Shown piece by piece: positions 1 to 64,000 of a stretch of 64,000 nucleotides of DNA. Position 1 is the first letter of the stretch. Each line of letters starts with the position of its first letter. The translations under genes and the position numbers were made by a program. Below the pieces are notes generated by a model. The model had not been told where the DNA came from. It saw nothing but the letters and a program-made list of their open reading frames with translations, and did not search any database. The stretch lies in NCBI GenBank assembly GCA_964584805.1, contig CAZPAY010000003.1:1889-65888 (forward strand), in the 5' to 3' direction. Source of the DNA: an uncultured Planctomycetales bacterium (GTDB lineage: Bacteria > Planctomycetota > UBA1135).

Positions 1-2
1 GT

Positions 3-773
3 AACTCTCTCGCACCCGAAGGCACACAACTGCTCTTGCCCGATAGTAAGCCGATGCCTGGCATGTTTGACGACTGCGCCACAGAGGGCATCCGCACGGC
101 CCTATTTGCCGGAAAACCGAAATTTGCGCTTTTCAACGATTCTTGGCACCCCAGCCTCTTCATGGTTGCGCCATGCGAGAAAGAAGAGGATGTCATTGGA
201 CAGCAGAATCTGTTGACTCACAACTTGCTGATGCAATTTGACTCTATGCTCAACTCGCCACTTGAGCAGCACAAACGCAACTTAATCTTCCTGCACTACC
301 TGGGCCCAGATGTGGCTGGGCATATGCATCATTGGAATTTAACCAACGGCTCTGCCTATCGATTGTCGGTGCAGGAAGTCGATCGACAGTTGGGCAAAAT
401 CTTCAAATGGCTTGATGCCCACCCTGAGATTCGCAATCGCACTGCGATTTTGCTCACCTCTGACCACGGCGGCGGCTCACCGGCCAACAACCACCACGGC
501 AACCCACGCATGTGGATTAACTACATCATTCCATTTTTGACTTGGTGTGGAGACGCCGCCAAGGTTGGAACATTGCGGAATAATGATTTATATGCAATTA
601 ATGCAAAAGTTAGAAAAGACCCTTCCCTGAGCAACCCTCACGGCATAGCAAGTGGCTTGCCGCCTATTCGCAATGGCGAAATCGCAAACCTTGCGCGCAT
701 GCTCATGGGCTTACCTTCAGTCAAAGGCTCAACCCTGAATTTCGATCAAGGTTTGCGCATTCACCCCAACTAG
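3..773 (+). CDS. type I phosphodiesterase / nucleotide pyrophosphatase-like (alkaline phosphatase superfamily) protein, 5'-truncated at window edge
   Basis: The frame is open from base 3, with no stop before the listed TTG at 36. Motifs LHYLGPDVAGHMHH and LLTSDHGG match the metal-site motifs of NPP/AP-type phosphoesterases. Confidence 0.55.
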   Translation, partial: NSLAPEGTQLLLPDSKPMPGMFDDCATEGIRTALFAGKPKFALFNDSWHPSLFMVAPCEKEEDVIGQQNLLTHNLLMQFDSMLNSPLEQHKRNLIFLHYLGPDVAGHMHHWNLTNGSAYRLSVQEVDRQLGKIFKWLDAHPEIRNRTAILLTSDHGGGSPANNHHGNPRMWINYIIPFLTWCGDAAKVGTLRNNDLYAINAKVRKDPSLSNPHGIASGLPPIRNGEIANLARMLMGLPSVKGSTLNFDQGLRIHPN

Positions 774-780
774 CAATGCC

Positions 781-2292
781 ATGAGCAAACGCCTCCTCGC
801 ACTCGACCAAGGCACGACCTCAACCCGGGCTATATTGTTTGAGGCCGACGGCACAACGGTGGCTGTAGCCCAGCAAGAATTTCAGCAGCATTACCCGCAA
901 GATGGCTGGGTCGAACATGACCCTGTCGACATCTGGCAAGACAGTCTTTCCGTTTTGCGCGAAGTCCTTGAGCGCGGGAAAACTGCCGCAAAAGATGTGG
1001 CCGCACTTGGCATTACGAATCAACGCGAGACCACGCTTTTATGGGATCGTGAAACAGGAGAGCCGTTACACAACGCCATTGTCTGGCAAGACCGACGCAC
1101 GGCAGAATCATGTGATTCTATGCGTTCAGAGGGGTTTGAGCCTCATTTCCAAAATCGCACGGGCCTTCTACTCGACCCATATTTTTCCGGCACAAAATTA
1201 AACTGGTTGCTCGAAAATATCCCCAGTGCGCGCGAAAGAGCGGAATCTGGACAACTTGCATTTGGCACGATCGACACCTTCTTGCTTTGGCGGCTTACGG
1301 CAGGTGGTGCAGCGCCTCGAGCTGGCGCGGCGCCTCTGCATGCAACCGACACAACAAATGCATCACGCACCTTGATGTATGACTTGCACGACGGTAATTG
1401 GTCAAGTGATTTATGCGAGCGACTCGACATCCCAATGAGCGTGTTGCCCGAGATTCGAAATAGTTCCGGCGACTTCGGCAGTACGCACGCAGATCTTTTC
1501 GGGGCGCCCATTCCAATTAAAGCCATCCTCGGCGATCAACAGGCCGCGCTTGCCGGGCAAGCCTGCTTAAAGCCCGGGCAAATGAAAGCCACTTTCGGCA
1601 CCGGCTGCTTCACTCTTTTTCATACGGGCAAGCACATTTTAAAGTCGAAAAACCGCCTCCTAACAACTGTAGCAAGTCGACGCAACAATCAGGATCAATT
1701 CGCACTCGAAGGCTCTATCTTTCATGCGGGAACGGTAATCCAATGGCTGCGTGATGGCCTGGGTCTTTTTCAAAATACTGCCCAAACCGCTGCTCTCGCT
1801 GAAACGGCTTCTCCAGAAAGGCGCCTTTATCTCGTGCCAGCCTTTACTGGACTTGGCGCACCCCACTGGGCACCTCATGCACGCGGAGCCATCCATGGCA
1901 TTACGCGTGACGCAACGGCAGCCGACTTGGTTCGCGCCGGTCTCGAAGCGGCGGCATTTCAAACGGCCGATTTACTTGACGCGCAAGTGGCAGACGGGGC
2001 AAGCTTGCCAAATATTTTGCGCATTGACGGCGGCATGGCCGCCAACGATTGGTTTGCACAAGCTCTGGCTGACATCACCGGCGTAACCGTCGAGCGGCCA
2101 AGCAACCTTGAAACCACCGCCTGGGGCGCAGCCGCATTCGCGGGCCTCGCAAGCGGGGTGCATAAAAATACTCGTCTTTTGTGCAACAACTGGCGCGCAA
2201 ATGGTCGTTTCAAGCCGACAATGTGCCGCGATGAAGCGGAAAACCGCCGAAATGGCTGGTCTCAGGCCGTCCGCAAAGTGTTGGTGGAATAA
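781..2292 (+). CDS. glpK: glycerol kinase
   Basis: N-terminus LALDQGTTSTRAILF, GWVEHDP, ITNQRETT and the FGGY-family C-terminus; full length 503 aa. Confidence 0.95.
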   Translation: MSKRLLALDQGTTSTRAILFEADGTTVAVAQQEFQQHYPQDGWVEHDPVDIWQDSLSVLREVLERGKTAAKDVAALGITNQRETTLLWDRETGEPLHNAIVWQDRRTAESCDSMRSEGFEPHFQNRTGLLLDPYFSGTKLNWLLENIPSARERAESGQLAFGTIDTFLLWRLTAGGAAPRAGAAPLHATDTTNASRTLMYDLHDGNWSSDLCERLDIPMSVLPEIRNSSGDFGSTHADLFGAPIPIKAILGDQQAALAGQACLKPGQMKATFGTGCFTLFHTGKHILKSKNRLLTTVASRRNNQDQFALEGSIFHAGTVIQWLRDGLGLFQNTAQTAALAETASPERRLYLVPAFTGLGAPHWAPHARGAIHGITRDATAADLVRAGLEAAAFQTADLLDAQVADGASLPNILRIDGGMAANDWFAQALADITGVTVERPSNLETTAWGAAAFAGLASGVHKNTRLLCNNWRANGRFKPTMCRDEAENRRNGWSQAVRKVLVE

Positions 2293-2368
2293 CTGCAGCT
2301 GCCAGTTAGAGACATAGAAAACTCAAATAAAAGGGTAATTCCCCTGAATATTGCCCCATAATGAGTGC

Positions 2369-2662
2369 ATGAGATTTTCCTCCCTCGTCCTCTCTGCCTT
2401 GGCTGTGGCCGCACTCTCTGCGACCGCTTCAGCCACGCCTCAATGATGCCCCGCTCCTACTTACCAGGGTCCTGGTGATACAAGCGCTCCTGGCGGAGGC
2501 GGTGCTCCCGCTCCCGCCGCTCCTGCGGCTCCCGGCGCTCCGGGTGGTTCAACCGGTGGTGCTCCCGCTGCCCCAGCTGGTCCAGTCGGTCCCGCTACCG
2601 GTGGCGGCTCTGCCCCGCGCCTGCATGTCGTCCATGGCAAAACTTCGAAGAAAATTCTCCAG
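2369..2662 (+). other. in-frame upstream extension of the 2663 ORF: signal peptide, TGA (2444..2446), then a Cys + Pro/Ala/Gly-rich linker; candidate Sec-recoded N-terminus
   Basis: The ATG at 2369 encodes MRFSSLVLSALAVAALSATASATPQ (signal peptide, ASA cleavage site). It is followed by TGA in the same frame as ORF 2663..3340. The frame stays open for 72 codons (CPAPTYQGPGDTSAPGGGG...) with no ATG/GTG/TTG start codon before the ATG at 2663. Confidence 0.4.
2461..2478 (+). promoter_or_regulatory. SECIS-like hairpin downstream of TGA 2444..2446
   Basis: 7-bp stem UUACCAG/CUGGUGA (one G-U pair) with a 4-nt loop GGUC. The stem starts 14 nt after the TGA; the loop lies at nt 22-25 after it. Confidence 0.35.
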
Positions 2663-3340
2663 ATGCCTTGGGACTACCCCGTCTTCCACAAGCCTCAGGA
2701 AAAAGATTCGCCCACGAGTGGAACGGTTGCTTCTGGGCCACGCGAGGCTTTACCACGCGAGCGTGCTTACGCTGAAATTTCTGGCGGTGATTTAAGGCCT
2801 CTATTGATACTTAGAGAGTGTGAAACTTGCAATGGTACCGATGATGCCTTGCTTTCAAAAGGCAATGATAATCAACGCACTTTCTTGATGGCTCGATGGT
2901 TTCATTGTGTAAAGCTACCTACGCACATCACCGAGGTTGACCACCCTTTCCACGCTTTGTTTGCCGACAAACACCCGCCCCATCTCTTTGTCAGTGATTA
3001 CGACGGCTCCAATGCAATTCCACTCAAAGGTGATCAATCACGCAGCGAGTTGTGGGCGGCCATGGACTCAGTCCTTGAGCGCTCTTACAAAAAGAGTCCG
3101 CAAAAAGCCCTTCGCGAATTGAACAAAATCATTTCGCAATACGATCGCTGGGATGCCGACGAAAAGCGCTTGCTTGAGCAAATTGATGCAGAAATCGAAA
3201 GGAAGGGTCCAAAATCTTCTAAACTGAAGAAGTTAAACAAAAGTCTAAACGCAGTGCGTCTCAAGAAAGAGAGGGTCACTGAGAAAGAAAAGAATGTTTC
3301 CGAACTCATCCTTACCGTTAAGCCGAAAGCTACTGAGTAA
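2663..3340 (+). CDS. thioredoxin-fold protein with CxxC (CETC) motif; conservative ATG-start model
   Basis: PLLILRECETCNGTDDALL...WFHCVKL...PPHLFVSDYDGSNAIPLKG fits a thioredoxin-like fold. The C-terminus is a Lys/Glu-rich coiled region. The true N-terminus may be at 2369 via TGA recoding. Confidence 0.6.
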   Translation: MPWDYPVFHKPQEKDSPTSGTVASGPREALPRERAYAEISGGDLRPLLILRECETCNGTDDALLSKGNDNQRTFLMARWFHCVKLPTHITEVDHPFHALFADKHPPHLFVSDYDGSNAIPLKGDQSRSELWAAMDSVLERSYKKSPQKALRELNKIISQYDRWDADEKRLLEQIDAEIERKGPKSSKLKKLNKSLNAVRLKKERVTEKEKNVSELILTVKPKATE

Positions 3341-4568
3341 ACCCTCTAGTTTTCGCTTCCAACTCGGCCTGCTGGTTTGTCTTTTGACGAGCTTGCAGGC
3401 CGAGCCTCTATTTGCTTCCCAAGACAAGACAGATGTAATTGGGCCTGACCCCTATACAGAAGAAGACCCTGCTCTCATGGAAGCGGCTGGCATCGTTTCC
3501 TTCGCACCATTCGCTTTTATCGGGCAACAGAAGACCGAAAAAATCGAATTGGTATTGGGCAACATCGAACTTCTTTGGGTAGAAACAGAGCATTTCCGCA
3601 TTGGTTCTTCACTCCCAAAGACATCGCTTGGCGCGAGCCAAAAAGACAAAAAGGCGATGCTTCAAGAAATCAAAGAGCTACGCAAGTTGTTGCCCAACAT
3701 TCCGAAAAAGCCAAAGAAGCTTGACCCTTGGCTGCGCGTACACCTCTATGCCAGCCGTCTCGAAAAACTTTACCAAGACATTTCCAACCGTCTTGATGTG
3801 CCGCCTGGTTATTGGCCAACGGCTCCCGCCCAGCTTCCTGGAAACGAATACCGTGGTGAAGGGCCCTATCTAGGCATGCAGGACAAATTCACGATTCTGC
3901 TACTCGAAAAGCAAAGCGGCATTTCGCGCTTCGGATCTGCCTTCGCCGGTACCGACCCCAAAGGCCCGCTTGCATGGTGTTTCGGAAAAGAGGGCACACT
4001 CTTCTTCGGGACGGCCTGCGAAGAAGCGGAAAAGACTTTTTACAACGATGCCTTAATGCACGCCCATGTTACTTTTCATGTGACACGCAACATTATTGGT
4101 GGCATTAAGCATTATGGCTTTAACCCCCCATTTTGGTGGCATGAGGGGCTGGCACATTGGTATGCCAGGCGTGTCAATCCAGACTCCAACAATTTTTCAA
4201 AAGTAAACGATGGCGATGTCGACCTCCGCGATGAAACCAACTGGGAGCCCAAAATCCGTGCTCGCGTTAAACACAAGTACTTCCCCACAGCAGAGCAACT
4301 CATCACTCGCGAAGACTGGACAGGAGTCACTTTCACGGAGACCATGATGATGTGGTCCCGCGTCGACTACCTCATGTCTTTAGGCGATGCAGGCTTCTCC
4401 ACTTTCATGCTCGGCGTTTCAGGCCGCATTAACGATGAGATTAACCCAAGCCACGCAACCATGGTCAACGCCCAAAGCAAGCTCCTCGATAAAGCGTGGC
4501 GATTGAGCTATACAAGTTTTGACGAAAAGTGGGCCAAGTGGGTTTTGAAAAACTACTCAAAAAGATAA
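3294..4568 (+). CDS. secreted hypothetical protein, tentatively peptidase-MA-like / DUF1570-like
   Basis: Signal-like segment FRFQLGLLVCLLTSLQA. WWHEGLAHWY resembles the EGLAxY motif of MA-clan-like domains. Overlaps the previous gene by 47 nt, so the start is uncertain. Confidence 0.5.
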   Translation: MFPNSSLPLSRKLLSKPSSFRFQLGLLVCLLTSLQAEPLFASQDKTDVIGPDPYTEEDPALMEAAGIVSFAPFAFIGQQKTEKIELVLGNIELLWVETEHFRIGSSLPKTSLGASQKDKKAMLQEIKELRKLLPNIPKKPKKLDPWLRVHLYASRLEKLYQDISNRLDVPPGYWPTAPAQLPGNEYRGEGPYLGMQDKFTILLLEKQSGISRFGSAFAGTDPKGPLAWCFGKEGTLFFGTACEEAEKTFYNDALMHAHVTFHVTRNIIGGIKHYGFNPPFWWHEGLAHWYARRVNPDSNNFSKVNDGDVDLRDETNWEPKIRARVKHKYFPTAEQLITREDWTGVTFTETMMMWSRVDYLMSLGDAGFSTFMLGVSGRINDEINPSHATMVNAQSKLLDKAWRLSYTSFDEKWAKWVLKNYSKR

Positions 4569-4703
4569 GAGAACAATACGCGCTTTGATTGCGTTGTATG
4601 ATTAAGCTCCACACCCTATTACGGGACAAAAATACCATGTTGTCAATACTACTCACCTGCCTAATCGCTGCTCCCGCTCAGCAATCCACACCAGAACTCT
4701 GCA

Positions 4704-6158
4704 TTGAAGTCGCTCCGCCGTGGCGTGGGTTGGGTCGCAAATCAAATGCCTTCGGAAGTCCGCGAGCGCTTCATTGAGATGGACCTCAGCCTGCTTCAAG
4801 CGGCTAGCCTCGTCCCTGACGCAAAGCGCACGATTATCAACCTTTTCGACGATGTACGCCCGGTTGCTGTTTTTGAAAGTCAAAGCAAAGGAACAAATGG
4901 CGCATGGATCTGGACGGCACGCCTCGAAGGCGATGATGATGGTGATTTTGTTTTGGTTTCAACCAATGGCTCAGTGGCTGCGACACTGCGCTGGCAAGAC
5001 AAGCTATACAAAATTGACGGCACTCATCTTGGTGGGCATGTCGCTTGGGAATCCGACCAAACGGCTTACCCCGAATGTGCGACCGGCCTGGCTCAATCCG
5101 TACACTCTCATAAGAGCGAACGCGGGTCAAAAAACAGTTCAGTCCCTACTGCTGGAAACCCAGATATCGATGTCATGGTCGTTTACACGGCCGCGGCACG
5201 GGCTGCTCAAGGCGGCACAAATGCGATGAATTCACTTATCAACCTTGCTGTTACAGAAACGAATCAAGCTTACAGTGCGAGTCAGGTTGATCAAGAATTG
5301 ATTTTGGTTCACAGTGCCGAATTGTCAAATTACACTTCCAGCTCTGATTTTGGCACAGAGTTGGGCCGCCTCAAAAGCACAAACGATGGAAAGATGGATG
5401 AGGTGCATGACTGGCGAGAGCAATACGGCGCCGACTTGGTTTGTGAAATCGTTTCGGGTTCCCAATACTGTGGGATTGCTTACTTGATGACCAATGTATC
5501 GCATAGTTTTCGCTCGAGTGCTTTTTCCGTCGTCGCGCGCAGCTGCGCCACAGGCTATTACAGTTTTGGTCATGAACTAGGCCACAACATGGGCTCAACC
5601 CACGACCGCGGCAACGCTGGCTCTGGCGCTTACAGTTATTCTTTCGGTTTTCGCACAAGCAACAATCGCTATCGCACGATTATGGCCTACTCACCGGGCA
5701 CGCGAATAAAGAAATTCTCCAACCCATATGTCACCCATTCCGGCTACGCCATGGGCGCAGTGAATTCTGAAGAAAACTGGCGATCGCTCAATAATGCAGC
5801 CAGCACCGTGGCGGGCTGGTATGACAGCGCCGGCGGTGGTGGCGAGCGCTACACCGTGACAAATCTCATTTCTGGGGGCACTGCCACGCTAACCGCCACA
5901 GAATGCACACTTCTTTCTGATGTGGTCTTCTGCTACTCACTTACTGGCCCTGGCCCGACCAATACCGCCTATGGGCAATTATTGATGAGTTCACCGATTC
6001 AGCACATGCCGCCCGTTGATGTCTTCGGAGACACCGCGACGACGCAAGCCCCTGTCCCACCAGGGCTTAGCGGAGTCACCGTCTGGACACAAGCTATTGA
6101 GCTTGGCTATTGGGGCACTAGTGAAGTGACCAATGGCATAGAAATCACAATCCAATAA
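4704..6158 (+). CDS. reprolysin-like zinc metalloprotease (metzincin)
   Basis: FGHELGHNMGSTHD is an HExxHxxGxxH motif, and a RTIMAY Met-turn candidate follows. The listed start is TTG; the ATG at 4746 is an alternative. Neither start gives a signal peptide. Confidence 0.75.
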   Translation: MKSLRRGVGWVANQMPSEVRERFIEMDLSLLQAASLVPDAKRTIINLFDDVRPVAVFESQSKGTNGAWIWTARLEGDDDGDFVLVSTNGSVAATLRWQDKLYKIDGTHLGGHVAWESDQTAYPECATGLAQSVHSHKSERGSKNSSVPTAGNPDIDVMVVYTAAARAAQGGTNAMNSLINLAVTETNQAYSASQVDQELILVHSAELSNYTSSSDFGTELGRLKSTNDGKMDEVHDWREQYGADLVCEIVSGSQYCGIAYLMTNVSHSFRSSAFSVVARSCATGYYSFGHELGHNMGSTHDRGNAGSGAYSYSFGFRTSNNRYRTIMAYSPGTRIKKFSNPYVTHSGYAMGAVNSEENWRSLNNAASTVAGWYDSAGGGGERYTVTNLISGGTATLTATECTLLSDVVFCYSLTGPGPTNTAYGQLLMSSPIQHMPPVDVFGDTATTQAPVPPGLSGVTVWTQAIELGYWGTSEVTNGIEITIQ

Positions 6159-6193
6159 TCGTTGGCTCAGGGGCAGCAGCCGCCCCAAATGCT

Positions 6194-6232
6194 TACGGGG
6201 CACTGACTTAGGTCAGTGCCCCGTGCTCGTTT
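6194..6232 (+). terminator. intrinsic terminator-like hairpin (13-bp perfect stem, loop TTAG) followed by a T-run
   Basis: ACGGGGCACTGAC-TTAG-GTCAGTGCCCCGT then GCTCGTTTT. It lies between the metalloprotease stop and the 3' end of tRNA-Pro and may act on both strands. Confidence 0.6.
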
Positions 6233-6251
6233 TATGGCGAAAGCCACAACC

Positions 6252-6329
6252 TCAGAAAAGATGGTCGGGGCGAGAAGATTCGAACTTCCGACCTCTGCAA
6301 CCCCATTGCAGCGCGCTAGCCAGGCTGCG
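6252..6329 (-). tRNA. tRNA-Pro (anticodon GGG)
   Basis: The reverse complement folds as a cloverleaf: acceptor CGGGGCG/CGCCCCG, D-stem GCGC/GCGC, anticodon stem CTGCA/TGCAG with loop AUGGGGU, T-arm GGAAG-TTCGAAT-CTTCT, and an encoded CCA. Confidence 0.9.
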
Positions 6330-6476
6330 CTACGCCCCGGACACCTTTCTGAACGGCTAAAAACCGCTCGTGAGGGCGCAAAGTGTACCCCCGCGCCCAT
6401 TATTTCGAAAGAATTTACTTAAGTGATGGATTCGTCATCCGCTGAAGGGGTGCGCCAAAAAACCGGCGCCAAATTG

Positions 6477-8471
6477 ATGATGAAGTCCATTCCAAAACTC
6501 CTCTTTCTGCTCATGGCATTGACCATGACGCAGCTTTCTTGTGTCGCCGCGCCAGAAGACGACACATCCGCAAATCAACCTCAAGATCCAGGTGCAGACC
6601 AGGATGATGGCTCAAATGGTGGAATGGGTGGAGAGGAGGGCAACGAAGGCGATGATGAATCACCCAACGGTGACGAGGACTCGAACGAGGACAATGCCGT
6701 AGCCGTAGTCGAAGGCTCCTTCCGCATTCATGCCGACGACCTCACTACTCCTGCTGGCACAAACATCTTGGGCATCTCCAGCAACTTTGCTTGGCCCAAG
6801 GCTCTTGAGATGTACGGTGAGGCCGGTGGCCGAGGAGGCCTCTATCGCAAGTTCATCAATATGTTCGCTGGAGGTCACAATCTAGGCCGAGACATCCTGG
6901 CCGCAAAAGAAGCTGGCATGCGTAGCATGATTACGATCCACGGCACGCCTTATGATTTGGCAACCAATTTTGAAGGAGAAGAGCTTGCTCCACACTTTCC
7001 AATTTACGCTCGTTCGATGCCATCAGATTTGAATGAGTACTCAAATCGAGTTGTGGATCGCATCCGTTTAATGGAATTGAATTACGGTGTGATTCCAGAC
7101 TACCTCGAGGTTTGGGGCGAACCTGATATCCAGCATTACTGGAGCGGAACCCTAGAGGATTACCTTGAGCTTTACGAAGCCCTCTCTACAAAGGTACGCC
7201 AGAATTATCCAAGCATCAAGATTGGTGGGATGGGTGTCGCAACCTGGCGCTCCAAAATGGGTGGGGATCAACCCGCATTGCTTTCCCTTGCTGAGCGCGC
7301 AAAAGAGCGTGGCCTTCCCCTCGCATTCATTTCCTGGCACAACTACACCACTTCAAGTGAGCTTCTTCGAAGCAAATGGTGTGAAACGGCTCGCGCCAAA
7401 TTAGATGAACTTGAATTCAACCAAACTGAGTTGATGATGACGGAATGGAACCTACACGATGCAACTCAAGGTGCGACGGTTCGCCACGACCGCTCAAACT
7501 CAGCGGCTAGCTTTGCCGGTTTCATGACCACGGCCATCCAAACGGGTATCGACAATGCAGTCTTCTTCAAATTGCAAGACGACCCTTCTGACGACTTCAC
7601 AGGTGGAAGCGTGGGCGCAATCACACACCGAGGCGTGAAGAAACCTGCCTTCCGCGTTATGGAGGAATTCATCCCGATGATGCAAGAATCGCGTGCCCGC
7701 ACAGAGCGTTACGAGGACGAATACAGCCTTCAAGTCCTTTCAACTCGATCTGGCAATCGTTTGCGCATCGTCCTGTCGAATGCCGTCCAAGATGTGGAAT
7801 GGAGTTTCGCTTCAGCGTGCCGCGACAAAGGCTATCTCGCCGGTGTCTTGTGGAAAATGTACAAAACTGCCGTGGAAGAAGAAGGCCATGAAGCACCTGG
7901 CCAGGCATCCTTGATGGCCGCGGGAATGACCGAAGAAGAGGCTACCTTCACCCAAGACTTGCAAGCACACTTGCGGCAAGTGGCTGACTGGAACAAATCA
8001 AGCCGACCCGTTGAAATCGAAATCAATGCAAGTGGAAATGTGCAAGTGTCTCGAGTCGTTCGATTCGACAGTGAGCACAACTCACCAGCAGATCATTTGG
8101 ACGCTTTGAGGCCACACTTGGAAGATGCAGAACGCCTCGCACGAAGCATCGCCCACATAAAAACCGTAGAAGAAATCAACTTGATGGGCTACTCGGTCAC
8201 GGTCGAAGAACTTGATTCTTACGAGGGCAGTTTGGAGGCCTTGTCGAATCGAGTCGGTATGACTCATGAGGAAAAACGCCACATCAGCAGATACCAAAAC
8301 GAAGCCACTTTCGAAGCACGGCTAGAAAGCGAGACCTTGTTGAACTCTCTTCCTGAAACAGCGCTTCACATCGAAAGTGCAAGTGAAGCAGGAGTTAGCT
8401 TGAGCGGCAACAGGCTGTTACTCGACATCGAACCCCAAGCGGTTACCGTAATCGATATCCAGCTGAATTAA
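6477..8471 (+). CDS. lipoprotein with acidic linker and TIM-barrel glycoside-hydrolase-like domain (clan GH-A-like)
   Basis: MMKSIPKLLFLLMALTMTQLSC is a lipobox. A D/E/G/N-rich linker follows. LEVWGEPD and LMMTEWN resemble acid/base and nucleophile motifs, though the usual NEP is GEP here. The listed GTG at 6423 was rejected in favour of the ATG at 6477. Confidence 0.5.
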   Translation: MMKSIPKLLFLLMALTMTQLSCVAAPEDDTSANQPQDPGADQDDGSNGGMGGEEGNEGDDESPNGDEDSNEDNAVAVVEGSFRIHADDLTTPAGTNILGISSNFAWPKALEMYGEAGGRGGLYRKFINMFAGGHNLGRDILAAKEAGMRSMITIHGTPYDLATNFEGEELAPHFPIYARSMPSDLNEYSNRVVDRIRLMELNYGVIPDYLEVWGEPDIQHYWSGTLEDYLELYEALSTKVRQNYPSIKIGGMGVATWRSKMGGDQPALLSLAERAKERGLPLAFISWHNYTTSSELLRSKWCETARAKLDELEFNQTELMMTEWNLHDATQGATVRHDRSNSAASFAGFMTTAIQTGIDNAVFFKLQDDPSDDFTGGSVGAITHRGVKKPAFRVMEEFIPMMQESRARTERYEDEYSLQVLSTRSGNRLRIVLSNAVQDVEWSFASACRDKGYLAGVLWKMYKTAVEEEGHEAPGQASLMAAGMTEEEATFTQDLQAHLRQVADWNKSSRPVEIEINASGNVQVSRVVRFDSEHNSPADHLDALRPHLEDAERLARSIAHIKTVEEINLMGYSVTVEELDSYEGSLEALSNRVGMTHEEKRHISRYQNEATFEARLESETLLNSLPETALHIESASEAGVSLSGNRLLLDIEPQAVTVIDIQLN

Positions 8472-8959
8472 GACTCAAAGCAATAAACGCCCCGCTGCCC
8501 CGGGGTCTCTTCCACCGCGACTTCAAGCGCATGGACAGAGACTCCGGGGAAAGCGCGTTCTAGGCGTGTGCGTAGGTGCCGACCGACCCAAGCGGCCAAG
8601 TTTTCGGCAGATGTGTTATTGATGGGCAGAATCAAAACATCAGCAGATGGTGCGGCGTAATAGCGCTCGCGATAACGCACTTCGACGACATCGTCATCGC
8701 GCTTGGTAATTTGCAACTCTTGGTGCTCGCCCGGGATCAACCAGCGCTCATCAAGCTCACCCACCAACTCACGGACGACCGGCTTAACCTTTTGGAAATC
8801 CAAAACCAAACCATGCTCGCACAAGTTGCCCCGAACTTTTACATAAACCCGATAGTTATGACCATGTAAACGCTCGGCCGTGCCGTCGGGGAAAATCAAA
8901 AAATGGGCGGATGAGAACTTGAGGTTCTCTTTATCAACTTCGATGGACCAGCTTTCCAT
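8468..8959 (-). CDS. 6-pyruvoyl-tetrahydropterin synthase / QueD-family protein
   Basis: Motifs FSSAHF, ERLHGHNYRVYV, GLVLDF and NTSAENLAAW are typical of the PTPS/QueD fold. Confidence 0.8.
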   Translation of the reverse strand: MESWSIEVDKENLKFSSAHFLIFPDGTAERLHGHNYRVYVKVRGNLCEHGLVLDFQKVKPVVRELVGELDERWLIPGEHQELQITKRDDDVVEVRYRERYYAAPSADVLILPINNTSAENLAAWVGRHLRTRLERAFPGVSVHALEVAVEETPGQRGVYCFES

Positions 8960-8966
8960 TTGCTTA

Positions 8967-9806
8967 TTAAAACTTGATGTCAGAGAGACGGAAGACAGGG
9001 CCTTTGATACAGGTTTTCACCCAAGGCCACTCGCCGTATTGACCCGAATCAGAAGTCGGTGTGGGGCAAGCATTACAAACACCGAAGCCACAACCCATGT
9101 AAGTTTCGAGGCTCAGATACGCCTCAACTTTTTCTGCACGCGCCCAATTGGCAAAGCCATGTAACAGCGACGCGGGGCCGCAGGCGAGGAAGACGGCATC
9201 TTTTGAAATACGCCCCGCGGTGATTTCCGCCTGCACCGCCTGGACGGCATTGCCCGCAAAGCCGAGAGAGCCATCATCGGTAGCGCAAATCAAATGACCC
9301 GGTGCTTTCTCGAATGCAGCTCGCTCGTAAAGGCGGTCAGCGGAACGAGCGCCGTAAATCATGTGTGTCTGCCCACATTCGGTCGCTGTCTTTTCAGCCT
9401 GAGCCTCACGCTGACGCAACCATGTCAAAAATGGCGCCGACCCCACACCGCCAGCGACGGCTACGGCTTCGCGGTCGGCAGAAACATCGGGGAAGCCATT
9501 TCCTAAGGGCGCCGTAATCGAGACCTTTTGCCCCGGTCGCAAAGCCGCCAAAGCCTGCGTACCCTCGCCCAAAGTTTGGATGAGAAAGGACAATTTGCTT
9601 GCGCCGTCAAAACCGTAAATGCTTATCGGACGCGGAATTACAGGCCCAGCCCCACTTTCGGGCGACAACATTGCAAATCGTCCTGCGCGCAATTCAGCGA
9701 TCGGAGCCGTCAACTGCACCTCGAGCACAAAAGCATCCGCACCGCACACGCGGGAATCAGTAATCAGCGCAGAACCGCAACGAGCATCAGCAGAGAGGGA
9801 AACCAT
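8967..9806 (-). CDS. PyrK-like FAD/NAD-binding oxidoreductase with C-terminal 2Fe-2S cysteine cluster
   Basis: RPISIY (flavin-binding RxYS-like), GGVGSAP (NAD-binding) and the CGFGVCNAC...C cluster match the dihydroorotate dehydrogenase electron-transfer subunit family. Confidence 0.7.
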   Translation of the reverse strand: MVSLSADARCGSALITDSRVCGADAFVLEVQLTAPIAELRAGRFAMLSPESGAGPVIPRPISIYGFDGASKLSFLIQTLGEGTQALAALRPGQKVSITAPLGNGFPDVSADREAVAVAGGVGSAPFLTWLRQREAQAEKTATECGQTHMIYGARSADRLYERAAFEKAPGHLICATDDGSLGFAGNAVQAVQAEITAGRISKDAVFLACGPASLLHGFANWARAEKVEAYLSLETYMGCGFGVCNACPTPTSDSGQYGEWPWVKTCIKGPVFRLSDIKF

Positions 9807-9823
9807 GCGCTTTAGATTGTAGA

Positions 9824-10060
9824 ATGGCTTCCATGCAAGACCCTGTAATTGAAAAAATCTTCGTCAACCGCAAGTTGCTGAATGAACATAAAATTGAAGT
9901 GCCGTCGCACTCAGTTTATGCCTATTGCTGGGCAGTTACGGTTGGCGACAAACGGTCGTATTTTGCCACCGAAGCGGAAGCTCAGGCCTTCGTTTCCCCC
10001 GCACCTGAAGTGCAGACCAACGAATCGGTCGTCGAGCAAGAAGCCGAAGCCGGCGCCTAA
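9824..10060 (+). CDS. hypothetical small protein (78 aa)
   Basis: Protein-like composition, whereas the overlapping frame is Arg/Lys/Pro-rich junk. The stop is 1 nt before the GTG of the NUDIX gene. Confidence 0.5.
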   Translation: MASMQDPVIEKIFVNRKLLNEHKIEVPSHSVYAYCWAVTVGDKRSYFATEAEAQAFVSPAPEVQTNESVVEQEAEAGA

Positions 10061-10061
10061 A

Positions 10062-10526
10062 GTGGCCAAACTCCAGGCAAGCGGCACGCCCGAAGACCCC
10101 GTCCTTGCTGGCGGCGTAGTGCTTTGGCGCGCGAGCCAAGAGGGTGAGCCTGAATTTTTGCTACTACAAAACTCACTCCACCACACTTGGTCTTTTGCCA
10201 AAGGTCATGCGGATTCTGACGATGCCGATTTGCATGCAACTGCATTACGAGAATTAGCCGAAGAAACGGGTATCGAAATCTCGGTCGATGCACTCGCGAC
10301 CGATTTCGCCGATGTCAGCACTTACCGCGTCAATGATTCCTACTGGAAGCAAGTGGTTTACTTTTTGTACACCGAGTCTTGCGGCTGTGAAATCACGCGA
10401 TCAGATGAGCACGAAGCGCACCAATGGCTACCCGAAAAAGCCGCGCTTGAGTTGCTCCCGCATCAAGACTTAAGGCGCACCTTGATTCGCGCATCGATGC
10501 ATTTAGCTCATGCTCACGCCAGCTGA
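10062..10526 (+). CDS. NUDIX hydrolase
   Basis: Nudix box GHADSDDADLHATALRELAEETGI. The GTG at 10062 was chosen because the longer ORF from 9882 overlaps the 78-aa gene with implausible sequence. Confidence 0.75.
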   Translation: MAKLQASGTPEDPVLAGGVVLWRASQEGEPEFLLLQNSLHHTWSFAKGHADSDDADLHATALRELAEETGIEISVDALATDFADVSTYRVNDSYWKQVVYFLYTESCGCEITRSDEHEAHQWLPEKAALELLPHQDLRRTLIRASMHLAHAHAS

Positions 10527-11133
10527 AGCGCGGGCGCTGCTCGACACTCACGCACCCGAAAATGAGTTGTGGCCGCTACATTGCCAACTCGTTGGCCGCA
10601 TTGCTCGTTTGGTCGCAGAGGCCGCCCAAAATAATGGTGAAGAGAGCGGTAGTGAACCTGTGAATGCCGACACTCTTGAGGTTTACGGCTTGCTCCACGA
10701 CATCGGCCGGTGCAAATCCAACGGCCCCATGCATGGCTGGGCTGGTTTCGTCCTTTTGCGCAGTTTGGGGCATGCCGACGCAGGCCGCGGTTGCTTGACG
10801 CATTGGTTCAAGGGGCGGAATCAAAACGAGATGGCTGTGACAGGCAAATTTGGTGACGACTTCCTGAGCGGTGTTTATGGAAACTTACAACCGCAAGAGT
10901 GGCTACTCACTGACAGCATCTTGTCATTCGCTGATTCCTGCGTGATGCACAATCAAATCGTCAGCCTCAAAACGCGGCATCAAGATTTGCGCAATCGTTA
11001 TGGCGCGTCGGCCTGGATGACTCGCACCGAAGAACTCGCCAATCAACACGCCGACCAAATCAGCGCGAGATTAGGATTTGAGGTTCACGACCTCGTAGCC
11101 CCCCTTTACGGCGAGATTCTCACTCATGACTAG
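10510..11133 (+). CDS. HD/HDIG-domain phosphohydrolase
   Basis: The GLLHDIGR motif. It overlaps the NUDIX stop by 17 nt, suggesting an operon. Confidence 0.7.
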   Translation: MLTPAEARALLDTHAPENELWPLHCQLVGRIARLVAEAAQNNGEESGSEPVNADTLEVYGLLHDIGRCKSNGPMHGWAGFVLLRSLGHADAGRGCLTHWFKGRNQNEMAVTGKFGDDFLSGVYGNLQPQEWLLTDSILSFADSCVMHNQIVSLKTRHQDLRNRYGASAWMTRTEELANQHADQISARLGFEVHDLVAPLYGEILTHD

Positions 11134-12835
11134 CCCAATGTCTTTTGGCCTTGACCCCTTGGCCGACCGCATCACATCCGCTTTAGCGCCCGCTTTGGGT
11201 GTTGAGGCAAGCGCTTTGCAACTTGAGCGACCACGCGAAGAAAAGCATGGTGAATTTAGCTTGCCTTGCTTTCGTTTCAGCAAAGCCGCTGGCAAAAACC
11301 CCGCTCAATTAGCAGGCGATTTGGCCACCGATTTTGCCGTCGACGGCATCACCGCTGCGGCAGCAGGCCCGTTTTTGAATTTCAAAGTTGAGCCCACGCT
11401 TTTAGCAGCGACGGTTCTTGAGCATGTGCGCAGTGAGGCCTTTGGCCGCGCGGATTCTGACGAAACGACGGTGGTTGAATTTTCGTCGCCCAACATTGCC
11501 AAGCCAATGCATGTGGGCCATCTGCGCTCAACGGTTATCGGCGCTGCACTTGCTCGGATTTACGGCCACCTTGGCCATGAGGTCGTACGCATCAATCACT
11601 TGGGCGACTGGGGCTCGCAATTCGGCAAGCTCGTCGCGGGGTGGCAGCGCTGGGGTGATGCGACAAAACTTGAGGCTGACCCGATTGGGCACCTGCTTGA
11701 GATTTACGTCCGTTATCACAACGAAGAAAAAGAGGATGAGTCGCTGCCCGCTGATGCGAAAAAAGCATTCCAAGAATTAGAGTGTGGCGATGACAACGAG
11801 ACGCGCAAAACTTGGCGGCAATTCACCGAGTTGAGCCTGCGGGAGTTTCAGCGCACTTATGCTCGCCTCGGCACTGAGTTTGATTTCTTGCGTGGTGAGA
11901 GTTGGTACGAAGACAAACTGCAAGACACGCTCGACTTCCTTGAGACGGCAAATATTCTTGAGCTCGACGATGGCGCCTGGCTCGTCAATCTTGAGAGCGA
12001 AGACATCAAAACGCCTTGTTTGGTCAAAACGGCGCACGGAACGACCCTTTACGCCACACGCGATTTGGCTGCGGCTCGTTCGCGATGGGAAGAATTTAAA
12101 TTTGACCGATGTCTCTATGTTGTCGGCAGTGAGCAAATCCTGCACTTCCGCCAACTCAAAGCAACACTCAAACGCGCGGGGCAGGCTGAGTGGTCTGAGC
12201 GCATTGAGCACATCACTTTTGGCCTCATTCGCCTAGCGGAGGGCAAAATGTCCACACGCGCGGGGCTCGTACTCACGCTGGCGGAAGTTCTCGACCGCGC
12301 TGCTGAATTGGCACGCGAAGTCATTGCTGAGAAAAACCCCGACTTGCCAGATGCAGACATAATTGCTGAGCAGGTCGCCGTGGGCGCAATTGTGTTCCAC
12401 GACCTCAAGCATCAGCGACAAAAAGATGTCGTCTTTGATTGGAATGAAGTGTTGAGCTTTGAGGGTGACACGGGCCCATATCTGCAATACACCCACGCAC
12501 GCTGTTGCTCGATTTTGCGAAAGGCCGAAAAAGCTGCGCCTGCATGGGGCGAGTTTGACCCCGCACTCTTACCTGAGTCGCGCGATTTGATGGTTGCCAT
12601 CGGGCGATTCCCGCAGGCCATCCGCGAAGCTGCTGTAAAAAACGAGCCGATGCTGATTGCGCAAGCTTTGCTGAAAATCGGTCAAGCAGGCAATTCGTTT
12701 TACCGAAACTGCCCTGTGCTAAAAGCCGAAACAACTGAGCTGGGTGATGCCCGATTGGCTGTCATGGATAGTCTGCGCTCTGTTTTAGCGATGGGGTTAG
12801 GTTTGCTAGGCGTGCCGACCCCGCATGAGATGTAG
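11126..12835 (+). CDS. argS: arginine--tRNA ligase
   Basis: Class I HIGH-type motif (PMHVGHLRS), a KMSTR motif and an anticodon-binding C-terminus; 569 aa. Confidence 0.95.
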   Translation: MTSPMSFGLDPLADRITSALAPALGVEASALQLERPREEKHGEFSLPCFRFSKAAGKNPAQLAGDLATDFAVDGITAAAAGPFLNFKVEPTLLAATVLEHVRSEAFGRADSDETTVVEFSSPNIAKPMHVGHLRSTVIGAALARIYGHLGHEVVRINHLGDWGSQFGKLVAGWQRWGDATKLEADPIGHLLEIYVRYHNEEKEDESLPADAKKAFQELECGDDNETRKTWRQFTELSLREFQRTYARLGTEFDFLRGESWYEDKLQDTLDFLETANILELDDGAWLVNLESEDIKTPCLVKTAHGTTLYATRDLAAARSRWEEFKFDRCLYVVGSEQILHFRQLKATLKRAGQAEWSERIEHITFGLIRLAEGKMSTRAGLVLTLAEVLDRAAELAREVIAEKNPDLPDADIIAEQVAVGAIVFHDLKHQRQKDVVFDWNEVLSFEGDTGPYLQYTHARCCSILRKAEKAAPAWGEFDPALLPESRDLMVAIGRFPQAIREAAVKNEPMLIAQALLKIGQAGNSFYRNCPVLKAETTELGDARLAVMDSLRSVLAMGLGLLGVPTPHEM

Positions 12836-12838
12836 ACC

Positions 12839-13375
12839 ATGAGCGATTTCAAAACCCGACTCGATTACAACGACTTCCTGCGTGATGTACCTGACTTCCC
12901 TAAGCCAGGGATTTTATTTAAAGACATCACTCCGCTGCTGTCGGCGCCAGCCGCATTTGGCGCGAGCATTGCTGATTTGTGTGACTTAGCTGCGCAATAT
13001 CAGCCCACACATATCGCCGGCATTGAATCGCGTGGATTCTTGTTTGGTGCGCCGATGGCTCAACAAATGGGGATTTCATTCATCCCCGTGCGGAAGCCCG
13101 GCAAATTGCCCTGGGACACCTATTCTTGCGAATACGAGCTGGAATACGGCAAGAACACACTCGAATTGCATACCGATGCTTCGGCTGCGGGCGATCGCGT
13201 CTTGCTCATCGACGACCTTTTGGCAACGGGCGGCTCGGCGGATGCCGCAATTCAGTTATTGCGGAAAACCGGCGCTGAAATCGTTGCGGCTCTTTTTGTA
13301 GTTGAGCTTGATTTCCTCAACGGCCGTGAAAAACTCCACGGCACGCTGGTCACGAGCCTGGTGCATGTTTCTTAA
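12839..13375 (+). CDS. apt: adenine phosphoribosyltransferase
   Basis: FPKPGILFKDITPLL and the PRPP motif VLLIDDLLATGGS. Confidence 0.93.
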   Translation: MSDFKTRLDYNDFLRDVPDFPKPGILFKDITPLLSAPAAFGASIADLCDLAAQYQPTHIAGIESRGFLFGAPMAQQMGISFIPVRKPGKLPWDTYSCEYELEYGKNTLELHTDASAAGDRVLLIDDLLATGGSADAAIQLLRKTGAEIVAALFVVELDFLNGREKLHGTLVTSLVHVS

Positions 13376-13435
13376 ACGCGATTCGTAGCACCATGTTTCT
13401 TGACCCACGCCGCCGCTAGAATCGCATCACCCTTC

Positions 13436-14242
13436 ATGGTTACGGAATCCCTCGCCCCCGACGAAAAGCCCCCCATCACGACCACAGATTTGTGGCGGAT
13501 GTGGCGTGATGCCGTCAAAGCAGGCAAAGATGACGAGGCGCGCGACTTCCATTCTGAGTTGGTTGAGCGACATCAACCGCTGGTGCGGTTTTTAGCCGAG
13601 CGCATGGCCGTCAATTTGCCGCGCTCCGTGAGTGTCGACGACCTCATGCAAGAAGGCAACTTTGGGCTCATGGATGCGCTCAGCAAATTCGACGCCGACC
13701 GCGGGATTAAATTCAAAACTTACTGTTCGACGCGTATTCGGGGTGCCATCCTTGATTCGCTGCGCACGCAAGATTGGGTGCCGCGCTTGGCTCGTAGGCG
13801 GGCGAAAGACATCCAGATTGTGCGCGATGAATTTCTTGAGACTTCGGGCCGCGAGCCAAGCGATAAAGAAATTGCTGCCGCGCTCGATCTCAAAGAAAAA
13901 GATATCGCGCACCACGGCAGCTTGAAATCCATGAATAGCTTGTCCGATCGCAAGCCTTCGGGTGGCGACGAGGCCGCGCCGCAAATGGATACGCTCGGCT
14001 CTTCCAAAGAGGCCGACCCCTTTTCGTGCATCGACCACGCCGACTTGATGAAAGTCATCACGAGCTCGCTGAGCGACAAAGAGCGCATGGTTTTGCAGTT
14101 GTTTTACATCGAAGATTTAAATCTCCGCGAAATCGGCGAGCGCCTGCATATCACTGAATCGCGCGTTTGTCAGATTCGCAGCGTTGTTCTAAAACGCCTG
14201 CGTGAGCGTTTATCTGGTAGCGAAAGCGACCTTACGGGTTAG
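13436..14242 (+). CDS. fliA: RNA polymerase sigma factor, FliA/WhiG (sigma-28) family
   Basis: Region 2 (DLMQEGNFGLMDALSKFD, RIRGAILDSLR) and region 4 (LNLREIGERLHITESRVCQI). The ATG at 13436 is preferred over the TTG at 13400. Confidence 0.8.
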   Translation: MVTESLAPDEKPPITTTDLWRMWRDAVKAGKDDEARDFHSELVERHQPLVRFLAERMAVNLPRSVSVDDLMQEGNFGLMDALSKFDADRGIKFKTYCSTRIRGAILDSLRTQDWVPRLARRRAKDIQIVRDEFLETSGREPSDKEIAAALDLKEKDIAHHGSLKSMNSLSDRKPSGGDEAAPQMDTLGSSKEADPFSCIDHADLMKVITSSLSDKERMVLQLFYIEDLNLREIGERLHITESRVCQIRSVVLKRLRERLSGSESDLTG

Positions 14243-15106
14243 ATGAGCAACTCGCCGCCCTCGCAAGGAAAACCTGCGCGGCCACCCCGTGAGAATCCCG
14301 CGCAATCGCCGTGCATTGCTTCCGCGCGCTTGCGTCGCATCCTGCCGATGCGGCGGCGCATCGCTCAAGCCATCCGCATCGAAGAATCCTGCCCGAGCAC
14401 AAGCGACCTTGTTAAAGAAATGGCCGCCGCCCACGGAGCCGGCGGAGCAGATGGCCTACTCGTCATCGCTGAGCAGCAAACAAACGGCCGAGGCCGACGC
14501 ACCCGCGATTGGTGGACGGGCCCCCCTCATGCGAATTTGGCTTTGTCGATTGGCATTGCTGCACCGCTTCCCCAGCCTGTCGAAGCGCTTGGCCTGATGG
14601 CAGCATGCGCGTTGACTGAGGTGATTGAGCGCACGGTCGCCGCACCCGTGGCAATGAAATGGCCGAATGATGTGCTCATCGGGCGGGCTAAAGTCGCGGG
14701 TCTGCTTTGTGAAATGCCCGCTAAAGTGAGCGACTTTGCCGTCATCGGTATGGGTGTCAATGTCCACGCCGCGCCCCCGCCCGAGGGCCTGGCCTATGAC
14801 GCGACCTGTATTGAGCGGCATTCTCCGGCGGGGCGCGTCGATCGCACTTTGCTTTTGGCTGGTTTCCTGATGGGGCTTGAGCGGCGGCTGCGAATTTTTC
14901 AGCTCGCCGGCCCTGCGGCGCTTGAGGTCGAAATGCTCCATCGCCTGCGCGCCTGGGCTCCACATGGCGTCCGTGACCCCCGCACGAGCACAAAAGGGCA
15001 ATTACAGGCATTTTCATTTCAGGATGGGCTGTGCTTGCGCGCACAAAACACGCAAAAAGATCTACCGCTTGCTTGGCTGAGTTCGCTTGAGCGGCTTGAC
15101 GCATAA
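14243..15106 (+). CDS. birA: biotin--[acetyl-CoA-carboxylase] ligase (no N-terminal HTH apparent)
   Basis: TNGRGRRTRDWW (GRGRxxRxW) and KWPNDVL motifs. The start is uncertain. Confidence 0.8.
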   Translation: MSNSPPSQGKPARPPRENPAQSPCIASARLRRILPMRRRIAQAIRIEESCPSTSDLVKEMAAAHGAGGADGLLVIAEQQTNGRGRRTRDWWTGPPHANLALSIGIAAPLPQPVEALGLMAACALTEVIERTVAAPVAMKWPNDVLIGRAKVAGLLCEMPAKVSDFAVIGMGVNVHAAPPPEGLAYDATCIERHSPAGRVDRTLLLAGFLMGLERRLRIFQLAGPAALEVEMLHRLRAWAPHGVRDPRTSTKGQLQAFSFQDGLCLRAQNTQKDLPLAWLSSLERLDA

Positions 15107-15154
15107 GACAAACACAACGCGCGCGCGACTTGCTGCGCGGGTAAAATCCGCGCC

Positions 15155-15880
15155 ATGACACGCTTCAACGGACGCGCTGCGGGCGAGCTCCGCACTCTCA
15201 ATTTCCACCGTGGTTTCACTGAAAACGCGGAAGGCTCAGTTTTGGTTTCCGCAGGCCGCACGCGCGTTTTGTGCACGGCGAGCGTTTTGCCTGGCGTCCC
15301 TCGCTGGATGCGCAGCAAAGGTGAGGGTTGGCTCACCGCCGAATACGCGATGCTGCCGGGCTCGGTTGATGGCCGCAAACCGCGCGAGCACAACAAGCGT
15401 GACGGCCGCTCGGTCGAAATTCAGCGACTCATTGGTCGTAGCCTGCGCGCCGCGGTCGATCTTTCGGCATTCCCTGAATTTACGATTCATGTCGATTGCG
15501 ATGTTTTGCAGGCCGATGGCGGCACTCGATGTGCAAGCATCACAGGTGGCATGATGGCGATTCATGATGCGCTGCAAGTGCTCGAAAGCCGCGGCCAACT
15601 CAAGCGCCCCGGAATTCGTCATTGGATTTCGGCAATCAGCGTCGGTGTCGTCGGCGAAAGCGCGGTACTCGACTTGGATTACGGTGAAGATTTTGCCGCG
15701 GAAGTCGACATGAATATCATCGCAACCGCCGACGGAAAAATCATCGAGGTACAAGGCACTGCTGAGGGCCAACCATTTTCGCGCGAGATGCATGACCGCC
15801 TGCTTGACTTGGGTTTGAGCGGAACAAGCGCGATGTGCGCAACCATGCAAGAGTTGGCTGCGGCTGGGCTTGAGGTCTGA
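15155..15880 (+). CDS. rph: ribonuclease PH
   Basis: GSVLVSAGRTRVLCTAS, RDGRSVEIQRLIGRSLR and the DCDVLQADGGTR motifs. Ends in TGA. Confidence 0.95.
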   Translation: MTRFNGRAAGELRTLNFHRGFTENAEGSVLVSAGRTRVLCTASVLPGVPRWMRSKGEGWLTAEYAMLPGSVDGRKPREHNKRDGRSVEIQRLIGRSLRAAVDLSAFPEFTIHVDCDVLQADGGTRCASITGGMMAIHDALQVLESRGQLKRPGIRHWISAISVGVVGESAVLDLDYGEDFAAEVDMNIIATADGKIIEVQGTAEGQPFSREMHDRLLDLGLSGTSAMCATMQELAAAGLEV

Positions 15881-15904
15881 TTTTTCTCCTTTAAGTTCAA
15901 AACG

Positions 15905-16543
15905 ATGGCACAGCAAAAAATACTAGTCGGCTCGGGCAACGCAAAAAAGTTGGCTGAGTTGCAGTCATTGAGTGCTGAATTGCCCATCGAAATTTTGACT
16001 CCTGCCGATTTGCCCAACGGCTTGCCCGATGTCGACGAAGACAAAGACACTTTTGTCGATAACGCCATGAAAAAAGCGCAAGCTTTTGCGGCCGCCGCTG
16101 CGGAGCAATTGGGTGAGGGCATTTGGGCGCTTGCCGATGATTCAGGCCTCATGGTCGATGCGCTCGAAGGCGCGCCGGGTGTACATTCGGCCCGTTATGC
16201 CGGCGAATGCACCGATATGCCCGCTCCCGCGCGCGATTTGGCCAATAACAACAAGTTACTCGAAGCGCTGCAATTTGTCAGCGAAGGCGAGCGCGGTGCC
16301 GCATTTAAATGCGTCATTGCCGTCGCCGATGCGACGCAACCGCTTTTTGCCGTCGAAGGTATGGTCGAGGGGCGCATCCTGACGGAGCCTGACGGAGAAG
16401 GAGGTTTCGGATACGACCCGCTCTTTTATCATGAGCGGTCCGAGACGACCTTCGCCCGCCTTTCAGGGGAAGAAAAAGCAGCCATCAGCCACCGCGGCCA
16501 AGCCATGGCGCGCCTTCAGGTCTTATTGGAATCCGTCCTTTAG
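15905..16543 (+). CDS. rdgB: dITP/XTP pyrophosphatase (RdgB/HAM1 family)
   Basis: GSGNAKKLAEL, the DDSGL motif, GFGYDPLF and ISHRGQA. Confidence 0.9.
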   Translation: MAQQKILVGSGNAKKLAELQSLSAELPIEILTPADLPNGLPDVDEDKDTFVDNAMKKAQAFAAAAAEQLGEGIWALADDSGLMVDALEGAPGVHSARYAGECTDMPAPARDLANNNKLLEALQFVSEGERGAAFKCVIAVADATQPLFAVEGMVEGRILTEPDGEGGFGYDPLFYHERSETTFARLSGEEKAAISHRGQAMARLQVLLESVL

Positions 16544-18349
16544 ATGACCAAAAACTACCCGCCTGAGCGCATCCGGAACTTTTCCATCATTGCGCACATT
16601 GACCACGGCAAGTCGACACTTGCCGACCGGTTTTTGGATATTGCCACCCCAGATGATGGGCGTAAAAAGCAAGAGCAGCGGCTTGATTCAATGGATTTAG
16701 AGCGCGAGCGCGGCATCACGATTAAGGCAGCCGCGGTTTCACTTGAGTTAAAGATTAAGGGTGAGGATTACTTGCTCAATATGATCGACACGCCGGGGCA
16801 TGTTGACTTTGCTTATGAAGTCGAGAAATCACTTCAAGCCTGCGAGGGCGCGCTGTTGCTGATTGACGCGGCTCAAGGCATCCAAGCGCAGACCGTGGCC
16901 AATACGATGTTGGCGCTTGAGCAAGATATGGAGGTCATGCCGATTTTCAACAAAATCGACCTCCCCCACGCGCGACCCGACGAAATTGCCGAAGAGCTTG
17001 AGCATGTTTTGCTCGTTGAGAGGGAAGGCGTCTTAAATTGCTCCGCTAAAACCGGCGAAGGCGTACCTGAAATTATTGATGAGATTGTTGAGCGCATCCC
17101 CGCCCCCGCGGGTGACAAAAACGCGCCACTGCAAGCTTTGATTTTCGACGCGACATACGATGAATACCGCGGTGTCATTGTGTATTTGCGTGTGATTAAT
17201 GGGGTCATCCGCAAGCGCGACATGGTGCATATGATTGGCGCAAAAGCCGATTATGAGGTGCTTGAGCTGGGGCGTTACACGCCTGAGCCCGTCCCTTGCC
17301 AAGAGCTGCACCCCGGCGAAGTTGGTTATCTGATTTCAAATATCAAAGAGCTCGGCGATGTGCGCGTGGGCGACACCGTCACGGTTAGTAAAGGTGAGCA
17401 GGCTAAATCTCTCGAGGGTTATCGCGAGCCGGTGCCGATGGTTTGGTGCGGCATCTACCCTGTGCAGTCCAAAGATTTCGAAGATTTGCGCACAGCATTA
17501 AATACGCTCAAGCTTAATGATTCCTCTATCATTTTTGAGCCCGAGACTTCTGAGGCTTTGGGGTTTGGTTTCCGTTGTGGTTTCCTTGGCTTGCTGCATA
17601 TGGAGATCGCCCAAGAGCGACTTGAGCGCGAAAGTGGGATCGATATCGTGCAAACCGCCCCGACGGTGCCGTATCAAATTTTGATGACCGATAGCTCGAC
17701 GCGTGACATCCACTGCCCGGGTGATTTGCCTGACCCAACGCAATACAACGAAGTCCGCGAGCCGATTGTGACCTCACATATTTTGGTTCCGACCGAGTCG
17801 ATTGGCCCGATTATGTCGCTTTGTTCTGAGCGACGCGGTGTGTTTTTGAAGCAAGAGCATTTGTCGGCCAATCGCGTGATGCTCACTTGGGATTTGCCCC
17901 TCGCTGAAGTGATTTATGATTTCTACGACAAGTTGAAATCCGGCACAAAGGGTTATGGCACGATGAATTTCGACGAGCCACGATTCCAATCGGCCAACTT
18001 GGTCAAGATGCGTATCTTGGTCAATGAAGTTGAAGCAGATGCTTTGAGTGTGATTTGCCATGCCGATGACGCCCAGCGCCGCGGCCGTGCTGTTTTGCAG
18101 GTCTTGCGTAAAGAAATTCCGCGACATCAATTTAAAGTGCCTTTGCAAGCTGCCGTTGGTGGCAAGATTTTGGCGCGCGAAACGATTAGTGCATTAAGTA
18201 AAAATGTTACGGCCAAATGCTATGGCGGCGACATCACGCGCAAGCGCAAGTTGCTCGAAAAGCAAAAAGAAGGCAAAAAGCGGATGAAGTCCATCGGCTC
18301 GGTCGAAGTGCCGCAAAAGGCCTTTTTGGCTGTATTGCGTACCGATTAG
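16544..18349 (+). CDS. lepA: translation elongation factor 4
   Basis: IRNFSIIAHIDHGKSTLADR, DTPGHVDF and the LepA-specific C-terminus; 601 aa. Confidence 0.97.
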   Translation: MTKNYPPERIRNFSIIAHIDHGKSTLADRFLDIATPDDGRKKQEQRLDSMDLERERGITIKAAAVSLELKIKGEDYLLNMIDTPGHVDFAYEVEKSLQACEGALLLIDAAQGIQAQTVANTMLALEQDMEVMPIFNKIDLPHARPDEIAEELEHVLLVEREGVLNCSAKTGEGVPEIIDEIVERIPAPAGDKNAPLQALIFDATYDEYRGVIVYLRVINGVIRKRDMVHMIGAKADYEVLELGRYTPEPVPCQELHPGEVGYLISNIKELGDVRVGDTVTVSKGEQAKSLEGYREPVPMVWCGIYPVQSKDFEDLRTALNTLKLNDSSIIFEPETSEALGFGFRCGFLGLLHMEIAQERLERESGIDIVQTAPTVPYQILMTDSSTRDIHCPGDLPDPTQYNEVREPIVTSHILVPTESIGPIMSLCSERRGVFLKQEHLSANRVMLTWDLPLAEVIYDFYDKLKSGTKGYGTMNFDEPRFQSANLVKMRILVNEVEADALSVICHADDAQRRGRAVLQVLRKEIPRHQFKVPLQAAVGGKILARETISALSKNVTAKCYGGDITRKRKLLEKQKEGKKRMKSIGSVEVPQKAFLAVLRTD

Positions 18350-18376
18350 AGCCTGAGGGCTCCCGCTTTTCTTACT

Positions 18377-18398
18377 CAGCTTTGAAATAAGCTGTTTT
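18377..18398 (+). terminator. weak intrinsic terminator after lepA
   Basis: CAGCTT-TGAAAT-AAGCTG followed by TTTT. Confidence 0.4.
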
Positions 18399-18483
18399 GA
18401 TGTGTCACACCCGTGCGGTGAAACCGTCTACTTATTGACGGGGAAATCACCTCGTTATCACCCGAGATGGATAGGAGGTATCT

Positions 18484-18924
18484 ATGCTCTTTTTAACAAA
18501 ACCTATGGCCGCTTTGTTGATGGTCATGCCCATTGCGGTCTGCGACTGTCATTCTGGAGAGTGGTTCTACGCTCAAGACATTCTCGTGTCGACCGATTAT
18601 CTCTCCGTGAAAGCTCTCGATGTGCATGTGAAAAATGGTGTCGCAAACATCGGCAATTTCAAAGTCGAGTCCGCCAAAGGCCTCAAAGTCAGCGACGTTC
18701 GCTTTACTACTTTTCATAATCACAACGGTATCTCTGGCTTTCAAGATCCGCCTGACATTGCAACAAGCGTGAGTTCTGCCACTTCTAATCCGCCAAGTTC
18801 CACGATTGAAATAAGAGATATCAACAACAACTCACTCGGCAATGGTCACGGCGAGAGTTGGGAAGTCATCATCACACTCACTCCGGGGGATGGCGAGCCG
18901 TCCGTCTTTTCTGGCACACGATAA
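18484..18924 (+). CDS. hypothetical exported protein
   Basis: Hydrophobic N-terminus MAALLMVMPIAVCDC and GGAGG 6 nt upstream. No family recognised. Confidence 0.5.
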   Translation: MLFLTKPMAALLMVMPIAVCDCHSGEWFYAQDILVSTDYLSVKALDVHVKNGVANIGNFKVESAKGLKVSDVRFTTFHNHNGISGFQDPPDIATSVSSATSNPPSSTIEIRDINNNSLGNGHGESWEVIITLTPGDGEPSVFSGTR

Positions 18925-18939
18925 ATCGAGATACACAAA

Positions 18940-19404
18940 ATGAAACTACGTCTTTCCATCATCATTCTTGGCCTGAGCACTTTACTCTTGGCTGCCTTTC
19001 TTTCAAGCGACTTGAGTAGCCAAATGGCATCCTCACTCTCGCAAGCCTCACAAGAGGTCGCTTACGCGCAATCCAAAAACGCGCATGTTTTTAACGTACA
19101 TCGTTATGGCATTGGCGTGCTCGTACACAATCCACTTGGCAGTACCCAGTTTTCGCGACGCATCGATGTTGTTGATTTGGGCCCTGACATCTCATATCTC
19201 CACGAAGACCTTGAGCCAACCGACGCAACGGTTACGGTCAACAGCGACTACATCCTGACTCTCAAACCAGATGGCCGTGGTGGATTGACGGGGCAAGTCC
19301 CCCACTCAAGCTTGCTTCCGTTTCAAGATAATCAAGTCAGCGTGAATGTGTTTCACAACGATCGCTTGCTGTTTACGCATTCACTCACCGGGACTTTCTT
19401 TTAA
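18940..19404 (+). CDS. hypothetical membrane-anchored/exported protein
   Basis: N-terminal TM/signal segment LSIIILGLSTLLLAAFL. No family recognised. Confidence 0.5.
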   Translation: MKLRLSIIILGLSTLLLAAFLSSDLSSQMASSLSQASQEVAYAQSKNAHVFNVHRYGIGVLVHNPLGSTQFSRRIDVVDLGPDISYLHEDLEPTDATVTVNSDYILTLKPDGRGGLTGQVPHSSLLPFQDNQVSVNVFHNDRLLFTHSLTGTFF

Positions 19405-19412
19405 GGCAAATA

Positions 19413-19871
19413 ATGCGATTACTTTCGATTCTCTTTTGCGCGAGTCTGCTGCTTTTTGCTGCAGGCTCGTGCGCTACGCAGTCGCTGACTCATGTTGCAC
19501 CTCAGATTGAACTGCAGGTTTTTGAGCCAAGCTCAAGTGGGCACTCTTGGATGTTTGCCTACAAGTCCTTGAGCGGAGCTGATGATATCTACAAAATGTC
19601 GTCCTCTCTTTTTGATGACCGCAACGCCGACCGAGTCATGCAAGAAACTGAAAAGCTCGATGCCTACCACAGTGTGCATCATCCCGCGGTTTCGTGGGGC
19701 AAGGTAACTCTTCCTGTACGCTATTTGGTTGATGTGGAAAGGCCAATGATTTTTACAAAATGGGTGTGCACCGACGGCAGCACCGGCTCAACTGTCTTTG
19801 ACATGCCCGCAAGCGTAAAATCTTGGGCTTATGGGCAAGACCAAAGAAAAGGCCACTCATCCGATCCGTGA
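19413..19871 (+). CDS. hypothetical lipoprotein
   Basis: Lipobox LLLFAAGSC. No family recognised. Confidence 0.55.
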   Translation: MRLLSILFCASLLLFAAGSCATQSLTHVAPQIELQVFEPSSSGHSWMFAYKSLSGADDIYKMSSSLFDDRNADRVMQETEKLDAYHSVHHPAVSWGKVTLPVRYLVDVERPMIFTKWVCTDGSTGSTVFDMPASVKSWAYGQDQRKGHSSDP

Positions 19872-21243
19872 CCAGATCGAGATGATCATCTTCGCCATCG
19901 TTATGGCGTTGGGGCTTAAGGTTTTTGCTCTTGAGGCCTACGAGATTCCGACGGGGTCCATGCAGCCAACCTTAATGGGCTGTGATTTGTTGGATGCCCG
20001 CACCGGTCAAGCGACTCGTTCGGGTATCCACGATCGCGTTTTGGTTGATAAGACGCTATTTTTGACGCGCGACCCCGAGCGTTGGGAGGTTTGCGTTTTT
20101 CGATATCCACTCGCCACTTCTAACAATTATGTAAAGCGTTTAGTCGGTATGCCTGGCGAAGAATTGTGGGTACAGCATGGTGACATCTGGGCGCGGGATT
20201 CGGTAGCTCAAGGTGATTTTAAGATTCAGCGTAAGCCGTGGTCGGTGCAGCAGCATTTATGGAAGCGCGTTTATCCGAGTGCGACAGTCGAGCCAGCACA
20301 ATGGTCGGGTTGGCATACAGTGGGCAAATTCACGCGCGATGATGCCGGTGTGCTTGATTTAACGGGGCGTTGCTCGATTGAAACGCGTGCGACGATTCGC
20401 GACGAATACCGTCATGGCTACAGCGACAAAGTTGCCATGCAAATCCCTGTTGCCGGTGGCAGCGGGCGTTCCAGGCACCCAGTCAGCGATTTGCGGGCAA
20501 CCTTCCGATTTACCCCACTGGCAGGCGCCGAAGATTTAACTTTTGAGCTTGATTATGGCAACTACGAGCTGACTTTGGCCTTTAAGGCATCACAGAGCAA
20601 GTGGTTTTTGCGCTCCGGCGGCAAGACTCTTTCTGAGTCACCCTTTGGTTTTGAGGTTGGCCAAGAAATTGAATTCGATCTCGCGTTCTGGGATCACACG
20701 ACACGCCTCAGCATCAACGATGATGAATTCCTGATGACTCGCGAGCTTGATATGCCGGCAAAGGCAAGCACGCGCAATGGCATGCGCATCCATACGAGTT
20801 CGGGTGGTTGGCAGATTCAACCTGGTGAGATTTGGCGTGACATTCACTACATCTCACCTCTTAATGGCGGCACTCCATTATTTACGATTCCAAAAGGCGA
20901 GTATTTCATGATGGGCGACAATACCCAAAACTCGCTCGACAGCCGCGACTGGACTGCACGCCAGCTCACATTCGGTGATACCGTTTTGCGTGGCGATTCT
21001 TTGCGCCACGGCTCCGACCCATTTTTCGACAACCCCCGCTGGAACAACACTCGCTCGATGATGACCTTCCGTGATCAATTTGGCAACTTGCACACATTTG
21101 ACATGGACGATTTGGCAAAAGCACAAGACACGCGCGTGCCTATTTCGACTGTGCCGCGCGACTACATCATCGGAAAAGCTCTAGCCGTTTTCTTACCTAT
21201 TCCGCCGATGGCACCGATTGTGCGTGTCGGGCTGGTACATTAA
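19831..21243 (+). CDS. lepB: signal peptidase I (unusually long, 470 aa)
   Basis: IPTGSMQPTL (catalytic Ser box), YVKRLVGMPGE (Lys box) and GDNTQNSLDSRDW. Overlaps the preceding gene by 41 nt. Confidence 0.88.
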   Translation: MGKTKEKATHPIRDQIEMIIFAIVMALGLKVFALEAYEIPTGSMQPTLMGCDLLDARTGQATRSGIHDRVLVDKTLFLTRDPERWEVCVFRYPLATSNNYVKRLVGMPGEELWVQHGDIWARDSVAQGDFKIQRKPWSVQQHLWKRVYPSATVEPAQWSGWHTVGKFTRDDAGVLDLTGRCSIETRATIRDEYRHGYSDKVAMQIPVAGGSGRSRHPVSDLRATFRFTPLAGAEDLTFELDYGNYELTLAFKASQSKWFLRSGGKTLSESPFGFEVGQEIEFDLAFWDHTTRLSINDDEFLMTRELDMPAKASTRNGMRIHTSSGGWQIQPGEIWRDIHYISPLNGGTPLFTIPKGEYFMMGDNTQNSLDSRDWTARQLTFGDTVLRGDSLRHGSDPFFDNPRWNNTRSMMTFRDQFGNLHTFDMDDLAKAQDTRVPISTVPRDYIIGKALAVFLPIPPMAPIVRVGLVH

Positions 21244-21275
21244 TCACATACGGGCATCCGCCCAACCATTACACC

Positions 21276-22007
21276 ATGGACGACACCCTACTCTCGACCG
21301 AAGGCCTGCAAAAAGCTTACAAAGGGCGGCGTGTGGTTGATGATGTGGCGCTGACTGTAGCTCCAGGTGAGATTGTGGGTTTGCTTGGCCCAAACGGTGC
21401 GGGCAAAACGACAACTTTCCGCATGTGCATGGGCATGGTCAAGCCTGATGCCGGTGTGATTCGTTTTGCACACAAAGAGGTCACTCGCTTGCCCATTTAC
21501 AAGCGTGCGCGGCTGGGTTTGGGCTATTTGTCGCAAGAGCCTTCGGTTTTTCGGCGGTTATCCGTGCGCAACAACCTGCTTGCCATCCTTGAGATGCGCG
21601 AGCGTAATAAAGCCAGGCGCAACGCTAAAGCGGATGAATTGCTTGAGGAATTTGGCCTCATGCACATTCAAGAAAGCATGGGTGAGGTCTTGTCTGGCGG
21701 TGAGCGCCGGCGCCTTGAGATTGCCCGCACTTTGGCAACTGAGCCACGGCTGATTCTGCTTGATGAGCCTTTCAGCGGCGTTGACCCCATCGCGGTCGAG
21801 GAAATTCAGGCCATTTTGGCTACTTTGCGTGAAAAAGGCATTGCCATCCTGCTGACTGACCACAATGTGCGCGAGACGCTACATATCACCGACCGCGCCT
21901 ATATTTTGGCTGCCGGCAAGGTCCTCGCGACTGGCACTGCTGAAGAGTTGGTCAATGATGAGCAAGTCCGCAAGGTCTACCTAGGCAAACGCTTCGAGCT
22001 GGCTTAA
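21276..22007 (+). CDS. lptB: LPS export ABC transporter ATP-binding protein
   Basis: Walker A GPNGAGKTT, signature LSGGERRRLEIAR, Walker B ILLDEPF and the LptB-like C-terminus VRKVYLG. Confidence 0.88.
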   Translation: MDDTLLSTEGLQKAYKGRRVVDDVALTVAPGEIVGLLGPNGAGKTTTFRMCMGMVKPDAGVIRFAHKEVTRLPIYKRARLGLGYLSQEPSVFRRLSVRNNLLAILEMRERNKARRNAKADELLEEFGLMHIQESMGEVLSGGERRRLEIARTLATEPRLILLDEPFSGVDPIAVEEIQAILATLREKGIAILLTDHNVRETLHITDRAYILAAGKVLATGTAEELVNDEQVRKVYLGKRFELA

Positions 22008-22070
22008 ACAGACCTGCACTTTGGTCAAAAATCGGCTAAAATCCTCGGCTCATCCCTTCCGGAGAATCCA

Positions 22071-22826
22071 GTGAAAATCATTACTTGCGTAAAGCGCGTC
22101 CCGGCCACGACAACTCGTGTGGTTATTGACGCACCCACGAAATCTCTCGACCCAACCGGGGTCGAATTCCTACTCAACCCCTATGACGAATATGCGGTTG
22201 AGCAAGCTCTTCAAGTTGCGGCCGCCCATGAGGGCTCGACCGTAACCGCTATCAGCCTTGGCAATGGTGCGGCTCAAAAAGAATTGCGCACTGTTTTGGC
22301 GATGGGCGCTGATAATGCCATTCTGCTGACCAACGAAGGCGCGCTTGATGCCGATGTCAGCACGACCGCCCGCTTGCTTGCTGATGCCATCCGTGGCCGC
22401 GAGTTTGATTTGCTTTTCTTTGGCAAGCAAGCCGTCGATAACGACGCTCATGGCGTGGGCCCAGCCGTCGCAACGATGCTCGGCGTGGCTTGCCTCACTG
22501 AGGTTGTTAAGTTTGAGCTTGATGGCGATAAAGTCGTCTGCGAGCGCGAGGTCGAAGGTGGCCGCGAGATTATTGAGGCGTCTTTGCCCTGCGCAATTAC
22601 TTGCCAAAAGGGGCTCAATGAGCCTCGCTACGCAAATCTCAAAGGCATCATGAAGGCCAAGAAAAAGCCTCTTGAGACTGTTGAGGTTGCTCTCGGCACA
22701 CCTGCTCTTGAGGTGGTCGACTTTACTCCCCCTGCTGAGCGCCCTGCTGGCCGAATCATCGGCGAAGGTGCTGGCGTGGTCACCGAATTGGTCGACCTAC
22801 TCCGTAACGAAGCCAAAGTTCTCTAG
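22071..22826 (+). CDS. etfB: electron transfer flavoprotein beta subunit
   Basis: MKIITCVKRVP...NPYDEYAVEQAL and GKQAVDNDAHGVGP; GTG start. Confidence 0.9.
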   Translation: MKIITCVKRVPATTTRVVIDAPTKSLDPTGVEFLLNPYDEYAVEQALQVAAAHEGSTVTAISLGNGAAQKELRTVLAMGADNAILLTNEGALDADVSTTARLLADAIRGREFDLLFFGKQAVDNDAHGVGPAVATMLGVACLTEVVKFELDGDKVVCEREVEGGREIIEASLPCAITCQKGLNEPRYANLKGIMKAKKKPLETVEVALGTPALEVVDFTPPAERPAGRIIGEGAGVVTELVDLLRNEAKVL

Positions 22827-22837
22827 AGGTTATCGAC

Positions 22838-23794
22838 ATGTCAAACATTCTTGTTCTTCTGGAAACCCGCGATGGTTCCCTTCGTCCTGCTTCACTTGAG
22901 GCGGTTGGCGCTGCCCGCAAAACCGCTGACGAGCTTGGTGGTGGCACCGTTACGGCTCTTGCATATGAGGCCTTCGAAGCCGATGCGGCACTCTTGGGTG
23001 CTGCGGGTGCCGACAATGTCTTGATTGCTGGCTCTGCCCAACACTCGGCCGAAGGCGCTGCCTCAACTTGCGCGCGCGTCGCGAAAGAGGTGGGCGCTGT
23101 TGCAGTTTTCTTGTCGGCATCCGTACGCGGAAAAGACTTGACGGCTCGCATTGCCGCCAATCTTGAGACGGGCTGCGTGCCTGATTGCACCGCGATTACG
23201 GTTACGGATGGCCAAATGGTTTTCACCCGCCCGGTTTATGCAGGCAAAGGCTTAGTCAATGCCAAAGTTTCTGGCTCAGTTGCGGTTGCTTCCATGCGTG
23301 GCAACTTCTTTGCACCAGCGAGTCGTGAGGCCACTGCCGAAATCAGCGAAACTTCTGCTGAAGCGGCCATGAGTATCGTTCGCGAGGTCGCTGCCAAAAC
23401 GGGCGGTCGCCCCGATGTGGCCGAGGCCAATGTTGTGGTCGCCGGCGGTCGCGGCATGGGTGATGCTGACAATTGGGCCATGCTTGAGGCGATTGCCGAC
23501 AAGCTTCCCGGTGCTGCAATTGGCGCTTCCCGCGCGGTTGTGGATTCTGGCATTCGCTCTCATAGTGAGCAAGTGGGTCAAACCGGCAAAACGGTTGCCC
23601 CTGAGCTTTACATTGCTGCAGGCATTTCGGGTGCCATCCAACACCTCGCCGGCATGAACAATTCCAAGTGCATTGTTGCCATCAACAAAGACGCCGACGC
23701 ACCGATTTTCACGGCTGCGACTTACGGCATCGTGGGTGATGTCAATGAGGTTCTACCGGTTTTAGCCGAAGAGCTCGGCAAACTCGAGGCGTAA
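22838..23794 (+). CDS. etfA: electron transfer flavoprotein alpha subunit
   Basis: The FAD-binding C-terminus (SRAVVDSG...[29 protein letters not shown]). Confidence 0.92.
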
Positions 23795-23795
23795 C

Positions 23796-24560
23796 TTAAA
23801 GCCAGCGAGCGCGCTCTCTAGCTACAGCCCTCTGGGTCCATTTACGGTCCCAGGGGGTTAACCTTTTCCAGAGGGTATTCGGGTCAGATATTTGGACATC
23901 GCCGTAACCTTTTGCAAAGGCGGCATCAGAAGCGGGCGTCATGCGGTCCCAAAGTGGGCTTAAGAAAATCAATAAGTCAGATGCCGATGCACTTTGCCGC
24001 GCCAATAGCCGTGACCAGCGAGCCTTTGCGGGATCAACCCAGCAAAAGCGATCACCCTGTACGAGTAAATTGCGCGCACATAAGCCACGGTAGCGGCAAC
24101 GCGACTCGTGAATCATGCGCACACTCTGGCCAAGTTGATCCCAGAAAATTGTGGAGAATTCTTGACCCGCAAGAACGCATTGTTGTAAATCTTTCGATTC
24201 AGGCAAATAAGGAAGCAATAGCCAACTATCGCGGACAAAGCCAAAACTGCGGTCCACCCCCCATGCAAGCGGAGGCAGGGTAGGAACCCTCGCGGCTCCG
24301 AGGCGCATCAAATTTTCAGCCTCTGCAACAACTTTAGGGATACCCCAGTAAGTATGCCGCCCCGCAGAGCCAAATCGCTGACCCCATTCCGGGAAAAAGT
24401 AACGCTTCAAAACGACATCGGGTCCGCTTGGTGGGCGTAGGCGCACAACCGTAGCGGTCGGACCAGAAGCGAGGACACGCACAATTTCACCCGCCGGAAC
24501 ATTTTTCCGTAACGCTGGAGGAACACCAGAGTGAGTTTGAATAGACCAACTCATGTGCAA
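23796..24560 (-). CDS. lipopolysaccharide-kinase (Kdo/WaaP)-like protein, catalytic motif degenerate
   Basis: VVLKRYF plus AEAENLMRLG... layout of the LPS-kinase family. Where H-x-D-L-x-x-x-N is expected the sequence is YRGLCARNLL. Confidence 0.5.
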   Translation of the reverse strand: MHMSWSIQTHSGVPPALRKNVPAGEIVRVLASGPTATVVRLRPPSGPDVVLKRYFFPEWGQRFGSAGRHTYWGIPKVVAEAENLMRLGAARVPTLPPLAWGVDRSFGFVRDSWLLLPYLPESKDLQQCVLAGQEFSTIFWDQLGQSVRMIHESRCRYRGLCARNLLVQGDRFCWVDPAKARWSRLLARQSASASDLLIFLSPLWDRMTPASDAAFAKGYGDVQISDPNTLWKRLTPWDRKWTQRAVARERARWL

Positions 24561-25198
24561 ACCTCAAGCAACACAAGAACTTGCTCGCTTATGCCACGAC
24601 GCAAAGGTTCGCGTGCCACGGCTCTTAGCCCGGCTTCTGCAACTTCTTTTTCAAACAGCACACGCGAAATGGCATGGCGCTTCATTTTATGCTTCAACAA
24701 TCGGTGTCGCCATGTTTGCAAACAAGCTTCATCCCAATAACTGACGAGAACATAACGGCGGCTCACCCTCGCAAGCTCGCGCATCGTGCGTATCCGAGTT
24801 TCGGATTCTGCGAAATGATGCAAAAGTCGGTAGCAAAAAACGAGGTCGAATGAAGAATTCGAAAAAGGGATGGCGTCCGCAGAAAACTGAATGCGCGTTG
24901 CATGGCCGTTGTACTGCTGAAGCATGGCATACGACGCATCTGCAGCCAAAAGCTGCACGGCGTGTTGAGCGATTGTGCTTTCAAATCGCCCTGCACCACA
25001 CGGAACATCCAGCGCGGAATGAATACTATCAGCCTGCTCAAGAAGCTGACCCACCAAAAATCGCTCCCGGCGATCCGTGCGCCGCGCCCGCGCCTTTTGC
25101 TTCCATCGGCCCTCCGCGTAATGCATCGCACGCGTGGAACTTTCCCAAGCGTTTCGCGTGAGCTGTGGTTCCTGCGAAGTTGATGAATGCGCCATCAC
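24551..25198 (-). CDS. class I SAM-dependent methyltransferase
   Basis: Motif I LDVPCGAGRF and a post-I acidic residue (LLAADAS). The GTG/ATG start overlaps the radical-SAM stop. Confidence 0.75.
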   Translation of the reverse strand: MMAHSSTSQEPQLTRNAWESSTRAMHYAEGRWKQKARARRTDRRERFLVGQLLEQADSIHSALDVPCGAGRFESTIAQHAVQLLAADASYAMLQQYNGHATRIQFSADAIPFSNSSFDLVFCYRLLHHFAESETRIRTMRELARVSRRYVLVSYWDEACLQTWRHRLLKHKMKRHAISRVLFEKEVAEAGLRAVAREPLRRGISEQVLVLLEVCT

Positions 25199-26463
25199 TA
25201 GAGGAAGCTATCTCGCCGACCCAATAACTCGGGAAAGAGCTCGTCCAAATCACCATCGCTTTGAATGAGCTCTTCGAAAAGGTGATTTACGCTGTGGTAA
25301 AGACAAGTAACCTCAGCGCACTCGTGGCAAGCATCGAAGGTATCGAGAATTTGGGCGGTAGCGCTTGTCGCGGCAGCCACGGATGCATGTGGCACCCAAC
25401 TTTCAGCCGCGCCAATGCGAGCCTTTTCCACGCCGCGGTGTGCGGGGCAGTTAAAAACACCCAGCGGGCTTAACACTTGCCGAAAAGCCTGCATGTGGCA
25501 GACATGGGGCTGTCGAGTCATCTCTTGCCATGAGCCACTCAGCAGTTCACGCAAATTTGTGCTCTCGACGACGCGAAAAGAATCGTCAGCAAAGGCTTGG
25601 GCTGACTCCAGTTGAGATTGAACTCGCTGCAAAAGGACATCATGCGCTTGCGTTGCAGCATCGGGCGACATGACTTCAGCCCCCTCAATGGCGCGGGTCA
25701 GGAAAGGCTTGAAGGAGATATAGTCGAAGCCCGCCTCTTTGGCGCGCCTTGTTGCAAGGGCCATTTCATCAAGATTCTCAACGACATGAACATCATGGCG
25801 CAAAGCCCCTTGCCAAGTAATCACAAATGAAAAACCAAGGCTGACCGTGGGGTTGGTCGATTTTATCTTTCCGGCAGAATTCAAAATACTCGTCAAGGTT
25901 AAATCGGCCGCGCGCGGTTTGTGCATCGCGCGGAACAACTGATCTGTGCCCGCATCAAGAGACAATCGCACCCAGTCCCCGGCAGTAAAAGAATCAGCTA
26001 CATCGCAGATGACATCGTTACGCGAACCGTTCGTCACGACGGCAACCTGTAAGCCCAACTTTTTCAGAAAACGCACGACACGCGAAAAGGCAGGGTGCAA
26101 AGTTGGCTCACCTCCCCCCAGCAAAATCACAGATTGCAGGCCGTTGGCTGCCAAGTATTCCAATGAATCAAAAAGTGCGAGCTCATCATGGCGCACCGGC
26201 TGATTCAGCGCCTCCCAGTCGATGCAATGGTCACAGGCAAAATTACAAGCCGTGGTCAAATCTAAGTTGACGGAAAGCGGGACTAATTTCGGTGACTTAG
26301 GAGCAGGCACATTTGCGGCTAAAGCGCGGGCATGCTCGCGGCGCCACGAAAGGTACTCGACAACTTGGTGACGCAAATCGGGGTGTTGCAACTTGCGAGC
26401 AAAATCGTGGATGGCCGCCACATTTGTCGCCGCTGGCTCTGTCGATGGCTGATTCACAATCAA
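25198..26463 (-). CDS. radical SAM protein
   Basis: CNFACDHC (CxxxCxxC), the GGGEPTL SAM-binding motif, and additional C-terminal cysteines (CHMQ...NCPAH, CHECAEVTC). Confidence 0.85.
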   Translation of the reverse strand: MIVNQPSTEPAATNVAAIHDFARKLQHPDLRHQVVEYLSWRREHARALAANVPAPKSPKLVPLSVNLDLTTACNFACDHCIDWEALNQPVRHDELALFDSLEYLAANGLQSVILLGGGEPTLHPAFSRVVRFLKKLGLQVAVVTNGSRNDVICDVADSFTAGDWVRLSLDAGTDQLFRAMHKPRAADLTLTSILNSAGKIKSTNPTVSLGFSFVITWQGALRHDVHVVENLDEMALATRRAKEAGFDYISFKPFLTRAIEGAEVMSPDAATQAHDVLLQRVQSQLESAQAFADDSFRVVESTNLRELLSGSWQEMTRQPHVCHMQAFRQVLSPLGVFNCPAHRGVEKARIGAAESWVPHASVAAATSATAQILDTFDACHECAEVTCLYHSVNHLFEELIQSDGDLDELFPELLGRRDSFL

Positions 26464-27516
26464 TTAGGCGGGGTAAGCATCAACCAACTCTTCCAACAAA
26501 AACTGCCGCCGCACCAAATCTTCGTCAATGGGCGAAGAGTGCACCTTTTGGGCCTGTTGTACTTGCTTTAAGAAATCGCCTAAACGCGCTTTCATCGGGT
26601 CAATTTCTGGGAAATATACTTTTGAATCTTCTTCACAGGAAGTAGCGAAACCAATGCGATACCCTGGCTCAATCACGCGGCGACGGCAAACAAAATCATC
26701 AAATGCGAATTCGGCCGGGCGTGGGTAAGTGCCTGTATCTTCTAAGACCACCTCACATTCAATCTCACGATTGAAAACACGGTAGCCAAAATTTAAGCGA
26801 ATGTCAGACGCATCTATGCCGGTTTCGAGATAGCGAATGTCAGTCAACTCAGCTGGGCCTGGCAAGACGGCTTGCAGCAAACTCAATGGGTGCGACAAAA
26901 CCTCAAGCAAACGGACAAGCCCTCGCCCACCTGGGCATAGCAACATCCGGAAGCGCGAAACCGAGCTTAGGTCGGCCTCGGGATGCAATGCATGAAAGGC
27001 CTCAAGCGTTTGCGGCCACTGACAGTTCTCAGCCAAAACGAGACCAGCAGCGGCAAATCGTTGCGCAATCACTTGCGCGTCGGCGGCTGAGCCTCGCAGC
27101 AATGGCTTTTCGCAAAGCACATGAACCTCGTGCGATACGGCCAACTCAAGCCAAGGTCGGTGCGTGCCAAGTGGAGAGGCAATAACAACAGCATGCGGAT
27201 GTGCATGGGTCATCATGGTGTCCCAGTCGGAATACTCTTCAACAGTCACACCGCGGGCTGCAAGCCAAGCCGCTGCGTGATGTGCAGTCACAGGTCGAGT
27301 GCCAAAAACGCCCACCAAATTTGCACCCCATTCGGCCGTCTGCAAGGCCAAAAATGGGCCTGTGCCTTGACGCACGCGCCGCGCGCCAATCACGACAACG
27401 CGCAAATCAGCCAAGGCATCAACCTCAATCGCGCTGTCTGAGCGTGCGCGCTTGCTCGCTCCATCCGAGGCTGGATGTGGAGCCGATGCATGGGGGCTAT
27501 CGGAGGCAGATGACAT
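26464..27516 (-). CDS. Gfo/Idh/MocA-family oxidoreductase
   Basis: N-terminal Rossmann segment VVVIGARRVRQG and the CEKPL motif. The stop abuts the radical-SAM start. Confidence 0.6.
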   Translation of the reverse strand: MSSASDSPHASAPHPASDGASKRARSDSAIEVDALADLRVVVIGARRVRQGTGPFLALQTAEWGANLVGVFGTRPVTAHHAAAWLAARGVTVEEYSDWDTMMTHAHPHAVVIASPLGTHRPWLELAVSHEVHVLCEKPLLRGSAADAQVIAQRFAAAGLVLAENCQWPQTLEAFHALHPEADLSSVSRFRMLLCPGGRGLVRLLEVLSHPLSLLQAVLPGPAELTDIRYLETGIDASDIRLNFGYRVFNREIECEVVLEDTGTYPRPAEFAFDDFVCRRRVIEPGYRIGFATSCEEDSKVYFPEIDPMKARLGDFLKQVQQAQKVHSSPIDEDLVRRQFLLEELVDAYPA

Positions 27517-27536
27517 GGACGCTATCCTAACCGAGC

Positions 27537-28529
27537 ATGGCCACGCCTACCTCCCTCATCGTGCGATTGCCCAACCCCTTGGGCGATGTCGTGATGGCGA
27601 CGCCGCTGCTTGAAATCTTGCGTGCGGGTTTGCCAGACGCGAAAATATCGGTCGCCGGCGCGGCGCGCTATGAGTCTTTGCTTGACGGGTTGACCTGCTT
27701 CGACCGCTATCTGCCCATCGAAGCAAATGAGCGTCAATCAACTTCACTCATGGCAGATGTTTTTCGCGCTGCCCATGCTGACACGATTTTGATTCTTCCT
27801 AACTCCTGGTCGTCAGTGTTAGCCGCGCGCAAAGCCGGCATACCGCGACGCATTGGCCGACGCGCTGCAATGCGTAGTTTGTTCTTGACCGACGCCTTGC
27901 CGGCAATCAAACACGCGAGGCCAATGACTCATATTTATGAAGAGATGGCTGCACCCCTTCTCGGCAACGCAATCATCAATATCCCTCGGCCGCGACTTGT
28001 TGCGCCTGCAACACACAAAACAAGTTCACTCGCCAAGCCCAAAATTGCTATTGCGCCCGGAGCAGCATTCGGCGTTTCCAAGCAATACCCCCCGCATCTC
28101 ACGGCGCTCGCCATCCAACTTGCTTGCAAGGTTTTCGATGCGGAAATCACACTGCTTGGGTCATCAAACGAGCGGGATCTGCTAATAGAAACAGCCAATG
28201 CGTTGCAGCAAATCAACATTAATAGCAAAACTTTAACAGGCACTCTCACTCAGGCGAAAGCAGCTCTCGCGCGTGCGGATGTCTTGCTCACGATGGATTC
28301 CGGTGCGCGCCACATGGCGGCAGCACTCGGCACTCCGCAAGTCGTTATTTACGGCCCGACCCACCCCGCCTGGAGCGCGCACTCTCTTGACGACACGACT
28401 ATCCTGCGCGTCGATAATCTCGATTGCTTGACCTGCCATAACAAACGATGCCCCAAGTTGCATCACGCCTGCATGCAAGACCTAGACCCCGCAATTGTGG
28501 CCGAGGCACTTATCGCACGACTTAAATAG
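27537..28529 (+). CDS. glycosyltransferase family 9 (LPS heptosyltransferase-like)
   Basis: LPNPLGDVVMATPLLEILR and DSGARHMAAALGTPQVVIYGPT, typical GT9 N- and C-terminal motifs. Confidence 0.8.
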   Translation: MATPTSLIVRLPNPLGDVVMATPLLEILRAGLPDAKISVAGAARYESLLDGLTCFDRYLPIEANERQSTSLMADVFRAAHADTILILPNSWSSVLAARKAGIPRRIGRRAAMRSLFLTDALPAIKHARPMTHIYEEMAAPLLGNAIINIPRPRLVAPATHKTSSLAKPKIAIAPGAAFGVSKQYPPHLTALAIQLACKVFDAEITLLGSSNERDLLIETANALQQININSKTLTGTLTQAKAALARADVLLTMDSGARHMAAALGTPQVVIYGPTHPAWSAHSLDDTTILRVDNLDCLTCHNKRCPKLHHACMQDLDPAIVAEALIARLK

Positions 28530-28555
28530 ATAAGTTATGCTCAACGGGCCATCCC

Positions 28556-29692
28556 ATGCCAAAGACATTCCGCGCGCCGTACCCCTTCGTCCCTGCTGGC
28601 CAAGTTAGCCTGCACACTCAGGCAGCAGACACCTGGAAAACTCTTCTTGGCGACTTACGCGCGGCACAGCAATTACTGCTGGTCGAAAACTATATTTTGG
28701 AAGACGGCCTCGCGGGTGATGCGGTTGCCGACGCGCTTTGTGCCGCAGCAGAATCCGGGGTGCGCGTTTTATTGCATGTGGATTCTTTTGGGTCAAACCA
28801 AATGGGCGCTAATTTGCGTGAACGCTTAAAAGCAGCTGGCGTTGAAATGCAGTTTTACAATACTTTCCGCATTCGCCCTTTTTTCGGCCTGTCACCACTT
28901 GGTTTTGGCCGCACGCATCGTCGCATCATTGTGATTGACGGGCGCATCGCCTGGACGGGCGGTATCGCATTCGGTGACCCATGGTGGCATGCGCGCAAAC
29001 CGACACCCACGCGAGAAACCATGGTTCGCCTGGACGGGCCCGTCGCTGCAAACTTCCAAGGAGCGTTTTTCCGTCTCTGGAACAATAATCACGCGGGGCC
29101 GAATGCCGTGGCGCAACAGCCGGCATTGGCTTCCAAGCAGGGTAATGAAGCACGCCTCGTTCCGCAATACAGTCACAAGCCGACTTGGTTTCGCCGCTGC
29201 TTGCTGCATCATATTCACCACGCAGAAAAACGCGTTTGGCTGGCGACCGCCTATTTCATACCACCTACGCGTTTGCGTCGTGCGCTATTGGCAGCGGTGC
29301 GGCGCGGTGTAGATGTGCGTTTACTCTTGCCCGGACCAAATCTGCACGATCATGCCGGTGTGCGCTTAGCCTCACATCGGCACTATGGTCCATTGCTTCG
29401 CGGCGGGGTAACCATCATGGAATACCAGCCCTCTTTTCAGCACGCCAAGGTCGCTTTGTTTGATGACAGGTGGTCCCTCATTGGCTCACCAAATCTCGAC
29501 AGTTGGTCGTTACGCTGGAATCATGAAGTTGCCGTTGAGTTGTCCCACAAACGGATGAATCAAGAGTTGGCAGAATCCTTCGAGCAAGACTTCCAACTGA
29601 GTGAAACGATTGACGCCACGCGTTGGGCAAACCGCCCCATCCGCGAGCGATTAACCGAAAGCTTTCTTGGTTTGTTTGACGGAATTTTCTGA
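28556..29692 (+). CDS. phospholipase D-family protein, ClsB-like cardiolipin synthase
   Basis: Two PLD motifs. The first is HRRIIVIDGRIAWTGG (Lys replaced by Arg). The second is canonical: HAKVALFDDRWSLIGSPNLD. Confidence 0.75.
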   Translation: MPKTFRAPYPFVPAGQVSLHTQAADTWKTLLGDLRAAQQLLLVENYILEDGLAGDAVADALCAAAESGVRVLLHVDSFGSNQMGANLRERLKAAGVEMQFYNTFRIRPFFGLSPLGFGRTHRRIIVIDGRIAWTGGIAFGDPWWHARKPTPTRETMVRLDGPVAANFQGAFFRLWNNNHAGPNAVAQQPALASKQGNEARLVPQYSHKPTWFRRCLLHHIHHAEKRVWLATAYFIPPTRLRRALLAAVRRGVDVRLLLPGPNLHDHAGVRLASHRHYGPLLRGGVTIMEYQPSFQHAKVALFDDRWSLIGSPNLDSWSLRWNHEVAVELSHKRMNQELAESFEQDFQLSETIDATRWANRPIRERLTESFLGLFDGIF

Positions 29693-29701
29693 TTTGAAAC
29701 A

Positions 29702-30432
29702 ATGAAACTCTCCATCATGAGCTGGAACATCCACCGTGCTATCGGCATGGATCGACGGTTCAAGATTGATCGCATTGCGAAAGTCGTCCGCCACCATGAT
29801 CCGGATATCTTGTTGCTCCAAGAAGTCGATCGAGGTGTGCCGCGGTCACGAAAATTATGGCTAGATCACGAAATTGCGAAAATGTGTGATTACCCTGCAC
29901 ATTCATGGGCTCAGGCACACACTCTGAAAATTGGGTCTTACGGCAATGCGACACTGAGCCGTTTTCCGATTGAAAAGCGTAAGCATCTTGACCTAACCGT
30001 TGCGTGGAAGAAAACGCGCAACGCGCTTTACACACGCCTCAAAATGCCAGGGCGCTTTAAACCGTTGCACATCTTTAATTGGCACCTGGGCTTATCAGCA
30101 ATAGAGCGCAAAGCGCAGGTGAAACGACTCTTTCGCTCGGGGGCTTACCGCAAACTCAGCACACGCGACCGAATCATCTTAGGTGGCGACACCAACGACT
30201 GGCGGAATTTGCTCTACCCCTATGCAGATATCAAGCTTGAGCATTTTCATGCATGGAGTGAGCACCAAAAACGCCGACACCTCTACACTTTCCCGGCTCC
30301 AAAGCCCATCGGCGCACTAGACAAAATATTTTGGCGTGGGGCGTTTGCGAATGAACATTTGCATGTCAGCAAACTTGCACTTGCCCGTGTCGCAAGTGAT
30401 CACCGCCCCATCTTGGCGGAATTTGATTTAAG

Positions 30433-30436
<4 letters not shown>
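29702..30436 (+). CDS. endonuclease/exonuclease/phosphatase (EEP) family protein, YbhP-like
   Basis: MSWNIHRAIG, LLLQEVD, GGDTNDW and the SDHRPI motifs. Confidence 0.8.
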
Positions 30437-33229
<2,793 letters not shown>

Positions 33230-33347
33230 AAGTAAAGAATACCTCTGCCGCGCCTCGCCAACGATGATGAAAAGCCCGCGGCGACAGAACGCCTTGCCAA
33301 TAAGAAAAGACCGGAATTCCAGCAGGAACCCCGGCCCTCCCCGTAGC

Positions 33348-33764
33348 TTAAGCCAATGCTTTAGCGCCTTTTTGATCGAGCGCATAACCTGCAAACGGCA
33401 CCCGATTCGACACACGCCGAATTCCAGTCACCGTGTCTTCATGCTCTTCAGGAGCAATCTTGACTATCGCGGTTTTACCCTCTAATTGTTCCGCAAGCAG
33501 TTCCATTTCGCCGTTTGTCGGGATACCGATCGCCTCAAGGACGAACTTGGCACGCGACATCCCGCGCTCAGACCAGTGCAGGGAATCCCAACAAGCGGTG
33601 CGGCCTTGCCACTCGCCATCAAGTATTTCCCAACGCAGGCCCCAACGGGTATGACCAGCAGGACTTTCGCTTTCGCGGGTTTCGGCTACACGGCACCTGT
33701 ATTCGCCCTCTGGGACGGCACGCAGGTCTTCGATGTCAGCCACATTAGTGAAATCTACATTCAT
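33348..33764 (-). CDS. DUF669-like protein
   Basis: MNVDFTNV...VPEGEYRCRVAE...W.L.WEILDGEWQGR...KFVLEAIG follows the pattern of the phage-associated DUF669 family. GAGGA lies 9 nt upstream of the ATG at 33764. Confidence 0.5.
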   Translation of the reverse strand: MNVDFTNVADIEDLRAVPEGEYRCRVAETRESESPAGHTRWGLRWEILDGEWQGRTACWDSLHWSERGMSRAKFVLEAIGIPTNGEMELLAEQLEGKTAIVKIAPEEHEDTVTGIRRVSNRVPFAGYALDQKGAKALA

Positions 33765-33795
33765 GGTTATTATCCTCGCTATGTAGACGGGTGAG

Positions 33796-35391
33796 ATGAC
33801 AGAATGTGACGCTCGACATCTACTTTTTTTTTCGGCACAATCAAAACCCATGCTTTCCATGCCCCACCTGCTCGCCACCATCGCGCCATCCGCCGTTGCT
33901 CAAGCCCAAGAGACTTCACGCAATCTCTCAACCATGGTCGATGAGGCCGCGGGTTGGATTGTCGAAGTCATCGGCGCAGCATTTTTCTATCCGATTTACA
34001 CGACAACAGCCGGCACGGAAGTCCCGCTCGTTGTCGCCTGGCTCGTCATCGGCGCGACCTACTTCACGCTGCGTATGGGCTTCATCAACATTTGGGGCTT
34101 TAAGCATGCCATCCAAGTCACCCGGGGCATTTATGACAACCCAGACGACGAGGGTGAAGTCAGCCATTTCCAAGCACTGGCATCCGCACTGAGCGCGACC
34201 GTTGGCTTGGGCAATATTGCAGGTGTGGCGATTGCAGTCAGTATCGGTGGCCCTGGCGCGATTTTCTGGATGGTCGTCGCGGGTTTCCTTGGGATGTCGT
34301 CCAAATTCGTCGAATGCACGCTAGGTCAAAAATATCGCAAAGTGCGCTCAGACGGTCGTGTCATGGGCGGTGCGATGTTTTATCTCTCTCAAGGTCTCAA
34401 AGAAAAACGCATGGGCGGTCTCGGCAAGGTGCTGGCTATGATGTTTGCAATTCTGTGCATCGGTGGGTCATTTGGTGGCGGCAACACATTCCAAGTCAAC
34501 CAGTCGCTCAATGCGATGCAAGAAACGATTCCGTGGCTTGCTGACAACCGCTGGGTTTACGGCGCCATCATGACGGCACTCACCGGCATCGTGATTATCG
34601 GCGGGATTCAACGCATCGCGCAGACAGCGGAAAAAATCGTACCGGCGATGTGCGGAGTTTATGTCGTCGCCTGCCTTTTTGTTTTAGGCACTTACTTTGA
34701 GGCTATCCCATCGGCTTTCGCGACGATTTTTGACGGCGCGTTTGGCACGACGGCAGCATTCGGTGGTTTTGTCGGTGTACTGGTTCAGGGCTTCAAACGC
34801 GCGGCATTTTCTAACGAGGCGGGTGTCGGTTCGGCGGCCATTGCCCACAGCGCAGCCCGCACAGAATTCCCCGTCCGCGAAGGCATCGTGGCGCTCCTTG
34901 AGCCGTTCATCGACACCATAGTGGTCTGCACGATGACCGGTCTCGTCATTGTCATCACCGGTGCTTACAACCCCGACACGCTCGTCGGCGGAGAGGCGGT
35001 TTATGCCCCATACCTGACCAACGCAAACGGCGCAGGCCTGACATCCACGGCCTTTGGCTCGGTGATTAGCTGGTTCCCTTACGTGCTCAGCGTCGCGGTC
35101 ATGCTTTTCGCATTCTCGACGATGATTTCCTGGAGTTACTACGGAGAGCGTTGCTGGGCCTACCTCTTCGGCGACGGCTCCTCGATGCTCTATCGCATCT
35201 TGTTTTTGGTCATGGCATTCCTCGGTTCGATTATCACCTCGCAGAATATCCTCGATTTCGGCGACCTCATGATCTTAGGCATGGCCTTCCCCAATGTACT
35301 CGGTTTGTACTTTTTGTCGGGTGGTGTGAAGAAAGATTTAGATTCTTACATGAAATCCTTGAAAAAGGGTGACTTCACAACATACAACTAG
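33796..35391 (+). CDS. alanine/glycine:cation symporter (AGCS family)
   Basis: SHFQALASALSATVGLGNIAGVA, GGPGAIFWM and FSNEAGVGSAAIAH motifs. The ATG at 33850 is an alternative start. Confidence 0.9.
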   Translation: MTECDARHLLFFSAQSKPMLSMPHLLATIAPSAVAQAQETSRNLSTMVDEAAGWIVEVIGAAFFYPIYTTTAGTEVPLVVAWLVIGATYFTLRMGFINIWGFKHAIQVTRGIYDNPDDEGEVSHFQALASALSATVGLGNIAGVAIAVSIGGPGAIFWMVVAGFLGMSSKFVECTLGQKYRKVRSDGRVMGGAMFYLSQGLKEKRMGGLGKVLAMMFAILCIGGSFGGGNTFQVNQSLNAMQETIPWLADNRWVYGAIMTALTGIVIIGGIQRIAQTAEKIVPAMCGVYVVACLFVLGTYFEAIPSAFATIFDGAFGTTAAFGGFVGVLVQGFKRAAFSNEAGVGSAAIAHSAARTEFPVREGIVALLEPFIDTIVVCTMTGLVIVITGAYNPDTLVGGEAVYAPYLTNANGAGLTSTAFGSVISWFPYVLSVAVMLFAFSTMISWSYYGERCWAYLFGDGSSMLYRILFLVMAFLGSIITSQNILDFGDLMILGMAFPNVLGLYFLSGGVKKDLDSYMKSLKKGDFTTYN

Positions 35392-35394
35392 GCA

Positions 35395-35592
35395 ATGATT
35401 TACGCGCACCTCCCCCTTGCAGCCGCCGCCCTAAGTGGGGCCCTGCCCGTGGCCGAAGGCTCCGTTGAATCAAAAGTCATGCTGACCAGCATGGGCGTCT
35501 GGATGACCACCGCGTTGTGGGTTTTGATGATTGCAGTGAACGCTTGGTGCTTCTACAAGATTCTGCAGCATAAAAAAGCAATTTCCAACTAA
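35395..35592 (+). CDS. small membrane protein adjacent to the symporter
   Basis: Starts 3 nt after the symporter stop. The C-terminal half (MTTALWVLMIAVNAWCFYKILQHKK) is one TM helix plus a basic tail. The real start may be the internal MLTSMGVW. Confidence 0.45.
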   Translation: MIYAHLPLAAAALSGALPVAEGSVESKVMLTSMGVWMTTALWVLMIAVNAWCFYKILQHKKAISN

Positions 35593-35641
35593 AGTCGCGT
35601 AGTAAGCGGTCGTTAATGGGTGGAACCCCAAGTTCCATAAC

Positions 35642-36004
35642 ATGAACCCCTACACGACCCAAACCCCAATCGACCCCAATCGTCTCGCCGAGCTGCGAGC
35701 CCTTTTCGGCGGGGACGACGAGCTAAACGCGCTTTTCCGCGACTTTTTCCGCGATTTACCCTCCAGAATGGTCACCTTGCGTGCTGGATTGCAAAAAAAC
35801 TCGTCTGAACTGGTCGATTACGCTGCGCACACGCTCAAAGGCAGTGCAGCATCCTTAGGTGCGAAACAAGCCGCAGAATTAGCTGCGGATATCGAGAGAC
35901 TCTCTCGTTTGGGTAAGCTCGCTCATGCTAGCGCACTTTATGCAGAGCTCGAATCTGAGCTCAAACGCCTCTGGCAATGGCTTGGCTTGCGGGGGCTTAC
36001 CTAA
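35642..36004 (+). CDS. Hpt (histidine phosphotransfer) domain protein
   Basis: The AHTLKGSAASLGA phospho-His motif. Confidence 0.8.
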   Translation: MNPYTTQTPIDPNRLAELRALFGGDDELNALFRDFFRDLPSRMVTLRAGLQKNSSELVDYAAHTLKGSAASLGAKQAAELAADIERLSRLGKLAHASALYAELESELKRLWQWLGLRGLT

Positions 36005-36015
36005 TGAAATAGACC

Positions 36016-36034
36016 GTCAGCCCTTTAGGCTGAC
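36016..36034. terminator. hairpin between convergent Hpt and aminotransferase genes
   Basis: GTCAGCC-CTTTA-GGCTGAC (7-bp stem). It overlaps the aminotransferase stop. The U-tract is weak on both strands. Confidence 0.3.
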
Positions 36035-37158
36035 CTGCCGAAAAACTCGGCAATTGTCTTCATCACAACTTCGCGCTGCTCATCTACCACTCCGGGGTAG
36101 ATGGGTAGTGCGATAACTTCGTTTGCAGCGGCCTCGCTTTCGGGTAAATCACCGACCGCACCTCCAAGATGCGCAAAGCAAGGTTGCAGATGCAACGGCA
36201 GCGGATAGAAAACGGCCGAGCCGATGTCGGCCTTGCCTAGATGCTCACGCAAAGCATCTCGCTGTTGAGTACGGATTACAAACTGATGAAAGACATGCCC
36301 GGGGTGAGTTTGCGGCATTTGAATATGCTCGCCCAAACCCAGTTCAGCGGCCAACTGGAAATAATGCTCGGCTCCACAACGACGCGCGGCATTGTGCTCA
36401 GTCAAACGCGGCAAATGATGCAAAAGCGCAGCTGCCTGCAAGCCGGATTGCCGGAAATTAAAACCAACCTCATCGTGGAAGTAAACGCGCCCCCCACCAT
36501 GTTGACGCAACGCACGCATGCGTTCAGCGCGCTCGGCATCAAGAGTTGTCACAAAACCTGCATCACCGGTTGCGCCTAAATTTTTTGTTGGATAACACGA
36601 AAATGCCGAAGCATCGCCCAAAGCACCGCAAGCACCCGCTTCGTGAACCGCGCCAACCGATTGCGCGGAGTCTTCAATCATCATGACCGCGTGACCCGCA
36701 ACGGTCTCAACCGCAGAACGCACCGCCGCAACATCAAGCGGGCAACCGTATAAATGTACCGGCAGCACCGCCTTTGTCTTAGCCGTCGTTTTTGCCGCCG
36801 CCGTTTCCGGTGTCAGCAAATAAGTCACTGGGTCGACATCCGCAAAAACAGGAATCGCCCCAATCCGTGCCACCGCGCCCGCCGTCGCAAAAAAGGTAAA
36901 CGCTGGCAGGATGACCTCGTCGCCCGGGCCAATGTCGCAAGCGCGCAAAGCCAACACCAAAGCATCGGAACCGTTTGAGCAAGCGACCACATGCTCAATA
37001 CCTAAAAAAGACGAGAGCGCTGATTCCAACTCTGCGATCTCGGGGCCGTTCACAAAAGCCCCGTGATCAAGCAGAGCGGACCATCGCTCAAGGATCGCTT
37101 TTTTATCCTCGTCGCCGAGGTTGTAATGCACGTCGAAGAAGGGAACTCGCATGCACAA
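36025..37158 (-). CDS. DegT/DnrJ/EryC1/StrS-family sugar aminotransferase
   Basis: The FFDVHY N-terminus, the SNGSDALVLAL motif and the FSCYPTKNLGA PLP-lysine region. Confidence 0.88.
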   Translation of the reverse strand: MCMRVPFFDVHYNLGDEDKKAILERWSALLDHGAFVNGPEIAELESALSSFLGIEHVVACSNGSDALVLALRACDIGPGDEVILPAFTFFATAGAVARIGAIPVFADVDPVTYLLTPETAAAKTTAKTKAVLPVHLYGCPLDVAAVRSAVETVAGHAVMMIEDSAQSVGAVHEAGACGALGDASAFSCYPTKNLGATGDAGFVTTLDAERAERMRALRQHGGGRVYFHDEVGFNFRQSGLQAAALLHHLPRLTEHNAARRCGAEHYFQLAAELGLGEHIQMPQTHPGHVFHQFVIRTQQRDALREHLGKADIGSAVFYPLPLHLQPCFAHLGGAVGDLPESEAAANEVIALPIYPGVVDEQREVVMKTIAEFFGRSA

Positions 37159-37170
37159 ATTGTAGAGAAG

Positions 37171-39285
37171 TTAGTGGCGCACTTCCCAAGCAACAATCAG
37201 ATTGCGGCCTGCGCCGTTGAGCCCAGAGCCGTGCACGCGATAATCTTTGTCGAACAAGTTTTCGAGACTCACGCTCAGCACATTGCTTGCGCTGAATTCC
37301 TTTGACCAAGTCACACCACTAATCGCAAAGCCAGGTGTGCCATCGATTGGAATACGGCTACTGTCAAGCTCATCGCGCAAACTTAAATCATCGGCGCGGC
37401 CAACAGCCCAGACCCACGCCTCGAGCGAAGTGTCACTTCCATCAAGATAGTGACGCGCTGAGCCGTAAAACGACATAGGCACCAAACGATCGACAGGCTT
37501 GCGAATCTCAGCCGCACCGCCGGCCGTCCATTGATCGACCTCGCCATTCATTAAACTGCCCACAGCGTTTAGCGACCAAGCAGCATCAAGCTGGTAAGCC
37601 ATCGACAACTCAAAGCCCTGCAGGAAGCCATCGCCGTTGTCCTTGAGCACATCCAGACCGCCCGAGCCCTCGGGCGAACGCACAATCATGTCGGAAATCA
37701 CCGTGTGCCACAAAACGGCCTCGTAGCGCATATTGCCCGAGCCGCCTTTATGCCCCAGCTCAAACTGCAGGAAATGCTCGGGCTCAAGCGTAAAGTCAGG
37801 CGAATCGGCGACACTCGTCTCATCGGTACTCGTCGTGTCATACAAAGACGGCGCACGGAAGCCCTGTGTCGCACTCGCCCAAGAAAGGCTGTCGTTTTCC
37901 CCCCAGAAAGTCGCACGGACGCCAGCCGTGAGGGCATCCCAGGTGTCGGTATAAGAGCTTGGGGTGAAATCGACGACATTTGCATTCATGCCGACATGAG
38001 TAAATCGCAGGCCGGGCTCAACGGTTACCGAGCCAATGTCAAATGACGGCTCAACATAGGCGGCAAGGGTTGAGTAAGTCGCATCAGCGGCAACGGGGCC
38101 CTGAATTTCGTCGGACCAAACGCCCGTTGAATCGCGCCATTCACTCTTCCAGGAATCCACGCGCTCATGATGCACTTCAGCGCCATAACGCAAGAGCACA
38201 CCCGAATCGAGCCCGCGCTCTTCGCGCCAATTGAGGCCCCAGTCCTCGACCGAAAAGCCTTGGATGTCATTGCGGAAATCACCACTGCGAATCCGCCCGC
38301 GGTCACGCAATTCTTCGTGCTGATGCAGGCTCAAGGTCAAAGACCCACGATTCCGCGCACCGTTTTCCCACTCAAGAGCAGTCGAATACAAATCACGATC
38401 TTGGTCGTGGATGCGCCACAATTCAGAGCCCACGCTGGTGCCCATCCAAGAGATACCGTCGACCGTCTTGTGCGTGCGTGGCACATTCACCTGGCGCACG
38501 CGCTGCATGTTGACGCGTAAATTCAAACCATCATCAAGGCGTCGCACAAAACGCAAATCGCCAAACCAGTCATCGTAGCCTGTATTCGTTTGCGTGCCCG
38601 TTTCGCCGCCGGCGTGTAAATCACCCCAAGCTTTGCGAGTGATACCAAACTGCATCGCCCAGTCATCGCCCGTCTGCATCTGCTGCAAACGCGCGCCCCA
38701 ACTACTCTCGGCCGTAGCCATGCGTGTGCGGAACATGCCCTCAGTCGTCACATCGCTACCTGCCGCGCCGGGCTCAAGCGGAGTCGAAACCGCATTGACC
38801 ACCCCGCCAATCGCATCAGCGCCATAACGGATACCCGAAGTGCCGCGTAAAAACTCAACGCGATCCAAAGCCCAACTATCAACCGACGACCAATACTGAT
38901 TCGGCCCAGGGCGCATCACCGAGTGATTCAAGCGCACACCATCAATCAACAACAAGTTGTGATAGCCCGTCAATCCCCGCAAATACGGCGAACTTTGACC
39001 CTGTGCCGTTTTCTGTACCGACACGGATGGTAAACCGCGAAGTGATTCAGAAAGCGTGCGCGCTGTCGTGGCCAGTGTATCCGTCGAAACGGCTGAAATT
39101 GCCCAAGGCTCGGTCAACGGGTCGGCCTCAAAAGCGGACGCCGTCACGACGATTTCGTCGGAAGTAGCCTCTTGAGTGGCTGGCTTTTCACCAGCAGGGG
39201 TGTCATGGGTCGGTGCATCTTGGGGGCACGCAAAAACCATGGCAGCAAGAAGGAGATTAAGCATGTCAAACAAACGCACACTCAC
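37171..39285 (-). CDS. TonB-dependent receptor
   Basis: A signal peptide, a plug domain (IVVTAS..., RGLTGYHNLLLIDGVRLN) and a long beta-barrel ending DKDYRVHGSGLNGAGRNLIVAWEVRH. Confidence 0.85.
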   Translation of the reverse strand: MSVRLFDMLNLLLAAMVFACPQDAPTHDTPAGEKPATQEATSDEIVVTASAFEADPLTEPWAISAVSTDTLATTARTLSESLRGLPSVSVQKTAQGQSSPYLRGLTGYHNLLLIDGVRLNHSVMRPGPNQYWSSVDSWALDRVEFLRGTSGIRYGADAIGGVVNAVSTPLEPGAAGSDVTTEGMFRTRMATAESSWGARLQQMQTGDDWAMQFGITRKAWGDLHAGGETGTQTNTGYDDWFGDLRFVRRLDDGLNLRVNMQRVRQVNVPRTHKTVDGISWMGTSVGSELWRIHDQDRDLYSTALEWENGARNRGSLTLSLHQHEELRDRGRIRSGDFRNDIQGFSVEDWGLNWREERGLDSGVLLRYGAEVHHERVDSWKSEWRDSTGVWSDEIQGPVAADATYSTLAAYVEPSFDIGSVTVEPGLRFTHVGMNANVVDFTPSSYTDTWDALTAGVRATFWGENDSLSWASATQGFRAPSLYDTTSTDETSVADSPDFTLEPEHFLQFELGHKGGSGNMRYEAVLWHTVISDMIVRSPEGSGGLDVLKDNGDGFLQGFELSMAYQLDAAWSLNAVGSLMNGEVDQWTAGGAAEIRKPVDRLVPMSFYGSARHYLDGSDTSLEAWVWAVGRADDLSLRDELDSSRIPIDGTPGFAISGVTWSKEFSASNVLSVSLENLFDKDYRVHGSGLNGAGRNLIVAWEVRH

Positions 39286-39318
39286 CGTGTGGGTTCATCG
39301 AAAACCGCCAAAAAAAAA

Positions 39319-40089
39319 CTAGTCGTTTCGCCCCGAAACCAAAGGCTCTTTCACACCATCTGGCCCCACGAAAACAACAGCCGACTCCGCCCATAACTTA
39401 GCCACTCGCGCAGAAGCCATCACCTCAATTTGCTGACGCACCAACTGGTTTTCAGCCAACTCACGCACTCGCTGATCCTCAAGAGTCGGGCGATTCGCCC
39501 AGTCTTCATCCGAATACTCACCACTCGCGCGCATGGCTTCCATCTTGCTTTCGTACCACGCCTGCACCTCAACCTCAGTCGGGTGCTGCAAGCTCGAACG
39601 CATCTCAAGCAATGTTTCCTCAAGCCGAAAGCGCCGCAGCAAATGCGCACGGATGCCATCGGCACCAAGATGCTCCGTCAACATACGGACCGTGTCACCG
39701 GCCCCCTTTTTAAAGGCGGCTTCCATCTCGCCAAAGTGCTTTGCATCAACCTCCGGAAACCGCTGCTCATGCTCGCGCACCAACAACAAGTCGTGGATCA
39801 AAGGCCGCAACAACTCAAGCGGCTCGGCGTAAAACTCTGCCGACACCTTTGCCAAATGAGCCGCGCCGTCCACCTCAGCCCCGCCTTCTTGCCGCAAGTA
39901 AAACTGAGTCCACTCGCTGGTCAAAAACTCGTGCAAGGCCTGCGCATGAACCGGCGCGCCGTCCAAAAAAAGTGCCGTGGGACCCGGGACAGGCGGGGTA
40001 TCCCAGAGCATGCCCTTTGCCGAATCAGGATTTGCAGATGGGCTGCAGGCCGTAAGGAGCACAAGAAGCGTGAGAGTGAAGAAGCGCAT
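39319..40089 (-). CDS. hypothetical lipoprotein, helical (SurA-N/PpiD-like chaperone domain possible)
   Basis: Lipobox LLTACS after MRFFTLTLLVLL. The ATG at 40089 is preferred over the start at 40122. Confidence 0.5.
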   Translation of the reverse strand: MRFFTLTLLVLLTACSPSANPDSAKGMLWDTPPVPGPTALFLDGAPVHAQALHEFLTSEWTQFYLRQEGGAEVDGAAHLAKVSAEFYAEPLELLRPLIHDLLLVREHEQRFPEVDAKHFGEMEAAFKKGAGDTVRMLTEHLGADGIRAHLLRRFRLEETLLEMRSSLQHPTEVEVQAWYESKMEAMRASGEYSDEDWANRPTLEDQRVRELAENQLVRQQIEVMASARVAKLWAESAVVFVGPDGVKEPLVSGRND

Positions 40090-40158
40090 GTCTAGAAAGA
40101 ATAAAAGAGCGGAGCCAGCCAAAGCGAGCTCCGCCCAAAATCCAAAAGGAAGAAAAAC

Positions 40159-40983
40159 TTAGTAGCGGTTTTTCTGGTTGTTCATCACGCTGGAGTGATT
40201 CTGACCCGAGCAGTTCTCGTTGTAGCTATGGAAGCCACCGAGAGCGCCGGTATCAAGAGTCGCTTGCATGATGCAATTGTTATCACAGCAATGGTTAAGC
40301 GTGTAGTTATGACCGGCCTCATGCTGACAAATCGCACTCTGCGTAGTCTTAGAGCCGTAGTAAGTCGTCAACTGCTTTGGCGCGCCAACATAGCCAATGC
40401 CAATCGCGTTGCCCGGTGTTGGGTCAGCGCTAAAAGCAATCATCATGTCTTGGCCATTAAGGTTGCCGCCCTCGCGGTAAGCCTCGTCAAGCAATGCACC
40501 GATGTCAGCCGAGTCGTTGGAATCCCAGCGATAACCACGAGTCGGGACGAAATTAATACCCCAGTTTGCGTAGAGCGCGTCGTCAGCAAGCTCAACCACA
40601 TCAATGACATGGGTGCGCAAAAGCGGAATCGACGAGAACTTGGCGCGGTACTCTTCATCAACGGGGTGAGTGCAAGTCACGGTTGCACGCAGGCCATTGC
40701 CGGAATTGCCATTACTCTGAGGCTTGGCCAAAATTCCGAGCATGCTGTAGTAGGCCTCTTCGGATGGCGTCCAGGCGCGGTCAAATTGAAACTTGTCGCC
40801 ATTTACCGTTGTGAAAATTTCTGTGGCAAAGCGAGCGTCAAAGGCGTCGACCGAAGCGTAATCGGAAACTTGCGGTAGTTGATCCCAGGTTTGACCTGTG
40901 CTGTCGGTGTATGGACCGGAGGTGGTGAGAATCGGAGCTGCAATAGCAGCCGCGAGGATGGGGAGAATGAGGGGTATTTGCAT
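40159..40983 (-). CDS. secreted metzincin-type zinc metalloprotease
   Basis: MQIPLILPILAAAIAAP is a signal peptide. HEAGHNYTLNH is an HExxHxxxxxH motif followed by CIM as a Met-turn candidate. The longer ORF to 41238 was rejected because it overlaps the neighbouring gene. Confidence 0.65.
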   Translation of the reverse strand: MQIPLILPILAAAIAAPILTTSGPYTDSTGQTWDQLPQVSDYASVDAFDARFATEIFTTVNGDKFQFDRAWTPSEEAYYSMLGILAKPQSNGNSGNGLRATVTCTHPVDEEYRAKFSSIPLLRTHVIDVVELADDALYANWGINFVPTRGYRWDSNDSADIGALLDEAYREGGNLNGQDMMIAFSADPTPGNAIGIGYVGAPKQLTTYYGSKTTQSAICQHEAGHNYTLNHCCDNNCIMQATLDTGALGGFHSYNENCSGQNHSSVMNNQKNRY

Positions 40984-41041
40984 GAATGTGTGAGGGGGGA
41001 AAGAAACACTGGGTTCCCAAATAAATGAGTCGTCAGCGAAA

Positions 41042-41749
41042 TTAAAGTGAAACACCGGATGGGGAGTCGAGCCCCCAGCAAGCGAGTCGATACAGAGGTA
41101 GCAGACGCAAGAGGTCTGCGACAATGCCATCGTCAAAATCTTCGGCGGCGGCATCAACGGCCGCTGCGGGCATCCTAGCCATGATTTCAACGATGTTTTG
41201 CCCTGGCTGCAGAGTGCCGGCCAAATCACGCCAATCACGCGGAGTCATTTTTTCGAGTGCCCGTGCGCCTTTGCGGTCAATCTCTAGCGAAAACCCGGGC
41301 GCAAGATGGGCGGCCTGAACCAACTCGTTTTGCCCTGGCTTTTCTTCGGCTCGCTTAAGCATTACATTTAAGTCATACCAAGCACCCTTGTCGATCCGCA
41401 GCCCCCACCACGCCCCCTGACGATCAAGGCCGAGTTGAAAATGCATGTTATTAACCGCGGAATCCAAATCTTTCCCCAGCTCACGGCCCAAAAACATCTG
41501 CAGGCTCTTTCGCGATTTCTTGTCTCGGAATAACATCGTGCGTTGACGGCGGACGCGCTTGCCGTTGCTGGCATGTGGGTTGTGCAAACTCTCGCGGCGG
41601 TCGAGGCCTAACCCCTCAGCGGCGAATGCAGCCTTTGCCGCATCACCCACCGCTTGCAGCCTGCGGCGGATATCAAGGCGGCGCCCATTCCATTCCGGGT
41701 CAGATTGGAAGCGGTCATCGTAGAGCTCAAAGTCGGCGAGAGTAAACAT
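41042..41749 (-). CDS. hypothetical cytoplasmic protein (235 aa), no family recognised
   Basis: Protein-like composition and no signal peptide. It sits between exported proteins in a co-directional array. Confidence 0.55.
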   Translation of the reverse strand: MFTLADFELYDDRFQSDPEWNGRRLDIRRRLQAVGDAAKAAFAAEGLGLDRRESLHNPHASNGKRVRRQRTMLFRDKKSRKSLQMFLGRELGKDLDSAVNNMHFQLGLDRQGAWWGLRIDKGAWYDLNVMLKRAEEKPGQNELVQAAHLAPGFSLEIDRKGARALEKMTPRDWRDLAGTLQPGQNIVEIMARMPAAAVDAAAEDFDDGIVADLLRLLPLYRLACWGLDSPSGVSL

Positions 41750-41783
41750 CGCCGCAAAGCCTAATGCGCGCGCGACTCAACCT

Positions 41784-43721
41784 CTAGTGCTTGGCGAGAT
41801 CGACTTGAACGGATGCACCAGAAGTGATTTCAAACTTTGCGCTCTCAACACCATCGGCAGTTTCGATTTGATACGCACCGGGGCGCAAGCCATGAATCGT
41901 AAATTGACCATCTGCAGTTGTGGTCGGGCCAATTTGTTGCACCAAATACTGCCAATCGGCATCAGCACTAGATGTACGCAACCGCAAATCAACTCGACCA
42001 GCTGATTGCCCTTGTGGTCGCAGTAGGCGCCCATGCAACACGGTCGGCGCATGTTGAAGAGCATGGATTTCAGCGGAGCAATCCGCAGGCACGCGCAATG
42101 GCTGCAAAGCCAGCGCATACTCGCTCAGGTCGTCGCTGATGCCCAAAGTCACAAGGCCGTAATCGCCGTCGGCCAATTCAGTCAGCGCAAAATAACCGTC
42201 AGCATTTGCCGTCGCGCGACGAACAGATTCAGCACCCAGGCGGCCCGTGTACAGAAGGGAGCGCCATTTCAGTTTTGTTTCAGTAGAAAGTTGAGGAACC
42301 TCGGCCTCAAAAACAGAACCCTGAAGGCCGGTGCCACAGTGAATTTCGACCTCGGTTAAACCCGTCGGCATCACGCGCACAACGCTTGTCGAGATGGGAT
42401 ACCCACTAAGATCGGCATCGCCAATCAAGTCAACACGGTAATCGCCCGCAGGGATGCCGTCGACATGGAATCCGCCGTCTACGACCTTGGCAGCAAAAAC
42501 AGCACCGCCGCTTGTGAGCTCAACCCCACTAACGGAAAACTCACCGAACTCATCGCCCGTCATGATGAGCCCCGCCAAAGATGGTGCGGGAGCCAATTCG
42601 ATCAAGAACTCAGGGGCTAACTGCCCCTTAGCGAAGTGCAGCAATTCACTCGACCAAGGCTTGAAGCCAGGCAAGTAGACCCAAAGCCGAAAAGGGTGAC
42701 CGGCACGAACCGCAAGCTCAAAGGCGCCATCGTCGGCCGACTGGTAAGGCACACCAAACTGGCCTGGCGTATCACTCGACTGCGGGTTGGCGACAGGCAC
42801 ATGAAACTGACCATCATTGAGCCGAATATCTTCGAGTGTCACATCAGGGCGGACGGCACGCACTTGCGCCATCGACAAATGGTTGCCATCAATCACCGAA
42901 ACAACTTGCCCACGGAGCTTCGTCACGACGGCATCTATCGGTGACATGCGAATGACCTGATTCGACCACACGGTCGGGCCTTGCATCGTGAGCGACTCTG
43001 TTGAGCCCGAGGCATAACCCTCAGCTTCGATGACCAACTTCATAGACAAAGCCTCAACGGGAAGCCCCACGAAGGAAAAACTGCCATCAATCGTTTGAAT
43101 CTGTCGCTGCATTAAAGTCTGCTGAATGCTATCGCCTTGGCCCATTGGCAACTCAAAGTCAACACGGACTGAATAATCAGTCAAAGCCTCAACCGTAACC
43201 TCATCAGAAACTACACAACTGACCGCGGAATGCGACCGAGGGGAAAAGGCCCAAGCCTGCTGAGACTCGAAGGCATTCACCTGAAAGCGCAAGGTTTCAT
43301 TCGCCCAAGCATCGCCGAAAATCCGAAGCTCATAATCACCCGGGGAAAGATCCGAAGCTGAGTAAAGAGCCTCTTCGGGAAGCCAGCGGAGCTCTACATT
43401 TTGGCCAGTGTCGATTTCTGACAAAGCCAAGTCGGGGTACAAAATAGGGATTCCCAACCACTCAGGTTGCAAGAGCAAGGTTATCGATTCTGCCTGCAAC
43501 TCTTCTCTTGAAGCCGCTAACTGGCCTGACTCATCTCGGATTCCATGACTTGCCGCAACAGGCTGAGAGCCTTCGCCTTGCCATGTAGCCGTTTCTGCCT
43601 GTGCCTCATTGAGCCCGACTGGTCTCGCTGGAAAACCCGAGAAAACCGCAACTACCGCAACAAATGCGGCTAGTGCGAGAAAACTAATGAAAGCACGCTG
43701 AACGCGCATGAGTAGATGCAT
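41784..43721 (-). CDS. exported protein with repeated carboxypeptidase-regulatory-like (Ig-like) domains
   Basis: An N-terminal signal/anchor. Recurrent DGxF...L.PGDY motifs: GDYELRIFGD, GDYRVDLIGD, GDYGLVTLG, GAYQIETADG. Confidence 0.6.
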   Translation of the reverse strand: MHLLMRVQRAFISFLALAAFVAVVAVFSGFPARPVGLNEAQAETATWQGEGSQPVAASHGIRDESGQLAASREELQAESITLLLQPEWLGIPILYPDLALSEIDTGQNVELRWLPEEALYSASDLSPGDYELRIFGDAWANETLRFQVNAFESQQAWAFSPRSHSAVSCVVSDEVTVEALTDYSVRVDFELPMGQGDSIQQTLMQRQIQTIDGSFSFVGLPVEALSMKLVIEAEGYASGSTESLTMQGPTVWSNQVIRMSPIDAVVTKLRGQVVSVIDGNHLSMAQVRAVRPDVTLEDIRLNDGQFHVPVANPQSSDTPGQFGVPYQSADDGAFELAVRAGHPFRLWVYLPGFKPWSSELLHFAKGQLAPEFLIELAPAPSLAGLIMTGDEFGEFSVSGVELTSGGAVFAAKVVDGGFHVDGIPAGDYRVDLIGDADLSGYPISTSVVRVMPTGLTEVEIHCGTGLQGSVFEAEVPQLSTETKLKWRSLLYTGRLGAESVRRATANADGYFALTELADGDYGLVTLGISDDLSEYALALQPLRVPADCSAEIHALQHAPTVLHGRLLRPQGQSAGRVDLRLRTSSADADWQYLVQQIGPTTTADGQFTIHGLRPGAYQIETADGVESAKFEITSGASVQVDLAKH

Positions 43722-43770
43722 GCCGCCTTAACGGCTGAAAAAAGGTGCACTTAAGTAAAAAACTCAAAAA

Positions 43771-44226
43771 TTAGACCTGGACGGCTGTCATGCCCTTGCG
43801 GACACAGCGATAACCGCCGCCAAGATACCAAGGCTTTTTGCAGCACTCATAAATGTAGCGCAGGCGGATGCAGCCACCCGCTTCACAATAAAACTCACCC
43901 CAAGCAGTTGAGTCGAAACCTGTTTTCTTTGTGCCGCAATCAACCGCAGCCCCGTCAGAATTCGTACCTGAGACATCGACCTTGACATCGTAATCGATAC
44001 GGACCTTTTTCATTTGCGAAGCAGTGTTGCATTCAACGCTAACACCATCGCCAGTGGCCGAAAAGCACTCTTCGGTTTCAACGAGATCGCCACCACCTGG
44101 CAAGGGCACCCGATGAGGCTCGCCCAGCTCTGTTGCAGAGGATGGAGAAACCAAAAGCACATAAAGCAACCCAGCGCTAACTGAGCCAATCAATCGCATG
44201 AGTAAGGACTGCATCATGTCACCCAT
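43771..44226 (-). CDS. small secreted cysteine-rich protein (151 aa)
   Basis: An N-terminal hydrophobic segment and nine Cys in the mature part, including ECCK. No family recognised. Confidence 0.5.
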   Translation of the reverse strand: MGDMMQSLLMRLIGSVSAGLLYVLLVSPSSATELGEPHRVPLPGGGDLVETEECFSATGDGVSVECNTASQMKKVRIDYDVKVDVSGTNSDGAAVDCGTKKTGFDSTAWGEFYCEAGGCIRLRYIYECCKKPWYLGGGYRCVRKGMTAVQV

Positions 44227-44300
44227 GCTAAGGATGGCGCGTGAAAGGTCTATAAAGTTGCAAAACTAGATGTGGGGCGCTTTACGCATAGGGAACACAA

Positions 44301-44338
44301 TAAAAAATGCGACCCCAACACCGAGGTGCCAGGGCCGC
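44301..44338 (-). terminator. intrinsic terminator inside the leader upstream of 43771..44226
   Basis: On the minus-strand RNA: GCGGCCCU-(14 nt)-GGGGUCGC (6 WC + 2 GU pairs), immediately followed by AUUUUUUAUU. Confidence 0.45.
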
Positions 44339-44441
44339 AACTCCATCCCCTCAGATGGCACCTTTCGGTGTTAACCTATCGCTACCCAAAAAAGCGGGCT
44401 TAAACAGGAAAAGTTAGATTGCCCCAAAGGGCAACTTGCGC

Positions 44442-44470
44442 AGTATAGATAATCAAAGGCTCGGTGGCAA
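44442..44470 (-). promoter_or_regulatory. sigma-70-like promoter (TTGCCA-17 nt-TATACT)
   Basis: The -35 TTGCCA is at 44470..44465, the spacer is 17 nt, and the -10 TATACT is at 44447..44442. Confidence 0.45.
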
Positions 44471-44521
44471 GCAAGTCTTTTATTTATCGGGGGTTACGGC
44501 AATTTGCAATTTTCTAGCCCG

Positions 44522-44561
44522 TAACAAAAGCAAGGGTCGGCTCCCCCACGGATGCCGACCC
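44522..44561 (-). terminator. intrinsic terminator after the FG-GAP gene
   Basis: GGGTCGGC-(12 nt)-GCCGACCC followed by TTGCTTTTGTT on the minus strand, 26 nt after the stop. Confidence 0.55.
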
Positions 44562-44587
44562 CAGCACATACTGGATCATCGAGATGC

Positions 44588-46252
44588 TTACGGCAAGCGA
44601 TTCAGCATGAAGTAATCCTCTGACTTATCGATGGCAATTCCCCCCATGCTTGGAACATAGAAGTCCAGGTCGCCATCGCCATCGGCGTCGAAAAGAGCGC
44701 CGGAAGCGGTGAAGAGGGTTTGGATCGGACCAGGCGTCCAGAAGCTCATGTCTTTATCAAACATTCCCTCTGTGCCACCTTGCGCGCCACCTTGATTCAA
44801 GAAGAGCGTTGGGTGACCAACGAAAGGAAATGTGCCGGTGCCGAACCATTCGGACGGAAAGAGCATGATGTCAAGGTCGCCATCAAGATCCATGTCGGCC
44901 GCCTGCACGCCGATGTTGATGACACAGTCATCATCACCGTCCGGAATCCAATTTGCGTTTGCATCATCAAAATATCCGGGCTGGCTTGCGCCACGATTCA
45001 AAAGCATGTCGCCGGTAAACTCAGCTCTCAAAGTCAGGTGGCTATTCGCCACGAGGATATCCAGATAACCGTCGCCATTGAGATCTGCAAATGTCGCATC
45101 CGATGACTTATCGCCATCTCCCCAAGCAATCACTGGAAGTTGATTCAAGGAAACATCGGTGAAATTACCAGTGCCATCGTTAGTCAACAAAACATTATTT
45201 GCGCCACCCGTTTTCGTCATTGCGAGATAGATGTCAAGGTCCCCATCGCGGTCGACATCACCAACCGTGCCATTTAAGCACTCTTCCTCGCTTTGATTCC
45301 AATTTGCCGATTCAGTGCCTGCGTCGAGGGTGAATTGGCCATTTTGATTGAGGAAGAGAGAGCCGAGTTGGTGCAGAATTCCACTGCTTCCATATGCCGT
45401 TCCGCCAACCAGATAAAAATCCGAGTAACCGTTACCTGTGAAGTCGCCAACAAGCGCCACATCAATATCTGCAGCTGCGCTAGTAAATTCGGCATGCTTC
45501 AAGAAATGCCCCGAACCGTCATTGGCGTATAACATTGCCGCTAATGGTGCGCCGTTGATGTCAAGGCCACCCGTTGTCAAAAGGTCTGCGTCGCCGTCCA
45601 AATCAAAATCGAAAGTGTAGGCATGGTAGGCGCCTTGATTATCTTGAGGGAGTCGAGATGCAGTTTCATCCGTGAAAGCGCCCGAACCGTTATTGGTTAG
45701 AAAAGCGACACGCGTTTGGTAAGAAATGATGAGGTCGAGATCACCGTCGCGATCGTAATCCACTGAATCGGAATCAGAGCCCATGTCCGTCGAGCTGCCC
45801 ACAGGCAAGGTAGCGCTTACATCTTGCCACATGGCTTTGCGCGATGACTCGCCAAGGACGGCAATGCGAGGTGTTGCCTGATAGAAGCCCGAACGGTGAA
45901 GGACAAATCCTTGTCCGTAAATTCGCTGGCCGGCCATGATGGGTTGGTTTGGCAGAGGGTAGTCGACAGCAAACGCCCCTGTTGAGTCAATCACGCCGTT
46001 AAAGCGATAAGCCCCTGCGGGCAAAATGCCCAAGACAGGATTCGGCGCAGGATAGACGATAGTCGCAGGCTGGCCAAACATCACCGTTGCTGGACGGCCA
46101 ATTTCGGTGGAATGCAGCCGAATGCTGAAGGTTGTGCCACCGTAAAGTCCGCTTGTCTCAAGGTGAGAGTGAGCGGATTCATCTTGGGCGGGAAGGGGAC
46201 CAGCGAGGCAAACGAGGGCCAAGGTAAGGAGAGAGAGTGCGAGGTTTCGCAT
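44588..46252 (-). CDS. secreted FG-GAP/VCBS repeat protein
   Basis: MRNLALSLLTLALVCLAGPLPAQ is a signal peptide. There are multiple D.D.DGD.D calcium-binding FG-GAP repeats (DYDRDGDLDL, DFDLDGDADL, DVDRDGDLDI, DLNGDGYLDI, DMDLDGDLDI, DADGDGDLDF). The ATG at 46252 is preferred over the start at 46378. Confidence 0.8.
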   Translation of the reverse strand: MRNLALSLLTLALVCLAGPLPAQDESAHSHLETSGLYGGTTFSIRLHSTEIGRPATVMFGQPATIVYPAPNPVLGILPAGAYRFNGVIDSTGAFAVDYPLPNQPIMAGQRIYGQGFVLHRSGFYQATPRIAVLGESSRKAMWQDVSATLPVGSSTDMGSDSDSVDYDRDGDLDLIISYQTRVAFLTNNGSGAFTDETASRLPQDNQGAYHAYTFDFDLDGDADLLTTGGLDINGAPLAAMLYANDGSGHFLKHAEFTSAAADIDVALVGDFTGNGYSDFYLVGGTAYGSSGILHQLGSLFLNQNGQFTLDAGTESANWNQSEEECLNGTVGDVDRDGDLDIYLAMTKTGGANNVLLTNDGTGNFTDVSLNQLPVIAWGDGDKSSDATFADLNGDGYLDILVANSHLTLRAEFTGDMLLNRGASQPGYFDDANANWIPDGDDDCVINIGVQAADMDLDGDLDIMLFPSEWFGTGTFPFVGHPTLFLNQGGAQGGTEGMFDKDMSFWTPGPIQTLFTASGALFDADGDGDLDFYVPSMGGIAIDKSEDYFMLNRLP

Positions 46253-46416
46253 GATGCGGTGTTTGGTTTGGTTTGGTGAGATTAAGTGTGTGATGGCGAG
46301 TCTTCTTCTCGCTTGGCAATAAGTTAAATTGAGACTGAATCTCAATGTCACGCCCTTGCCACATGGAGGCACGGCCATTGACGAAAATGTGGCATATCCC
46401 CTGCCACTGAAAGGGC

Positions 46417-46445
46417 TTACGAAATATAAAAAAAGTAGCTATAAA
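46417..46445 (+). promoter_or_regulatory. candidate promoter for the helicase gene (TTACGA-17 nt-TATAAA)
   Basis: Hexamers with 4/6 and 5/6 matches to consensus and a 17-nt spacer, 47 nt upstream of the ATG at 46492. Confidence 0.3.
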
Positions 46446-46491
46446 TCTACATTTGGTTTTTCCTTTCGCGCGCGTCATGCTTTTCGCCGCG

Positions 46492-48480
46492 ATGCGCAAG
46501 CTCCTCTCCTCTCTGAATCCAGAACAACGCCATGCTGTGATGCACACGCAGGGCCCCGTTTTGGTTCTAGCGGGTGCAGGGTCGGGCAAAACGAGGGTGA
46601 TTACCGTCCGCGCGGCCTATTTGATGTCAGGCGGCGTCCCCGCGAAGAACATTTTATGCATGACCTTCACAAAAAAGGCCGCCCGCGAAATGCGAGAGCG
46701 CCTCAAAGGGATGGTGGGCAAAGACCGCGCCGACGGCCTGACGGTTTGCACATTTCATGCTCTGTGTGTGCAGTTGCTGCGCGAAGCTGGAACAAAAATT
46801 GGCTTGCCTGAACGGTTTACGATTTGCGACGCCACGGACCAAATCACGCTTGTGAAAAAAGTTCTGCGCCAACTCCATATCGCTGAAACTTCGGTGCGAC
46901 CATGGGATGTGAAATCAGCAATCTCCCTTTGGAAAAACAGTTTGGTCACGCCCGAGCAGGCGCTCTGCGCAGCTGGTGATGATCGCGAGATCTTGATGGC
47001 GCATGCCTATGAAAAATATGAGGACCGCCTTTTTCGATCGCGCTTACTTGACTTTGATGACTTACTTTTACGCGGCTTACAATTAGTAAAAGAAGACAAA
47101 GCATCGCGCGAATTGTTCCAGAGCCGCTGGCAATATTTAATGGTAGATGAATACCAAGACACGAATGCGCCGCAGTATGAAATCATTAAACATCTCACCG
47201 GCCCGAAACGCAATTTATGCGTAGTTGGTGATGATGACCAAAGCATTTACGGCTGGCGCGGTGCGGATGTAAGCAAGATCCTCAACTTCCCTAAAGATTT
47301 TCATGGTGCCGAAGTGGTGAGGCTCGAGCGCAATTATCGCTCGACGGCACCCATCCTTGAAGCTGCCAATCGAGTGATTGAAAACAATACGACTCGACAC
47401 GACAAGAAGTTGATTCCTGTACTTGAAGGCGGGGGAAAACCGCGCATCATGCAATGCGATGACGAGACTCACGAAGCTCGCATGATTTGTGATGAAATTC
47501 GTTTACGAGTTGAAGGCGGGCAAGCAAGCTATGGCCACCATGCGATCCTTTTCCGCACTCAGACACAACCACGGGCCTTTGAGGCGGAGTTGCGGTCGCG
47601 CGGAATACCCTATGTCCTAGTTGGAGGGATGAGTTTCTTCGACCGCAAAGAGGTAAAGGATGTGCTGTGCTACTTGCGCTTACTTGCCAACCCAGATGAT
47701 GAAAGCGCACTCGTGCGCATCCTTAACGCTCCCCCACGCGGTGTCGGGAAAACCACGCTTTCCAAGGCTGTCGATTGGGCAATTCAGCATGGCATAAGTG
47801 CGAATGCCGCATTCTCTCAAAGTGAAGAGGCCGGCATTTCAAAAGGCCCAGCACGCGCCTACGCCGAACTGCAAAGCTCACTCGACGAATTGCGCAAACA
47901 ACTTGATGACGGTCGCGCGCTCACCGCGGTCATCCGCGACATGATTTCAGCCGTGGATTATCGCGCAGAAGTTGAGCGCACTTATCCAGATGACCAAGAG
48001 CAAATGCTTCGTTGGAATGGTGTAATGGAAATGCTTAACTTTTCAGAGAACTATGAAAAGTCATGCAAGAGGAGAAAAAAGAAATCAAGCCTACAAGGCT
48101 TTCTCGAAGCCATTGTTCTTTCTGCCACAGAGGACACTTCAGCCGAGGATGCAGCCAAACGCGGCTCGGTAACTTTAATGACACTTCACGCCGCCAAAGG
48201 CCTTGAGTTCCCGCGTGTTTACCTCGTCGGGCTAGAAGAGGGTCTGCTTCCACACCGGCGCGCGGCGCTAGAAGACAGTGTGGCCGAAGAGCGGCGCCTA
48301 GCTTATGTTGGAATCACCCGAGCCGAACGCCACTTGACGCTTAGCTTCGCAGTTACGCGCGCCAAAATGGGAAAAGCAAAGACGAGCCATCCCTCACGAT
48401 TCTTGTTTGAGATGACAGGCAAAGACCCTTACGAAGGCTGGGTGCCCATCGAACAGAGCTTTACAGCCCAATCGTCTTGA
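46492..48480 (+). CDS. ATP-dependent DNA helicase, UvrD/PcrA/Rep family
   Basis: LNPEQRHAV, AGAGSGKT, the DEYQDTN motif, YRSTAPIL and VTLMTLHAAKGLEF motifs. Confidence 0.93.
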   Translation: MRKLLSSLNPEQRHAVMHTQGPVLVLAGAGSGKTRVITVRAAYLMSGGVPAKNILCMTFTKKAAREMRERLKGMVGKDRADGLTVCTFHALCVQLLREAGTKIGLPERFTICDATDQITLVKKVLRQLHIAETSVRPWDVKSAISLWKNSLVTPEQALCAAGDDREILMAHAYEKYEDRLFRSRLLDFDDLLLRGLQLVKEDKASRELFQSRWQYLMVDEYQDTNAPQYEIIKHLTGPKRNLCVVGDDDQSIYGWRGADVSKILNFPKDFHGAEVVRLERNYRSTAPILEAANRVIENNTTRHDKKLIPVLEGGGKPRIMQCDDETHEARMICDEIRLRVEGGQASYGHHAILFRTQTQPRAFEAELRSRGIPYVLVGGMSFFDRKEVKDVLCYLRLLANPDDESALVRILNAPPRGVGKTTLSKAVDWAIQHGISANAAFSQSEEAGISKGPARAYAELQSSLDELRKQLDDGRALTAVIRDMISAVDYRAEVERTYPDDQEQMLRWNGVMEMLNFSENYEKSCKRRKKKSSLQGFLEAIVLSATEDTSAEDAAKRGSVTLMTLHAAKGLEFPRVYLVGLEEGLLPHRRAALEDSVAEERRLAYVGITRAERHLTLSFAVTRAKMGKAKTSHPSRFLFEMTGKDPYEGWVPIEQSFTAQSS

Positions 48481-50620
48481 GAAAAGCGTCAATCGAACGC
48501 TCGCGGCCCAAGAAAGCACGGACGGCCTCCGCCGCTGGCTTTGTACCGCCCACAGCATAAATCTCATCGCGTAGGCGGCGGCCTACGCCTTTATCCAGGA
48601 AACGATCTGGCGCTTGTTCGAAAACAGTAGCCATATCTGCAGCGATTGCATCAGCCCAAGCATAGCCGTAGTAACCCGCGTCATAGCCCGTTAGGTGACC
48701 AAATGTGGCCGCAAAGTTAGTGCCTTCAGGGACGGCAAACAGGGCCTTGGCGTTGACTTCGTTGCAAAGCGCGCCTGCGTCTTGCACGGGGCCGTTGTGC
48801 ATCTGCAAATCGGCGAGAGCTAAGCCAATTTGGCGGCGGTAATGAATACCCTTTGTCGCGAGATTCGCAGCCTTCATTGCTTTGAGCGTTTCTTCAGGAA
48901 TGGAGTTCTCGGTGTTCCGCCAATCGTACGCAAAGCGCTTCAAAATGACTGGGTCCCATGCCCAAGCCTCAAACATTTGTGAGGGCGCCTCAACAAAATC
49001 ACGGGCGACATTCGCGCCGGACAGAGATGAAAAATTGGCACGAGTCAAAATCGAGTGCATGGCATGACCGAACTCATGGAAAATCGTTTCGACTTCACCA
49101 TGATTCATTAAGGCGGGCTCGCCATCTAGGCCAGGCGTAAAGTTGCAAACCAAAGAAACAACTGGGCGTTGGTAACAACCACTTTGATGACGCTTCCCTG
49201 AAACAATATCAAACTGAGCAAAATGATTGTACTTGCCTTCACGGGGGAACAAATCGAGATAAAAAGCACCCAGCGGCTCACGCGTTTGAGTATCTTGCAC
49301 AATGAACAAACGCAGGTCATCAATCCATTTATAGCCTGGCTCAATCTCAACAAACTCAAGCCCAAAAATGTGCTCATAAACCCCGAACATGCCATCAAGA
49401 ACCTTTTCAAGAGGGAAGTAATTGCGAAGCTCACTGCTGTCTACGCCGTATTTTTCGCGCAGCAACTTATTTTGGTAATAGCGGAAGTCCCACCAATTAA
49501 TTTGAGCCGCGTCGTCACCCGTCTCAACGACTTTCAACTGACGCAACCGCTCGACCTCGGCATCAAACTTAGGCTGCAAACCATCACTTAAACGCTCCAT
49601 AAAGGCAATCGCTGTTTTGGCGTCGCCAGCCATTTTTGGTTCAATTTTGTAATCTGCCCAAGTTGCATAACCCAGCTTCTGCGCAATAGCATGACGGACG
49701 GCAACCATTTCATTCAGGATGGAACCATTTTCGTCCTTCAAAACAGAGTATCGCGCATGATTGATTTTCTTTCGTGTTTCTGCGACAGAACAATTTTGAA
49801 TTACAGCCATATAATCCGGTGTGACGGTTACACGCACACGATACATTCCATCACTCTGCTTGGCTGCCTGCATGAAACTATTCGGCACACCGGCAAGCTC
49901 TTCTTCTGGGAATAAAAGTGCGACTTGGGCATTCGTAATATTAGTATCGAATTGGGTTGCCAATGCATTCATTTCCTTTTTCAAAACCGCAACTTCTGCA
50001 CGCAGTTCTGCGGTCATGCCTGGGGCGAAACCATTGCTGCGATAATCACGCATCATGTCAGAATGATATTGCGCGTCTTCTCCTTTAAGAATCGGCACTT
50101 CCCCGCCCTTCAGCCTTTCCGTGTAAATGCTCGCCGCGCGATAAAGGCCGGGATCTGTACTCACATCGACAAGCCAGGCTTCCATTCGAGTCACTTGCTC
50201 GGTGCAGGCTTGACGCATGACGGCATCTTGCTGCGTCTCTTTCATGAGATAGATTCTGTTCATCACCGTCGTCAATGGGTAAAGGCCATCGTCAACAGCG
50301 GCAATTGCCGAAGCAAATGTAATCTCTCTGCGAGCGGCCTTGTCTTTTGAGGCTGCTTCAGCCAACTTGCCAATTCGCCTCACAGCTGTTTGAGCATCAA
50401 ACAAAACGCGGTCGACCGTTGCAGCGACCTCAGCTGGAGTACGCTCAAAACGAGGCAACTCAAGTAAGCAACCGTGCGCAGCGGAATCGGCACGGAAGTC
50501 GGCCAATCGCCCAAGGGTTGCCGCGGGCTCTACATCTTGAACCGGCGCGCTGGCGCAGGCAAAGAGAAACAGATTCGCGAAAAGGGAAGAAAGGAAAATG
50601 GGGAGGCTCAGTCGCTTCAT
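48461..50620 (-). CDS. M3-family oligopeptidase (thimet oligopeptidase / Dcp-like), exported
   Basis: The HEFGHAMH zinc motif, an N-terminal signal/lipobox-like LFLFACAS; 719 aa. Confidence 0.88.
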   Translation of the reverse strand: MKRLSLPIFLSSLFANLFLFACASAPVQDVEPAATLGRLADFRADSAAHGCLLELPRFERTPAEVAATVDRVLFDAQTAVRRIGKLAEAASKDKAARREITFASAIAAVDDGLYPLTTVMNRIYLMKETQQDAVMRQACTEQVTRMEAWLVDVSTDPGLYRAASIYTERLKGGEVPILKGEDAQYHSDMMRDYRSNGFAPGMTAELRAEVAVLKKEMNALATQFDTNITNAQVALLFPEEELAGVPNSFMQAAKQSDGMYRVRVTVTPDYMAVIQNCSVAETRKKINHARYSVLKDENGSILNEMVAVRHAIAQKLGYATWADYKIEPKMAGDAKTAIAFMERLSDGLQPKFDAEVERLRQLKVVETGDDAAQINWWDFRYYQNKLLREKYGVDSSELRNYFPLEKVLDGMFGVYEHIFGLEFVEIEPGYKWIDDLRLFIVQDTQTREPLGAFYLDLFPREGKYNHFAQFDIVSGKRHQSGCYQRPVVSLVCNFTPGLDGEPALMNHGEVETIFHEFGHAMHSILTRANFSSLSGANVARDFVEAPSQMFEAWAWDPVILKRFAYDWRNTENSIPEETLKAMKAANLATKGIHYRRQIGLALADLQMHNGPVQDAGALCNEVNAKALFAVPEGTNFAATFGHLTGYDAGYYGYAWADAIAADMATVFEQAPDRFLDKGVGRRLRDEIYAVGGTKPAAEAVRAFLGRERSIDAFLKTIGL

Positions 50621-50630
50621 GCCGCAAATC

Positions 50631-51776
50631 TTACGGCTGTTTGCAATCTAAACGCTCAAGGCCTTTGCTTTTCTTCACCACAGCTTCTGCACTCTGAGCC
50701 GCCGAGCGATTGGGGTAAGGCCCGTAAGTCACCGCCAGCTTCCAGGGCCGCCTCGCCCGTGTTGCCTTCGCGCCGCCCGGTCGAGCGCCATTGTGCTGAG
50801 CCAATCTCTGCTCAACATCAAGGGCGATACCCACATAAGTAAAGGGCCTTTCCGAAGATTCAGACAGCAAGACATAAACCCACCACTCTTGTGCATCGGG
50901 CTCAAACTTCCCGGTACTCAAGAAATACGGAACAGCCTCAAGCACCTTTGGCTCATTCATCACAAAAGTGTGCAAGCTGTTTACCACCATAAAATCGCTC
51001 ATTCCGGGTAATCGCGTTTCCGCAAGACGGACAATTCCATCATCTTCACCGTCAAGCATGGGATTCCAGCCGTCACCTTGCTGATCGCCGCGAATCCCCG
51101 CAATAACGCCAAAGGGCCGTCGAGGAAGCGGAATCACTGCCGCTTGCTCAGGCGGTAACTCCTGAGCAGACGGGCCGAGCAAGAAACGAAACCAAAACTG
51201 ATGCTGCAAGGCCTCAGCAAGTGACGCGCCTGTCGAGGGCGGCGCAAGCATAACAAGCCTCTTGACTTGAAAACGGCCACGCCAGCGTTTCTCAAGTAAA
51301 TCACCATCAAGCAAACTACGCACAACCAGGCCGCCCAAGCTATGTGTAACGAAAGAAAGAGCGTGCGTATTGCTTAATTCAAACCCCAGCTTTGCCAGCA
51401 AAGCGTCGACGCCGTCCGCATGAGCTGAAACGGATGCCCGTGTGCTCGGATAGCCCACATCAATGGGCGTAAACCCATTCAGAATAAGTGCTTGCTTTAA
51501 TTTGCAGAACGACTGCCGTGAGCGGCCCAAGCCATGAAGCAAAACGACAAAATGCGCGTCAGCTGGGATCCGCTTGGGCCAATCTGCACCCAATTCCTGC
51601 AATAAAGTGGCCTCGCAGTGCTCCAGATTGCCAAATGCTCGGCGCCTATCGCTGTCGTCAAGCAAGCGAAAATGGCCTGTCCAGCAGTGGCGCTGAATAC
51701 GCCAGCCCATGGCCCAGCGGACATCCGCCCAAAATTGGCGGCCGCCTAAGGTGGGTAGGCCCGTGTCTTGCTGCAT
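50631..51776 (-). CDS. fusion protein: alpha/beta-hydrolase (lipase-like GxSxG) + C-terminal GIY-YIG domain
   Basis: VVLLHGLGRS and the THSLGG nucleophile elbow in the N-terminal ~290 aa. The C-terminal ~85 aa (WWVYVLLSESSERPFTYVGIALDVEQRLAQHNG...AKATRARRPWKL) match the GIY-YIG pattern. Confidence 0.7.
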   Translation of the reverse strand: MQQDTGLPTLGGRQFWADVRWAMGWRIQRHCWTGHFRLLDDSDRRRAFGNLEHCEATLLQELGADWPKRIPADAHFVVLLHGLGRSRQSFCKLKQALILNGFTPIDVGYPSTRASVSAHADGVDALLAKLGFELSNTHALSFVTHSLGGLVVRSLLDGDLLEKRWRGRFQVKRLVMLAPPSTGASLAEALQHQFWFRFLLGPSAQELPPEQAAVIPLPRRPFGVIAGIRGDQQGDGWNPMLDGEDDGIVRLAETRLPGMSDFMVVNSLHTFVMNEPKVLEAVPYFLSTGKFEPDAQEWWVYVLLSESSERPFTYVGIALDVEQRLAQHNGARPGGAKATRARRPWKLAVTYGPYPNRSAAQSAEAVVKKSKGLERLDCKQP

Positions 51777-51892
51777 AAGCGCAATATAGGCGGGCTACCT
51801 CTAGCGTTGCTAGGATGTTTTGATTCCACCACTTTCCGTTTGTTTTGACGGTAGCCCCTTTCTAAAGTTAGGAAAGCAACCAAAGACCAAAG

Positions 51893-54800
51893 GTGCCCCC
51901 CATGATTGCCGCTCTTCTTACATTCAGCCTTAGCCTCCCCCTCCTCAACGCAATTCCTGCGCCCGCCGCCGGCATCTTCCAACAAGATGCCGGTGACCCG
52001 TCGCCCGAAGTCATTGCTCTCCGCGTCGCTCGCAATGCCGTCGCGATGGGCAAGCCCGATCTTGCCATCGAGCGCTATGAGGAATTACTTGCCAAGTTCC
52101 CTGACTCTGTCGACGCCAAAGCAGAATATGCTGGTGTTCTTACGAGCCAGAAAAAATTTCGCAGCGCCAAGAAGATTCTCGAAGGGCTCATTCATGAATA
52201 CCCTGAATCGCCTCGCTTCCGCCTCTCGCTGACTGATATTTTTCTGCAGTTGCACGAGTTTGACAAGGCGTCCGAGCAACTCAACTTCATTCTTGCGGCC
52301 AATCCTGGCAATGTTGACGCGGCAATTAAGCTCGCGCGAATCCATGCTTGGGCAAAAGATTTTGATGCAGCCGCCGAGGTCTATCGCACTTACTTACGCA
52401 AACTCGACCCTGGCGACCCTCAGGTGCAAGCCATGCTCGCACCACTTTTGCTTGACACAGAAAGACCTGCCGAAGCCCTCCCGCTCCTGCAAGGCTTAGT
52501 CGACAATGACCCCGAAAACATCTCCCTCCTTGCTGACTTAGCGCGCGCGCAGACCATGTTGGGCAATCACCGCGAGGCCAATGCTATTGTGAGTGATCTC
52601 CAGGGGCTCGACCAAAGCAATGCCGGCACGCGCATTGCGCTTTCGGATTTCTTGCGCAACTCGGGCAACTTCCGCGGCGCAATTGAATTGCTTGATCAAG
52701 TCCTGGCATATGACAGTGCCGATCTCGATGCGAAGTACGCGAGTGCTCGTTTGCACCTTGACGCGTACATGCCTCATAAGGCTTTGCGTATTTTAAGCGA
52801 CAAGGCCTTCGACAAAAATTCTATCGAGTACCTCGGTGTCCTAGCGAGCCACCACACGCTGCTCGGTGAATATGCACATGCTCGTGAGGTCTACCGCAAA
52901 ATCCTGAGCATCGACGAGCAAAACAATGAAGCACGCCTCAGCATGGGGCGACTGCTTGCCGAGTCAGGCCAGGCCCAAGCTGCAAAAGCTGAATATCGCA
53001 AAGTGAGCGCTTCCTCCAGCGCGGGTCGTCAAGCCGCTCTAGGGATTGCGCAAACACTTGCCACAGAGCACCGATATGACGACTCCAACGCACACTGCCG
53101 CCGCTTGATGAGCGACGAAACCGACCATCGCCCTATTGTCATGTACATCAAAAACCTGCTCGCCGTGGGTGAAACCAACGAGGCGGAGACGATGGCCATG
53201 CGCTACCTTAGCGAGCAAAGCAGCGACACTTACGGCTCGCTCATGGTTCGCACCGCATTGGCGGATGCGCTCCTTGCAGATGGCCAGGCTCTTCGCGCTC
53301 AAAACCTTTATGAAGAGGTCTTGAGCGACCCCATTGGCTCTTTGATTCCTGAAGCGATTTTCGGCCGCGCAATGTCTATCATGCGCTTATCAGAGAATAG
53401 TGGTGCAGAAAACGCCATGCTCAACGCAAGCATTTCTGGCATGGGTGGCGACTTCCGCTTGCTCATACGCCTCGGCGAAATCGCCTCGGCCAACAGCCAA
53501 TACTTACTCGCGGCAGCCATGTTTGAGCAAGTCCTGAGCTGGGATTCGGGCAACCTGCCTGCTTTGATTCGACACGCAGAAGCCTTGGCATCTGAGCGCG
53601 ACAGCGTCTTGGCGATGCAATCCCAAACTGAATTCGAGAAAGTCTTGCGCCAGGCTGGCTCAAGCATTCGCGCACGCATGGGCCTTGCCCGTACATTTGG
53701 TGCACTGCAACAATTCGACGAGTCAATCAAGCAATACGACCTTGTGTTGCAACATGACCCCAGCTATGTCGTTGCCCTTCGCGAAAAAGCCCGGGTTTAT
53801 TCTTGGGCCCAGAAAAATGATGAGGCCGAAAGAATCTACTGGGAGTTACAACACCCCGGCCCTCGCACGGAACTTCCTGGAGTGACTAACCTTGAGCACG
53901 CGCAGCTCGATAATGCCGCACGCTCTGAAGTGGAAGCCTCAACAAAACTTGAGCAGCGCGCCAAAGCTTTTGGCGGCGACTTGGCTTTTTACAGTGCCAT
54001 CCCTGTCTTGCGTAGCTTGGTCAACGCCGAGCCGGGCAACCTCGAAGCACGCTTTGATTTGGGCCTTGCCTACAGTCAAACCGGCCAGACCAGCCTAGCT
54101 ATCGCCGAGTTTGAAAAACTTCTCAAGCTTAGCCCCAAGCATAGAGAGGCGCTGATTGCTCTCAACGGTAATTTCCAAGAGCGCAAACCGCGCTTCTACG
54201 CCGAGCTCGACATGCTCAGCCGCAAGTCAAAAGGCACAACGATTGGCAGTGGTGCTGGCCTTGACATCCGTGGCCTTACCTTTGGCACGACGGTCCCCTG
54301 GGGTGAACGCGATGAGTTCGTGGATGTTTCCTATACGAATTACGATTTAACCCCCACAGGTAAAGGCATCAGCGGCGGCTTCACTGGCAATGTTCTGAGT
54401 GTTGGCGCTCAAAAGTCCCCCGCATCTTCGCTTGGGCAGTGGAAACAAATGCTCTTCCATGGGCAGCTCAATCTTGAGAGCTATGTTGACGAACTCGACA
54501 CCAATGTCACCTGGGATGCCGGCCTAAAAGCTGCAATTTCAGACAAATCCGATTTGTTTGCTCGTGCATTCCAAGAAAATGTCATCGAGAACCAAAACTC
54601 GCTGATGACAGGCGCCGATCACCAGTCAGTCGTTACCACTTGGGAGACAGAAACTGGTCGCACCACAACAGCCACAGGCCCCGTCTCACGCACAGGCATC
54701 CAAGCGGGCCTTTCCTTCCGCCCTACGCGCGAGATTTCCTTCAACGGCAGCATCACCAGTGCAAGTTACAGCGATGGCAATGCCCTCACTCAAATCTATG

Positions 54801-55195
54801 CCACAGGTGATTTGGCGCTAACCAAAGCCCCTCAACAGTTCAAAGTTGGGCTCATCTTCCACAGCATGGATTTCGACGAAGTCACCCGGGATGATTATCT
54901 CAATGAGATGGGCCCGGTTCGCTATTTCGCTCCAAACGGCTACAGCATGTATGGCGCCGCTGCAAAATACCGCCAATGGCTCAGCCAAGACATGTTTCCG
55001 GGCGCGCCACAGACTTGGTATCAAGCAAGCCTCACGCAACTTTGGGATTCCGAAGGCGAGCCTTTCTCTAACATGAAAATAGAGTTCCACCACGATCTCA
55101 AAGCGGGCAGCGGCATCAATCTTCGTGCCGATATGCTTGATTCAGCGTTCTACGACAGCACGCAATTTGTGTTTGCGTTTAGCACGACCTTTTAG
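51893..55195 (+). CDS. TPR-repeat protein with C-terminal beta-barrel-like domain (BcsC/PgaA-type exopolysaccharide exporter candidate)
   Basis: A signal peptide, about 750 aa of TPR-like helical repeats, then about 340 aa of alternating-pattern beta-rich sequence ending ...FVFAFSTTF (terminal Phe, an OMP signature). The start is the GTG at 51893 or the ATG at 51902. Confidence 0.65.
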   Translation: MPPMIAALLTFSLSLPLLNAIPAPAAGIFQQDAGDPSPEVIALRVARNAVAMGKPDLAIERYEELLAKFPDSVDAKAEYAGVLTSQKKFRSAKKILEGLIHEYPESPRFRLSLTDIFLQLHEFDKASEQLNFILAANPGNVDAAIKLARIHAWAKDFDAAAEVYRTYLRKLDPGDPQVQAMLAPLLLDTERPAEALPLLQGLVDNDPENISLLADLARAQTMLGNHREANAIVSDLQGLDQSNAGTRIALSDFLRNSGNFRGAIELLDQVLAYDSADLDAKYASARLHLDAYMPHKALRILSDKAFDKNSIEYLGVLASHHTLLGEYAHAREVYRKILSIDEQNNEARLSMGRLLAESGQAQAAKAEYRKVSASSSAGRQAALGIAQTLATEHRYDDSNAHCRRLMSDETDHRPIVMYIKNLLAVGETNEAETMAMRYLSEQSSDTYGSLMVRTALADALLADGQALRAQNLYEEVLSDPIGSLIPEAIFGRAMSIMRLSENSGAENAMLNASISGMGGDFRLLIRLGEIASANSQYLLAAAMFEQVLSWDSGNLPALIRHAEALASERDSVLAMQSQTEFEKVLRQAGSSIRARMGLARTFGALQQFDESIKQYDLVLQHDPSYVVALREKARVYSWAQKNDEAERIYWELQHPGPRTELPGVTNLEHAQLDNAARSEVEASTKLEQRAKAFGGDLAFYSAIPVLRSLVNAEPGNLEARFDLGLAYSQTGQTSLAIAEFEKLLKLSPKHREALIALNGNFQERKPRFYAELDMLSRKSKGTTIGSGAGLDIRGLTFGTTVPWGERDEFVDVSYTNYDLTPTGKGISGGFTGNVLSVGAQKSPASSLGQWKQMLFHGQLNLESYVDELDTNVTWDAGLKAAISDKSDLFARAFQENVIENQNSLMTGADHQSVVTTWETETGRTTTATGPVSRTGIQAGLSFRPTREISFNGSITSASYSDGNALTQIYATGDLALTKAPQQFKVGLIFHSMDFDEVTRDDYLNEMGPVRYFAPNGYSMYGAAAKYRQWLSQDMFPGAPQTWYQASLTQLWDSEGEPFSNMKIEFHHDLKAGSGINLRADMLDSAFYDSTQFVFAFSTTF

Positions 55196-55228
55196 AAGTA
55201 CGATAAACCAACCAGTCTAGCCGGTCGC

Positions 55229-58200
55229 TCAATCTAACAACATTTGATAGTGGCGATCGGCCTCTTCGTACTTACCCATATCTGACAACAAGTCAGCGAG
55301 CTGCATACGAGAGCCACGGCGGGCTGGATCAAGTTTCAAGGCCTCGGTCAAAAGCACCATGGCTTTTTTCTTTTCGCCTATGTTTTGCATAACCGAACCA
55401 AGCAGAGCAGAAAATGATGCGTCTTGATAGTTTTGGCGCTTTGCTTCCTCTTCGATGTGAGTGACCGTCGCACGCTGCTCACGGCTGAGGTTTGACATAC
55501 CGACAGCAGCACTCAAGTAGCCCATCCAGTAAGAGCGGTGCATGATGTCGCCGTCGACCAACTCTTGATACTTCAGCAAAGCCAAAGCGTAGTTGCCGTC
55601 CCAGAGAGCGAGCTCGGCTTGACGGGCATCCATCTGACCGTCTTCAGGGTAAGTTAGTGCAATTTGCTCATAAACTTCGGCCGCTTCTTTGTAGCGCCTC
55701 TGCCAGGTCAACACCTGTGCCAGCAAATGCATTGCATCTTCGTGTTCTGGCTCAAGCTCAAGAGTAATGCGGCATTCCGTCTCTGCTGAGGCAAAATCTT
55801 CCCGTGAGTTATGAATCGAAGCCAAAAGCATGTGCATACCTGGGCTCGATTCGCTGGCTTGGTAAATCGCAATAGCCTCGTCGAGATGGCCACCCGCCAA
55901 AAGTGCAGCGGCGTGCTCGTCAAGGATGACATCGTCTTGGTAGCCGGCATCTTTTAGTTTGGCAAAGTAGGCCAAACTTTCTTCGACACGACCTGCGTTA
56001 AAGTAATTGCGTGCGCCAGAGAGCAGCACATTACGCCGCGGCACGACTTCGTTAACCAAGTCTTTATCCAACTCGCCTAAGACAAACTGGAAGGTGTCAT
56101 CGGCCTCGTCAACTCGCTGGAATGCAGCGTGTGAATTACCGAGGGCAAAAATCAAGCCTAAGTTGTCAGGCTCTATTTCAAGCATCCGGCGAATTAGATC
56201 TTCAACTTCTTGGCGACGCCCTTCGCGCAGCAAAATATCAGACAGCATATCGAGCTGCTTCATTTTGGGGTCACCCGAAAGTGCACCCTCGTAAATTTCC
56301 TCCACGCGTACCAAATCAGCGCGTGAAAGAACGATGTCTTCGCTTGCCGACAACAAGAAAATGTCGTCCGTATTTACGGTGCGGAATAGAACCAGGCCAC
56401 CAGGGATCAACACCATCGCAGACAAAAGGCCGACTGCAACCGGCTGAAAGATTGGCGTCTTCTGCTCTTGGTTGCGTGCAATCAGTGCATTTTCGATTCG
56501 CTTTTCTTCGATAGGCGAAAGCAAATCGTAAAGCATGCCGCGGCCTTGATCGACGAATGAGATGTACTCAAGCACATACTCGTACAGCTTCAATGAGCCG
56601 AACTCTTTCTCAGACGAACGCAAGATTTTTACCTGCCCTTCGACTCGACCCAAAGGCGACGGCATTACGAATGGGTATTGCGCGCCATCTTCAAGTTGCT
56701 GAGGCAACAAAACGCGTAATGCCTTTCGGCTAATGTCTTCAGTAACCGTTCGGACAGATGGGCCAGGCTCGCCTTCAACTTGACTCGGCAGGACCAATTC
56801 AACGGGTAGGCGGTAGCGTTTGCGCTCTTCAAGGCGACGCTTCCATGTTAAAAGATGCGCCACGCGGTGAGCCAGCTTGCGCATCTTCGAGCGTCGGGAA
56901 CTGAACCATTGGTAGGTCATTGGAACCGCGTAGTTCAAGGCCAAGCTTGAGAGGGCATCAGCCGTTTCTGGCGTGAGCTCCAGAAACTCAATGCCATAAC
57001 GATAAGTGCCTTTCTTGGCAGTGTCACGTTGTGAGCTTTCTTCACCAATCGCCAACTCCTTTGGAGCTGCAGCGTCACTATGGCGAATAGCGCCGCGCAA
57101 TCGATAGCGCTTGCCGTCTGCCGACAAGAACAGATCACCTTCAGAGTCAATCGGTAACGGCTCGTAGGTAATCAGCCCGATGCCGTATTCACTAAAGTCA
57201 CTTGACATACCCATGCCAGTAATCGTCCCGTGCTCTTGATCATCAAAAGTGAATTCAACGGGCAAGACCGCCTTGTGACGATACGAGAATCGCTTGGTTT
57301 CTTGAGCGAGTGAACGACGCAATACCATCCATGCCAGAACGATGTGATAGAGCACGAGAGGTGCGGCAATCGCTGGGCCAATGAAATCGTAAGTCGTATG
57401 AAAAATCATACGGAAGCTTGCCCAGGCAAGTGCGACAATGCCGAATCCAATCACCCAGATTTGCGGCATAATGTACTTCAACAAAGTTGAGCCAGCCTGA
57501 CGGCCACCACGCTTACTGGTCACGACAAACTTAGATTCTTTGCGCTTAAAGATGCCACGCATACAGCCTTTAATGCTCGTCCAGAAGGTCATCATGGCAA
57601 ACAACTCCATATTGAACAGAGCCGCGTTCTTTCCACTCACAAGGCGCATGGCCAAGTGCGTAATGAAAAGATAACTCAATAGCATCGCGATAATCCAGAC
57701 CTTGATTTCGGTGAATGGCGCGACGCCAGTCAACAGAAGCAGGATTGGTGTTGCGTAAACGGCGAGGCGTGTGAAACCGGAGAACCAATGAAAAATGGAC
57801 GCCCAATAGGAAATGCGTTGCGTCAAGCTCAGACCCCGCATCGTGAGCGGGTTGTCATGGAACAAGATCGACACATTTCCCTCACCCCAACGCAAGCGTT
57901 GAGTGTGGAATGTTGTTACATCGGGCGCGGCTTGGCCAGCGATGAGTCGCTCGGTGACGGAAATTGACTTCCACCCCTTAGCGGCCATACGCAGACCGGT
58001 GTGCATGTCTTCGGTAATCGTCTCAACCGCAAACAAGCCCACATCATCGAGTGCTGTGCGACGGAACATCGCAGCTGAACCCGCAAAGACCACCGCATTC
58101 CAGCGGTTTTTACCGGGCTGGAGGTTGTGATAGAAGAGAAGACCTTCCTCCCAATACTGCTGCTTGTCGTAATCGCAAGCGGCTTGGAAGTTTTCAAAGT

Positions 58201-58777
58201 TGTAAAAATCGTGCGGGCTTTGGACGAAACCTACTTTGGGGTCTCGGAAGTAGCCCAGCAACCGCGTAATCATATGCTTCACTGGCACATGGTCTGCGTC
58301 GAGCACAATGACATATTCGCCATCAAGTTGCTCAAGGGCATTATTCATATTGCCCGCTTTAGCGTGCTGATTGTCATCACGCTTGATGTACATCGCGCCT
58401 AACTCATCGGCGAGTTCAGCAACTTCAGGTCGCCGACCGTCGTCTAAGACAACGGTGCGGTGTGGGTAATCCATTGCAAGCGCCGCCTGGACGGTACCGC
58501 GCAAAAGCAAAACATCTTCGTTATAGGTCGGAATCAGGACATCAACTGTTAAGCCTTCTTCTGGCTCAAGCTGATCAGGCTCTGCAACATCCCATACATT
58601 AAAGAAGTAGAGGATCATCTGGAAGCCTCCCAGAATCTCAGCCGAATAGAGCAGCCAAGAAGCAAATGTCGAATAAACCGACTCGAGATTTAGAGTGAAA
58701 ATGCCACGAAAAACAAGATACACGATGGTCATTCCCATCGCGAGTATCATCAGCAGCTTTCGGAGGCTATTTGGCAT
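55229..58777 (-). CDS. cellulose-synthase-like family 2 glycosyltransferase with two PilZ domains and C-terminal TPR domain
   Basis: HAKAGNMNNAL, VLDADHV, GSAAMFRR, TEDMHTGLRM and QRLRWGEG (QxxRW). PilZ motifs are RFSYR...DFSEYG and RKRYR...DISRKA. A late TM helix (VAVGLLSAMVLIPGGLVLF) is followed by about 350 aa of TPR. Confidence 0.85.
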   Translation of the reverse strand: MPNSLRKLLMILAMGMTIVYLVFRGIFTLNLESVYSTFASWLLYSAEILGGFQMILYFFNVWDVAEPDQLEPEEGLTVDVLIPTYNEDVLLLRGTVQAALAMDYPHRTVVLDDGRRPEVAELADELGAMYIKRDDNQHAKAGNMNNALEQLDGEYVIVLDADHVPVKHMITRLLGYFRDPKVGFVQSPHDFYNFENFQAACDYDKQQYWEEGLLFYHNLQPGKNRWNAVVFAGSAAMFRRTALDDVGLFAVETITEDMHTGLRMAAKGWKSISVTERLIAGQAAPDVTTFHTQRLRWGEGNVSILFHDNPLTMRGLSLTQRISYWASIFHWFSGFTRLAVYATPILLLLTGVAPFTEIKVWIIAMLLSYLFITHLAMRLVSGKNAALFNMELFAMMTFWTSIKGCMRGIFKRKESKFVVTSKRGGRQAGSTLLKYIMPQIWVIGFGIVALAWASFRMIFHTTYDFIGPAIAAPLVLYHIVLAWMVLRRSLAQETKRFSYRHKAVLPVEFTFDDQEHGTITGMGMSSDFSEYGIGLITYEPLPIDSEGDLFLSADGKRYRLRGAIRHSDAAAPKELAIGEESSQRDTAKKGTYRYGIEFLELTPETADALSSLALNYAVPMTYQWFSSRRSKMRKLAHRVAHLLTWKRRLEERKRYRLPVELVLPSQVEGEPGPSVRTVTEDISRKALRVLLPQQLEDGAQYPFVMPSPLGRVEGQVKILRSSEKEFGSLKLYEYVLEYISFVDQGRGMLYDLLSPIEEKRIENALIARNQEQKTPIFQPVAVGLLSAMVLIPGGLVLFRTVNTDDIFLLSASEDIVLSRADLVRVEEIYEGALSGDPKMKQLDMLSDILLREGRRQEVEDLIRRMLEIEPDNLGLIFALGNSHAAFQRVDEADDTFQFVLGELDKDLVNEVVPRRNVLLSGARNYFNAGRVEESLAYFAKLKDAGYQDDVILDEHAAALLAGGHLDEAIAIYQASESSPGMHMLLASIHNSREDFASAETECRITLELEPEHEDAMHLLAQVLTWQRRYKEAAEVYEQIALTYPEDGQMDARQAELALWDGNYALALLKYQELVDGDIMHRSYWMGYLSAAVGMSNLSREQRATVTHIEEEAKRQNYQDASFSALLGSVMQNIGEKKKAMVLLTEALKLDPARRGSRMQLADLLSDMGKYEEADRHYQMLLD

Positions 58778-58944
58778 TTCGAATTAACCCATCGGCTCCA
58801 TCTGCGCCAAACTTAAGGCGAAAGGAGGATTTGGGGGGAGGGGAGGTCGAGATGTGAAACAAAGCAAACACCAGAAATCATTTCCAGTTTCCTAGGATAG
58901 CACGGAAAGCGTCGTGCGGAAGGTTAATATGCGAGAAGTTGCAA

Positions 58945-60066
58945 CTAATCGCGCCCCATCAACCAGCCCAACTGAGCGGGTGCATGAGTGAAGGCTCGAT
59001 TTGGCTGGATAGACAGCGGATACGGCCCCCACCACTCGCCTGCGGCCCAATAACAACCCTGGACATAAGAGGCATCCATTTGTTGCAAGGCCCTATCGAG
59101 CACAACTCGCCAGCCCGGGTTGGTATTCGGCACACCAAACTCGCCAATAAAGGCATTGACCTTGTTTTTGCCACACCAGGCCAAAAATGGCTTAAGTCGC
59201 TGGGCTCCTCGGTCGCGTAATTGAGGATCACGGGCAAGCTCTTCTTCCCAAGACCAGCGATATTGACCACTGCCATCTGCGTCAAAATAGGCGTGTGCTT
59301 CGTAGGCAATTTGCCCCAAGGGATCATGAATCCAGCTCTTTGCCCCGTTGGCGCGCACCCAGCGTTCGCTAGATGACCAATCAAGCCCAGGTATGAGCAA
59401 AAGCGTGGAATGACCCTCTTCACGCATGCGATTCACCACATGCTGAGTCGCTGACTGCCAGGACGAGCGTCTGATGTTGTGAGGCTCATTCATCAAGCCG
59501 TAAGCCCACGGGCTGGCCTCCGCCTGAGAAAAAGCTTGGCCTATCTTGACCCACAAGTCAGCGAAATCCTCTTGGGAGACCAAAACTCTACCACCATAAG
59601 CGTGGCCAATCGTCGCCTCGATGATGAGCTCGCCTTCTTGGAGGAAGTAGCGACCATAGTTGTGGCAATCGAGGATGGCTCGCCCACCGGCTTCATGAAT
59701 CCATTGCACATTTTCCCGGAGAGCAAGCAATTCAGCGCTATCTAGCGGGCCACCCAACTTAGGCTGGAGACGCTCCCAGCGAAACGGGATACGGAAAAGG
59801 CTAACACCTTGGCCTGCAAACCAATCAATTGTGCGCTTTGAATTATAAATATAAGATGAGCCCAAGCCCCCGTGATTAAGATTCGAAAACCCGTCTACAT
59901 CACTTGCGAATTCCGCTCCGGCTAGAGAGACCCCGCGCACTGGGCCACTGTAATTCGCGTCAGGGATTTCGTCACTGCATGAGGAACAAACCAAACCTAT
60001 CGCCATAACCATTGCAGGTAGAAAAACACGGAAGCCACTTCTTAAGAAAAGCATAAGCGGAAGCAT
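58945..60066 (-). CDS. glycoside hydrolase family 5 (endoglucanase-like) lipoprotein
   Basis: RIPFRWERLQP, DCHNYGRY, LMNEPH (acid/base), HAYFD, IGEFG (nucleophile) and WAAGEWW. Lipobox-like GLVCSSC. Confidence 0.85.
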   Translation of the reverse strand: MLPLMLFLRSGFRVFLPAMVMAIGLVCSSCSDEIPDANYSGPVRGVSLAGAEFASDVDGFSNLNHGGLGSSYIYNSKRTIDWFAGQGVSLFRIPFRWERLQPKLGGPLDSAELLALRENVQWIHEAGGRAILDCHNYGRYFLQEGELIIEATIGHAYGGRVLVSQEDFADLWVKIGQAFSQAEASPWAYGLMNEPHNIRRSSWQSATQHVVNRMREEGHSTLLLIPGLDWSSSERWVRANGAKSWIHDPLGQIAYEAHAYFDADGSGQYRWSWEEELARDPQLRDRGAQRLKPFLAWCGKNKVNAFIGEFGVPNTNPGWRVVLDRALQQMDASYVQGCYWAAGEWWGPYPLSIQPNRAFTHAPAQLGWLMGRD

Positions 60067-60104
60067 AACGAATCGGGCATCTACCGCATAAGTACACTCT
60101 CCCC

Positions 60105-60467
60105 ATGCGACAAGTTCTCTTACTCGGGCTCCTCCTGCCCTTACTCGGATGCGGCGTGCTTCAACAAGAGCACCACCCTACTCTGGAATGGCTAGACGAG
60201 CGTTTACCTGAGCCTGACTCTTCTGTTGGCTCAGTGGCTTTGGGCGTGGCCGTATTGCCCATTGCCGTTCCTGCCGGCATCATTGATACTTTTCTTGCCA
60301 ACCCGTTTTTAGTGGCCCCCGATGCCTGGGATAGCACTCACGACCTTGTCTGGAAAGACCCTCAAGGAACGCTGTTTTATCAATCCGCCCTCTTCTTGCC
60401 CAAGATCGCATTTACGCCAATCGTGTTTGCATTCACTTGGTCCACTCACATCATGCTTGGCGAATGA
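60105..60467 (+). CDS. YceK/DUF1375-like lipoprotein
   Basis: Lipobox LLPLLGC. LPIAVPAGIIDTFLANPF resembles the YceK core. Confidence 0.55.
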   Translation: MRQVLLLGLLLPLLGCGVLQQEHHPTLEWLDERLPEPDSSVGSVALGVAVLPIAVPAGIIDTFLANPFLVAPDAWDSTHDLVWKDPQGTLFYQSALFLPKIAFTPIVFAFTWSTHIMLGE

Positions 60468-60934
60468 AACATCTCTCACTCATTATGGTCGCGCTCGTAT
60501 TGGGCAGCCTCAACTCATGCGCCTTCACCAATCCCAAGAATACGCCGCTCGTCACGGGCGTAGATAAAGCGCTAGGCGGTGAGGATAAAGATGGATGGCT
60601 TTCGATTGCCGCTATCCCTTTGGCTCTGCCTCTTGGACTTGTCGATGTCACCATAGTGCACCCCGTGCAAGTCGTTGACGATGCAGCGCAAGACACCTGG
60701 GATTTACTATGGGAACACAATGTGCAAGGGGCAGCGATGCGATCATTCCTTTTTTTCCCGCGCGTTACACTAACTCCAATCATCTTTACAGGCGATTGGG
60801 TCGGGCGTGCACTGTTTGATATTCCTCCGCATGGTGAAGAACATATCGAAGAGAAAGCACCCCTCACGCCGAATGAGCGTAAACGAATTCAATCTGAAAT
60901 CGAGCGGCTACAAAAGCAACTCGCAGATGGTTAG
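60464..60934 (+). CDS. YceK/DUF1375-like lipoprotein, paralog of the preceding gene
   Basis: ATGA start/stop overlap. Lipobox LGSLNSC. IPLALPLGLVDVTIVHPVQV...TWDLLW...FFPRVTLTPIIF is collinear with the upstream paralog. Confidence 0.55.
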   Translation: MKHLSLIMVALVLGSLNSCAFTNPKNTPLVTGVDKALGGEDKDGWLSIAAIPLALPLGLVDVTIVHPVQVVDDAAQDTWDLLWEHNVQGAAMRSFLFFPRVTLTPIIFTGDWVGRALFDIPPHGEEHIEEKAPLTPNERKRIQSEIERLQKQLADG

Positions 60935-60949
60935 CGCAGGGCGATCGCT

Positions 60950-62281
60950 TTACCCGCCGATCAGATGGCTTGCTTTCTGTCTTTCGTCACTTGCTTGATC
61001 CTTGGCGGCGACATCAGCAAGTTGTTGGTACAAATCGGCCATTGCGCTCGACCCAATTCCTCGGAATAGCTTTGCCATACCTGCGTAGTCACGCACACGA
61101 CGCACCAGCCGACGGCCAAAAGACAAGCGCGAGCCGGATGGATCTCGTGGGTTTAATGTGCTCAGTAATCGCACATCGCGCAAAATAGCACCAATCTTTT
61201 CGGGGCCTTTATAAACCACGCGCAAGTTACCCATGGAGTCGAGCAACAAACTCGTCGGCAAAGGGGCTCCGTTATAGCGGCCGACAATTTCACCGAGAAG
61301 GATCTCAAGTGAATTCATGAAAGCGTCATCGGCGTATCCCGCATTTTTATCTAACCCGAAATGCGCGACAATTTTTTTCGCTTGTTCGTGCTTGTCAAAT
61401 GAATCGGTGCAAAGAGTGATGATGCGCAAACCTAGCTTGTCAATTTTTTCCTTGCGATCCTGAAAACCCTCAAACTCATTTAAACAAGAAGCGCAGGTCG
61501 TCCCCCAGAGATTAATGAGTGTGGGCGCACCAGCGACATCGTCGACTCGGCGTTTCTTATTTTCAAACGAAGGGATGCCAAGGGGCGCAAGAGGGATGGC
61601 CTCTGTCAAGACGATACGCGAAACCATACGGCCTGCATCTGACTTGACGCCTGTCGGAGCAGAAGCCAACTCAACATGTGTTTGTGGCTCGATACTCACG
61701 GCAACGCCCGCGCCCTGAACAAGAGAGTAGCGATTGTTCATACGGCAACCCGTAAATGATTCGGACTCGCCGCTGGGCCAGCGTACAACGACACTTTCGA
61801 TTGCACTTTCTTTCCCCAAACTAAAGAGCATGGTCTTCGATGACTGAGAGAGAAAACTCTCTCCAGCGTAAACCGTGCGGGTAAAGATTTTGCCGCTAGC
61901 GGTGCTAAGCGTTACGCGCGCGCCGATGGCATCGCGGTTGGCGCTAACCCCCTGCATGCGCAGTTTTAACCAATGCGTATCAGGGCCGTTTCCGCGCATC
62001 AAACGGATACGCGGTGCAGTGCGAAAGCGAAGTAAGACATCGGCGTGGCCATCGTCATCCCAATCGATGTCGGCCACAGATCGGCCATCGCCCTTGAAAG
62101 CGGCATCCGTACAAGAGGACATGTCTGCGAATTTATTATCGCCTAAGTTAAGGAAGACGCGGTTGGATTCGCGACCCGACCAACTCGCACCTTCATGCCG
62201 GACGAGGTATTGAATACTTGACCAAGCGTTACGGTAATTCTCAGGTGCTTCATCCGATTCGGCAGGAGATTGCGACGTCAC
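60950..62281 (-). CDS. UnbV/ASPIC domain + TlpA-like thioredoxin domain (CxxC); probably the C-terminal part of a TGA-recoded protein continuing from 62300..63988
   Basis: DIDWDDDGHADVLL (last FG-GAP repeat), LKLRMQGVSANRDAIGARV...VVRWPSG (UnbV_ASPIC pattern) and NLWGTTCASC (redoxin motif). The called GTG start has no SD. Confidence 0.7.
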   Translation of the reverse strand: MTSQSPAESDEAPENYRNAWSSIQYLVRHEGASWSGRESNRVFLNLGDNKFADMSSCTDAAFKGDGRSVADIDWDDDGHADVLLRFRTAPRIRLMRGNGPDTHWLKLRMQGVSANRDAIGARVTLSTASGKIFTRTVYAGESFLSQSSKTMLFSLGKESAIESVVVRWPSGESESFTGCRMNNRYSLVQGAGVAVSIEPQTHVELASAPTGVKSDAGRMVSRIVLTEAIPLAPLGIPSFENKKRRVDDVAGAPTLINLWGTTCASCLNEFEGFQDRKEKIDKLGLRIITLCTDSFDKHEQAKKIVAHFGLDKNAGYADDAFMNSLEILLGEIVGRYNGAPLPTSLLLDSMGNLRVVYKGPEKIGAILRDVRLLSTLNPRDPSGSRLSFGRRLVRRVRDYAGMAKLFRGIGSSAMADLYQQLADVAAKDQASDERQKASHLIGG

Positions 62282-62288
62282 GCGTCGC
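62272..62288 (-). promoter_or_regulatory. SECIS-like hairpin downstream of TGA 62302..62300
   Basis: GCGACG-CGUGA-CGUCGC, starting exactly 11 nt after the TGA. The GTG start called for the downstream ORF lies in the loop. Confidence 0.4.
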
Positions 62289-62299
62289 CAGAAAAAACT

Positions 62300-63988
62300 T
62301 CATAAGTCGTGCGTGTCGGTGTTGGTGACAAAACCATTTGGTGAATAAATATCAGGCAAGCCATCGCCCGACAAATCGCCCATGCGCGCGCCCCAAGCCC
62401 ACCCACCCACGGCGATACCAGCATCTAAAGTGATGTCTTTGAAAGTGCCATCACCTAGATTTTCGAGCAGAGTATTTCCACGAGCATGGCGCAAATAATG
62501 CTCATGGACGGCCTCTTGCTTGCCTTTCATGAACTGGCCCGATTGCGGCACAATGCGCCGGCCTGCAGACGAAAACATATTGCTGATGTGGTAATCCATG
62601 TCGCCGTCGCCGTCGATATCGGCGGCGCTGATGCCCATCCCTGCGGCCAAATCACTTGCACCAATTTCGATTGCGATGTCACGGAATTTGCCGCCCTCAT
62701 TTTGATACAAATTATTGTGCCCGAAATCGTTTGTTACATATAAATCTAGATCGCCATCATCATCAAAATCTTCCCAAAGAGAGGAGAGCGAAAACTTGGT
62801 GTTGTTTTCATCCAAGCCAACCTCGGCTGTCGCGAGTGCAAATTTGCGGTCACCCAAATTCCTCCAGAACATGTTGGATGCGCCATTATTCGCATCGTGA
62901 TAGGGAGTTGGCACTCCGCCGATAAGCCCGCCAGCTGTGTAACGCACACCATACAAATCCAAGTCGCCGTCAAGGTCAATGTCGGCGGCGCTGAGTGAAT
63001 AGACCTCATCTTGCCCCTCACCTTGCACAGGTGTTAGGTCTGGAAAGTTGCCTGCTCCATCATTCCAGCAGACCATCAAATTTGCACCCACAGCGACAAC
63101 CAAGTCTTGATCGCCATCATTGTCTAAATCCAAAAACAAGGCGGAGCGTGAATTGTCTAAAAAACCGACCCCCGATGCCTGAGTCCTATCTCGCGCCCGG
63201 CCATCTTTACTGTGCATAAACAAACGATTAGGCAAACCACCTTGCTGGCAGACATATATATCATCACGACCGTCATTGTTAACATCGCCAACAGCGAACC
63301 CTTGGGCGCCGATGAATGAATTGCCAATCAGCCGATCGGTCATGTCCATATATTCATTCACACCGTGGAGATACTCCGCACGAAAATGCGCCATGTCGGC
63401 AAAAACCGCGCCAGTTACATCGGCCAGCAATGGCGCGCGTGTTTTCACCTCTTCATAAAATGAGGCACGCAGGGCAAACATACGGACGACCTTCTTGCCG
63501 CCTTCGCTGCGCACGCGCCACTCAACATTCCATTGGATGTTTTGCTGAAATCGGCCGCCCGTCGATGTTGGTGCCGAAAAATGCCCTAAAACCTCGGTCG
63601 AGAATAAATCATCATTGTGTACATCTACCGAAATGATTTTGACGAATGGATGTATTTCAACACCATCATCAAAAGGTGAGGTCAATGCTCGGCCTAACCC
63701 TGCAACGGCTTTGGCTGAATAAAGTTTGCCATCAAAACCACTCGCACGCTTGGCAACCGTAAAGCCATCATCAAGCAAAAGATCAAATTGCTTGGGGCGC
63801 AAAACCGTCATGCCGCTGAAATCTCTATCAAACAAATCACGCAGATGGTCAAAGCCGCGATGCGCAATTCCTTTGGCAAATTTCTTTATTTCAGCCTTGG
63901 CCAAATCATGCAAAACCTCACTTCCCCAACCATCAAACTCTGAGCTACGGCGTTTTCGATTGTCGAGCGCCCAACTTGGCAAATCCAT
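62300..63988 (-). CDS. FG-GAP/VCBS repeat protein (CRTAC1-like N-terminal part); ends in in-frame TGA
   Basis: Repeats GDVNNDGRDDIY, LDLDNDGDQDLV, ADIDLDGDLDLY, EDFDDDGDLDLY, ADIDGDGDMDYH and GDLSGDGLPDIY. The frame stays open upstream of the ATG at 63988 to the window edge, so the 5' end may lie outside. Confidence 0.75.
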   Translation of the reverse strand: MDLPSWALDNRKRRSSEFDGWGSEVLHDLAKAEIKKFAKGIAHRGFDHLRDLFDRDFSGMTVLRPKQFDLLLDDGFTVAKRASGFDGKLYSAKAVAGLGRALTSPFDDGVEIHPFVKIISVDVHNDDLFSTEVLGHFSAPTSTGGRFQQNIQWNVEWRVRSEGGKKVVRMFALRASFYEEVKTRAPLLADVTGAVFADMAHFRAEYLHGVNEYMDMTDRLIGNSFIGAQGFAVGDVNNDGRDDIYVCQQGGLPNRLFMHSKDGRARDRTQASGVGFLDNSRSALFLDLDNDGDQDLVVAVGANLMVCWNDGAGNFPDLTPVQGEGQDEVYSLSAADIDLDGDLDLYGVRYTAGGLIGGVPTPYHDANNGASNMFWRNLGDRKFALATAEVGLDENNTKFSLSSLWEDFDDDGDLDLYVTNDFGHNNLYQNEGGKFRDIAIEIGASDLAAGMGISAADIDGDGDMDYHISNMFSSAGRRIVPQSGQFMKGKQEAVHEHYLRHARGNTLLENLGDGTFKDITLDAGIAVGGWAWGARMGDLSGDGLPDIYSPNGFVTNTDTHDL

Positions 63989-64000
63989 GCCACGGTCTTG

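Follow-up and report, generated by a model that had tools for sequence, protein, structure and literature searches.

A probable exported selenoprotein joining an FG-GAP beta-propeller to a TlpA-like thioredoxin domain in an uncultured Planctomycetales bacterium and its relatives

The window analyzed here is a 64,000-nucleotide stretch of a contig from an uncultured Planctomycetales bacterium. At its far end it carries two minus-strand open reading frames (ORFs) on either side of a TGA codon (Table 1). The upstream part encodes an N-terminal region without a known fold and most blades of an FG-GAP/VCBS beta-propeller, and it is open to the window end, running beyond position 64000. Read in one frame, the junction is ...NGFVTNTDTHDL*SFFWRRVTSQSPAESDE..., and the frame stays open as far as the terminal TAA. 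The original prediction had described the first ORF as ending in TGA, the second as lying in the same frame, and the start called for the latter as a GTG situated inside a hairpin loop and lacking a Shine-Dalgarno sequence; all of this is borne out by the letters. The GTG is the seventh codon past the TGA, the six intervening codons encoding SFFWRR. The product length of about 1000 residues proposed at that time needs correction. As judged from locus L084, from which the N-terminus was read, the true start lies 52 codons upstream of this ATG (~156 nt beyond it), outside the window, and the N-terminus is signal-peptide-like (MSPPGITTTLLFTATLYLTLC...). Hence, the full product is estimated at ~1,064 amino acids.

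Table 1. Features of the locus and the evidence for them (all coordinates are window positions).
Feature	Position	Strand	Evidence or remarks
5' coding part	62303..64000	minus	translation; Pfam FG-GAP_3 and FG-GAP; homologue ends
FG-GAP ORF as called	62300..63988	minus	ends in TGA 62302..62300
In-frame TGA, proposed selenocysteine codon	62300..62302	minus	motif D-L-U-S-F-F-W-R, inside the propeller domain
11-nt spacer AGUUUUUUCUG	62289..62299	minus	codes for S-F-F and supplies two bases, the first and second, of the W codon
SECIS-like hairpin	62272..62288	minus	MFE fold, conservation, covariation, bSECIS criteria
GTG called as downstream ORF start	62279..62281	minus	within the hairpin loop
Downstream ORF as called	60950..62281	minus	GTG 62281..62279 to TAA 60952..60950
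3' coding part	60950..62299	minus	last FG-GAP blade, UnbV_ASPIC, TlpA/ResA-like domain, C-terminal tail, TAA 60952..60950
Last FG-GAP blade	about 62033..62176	minus	Pfam
UnbV_ASPIC	about 61727..61930	minus	Pfam, 68.6 bits, above cut-off
TlpA/ResA-like thioredoxin-fold domain	about 61220..61567	minus	Pfam, NCBIfam, PDB TlpA/ResA match
WGTTCASC, CxxC motif	61484..61507	minus	Cys codons 61495..61493 and 61486..61484

Pfam assigned FG-GAP_3 (five stretches, 125.9 bits, exceeding the cut-off) and FG-GAP to the 5' part, and one further FG-GAP_3 repeat, UnbV_ASPIC, and AhpC-TSA/Redoxin (AhpC-TSA match 31.8 bits, cut-off 26) to the 3' part. The TGA thus splits the beta-propeller domain, in agreement with the earlier remark that the downstream ORF starts mid-architecture, with an extra FG-GAP repeat before UnbV. 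The arrangement of FG-GAP repeats followed by UnbV_ASPIC in one polypeptide presupposes read-through of the TGA. The C-terminal region, recognized from the outset as a TlpA-like CxxC domain, matched the PDB structure of TlpA (1jfu; E = 4.7e-7), and in this alignment WGTTCASC falls opposite WATWCVPC, the active site of TlpA. Scores against the NCBIfam TlpA/ResA equivalogs were far under the cut-offs, so the assignment to TlpA/ResA applies at the domain level only. For the propeller part, a sequence search did not retrieve any solved structure. The predicted protein is similar to CRTAC1/ASPIC-type proteins in the order of FG-GAP repeats and UnbV_ASPIC within one polypeptide and in being secreted, but differs from them by the added C-terminal TlpA-like domain and the in-frame candidate selenocysteine (Sec) codon.

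Four metagenome contigs assembled independently of one another carry the TGA, showing 0–2 mismatches over up to 3,039 nt compared; it is not an assembly error. A pseudogene or a recent nonsense mutation would be compatible with the window taken alone, as one base change turns many codons into TGA. However, this doubt, already voiced in the original prediction, is effectively refuted by the identity of the TGA in these assemblies and by its presence at the same codon of 66 junctions from three phyla, with both halves conserved as protein, and we assign it practically no weight. Equally little weight goes to the idea that this lineage has recoded TGA for a standard amino acid (Trp or Gly), which has no argument in its favor beyond the in-frame TGA itself. 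Among the 38 open frames of at least 250 codons in the window, TAA ends 19, TAG 13, and TGA 6; TGA is thus the rarest but an ordinary stop, as had been noted for other genes of the window. Moreover, there is no other convincing in-frame TGA among the window's genes, and the carriers from three phyla use the standard code. The reassignment hypothesis is effectively refuted as well and can be set aside.

The comparison set consisted of 80 related loci from GTDB species representatives, these being metagenome-assembled genomes of Planctomycetota, Verrucomicrobiota, and Acidobacteriota. The junction codon is TGA at 66 of them (67 with the window), and never TAA or TAG; the loci share ancestry, so independent events are fewer than such counts suggest. 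At the 66 junctions, the TGA is always in frame with the UnbV/thioredoxin part and is always followed by S-F-[FY]-W-R. The remaining 14 loci are TGA-less homologues. Approximately 100 distinct homologues (57–71% identical) all stop at the identical residue, and 26 of these (40–85% identical overall) end in ...DL, as does the upstream ORF of the window. The residues around the TGA are invariant or nearly so, namely, D(-2), L(-1), S(+1), W(+4), and R(+5), while their codons vary synonymously: the post-TGA serine is encoded by AGT (42), AGC (21), or TCG (2), phenylalanine by TTC or TTT, and arginine by CGG, CGA, CGT, or CGC.

These observations bear on a two-gene arrangement, in which an ancestral gene would have been split by a stop, the downstream half re-initiated at the loop GTG by translational coupling, and the two products assembled non-covalently. 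Two genes are indeed given by all gene callers and by the NCBI/JGI annotations, and in most loci there is an in-frame GTG or TTG 7–8 codons beyond the TGA. However, the stop is TGA in 67 of 67 cases and the two parts never differ in frame; the 6–7 codons preceding the GTG show conservation at the amino-acid level, the switch between AGY and TCG serine codons included; and in about ten TGA loci the first in-frame start codon (ATG, GTG, or TTG) comes only 13–69 codons past the TGA. In addition, a Shine-Dalgarno-like sequence is absent, the set of propeller blades would be cut, and the GTG is explained by the constraint on loop and stem. We consider this arrangement very improbable, and the GTG at 62281..62279 is most likely an internal valine codon, not a start codon.

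The hairpin GCGACG-CGUGA-CGUCGC (62288..62272) begins exactly 11 nt past the TGA and comprises 17 nt: a 6-bp stem (62288..62283 paired with 62277..62272, GCGACG/CGUCGC) and a 5-nt apical loop, CGUGA (62282..62278), with GU at loop positions 2–3. Its minimum free energy (MFE) is -8.2 kcal/mol when folded alone and reaches -9.6 kcal/mol. The bSECIS consensus, as given in the legend to Fig. 2A of PMC13188914, has a loop of 3–9 nt, an upper stem of 4–16 bp, a G in the first two loop positions, 16–37 nt from UGA to the loop, and an MFE of -7.5 kcal/mol or lower. The window hairpin, with a UGA-to-loop distance of 17 nt, agrees with all four published bSECIS criteria, and so do the 65 scored TGA junctions; the fdhF-like geometry reported in the original prediction was confirmed. 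Taken alone, the window hairpin is within chance expectation (z = -0.85 to -1.46; 20–33 of 200 shuffles fold equally well), and its significance comes only from the cross-genome comparison.

Pairing was scored at 65 TGA junctions and in the 14 TGA-less homologues. All six stem pairs are formed at 59 of the TGA junctions and five at the other 6, the distance between TGA and hairpin is 11 nt in 65 of 65, and the loop has the form NGUNN in 64. The TGA-less homologues form between one and five of the six pairs, and none has a complete stem. In the alignment, 97.3% of cells are paired vs. 91.9% in shuffles, and 21 cells show double changes vs. 4.6 in shuffles (0/500 in both cases), although the stem pairs are not all independent evidence, since conserved amino acids (W, R) constrain a part of the stem. 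When the stem register is slid, 13–70% of cells are paired. Pair 6 is either G-C (16) or A-U (51), and pair 4 occurs as A-U, G.U, G-C, C-G, or U.G by way of the synonymous third base of an arginine codon. The serine codon within the stem is TCG in 58 of 60 cases, and the serine two codons later is encoded by six different codons. In an independent prediction, RNAalifold recovers the top four pairs of the stem. By comparative sequence evidence, the TGA, the frame, the downstream peptide, and the hairpin are thus conserved jointly across three phyla.

In fdhF of E. coli (NC_000913.3), 11 nt separate the UGA from a 17-nt hairpin whose apex is GCAGGUC; in the present family, the variant seen most often is UGA, 11 nt, and GCGGCAGGUCGUGUCGC. 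Both systems share the 11-nt spacing, the 17-nt stem-loop, GU in the apical loop, and the location of the element within the coding sequence, and the fdhF apex itself occurs in the commonest family variant, where the hairpin likewise also encodes conserved amino acids. The fdhF SECIS has a bulged U in its upper stem. In contrast, the family stem is an uninterrupted, perfect 6-bp helix, and the loop in the window reads CGUGA where fdhF has GGUC; the two host proteins are unrelated, the present one being no molybdopterin enzyme. Hence, by analogy the family hairpin would work like the fdhF SECIS, of which it is not a copy.

In the TGA-less homologues, the position aligned with the TGA is occupied by E, S, D, A, Q, N, M, R, T, Y, or G. 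Cysteine was observed at this site in one of 72 read-through representatives and in none of the 14 TGA-less loci; such a near-lack of Cys counterparts is atypical for a catalytic Sec and had not been foreseen in the original prediction. The single Cys homologue (P0170/L088) has TGC at the site, with a relic hairpin and the CxxC both intact, and Cys is the sole substitution found inside the hairpin-bearing clade. An intact CxxC in the TlpA-like domain was counted in 62 of 63 TGA forms vs. 3 of 14 TGA-less forms (one TGA form lacks it and 11 loci have neither; Fisher's exact test, 6e-10, uncorrected for phylogeny). The one exceptional TGA locus without CxxC, L061, has a U-U mismatch in the stem. 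The near-confinement of CxxC retention to TGA forms was, similarly, not anticipated.

A search of the 64-kb window and 20 kb beyond its ends (~84 kb of the organism's DNA) yielded no selA, selB, selD, tRNA-Sec, or other selenoprotein gene. The flanks of two other TGA-form loci contain recognized selenoprotein genes with in-frame TGA, namely, an AhpD-like CHYU gene (TIGR01926, 147 bits) at L002 and a TUGYCR redoxin gene (NF053656, 221 bits) at L035. An alternative to Sec insertion is programmed read-through independent of SECIS, whereby a near-cognate tRNA (Trp, Cys, or Arg) would partly decode the UGA while the hairpin slows termination, yielding a short and a long isoform, both selenium-free. 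It would account for the lack of Sec machinery in the ~84 kb and for UGA-A being the usual context (66/68), and it fits the variety of residues tolerated in TGA-less homologues, which suggests that no particular chemistry is required at the site. On the other hand, the spacing, size, and loop GU of the hairpin are those of a SelB-binding SECIS and conform to the bSECIS model, the TGA co-varies with a redox CxxC, Cys is the only replacement within the hairpin-bearing clade, and some carriers have other selenoprotein genes or full sets of sel genes. To our knowledge, there is no established bacterial mechanism of hairpin-stimulated UGA read-through of this type, and we regard such read-through as improbable.

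The minus-strand region extending from 60950 past 64000 very probably constitutes one gene encoding an exported selenoprotein of ~1,064 amino acids, with the TGA decoded as Sec. This is the reading advanced by the original prediction, and it is supported by the conservation of the TGA and hairpin, the agreement with the bSECIS criteria, the single Cys homologue, and the selenoprotein genes close to two related loci. The protein would consist of a signal peptide, the N-terminal region, the FG-GAP beta-propeller, UnbV_ASPIC, and the TlpA-like thioredoxin-fold domain with CxxC. The UGA, placed between propeller blades in the motif DL-U-SFFWR, would be read by SelB.GTP.Sec-tRNA(Sec), with SelB recruited by the hairpin through its minimal fdhF SECIS geometry; failed Sec insertion would lead to termination and a truncated product of ~615 amino acids. 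We infer Sec as the inserted residue, which may participate in redox chemistry jointly with the CxxC of the TlpA-like domain. More tentatively, and with considerable doubt, Sec could be, instead of a replacement for a catalytic Cys, a gain-of-function residue at a normally variable surface position of the CRTAC1-like propeller, forming an intramolecular selenenylsulfide relay with the CxxC and, in most members, also with an additional Cys ~47 residues downstream.

Catalogued thioredoxin-fold selenoproteins resemble the proposed protein in being exported or periplasmic redox proteins of Sec-using organisms with a TlpA-like fold and a CxxC-type motif. However, in the catalogued proteins Sec is a part of the thioredoxin active-site motif (UxxC, CxxU, UGC), whereas here the thioredoxin domain retains an ordinary CxxC and the proposed Sec is located ~270 residues upstream, in the beta-propeller. 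The 119 families of the 2026 prokaryotic selenoprotein catalogue do not include any FG-GAP, VCBS, ASPIC, or CRTAC1 family, and no NCBIfam model matches. The family is thus missing from both, its only mention being in one supplementary table from 2016.

The propeller-thioredoxin TGA arrangement is found in more than 60 uncultured marine and soil bacteria. If the proposed reading is true, hundreds of gene pairs in public genomes, at present annotated as a "VCBS/FG-GAP repeat protein" and an "ASPIC/UnbV, AhpC-TSA protein," are halves of one large exported selenoprotein. Cataloguing the family would correct the annotation across three phyla and add to the selenoproteins known from the abundant marine PVC bacteria. 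A further gain would be a clear-cut case of a Sec site nearly devoid of Cys counterparts, a class that homology-based selenoprotein finders miss by design, because there are almost no Cys homologues. Should the relay exist, it would represent a new class of exported redox enzymes widespread in marine Planctomycetota and Verrucomicrobiota, and the co-occurrence of Sec and CxxC offers a testable handle on the function of bacterial CRTAC1-like proteins.

The 2016 mention, also not foreseen in the original prediction, is Table S9 of Kim et al. (2016; PLoS One, PMC4807772), where four split ASPIC/UnbV–FG-GAP pairs are tabled as selenoprotein candidates. The two planctomycete hosts (P1, P2) have full selA/B/C/D sets, and bSECISearch was positive in three of the four pairs. 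The candidates appear as table rows without analysis. By their description, each is a pair of adjacent annotated genes split by an in-frame TGA, with the same domain content, and the nearest full-length homologue has Gly, not Cys, at the aligned residue, the corresponding residue being likewise non-Cys here. The shared domain description, split annotation, and non-Cys aligned residue make it likely that they belong to the same family. Relative to the tabled entries, the conservation across three phyla, the covariation of the hairpin, the link with CxxC, and the Cys variant are new.

The two ORFs very probably encode a single Sec-containing protein, as the original prediction proposed in reading the TGA at 62302..62300 as a Sec codon. 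Judged by comparison of sequences, this reading is supported by the in-frame conservation of the TGA, a covarying hairpin, agreement with the bacterial SECIS criteria, a Cys form, and selenoprotein genes flanking related loci. The first ORF (62300..63988, minus strand) terminates with this TGA, and the second shares its frame (...NGFVTNTDTHDL*SFFWRRVTSQSPAESDE...), which stays open until the TAA at 60952..60950. The GTG at 62281..62279, taken by ORF finders as the second start, is located in the loop of the hairpin GCGACG-CGUGA-CGUCGC (62288..62272), 11 nt past the TGA. In Pfam terms, the first part contains FG-GAP_3/FG-GAP repeats, and the downstream ORF begins mid-architecture, with one further FG-GAP_3 repeat followed by UnbV_ASPIC and AhpC-TSA/Redoxin; the TGA lies within the propeller domain, with one blade left after it. 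In alignment with TlpA (PDB 1jfu), the motif WGTTCASC of the TlpA-like domain falls on the CxxC active site. Elsewhere in the window, TGA is an ordinary stop, the rarest of the three (TAA 19, TAG 13, TGA 6); reassignment of TGA in the genetic code is effectively excluded. Given these readings of ORF, frame, hairpin, domains, CxxC, and stop codons, all sequence statements of the original prediction are correct. Upstream, the frame stays open up to the edge of the window; a longer contig from this organism places the true start 52 codons further upstream, with a signal-peptide-like N-terminus. With this start, the fused protein would have a length of about 1,064 aa.

Four metagenome contigs from independent assemblies carry the gene pair with its TGA, showing 0–2 mismatches across compared stretches of up to 3,039 nt. 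When proteins were searched with a query spanning the junction, about 100 distinct homologues (57–71% identical) were retrieved; each of them covers the first 47% of the query and no more, and hence all end at the same residue. Likewise, the sequence ...DL forms the C-terminal end in 26/26 aligned homologues (40–85% identical overall), most of which have a signal peptide or a lipobox-like N-terminus. A pseudogene or an assembly error, i.e., a TGA private to this sequence, is effectively excluded, as the same TGA recurs on four independent assemblies and the homologues end at the same residue.

Among GTDB genomes, scanned at one per species, 595 relatives were identified, and the best 80 of these 595 loci, all from MAGs of Planctomycetota, Verrucomicrobiota, and Acidobacteriota, were retained. 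In these 80 loci, the codon preceding the conserved S-[FVM]-[FY]-W-R is TGA in 66 places (67 with the window), and the UnbV/thioredoxin-like part continues in its frame in every case; TAA and TAG never occur. The remaining 14 loci carry GAG (4), GCC (4), TCG, TAC, AAT, AAC, GAC, or CGG. The codons following the TGA are conserved at the protein level and vary synonymously: Ser is encoded by AGT (42), AGC (21), or TCG (2), Phe by TTC or TTT, and Arg by CGG, CGA, CGT, or CGC, while Trp is invariant. Since these protein-conserved codons are situated upstream of the called GTG start, they must be translated. Moreover, about ten TGA loci have no in-frame ATG, GTG, or TTG until 13–69 codons past the TGA. 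A truly split gene with a re-initiated second half, as the two called ORFs would have it, is very unlikely for four reasons: the junction stop is exclusively TGA and always in frame, translated codons precede the GTG, potential starts are late, and the TGA interrupts the propeller domain. Some loci contain paralogous copies, tandem or near, all of them with an in-frame TGA and a hairpin of their own (L066:3398 and 7186; L058:50 and 7669; L028:4661 and 7645). In the copy at L028:4661, the stem is shifted and 7 bp long, the loop is the 4-nt GGUC, and the TGA is followed by the peptide SDLWRAVV.

The 6-bp stem with a 5-nt loop starts exactly 11 nt past the TGA in 65/65 scored TGA junctions; all six pairs are formed in 59 of them and five in the remaining 6. 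The loop conforms to NGUNN in 64/65 cases, the most frequent variants being GGUCG (46) and CGUGA (7). The closing pair alternates between G-C (16) and A-U (51). The fourth pair, in which the third, synonymous position of the Arg codon meets the first base of a Ser, Ala, or Pro codon, is G.U (30), A-U (28), C-G (4), G-C (2), or U.G (1), with three mismatches; the combination of CGC and TCG never occurs in TGA forms, and CGC is common among TGA-less homologues. The Ser codon within the stem is TCG in 58/60 sequences, and a Ser that lies past the hairpin, two codons further on, is encoded by six different codons. In the alignment of 68 sequences, 97.3% of cells are paired, vs. 91.9% in shuffles (0/500), and 21 cells have changes on both sides, vs. 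4.6 (0/500); pairing in shifted registers is only 13–70%. The four apical pairs were also predicted independently by RNAalifold. In the 14 TGA-less homologues, the peptides are similar and only 1–5 of the 6 stem positions are paired. Single-sequence folding of the window hairpin is not significant (z = -0.85 to -1.46; 20–33 of 200 shuffles fold equally well), and thus the hairpin is not proven by the window alone. SECIS-independent read-through, in which a near-cognate tRNA would partly read the UGA and the hairpin would slow termination, seems improbable, if slightly less so than a split gene.

The proposed mechanism, an fdhF-like SECIS directing Sec insertion, is classical. In E. coli fdhF (NC_000913.3), the UGA is followed by CACGGCCCAUC (11 nt) and GGUUGCAGGUCUGCACC (17 nt). 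The commonest variant of the family, UGA + 11 nt + GCGGCAGGUCGUGUCGC, has equal spacing, size, and apex (GCAGGUC), but the family hairpin does not have the bulged U of fdhF. The bacterial SECIS consensus comprises a loop of 3–9 nt with G among its first two positions (the next base usually being G or U), a stem of 4–16 bp, a UGA-to-loop distance of 16–37 nt, and an MFE of at most -7.5 kcal/mol (PMC13188914). The window hairpin agrees with all of these published features: it has a 5-nt loop whose second base is G and third base U, a 6-bp stem, 17 nt between UGA and loop, and an MFE of -8.2 to -9.6 kcal/mol. A search of 62100..62450 against Rfam (E <= 10) yielded no bacterial SECIS match and a single chance snoRNA match.

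A profile search of 1.84 billion representatives retrieved 72 read-through homologues, with E (25), S (12), D (11), A (9), Q (5), N (4), M (3), R (1), T (1), and C (1) at the site. Cys aligned with the TGA, which the original prediction suggested looking for, was found in one protein, P0170; non-Cys residues dominate, a point against Sec. The gene of P0170 (L088:205-3759) has TGC at the Sec position and retains an intact hairpin, GCGCCA-GGUCG-UGGCGC; the protein has a signal peptide, a CxxC motif (WASWCEPC), and TPR repeats at its C-terminus. This form resembles a recent conversion from Sec to Cys, with a sequencing error possible on this single 3.8-kb contig. Three homologues from Acidobacteriota/Polarisedimenticolia, L009:7753 (TCG), L020:7618 (TAC), and L022:1774 (GCC), keep the CxxC and have Ser, Tyr, and Ala at the site, respectively. 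In L009, 5/6 stem positions are still paired and TCG is one base from TGA, a pattern that suggests Sec-to-Ser loss.

The thioredoxin-like domain is present in both TGA and TGA-less forms, and its CxxC is nearly confined to the former: 62 TGA forms have it and one does not, vs. 3 and 11 of the TGA-less forms (Fisher 6e-10, phylogeny ignored). Similarly, the W..C..C motif occurs in only 6/72 read-through representatives, one of which is the Cys form. The exceptional TGA form, L061:3236, has lost the CxxC (WDSSSTDS), has a U-U mismatch in its hairpin, and may be a decaying copy. An extra Cys in ERN-C or ERNx-C, about 47 residues past Sec, is present in 45/60 TGA forms vs. 0/13 TGA-less ones and may be a resolving cysteine; it is missing in the clade of the window (L001, L002, L004, L005, and the window itself, which has R-V near 62155..62160). 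These motifs suggest a redox role, in which Sec would cooperate with the TlpA-like CxxC.

Two TGA-form loci, L002 and L035, contain recognised selenoprotein genes with an in-frame TGA in their flanks. In L002, from the Planctomycetales MAG nearest to the window, an AhpD-like gene of the already catalogued selenoprotein family TIGR01926 is situated approximately 1 kb past the family gene; its TGA at 4469 corresponds to the second Cys of CxxC (NGCHY-U-SVHH), with a GGUCU-loop hairpin 13 nt downstream. In the redoxin gene of L035, the TGA is exactly at the U of TUGYCR, which demonstrates the Sec trait in this Planctomycetaceae MAG. No tRNA-Sec was detected by ARAGORN in the window, the related loci, or 10 kb beyond each window end, and the E. 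coli proteins SelA, SelB, and SelD, used as tblastn queries on the window, the best 80 of 595 loci, and the contig extensions, revealed no sel gene. The sole, weak SelB match, the ORF at 16544..18349 (plus strand), arises from its GTPase domain; it is LepA/EF4 (TIGR01393, 871 bits). Other in-frame TGAs in the window, screened for a nearby Cys or long flanks, gave no convincing candidate, and no further selenoprotein was found in the window plus 10 kb past each end.

Selenoprotein genes flanking related loci, and other genes in the window or beyond its ends
Feature	Location	Strand	Match or remark
AhpD-like "peroxidase-related enzyme" gene	L002:4223-4756	+	TIGR01926, 147 bits (cut-off 81.8)
Thioredoxin-fold "TUGYCR motif (seleno)protein" redoxin	L035, TGA at 12994 of the reverse-complemented locus	-	NF053656, 221 bits (cut-off 100)
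GH5 cellulase-family ORF	58945..60066	-	
GT2 cellulose-synthase-like protein fused to TPR repeats	55229..58777	-	TIGR03030, 380 bits, below cut-off
1,100-aa TPR protein	51893..55195	+	
1,310-aa M60-like peptidase	L084:5869-9801 (contig extension just past the window end)		TCAF_N, M60-like_N, Peptidase_M60; upstream neighbour of the family gene
PsrABC-like operon (molybdopterin oxidoreductase, 4Fe-4S protein, NrfD), then two adjacent YeeE/YedE (Sulf_transp) ORFs	L089:217-5685 (4-10 kb before the start of the window, on the same contig)		

The family is absent from the 119 prokaryotic selenoprotein families of the 2026 catalogue. NCBIfam has no family-level model for either half, TlpA/ResA matches being sub-threshold only. 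In the literature linking selenoproteins or selenocysteine to FG-GAP, VCBS, ASPIC, UnbV, or CRTAC1, we found no relevant main-text mention; none of these five terms occurs in the main text or supplements of deep-Sep, and none occurs in the main text of BSepDB or of the 2026 review. The sole prior mention found is a listing without analysis in Table S9 of a 2016 supplement, in which four split ASPIC/UnbV-FG-GAP pairs are given as selenoprotein candidates; bSECISearch is positive for 3/4, and the nearest homologue has Gly at the aligned residue. According to that study, the two planctomycetes with these pairs possess selA/B/C/D in full (Kim et al., 2016, PMC4807772). As far as we found, the three-phylum breadth, the covariation evidence, the CxxC link, and the near absence of Cys homologues are new. 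Because of the latter, searches based on Sec/Cys pairs miss the family.

Clustering of ORFs from the best 80 of 595 loci revealed no conserved partner gene, only the family itself, paralogues, and shadow ORFs. YeeE/YedE is a catalogued selenoprotein family, and the Sulf_transp ORF pair upstream of the window was considered as a second split selenoprotein; it was rejected, since the ORFs overlap by 10 nt and are in different frames. The neighbours of the family gene at 51893..60066 point to an exopolysaccharide or cellulose context.
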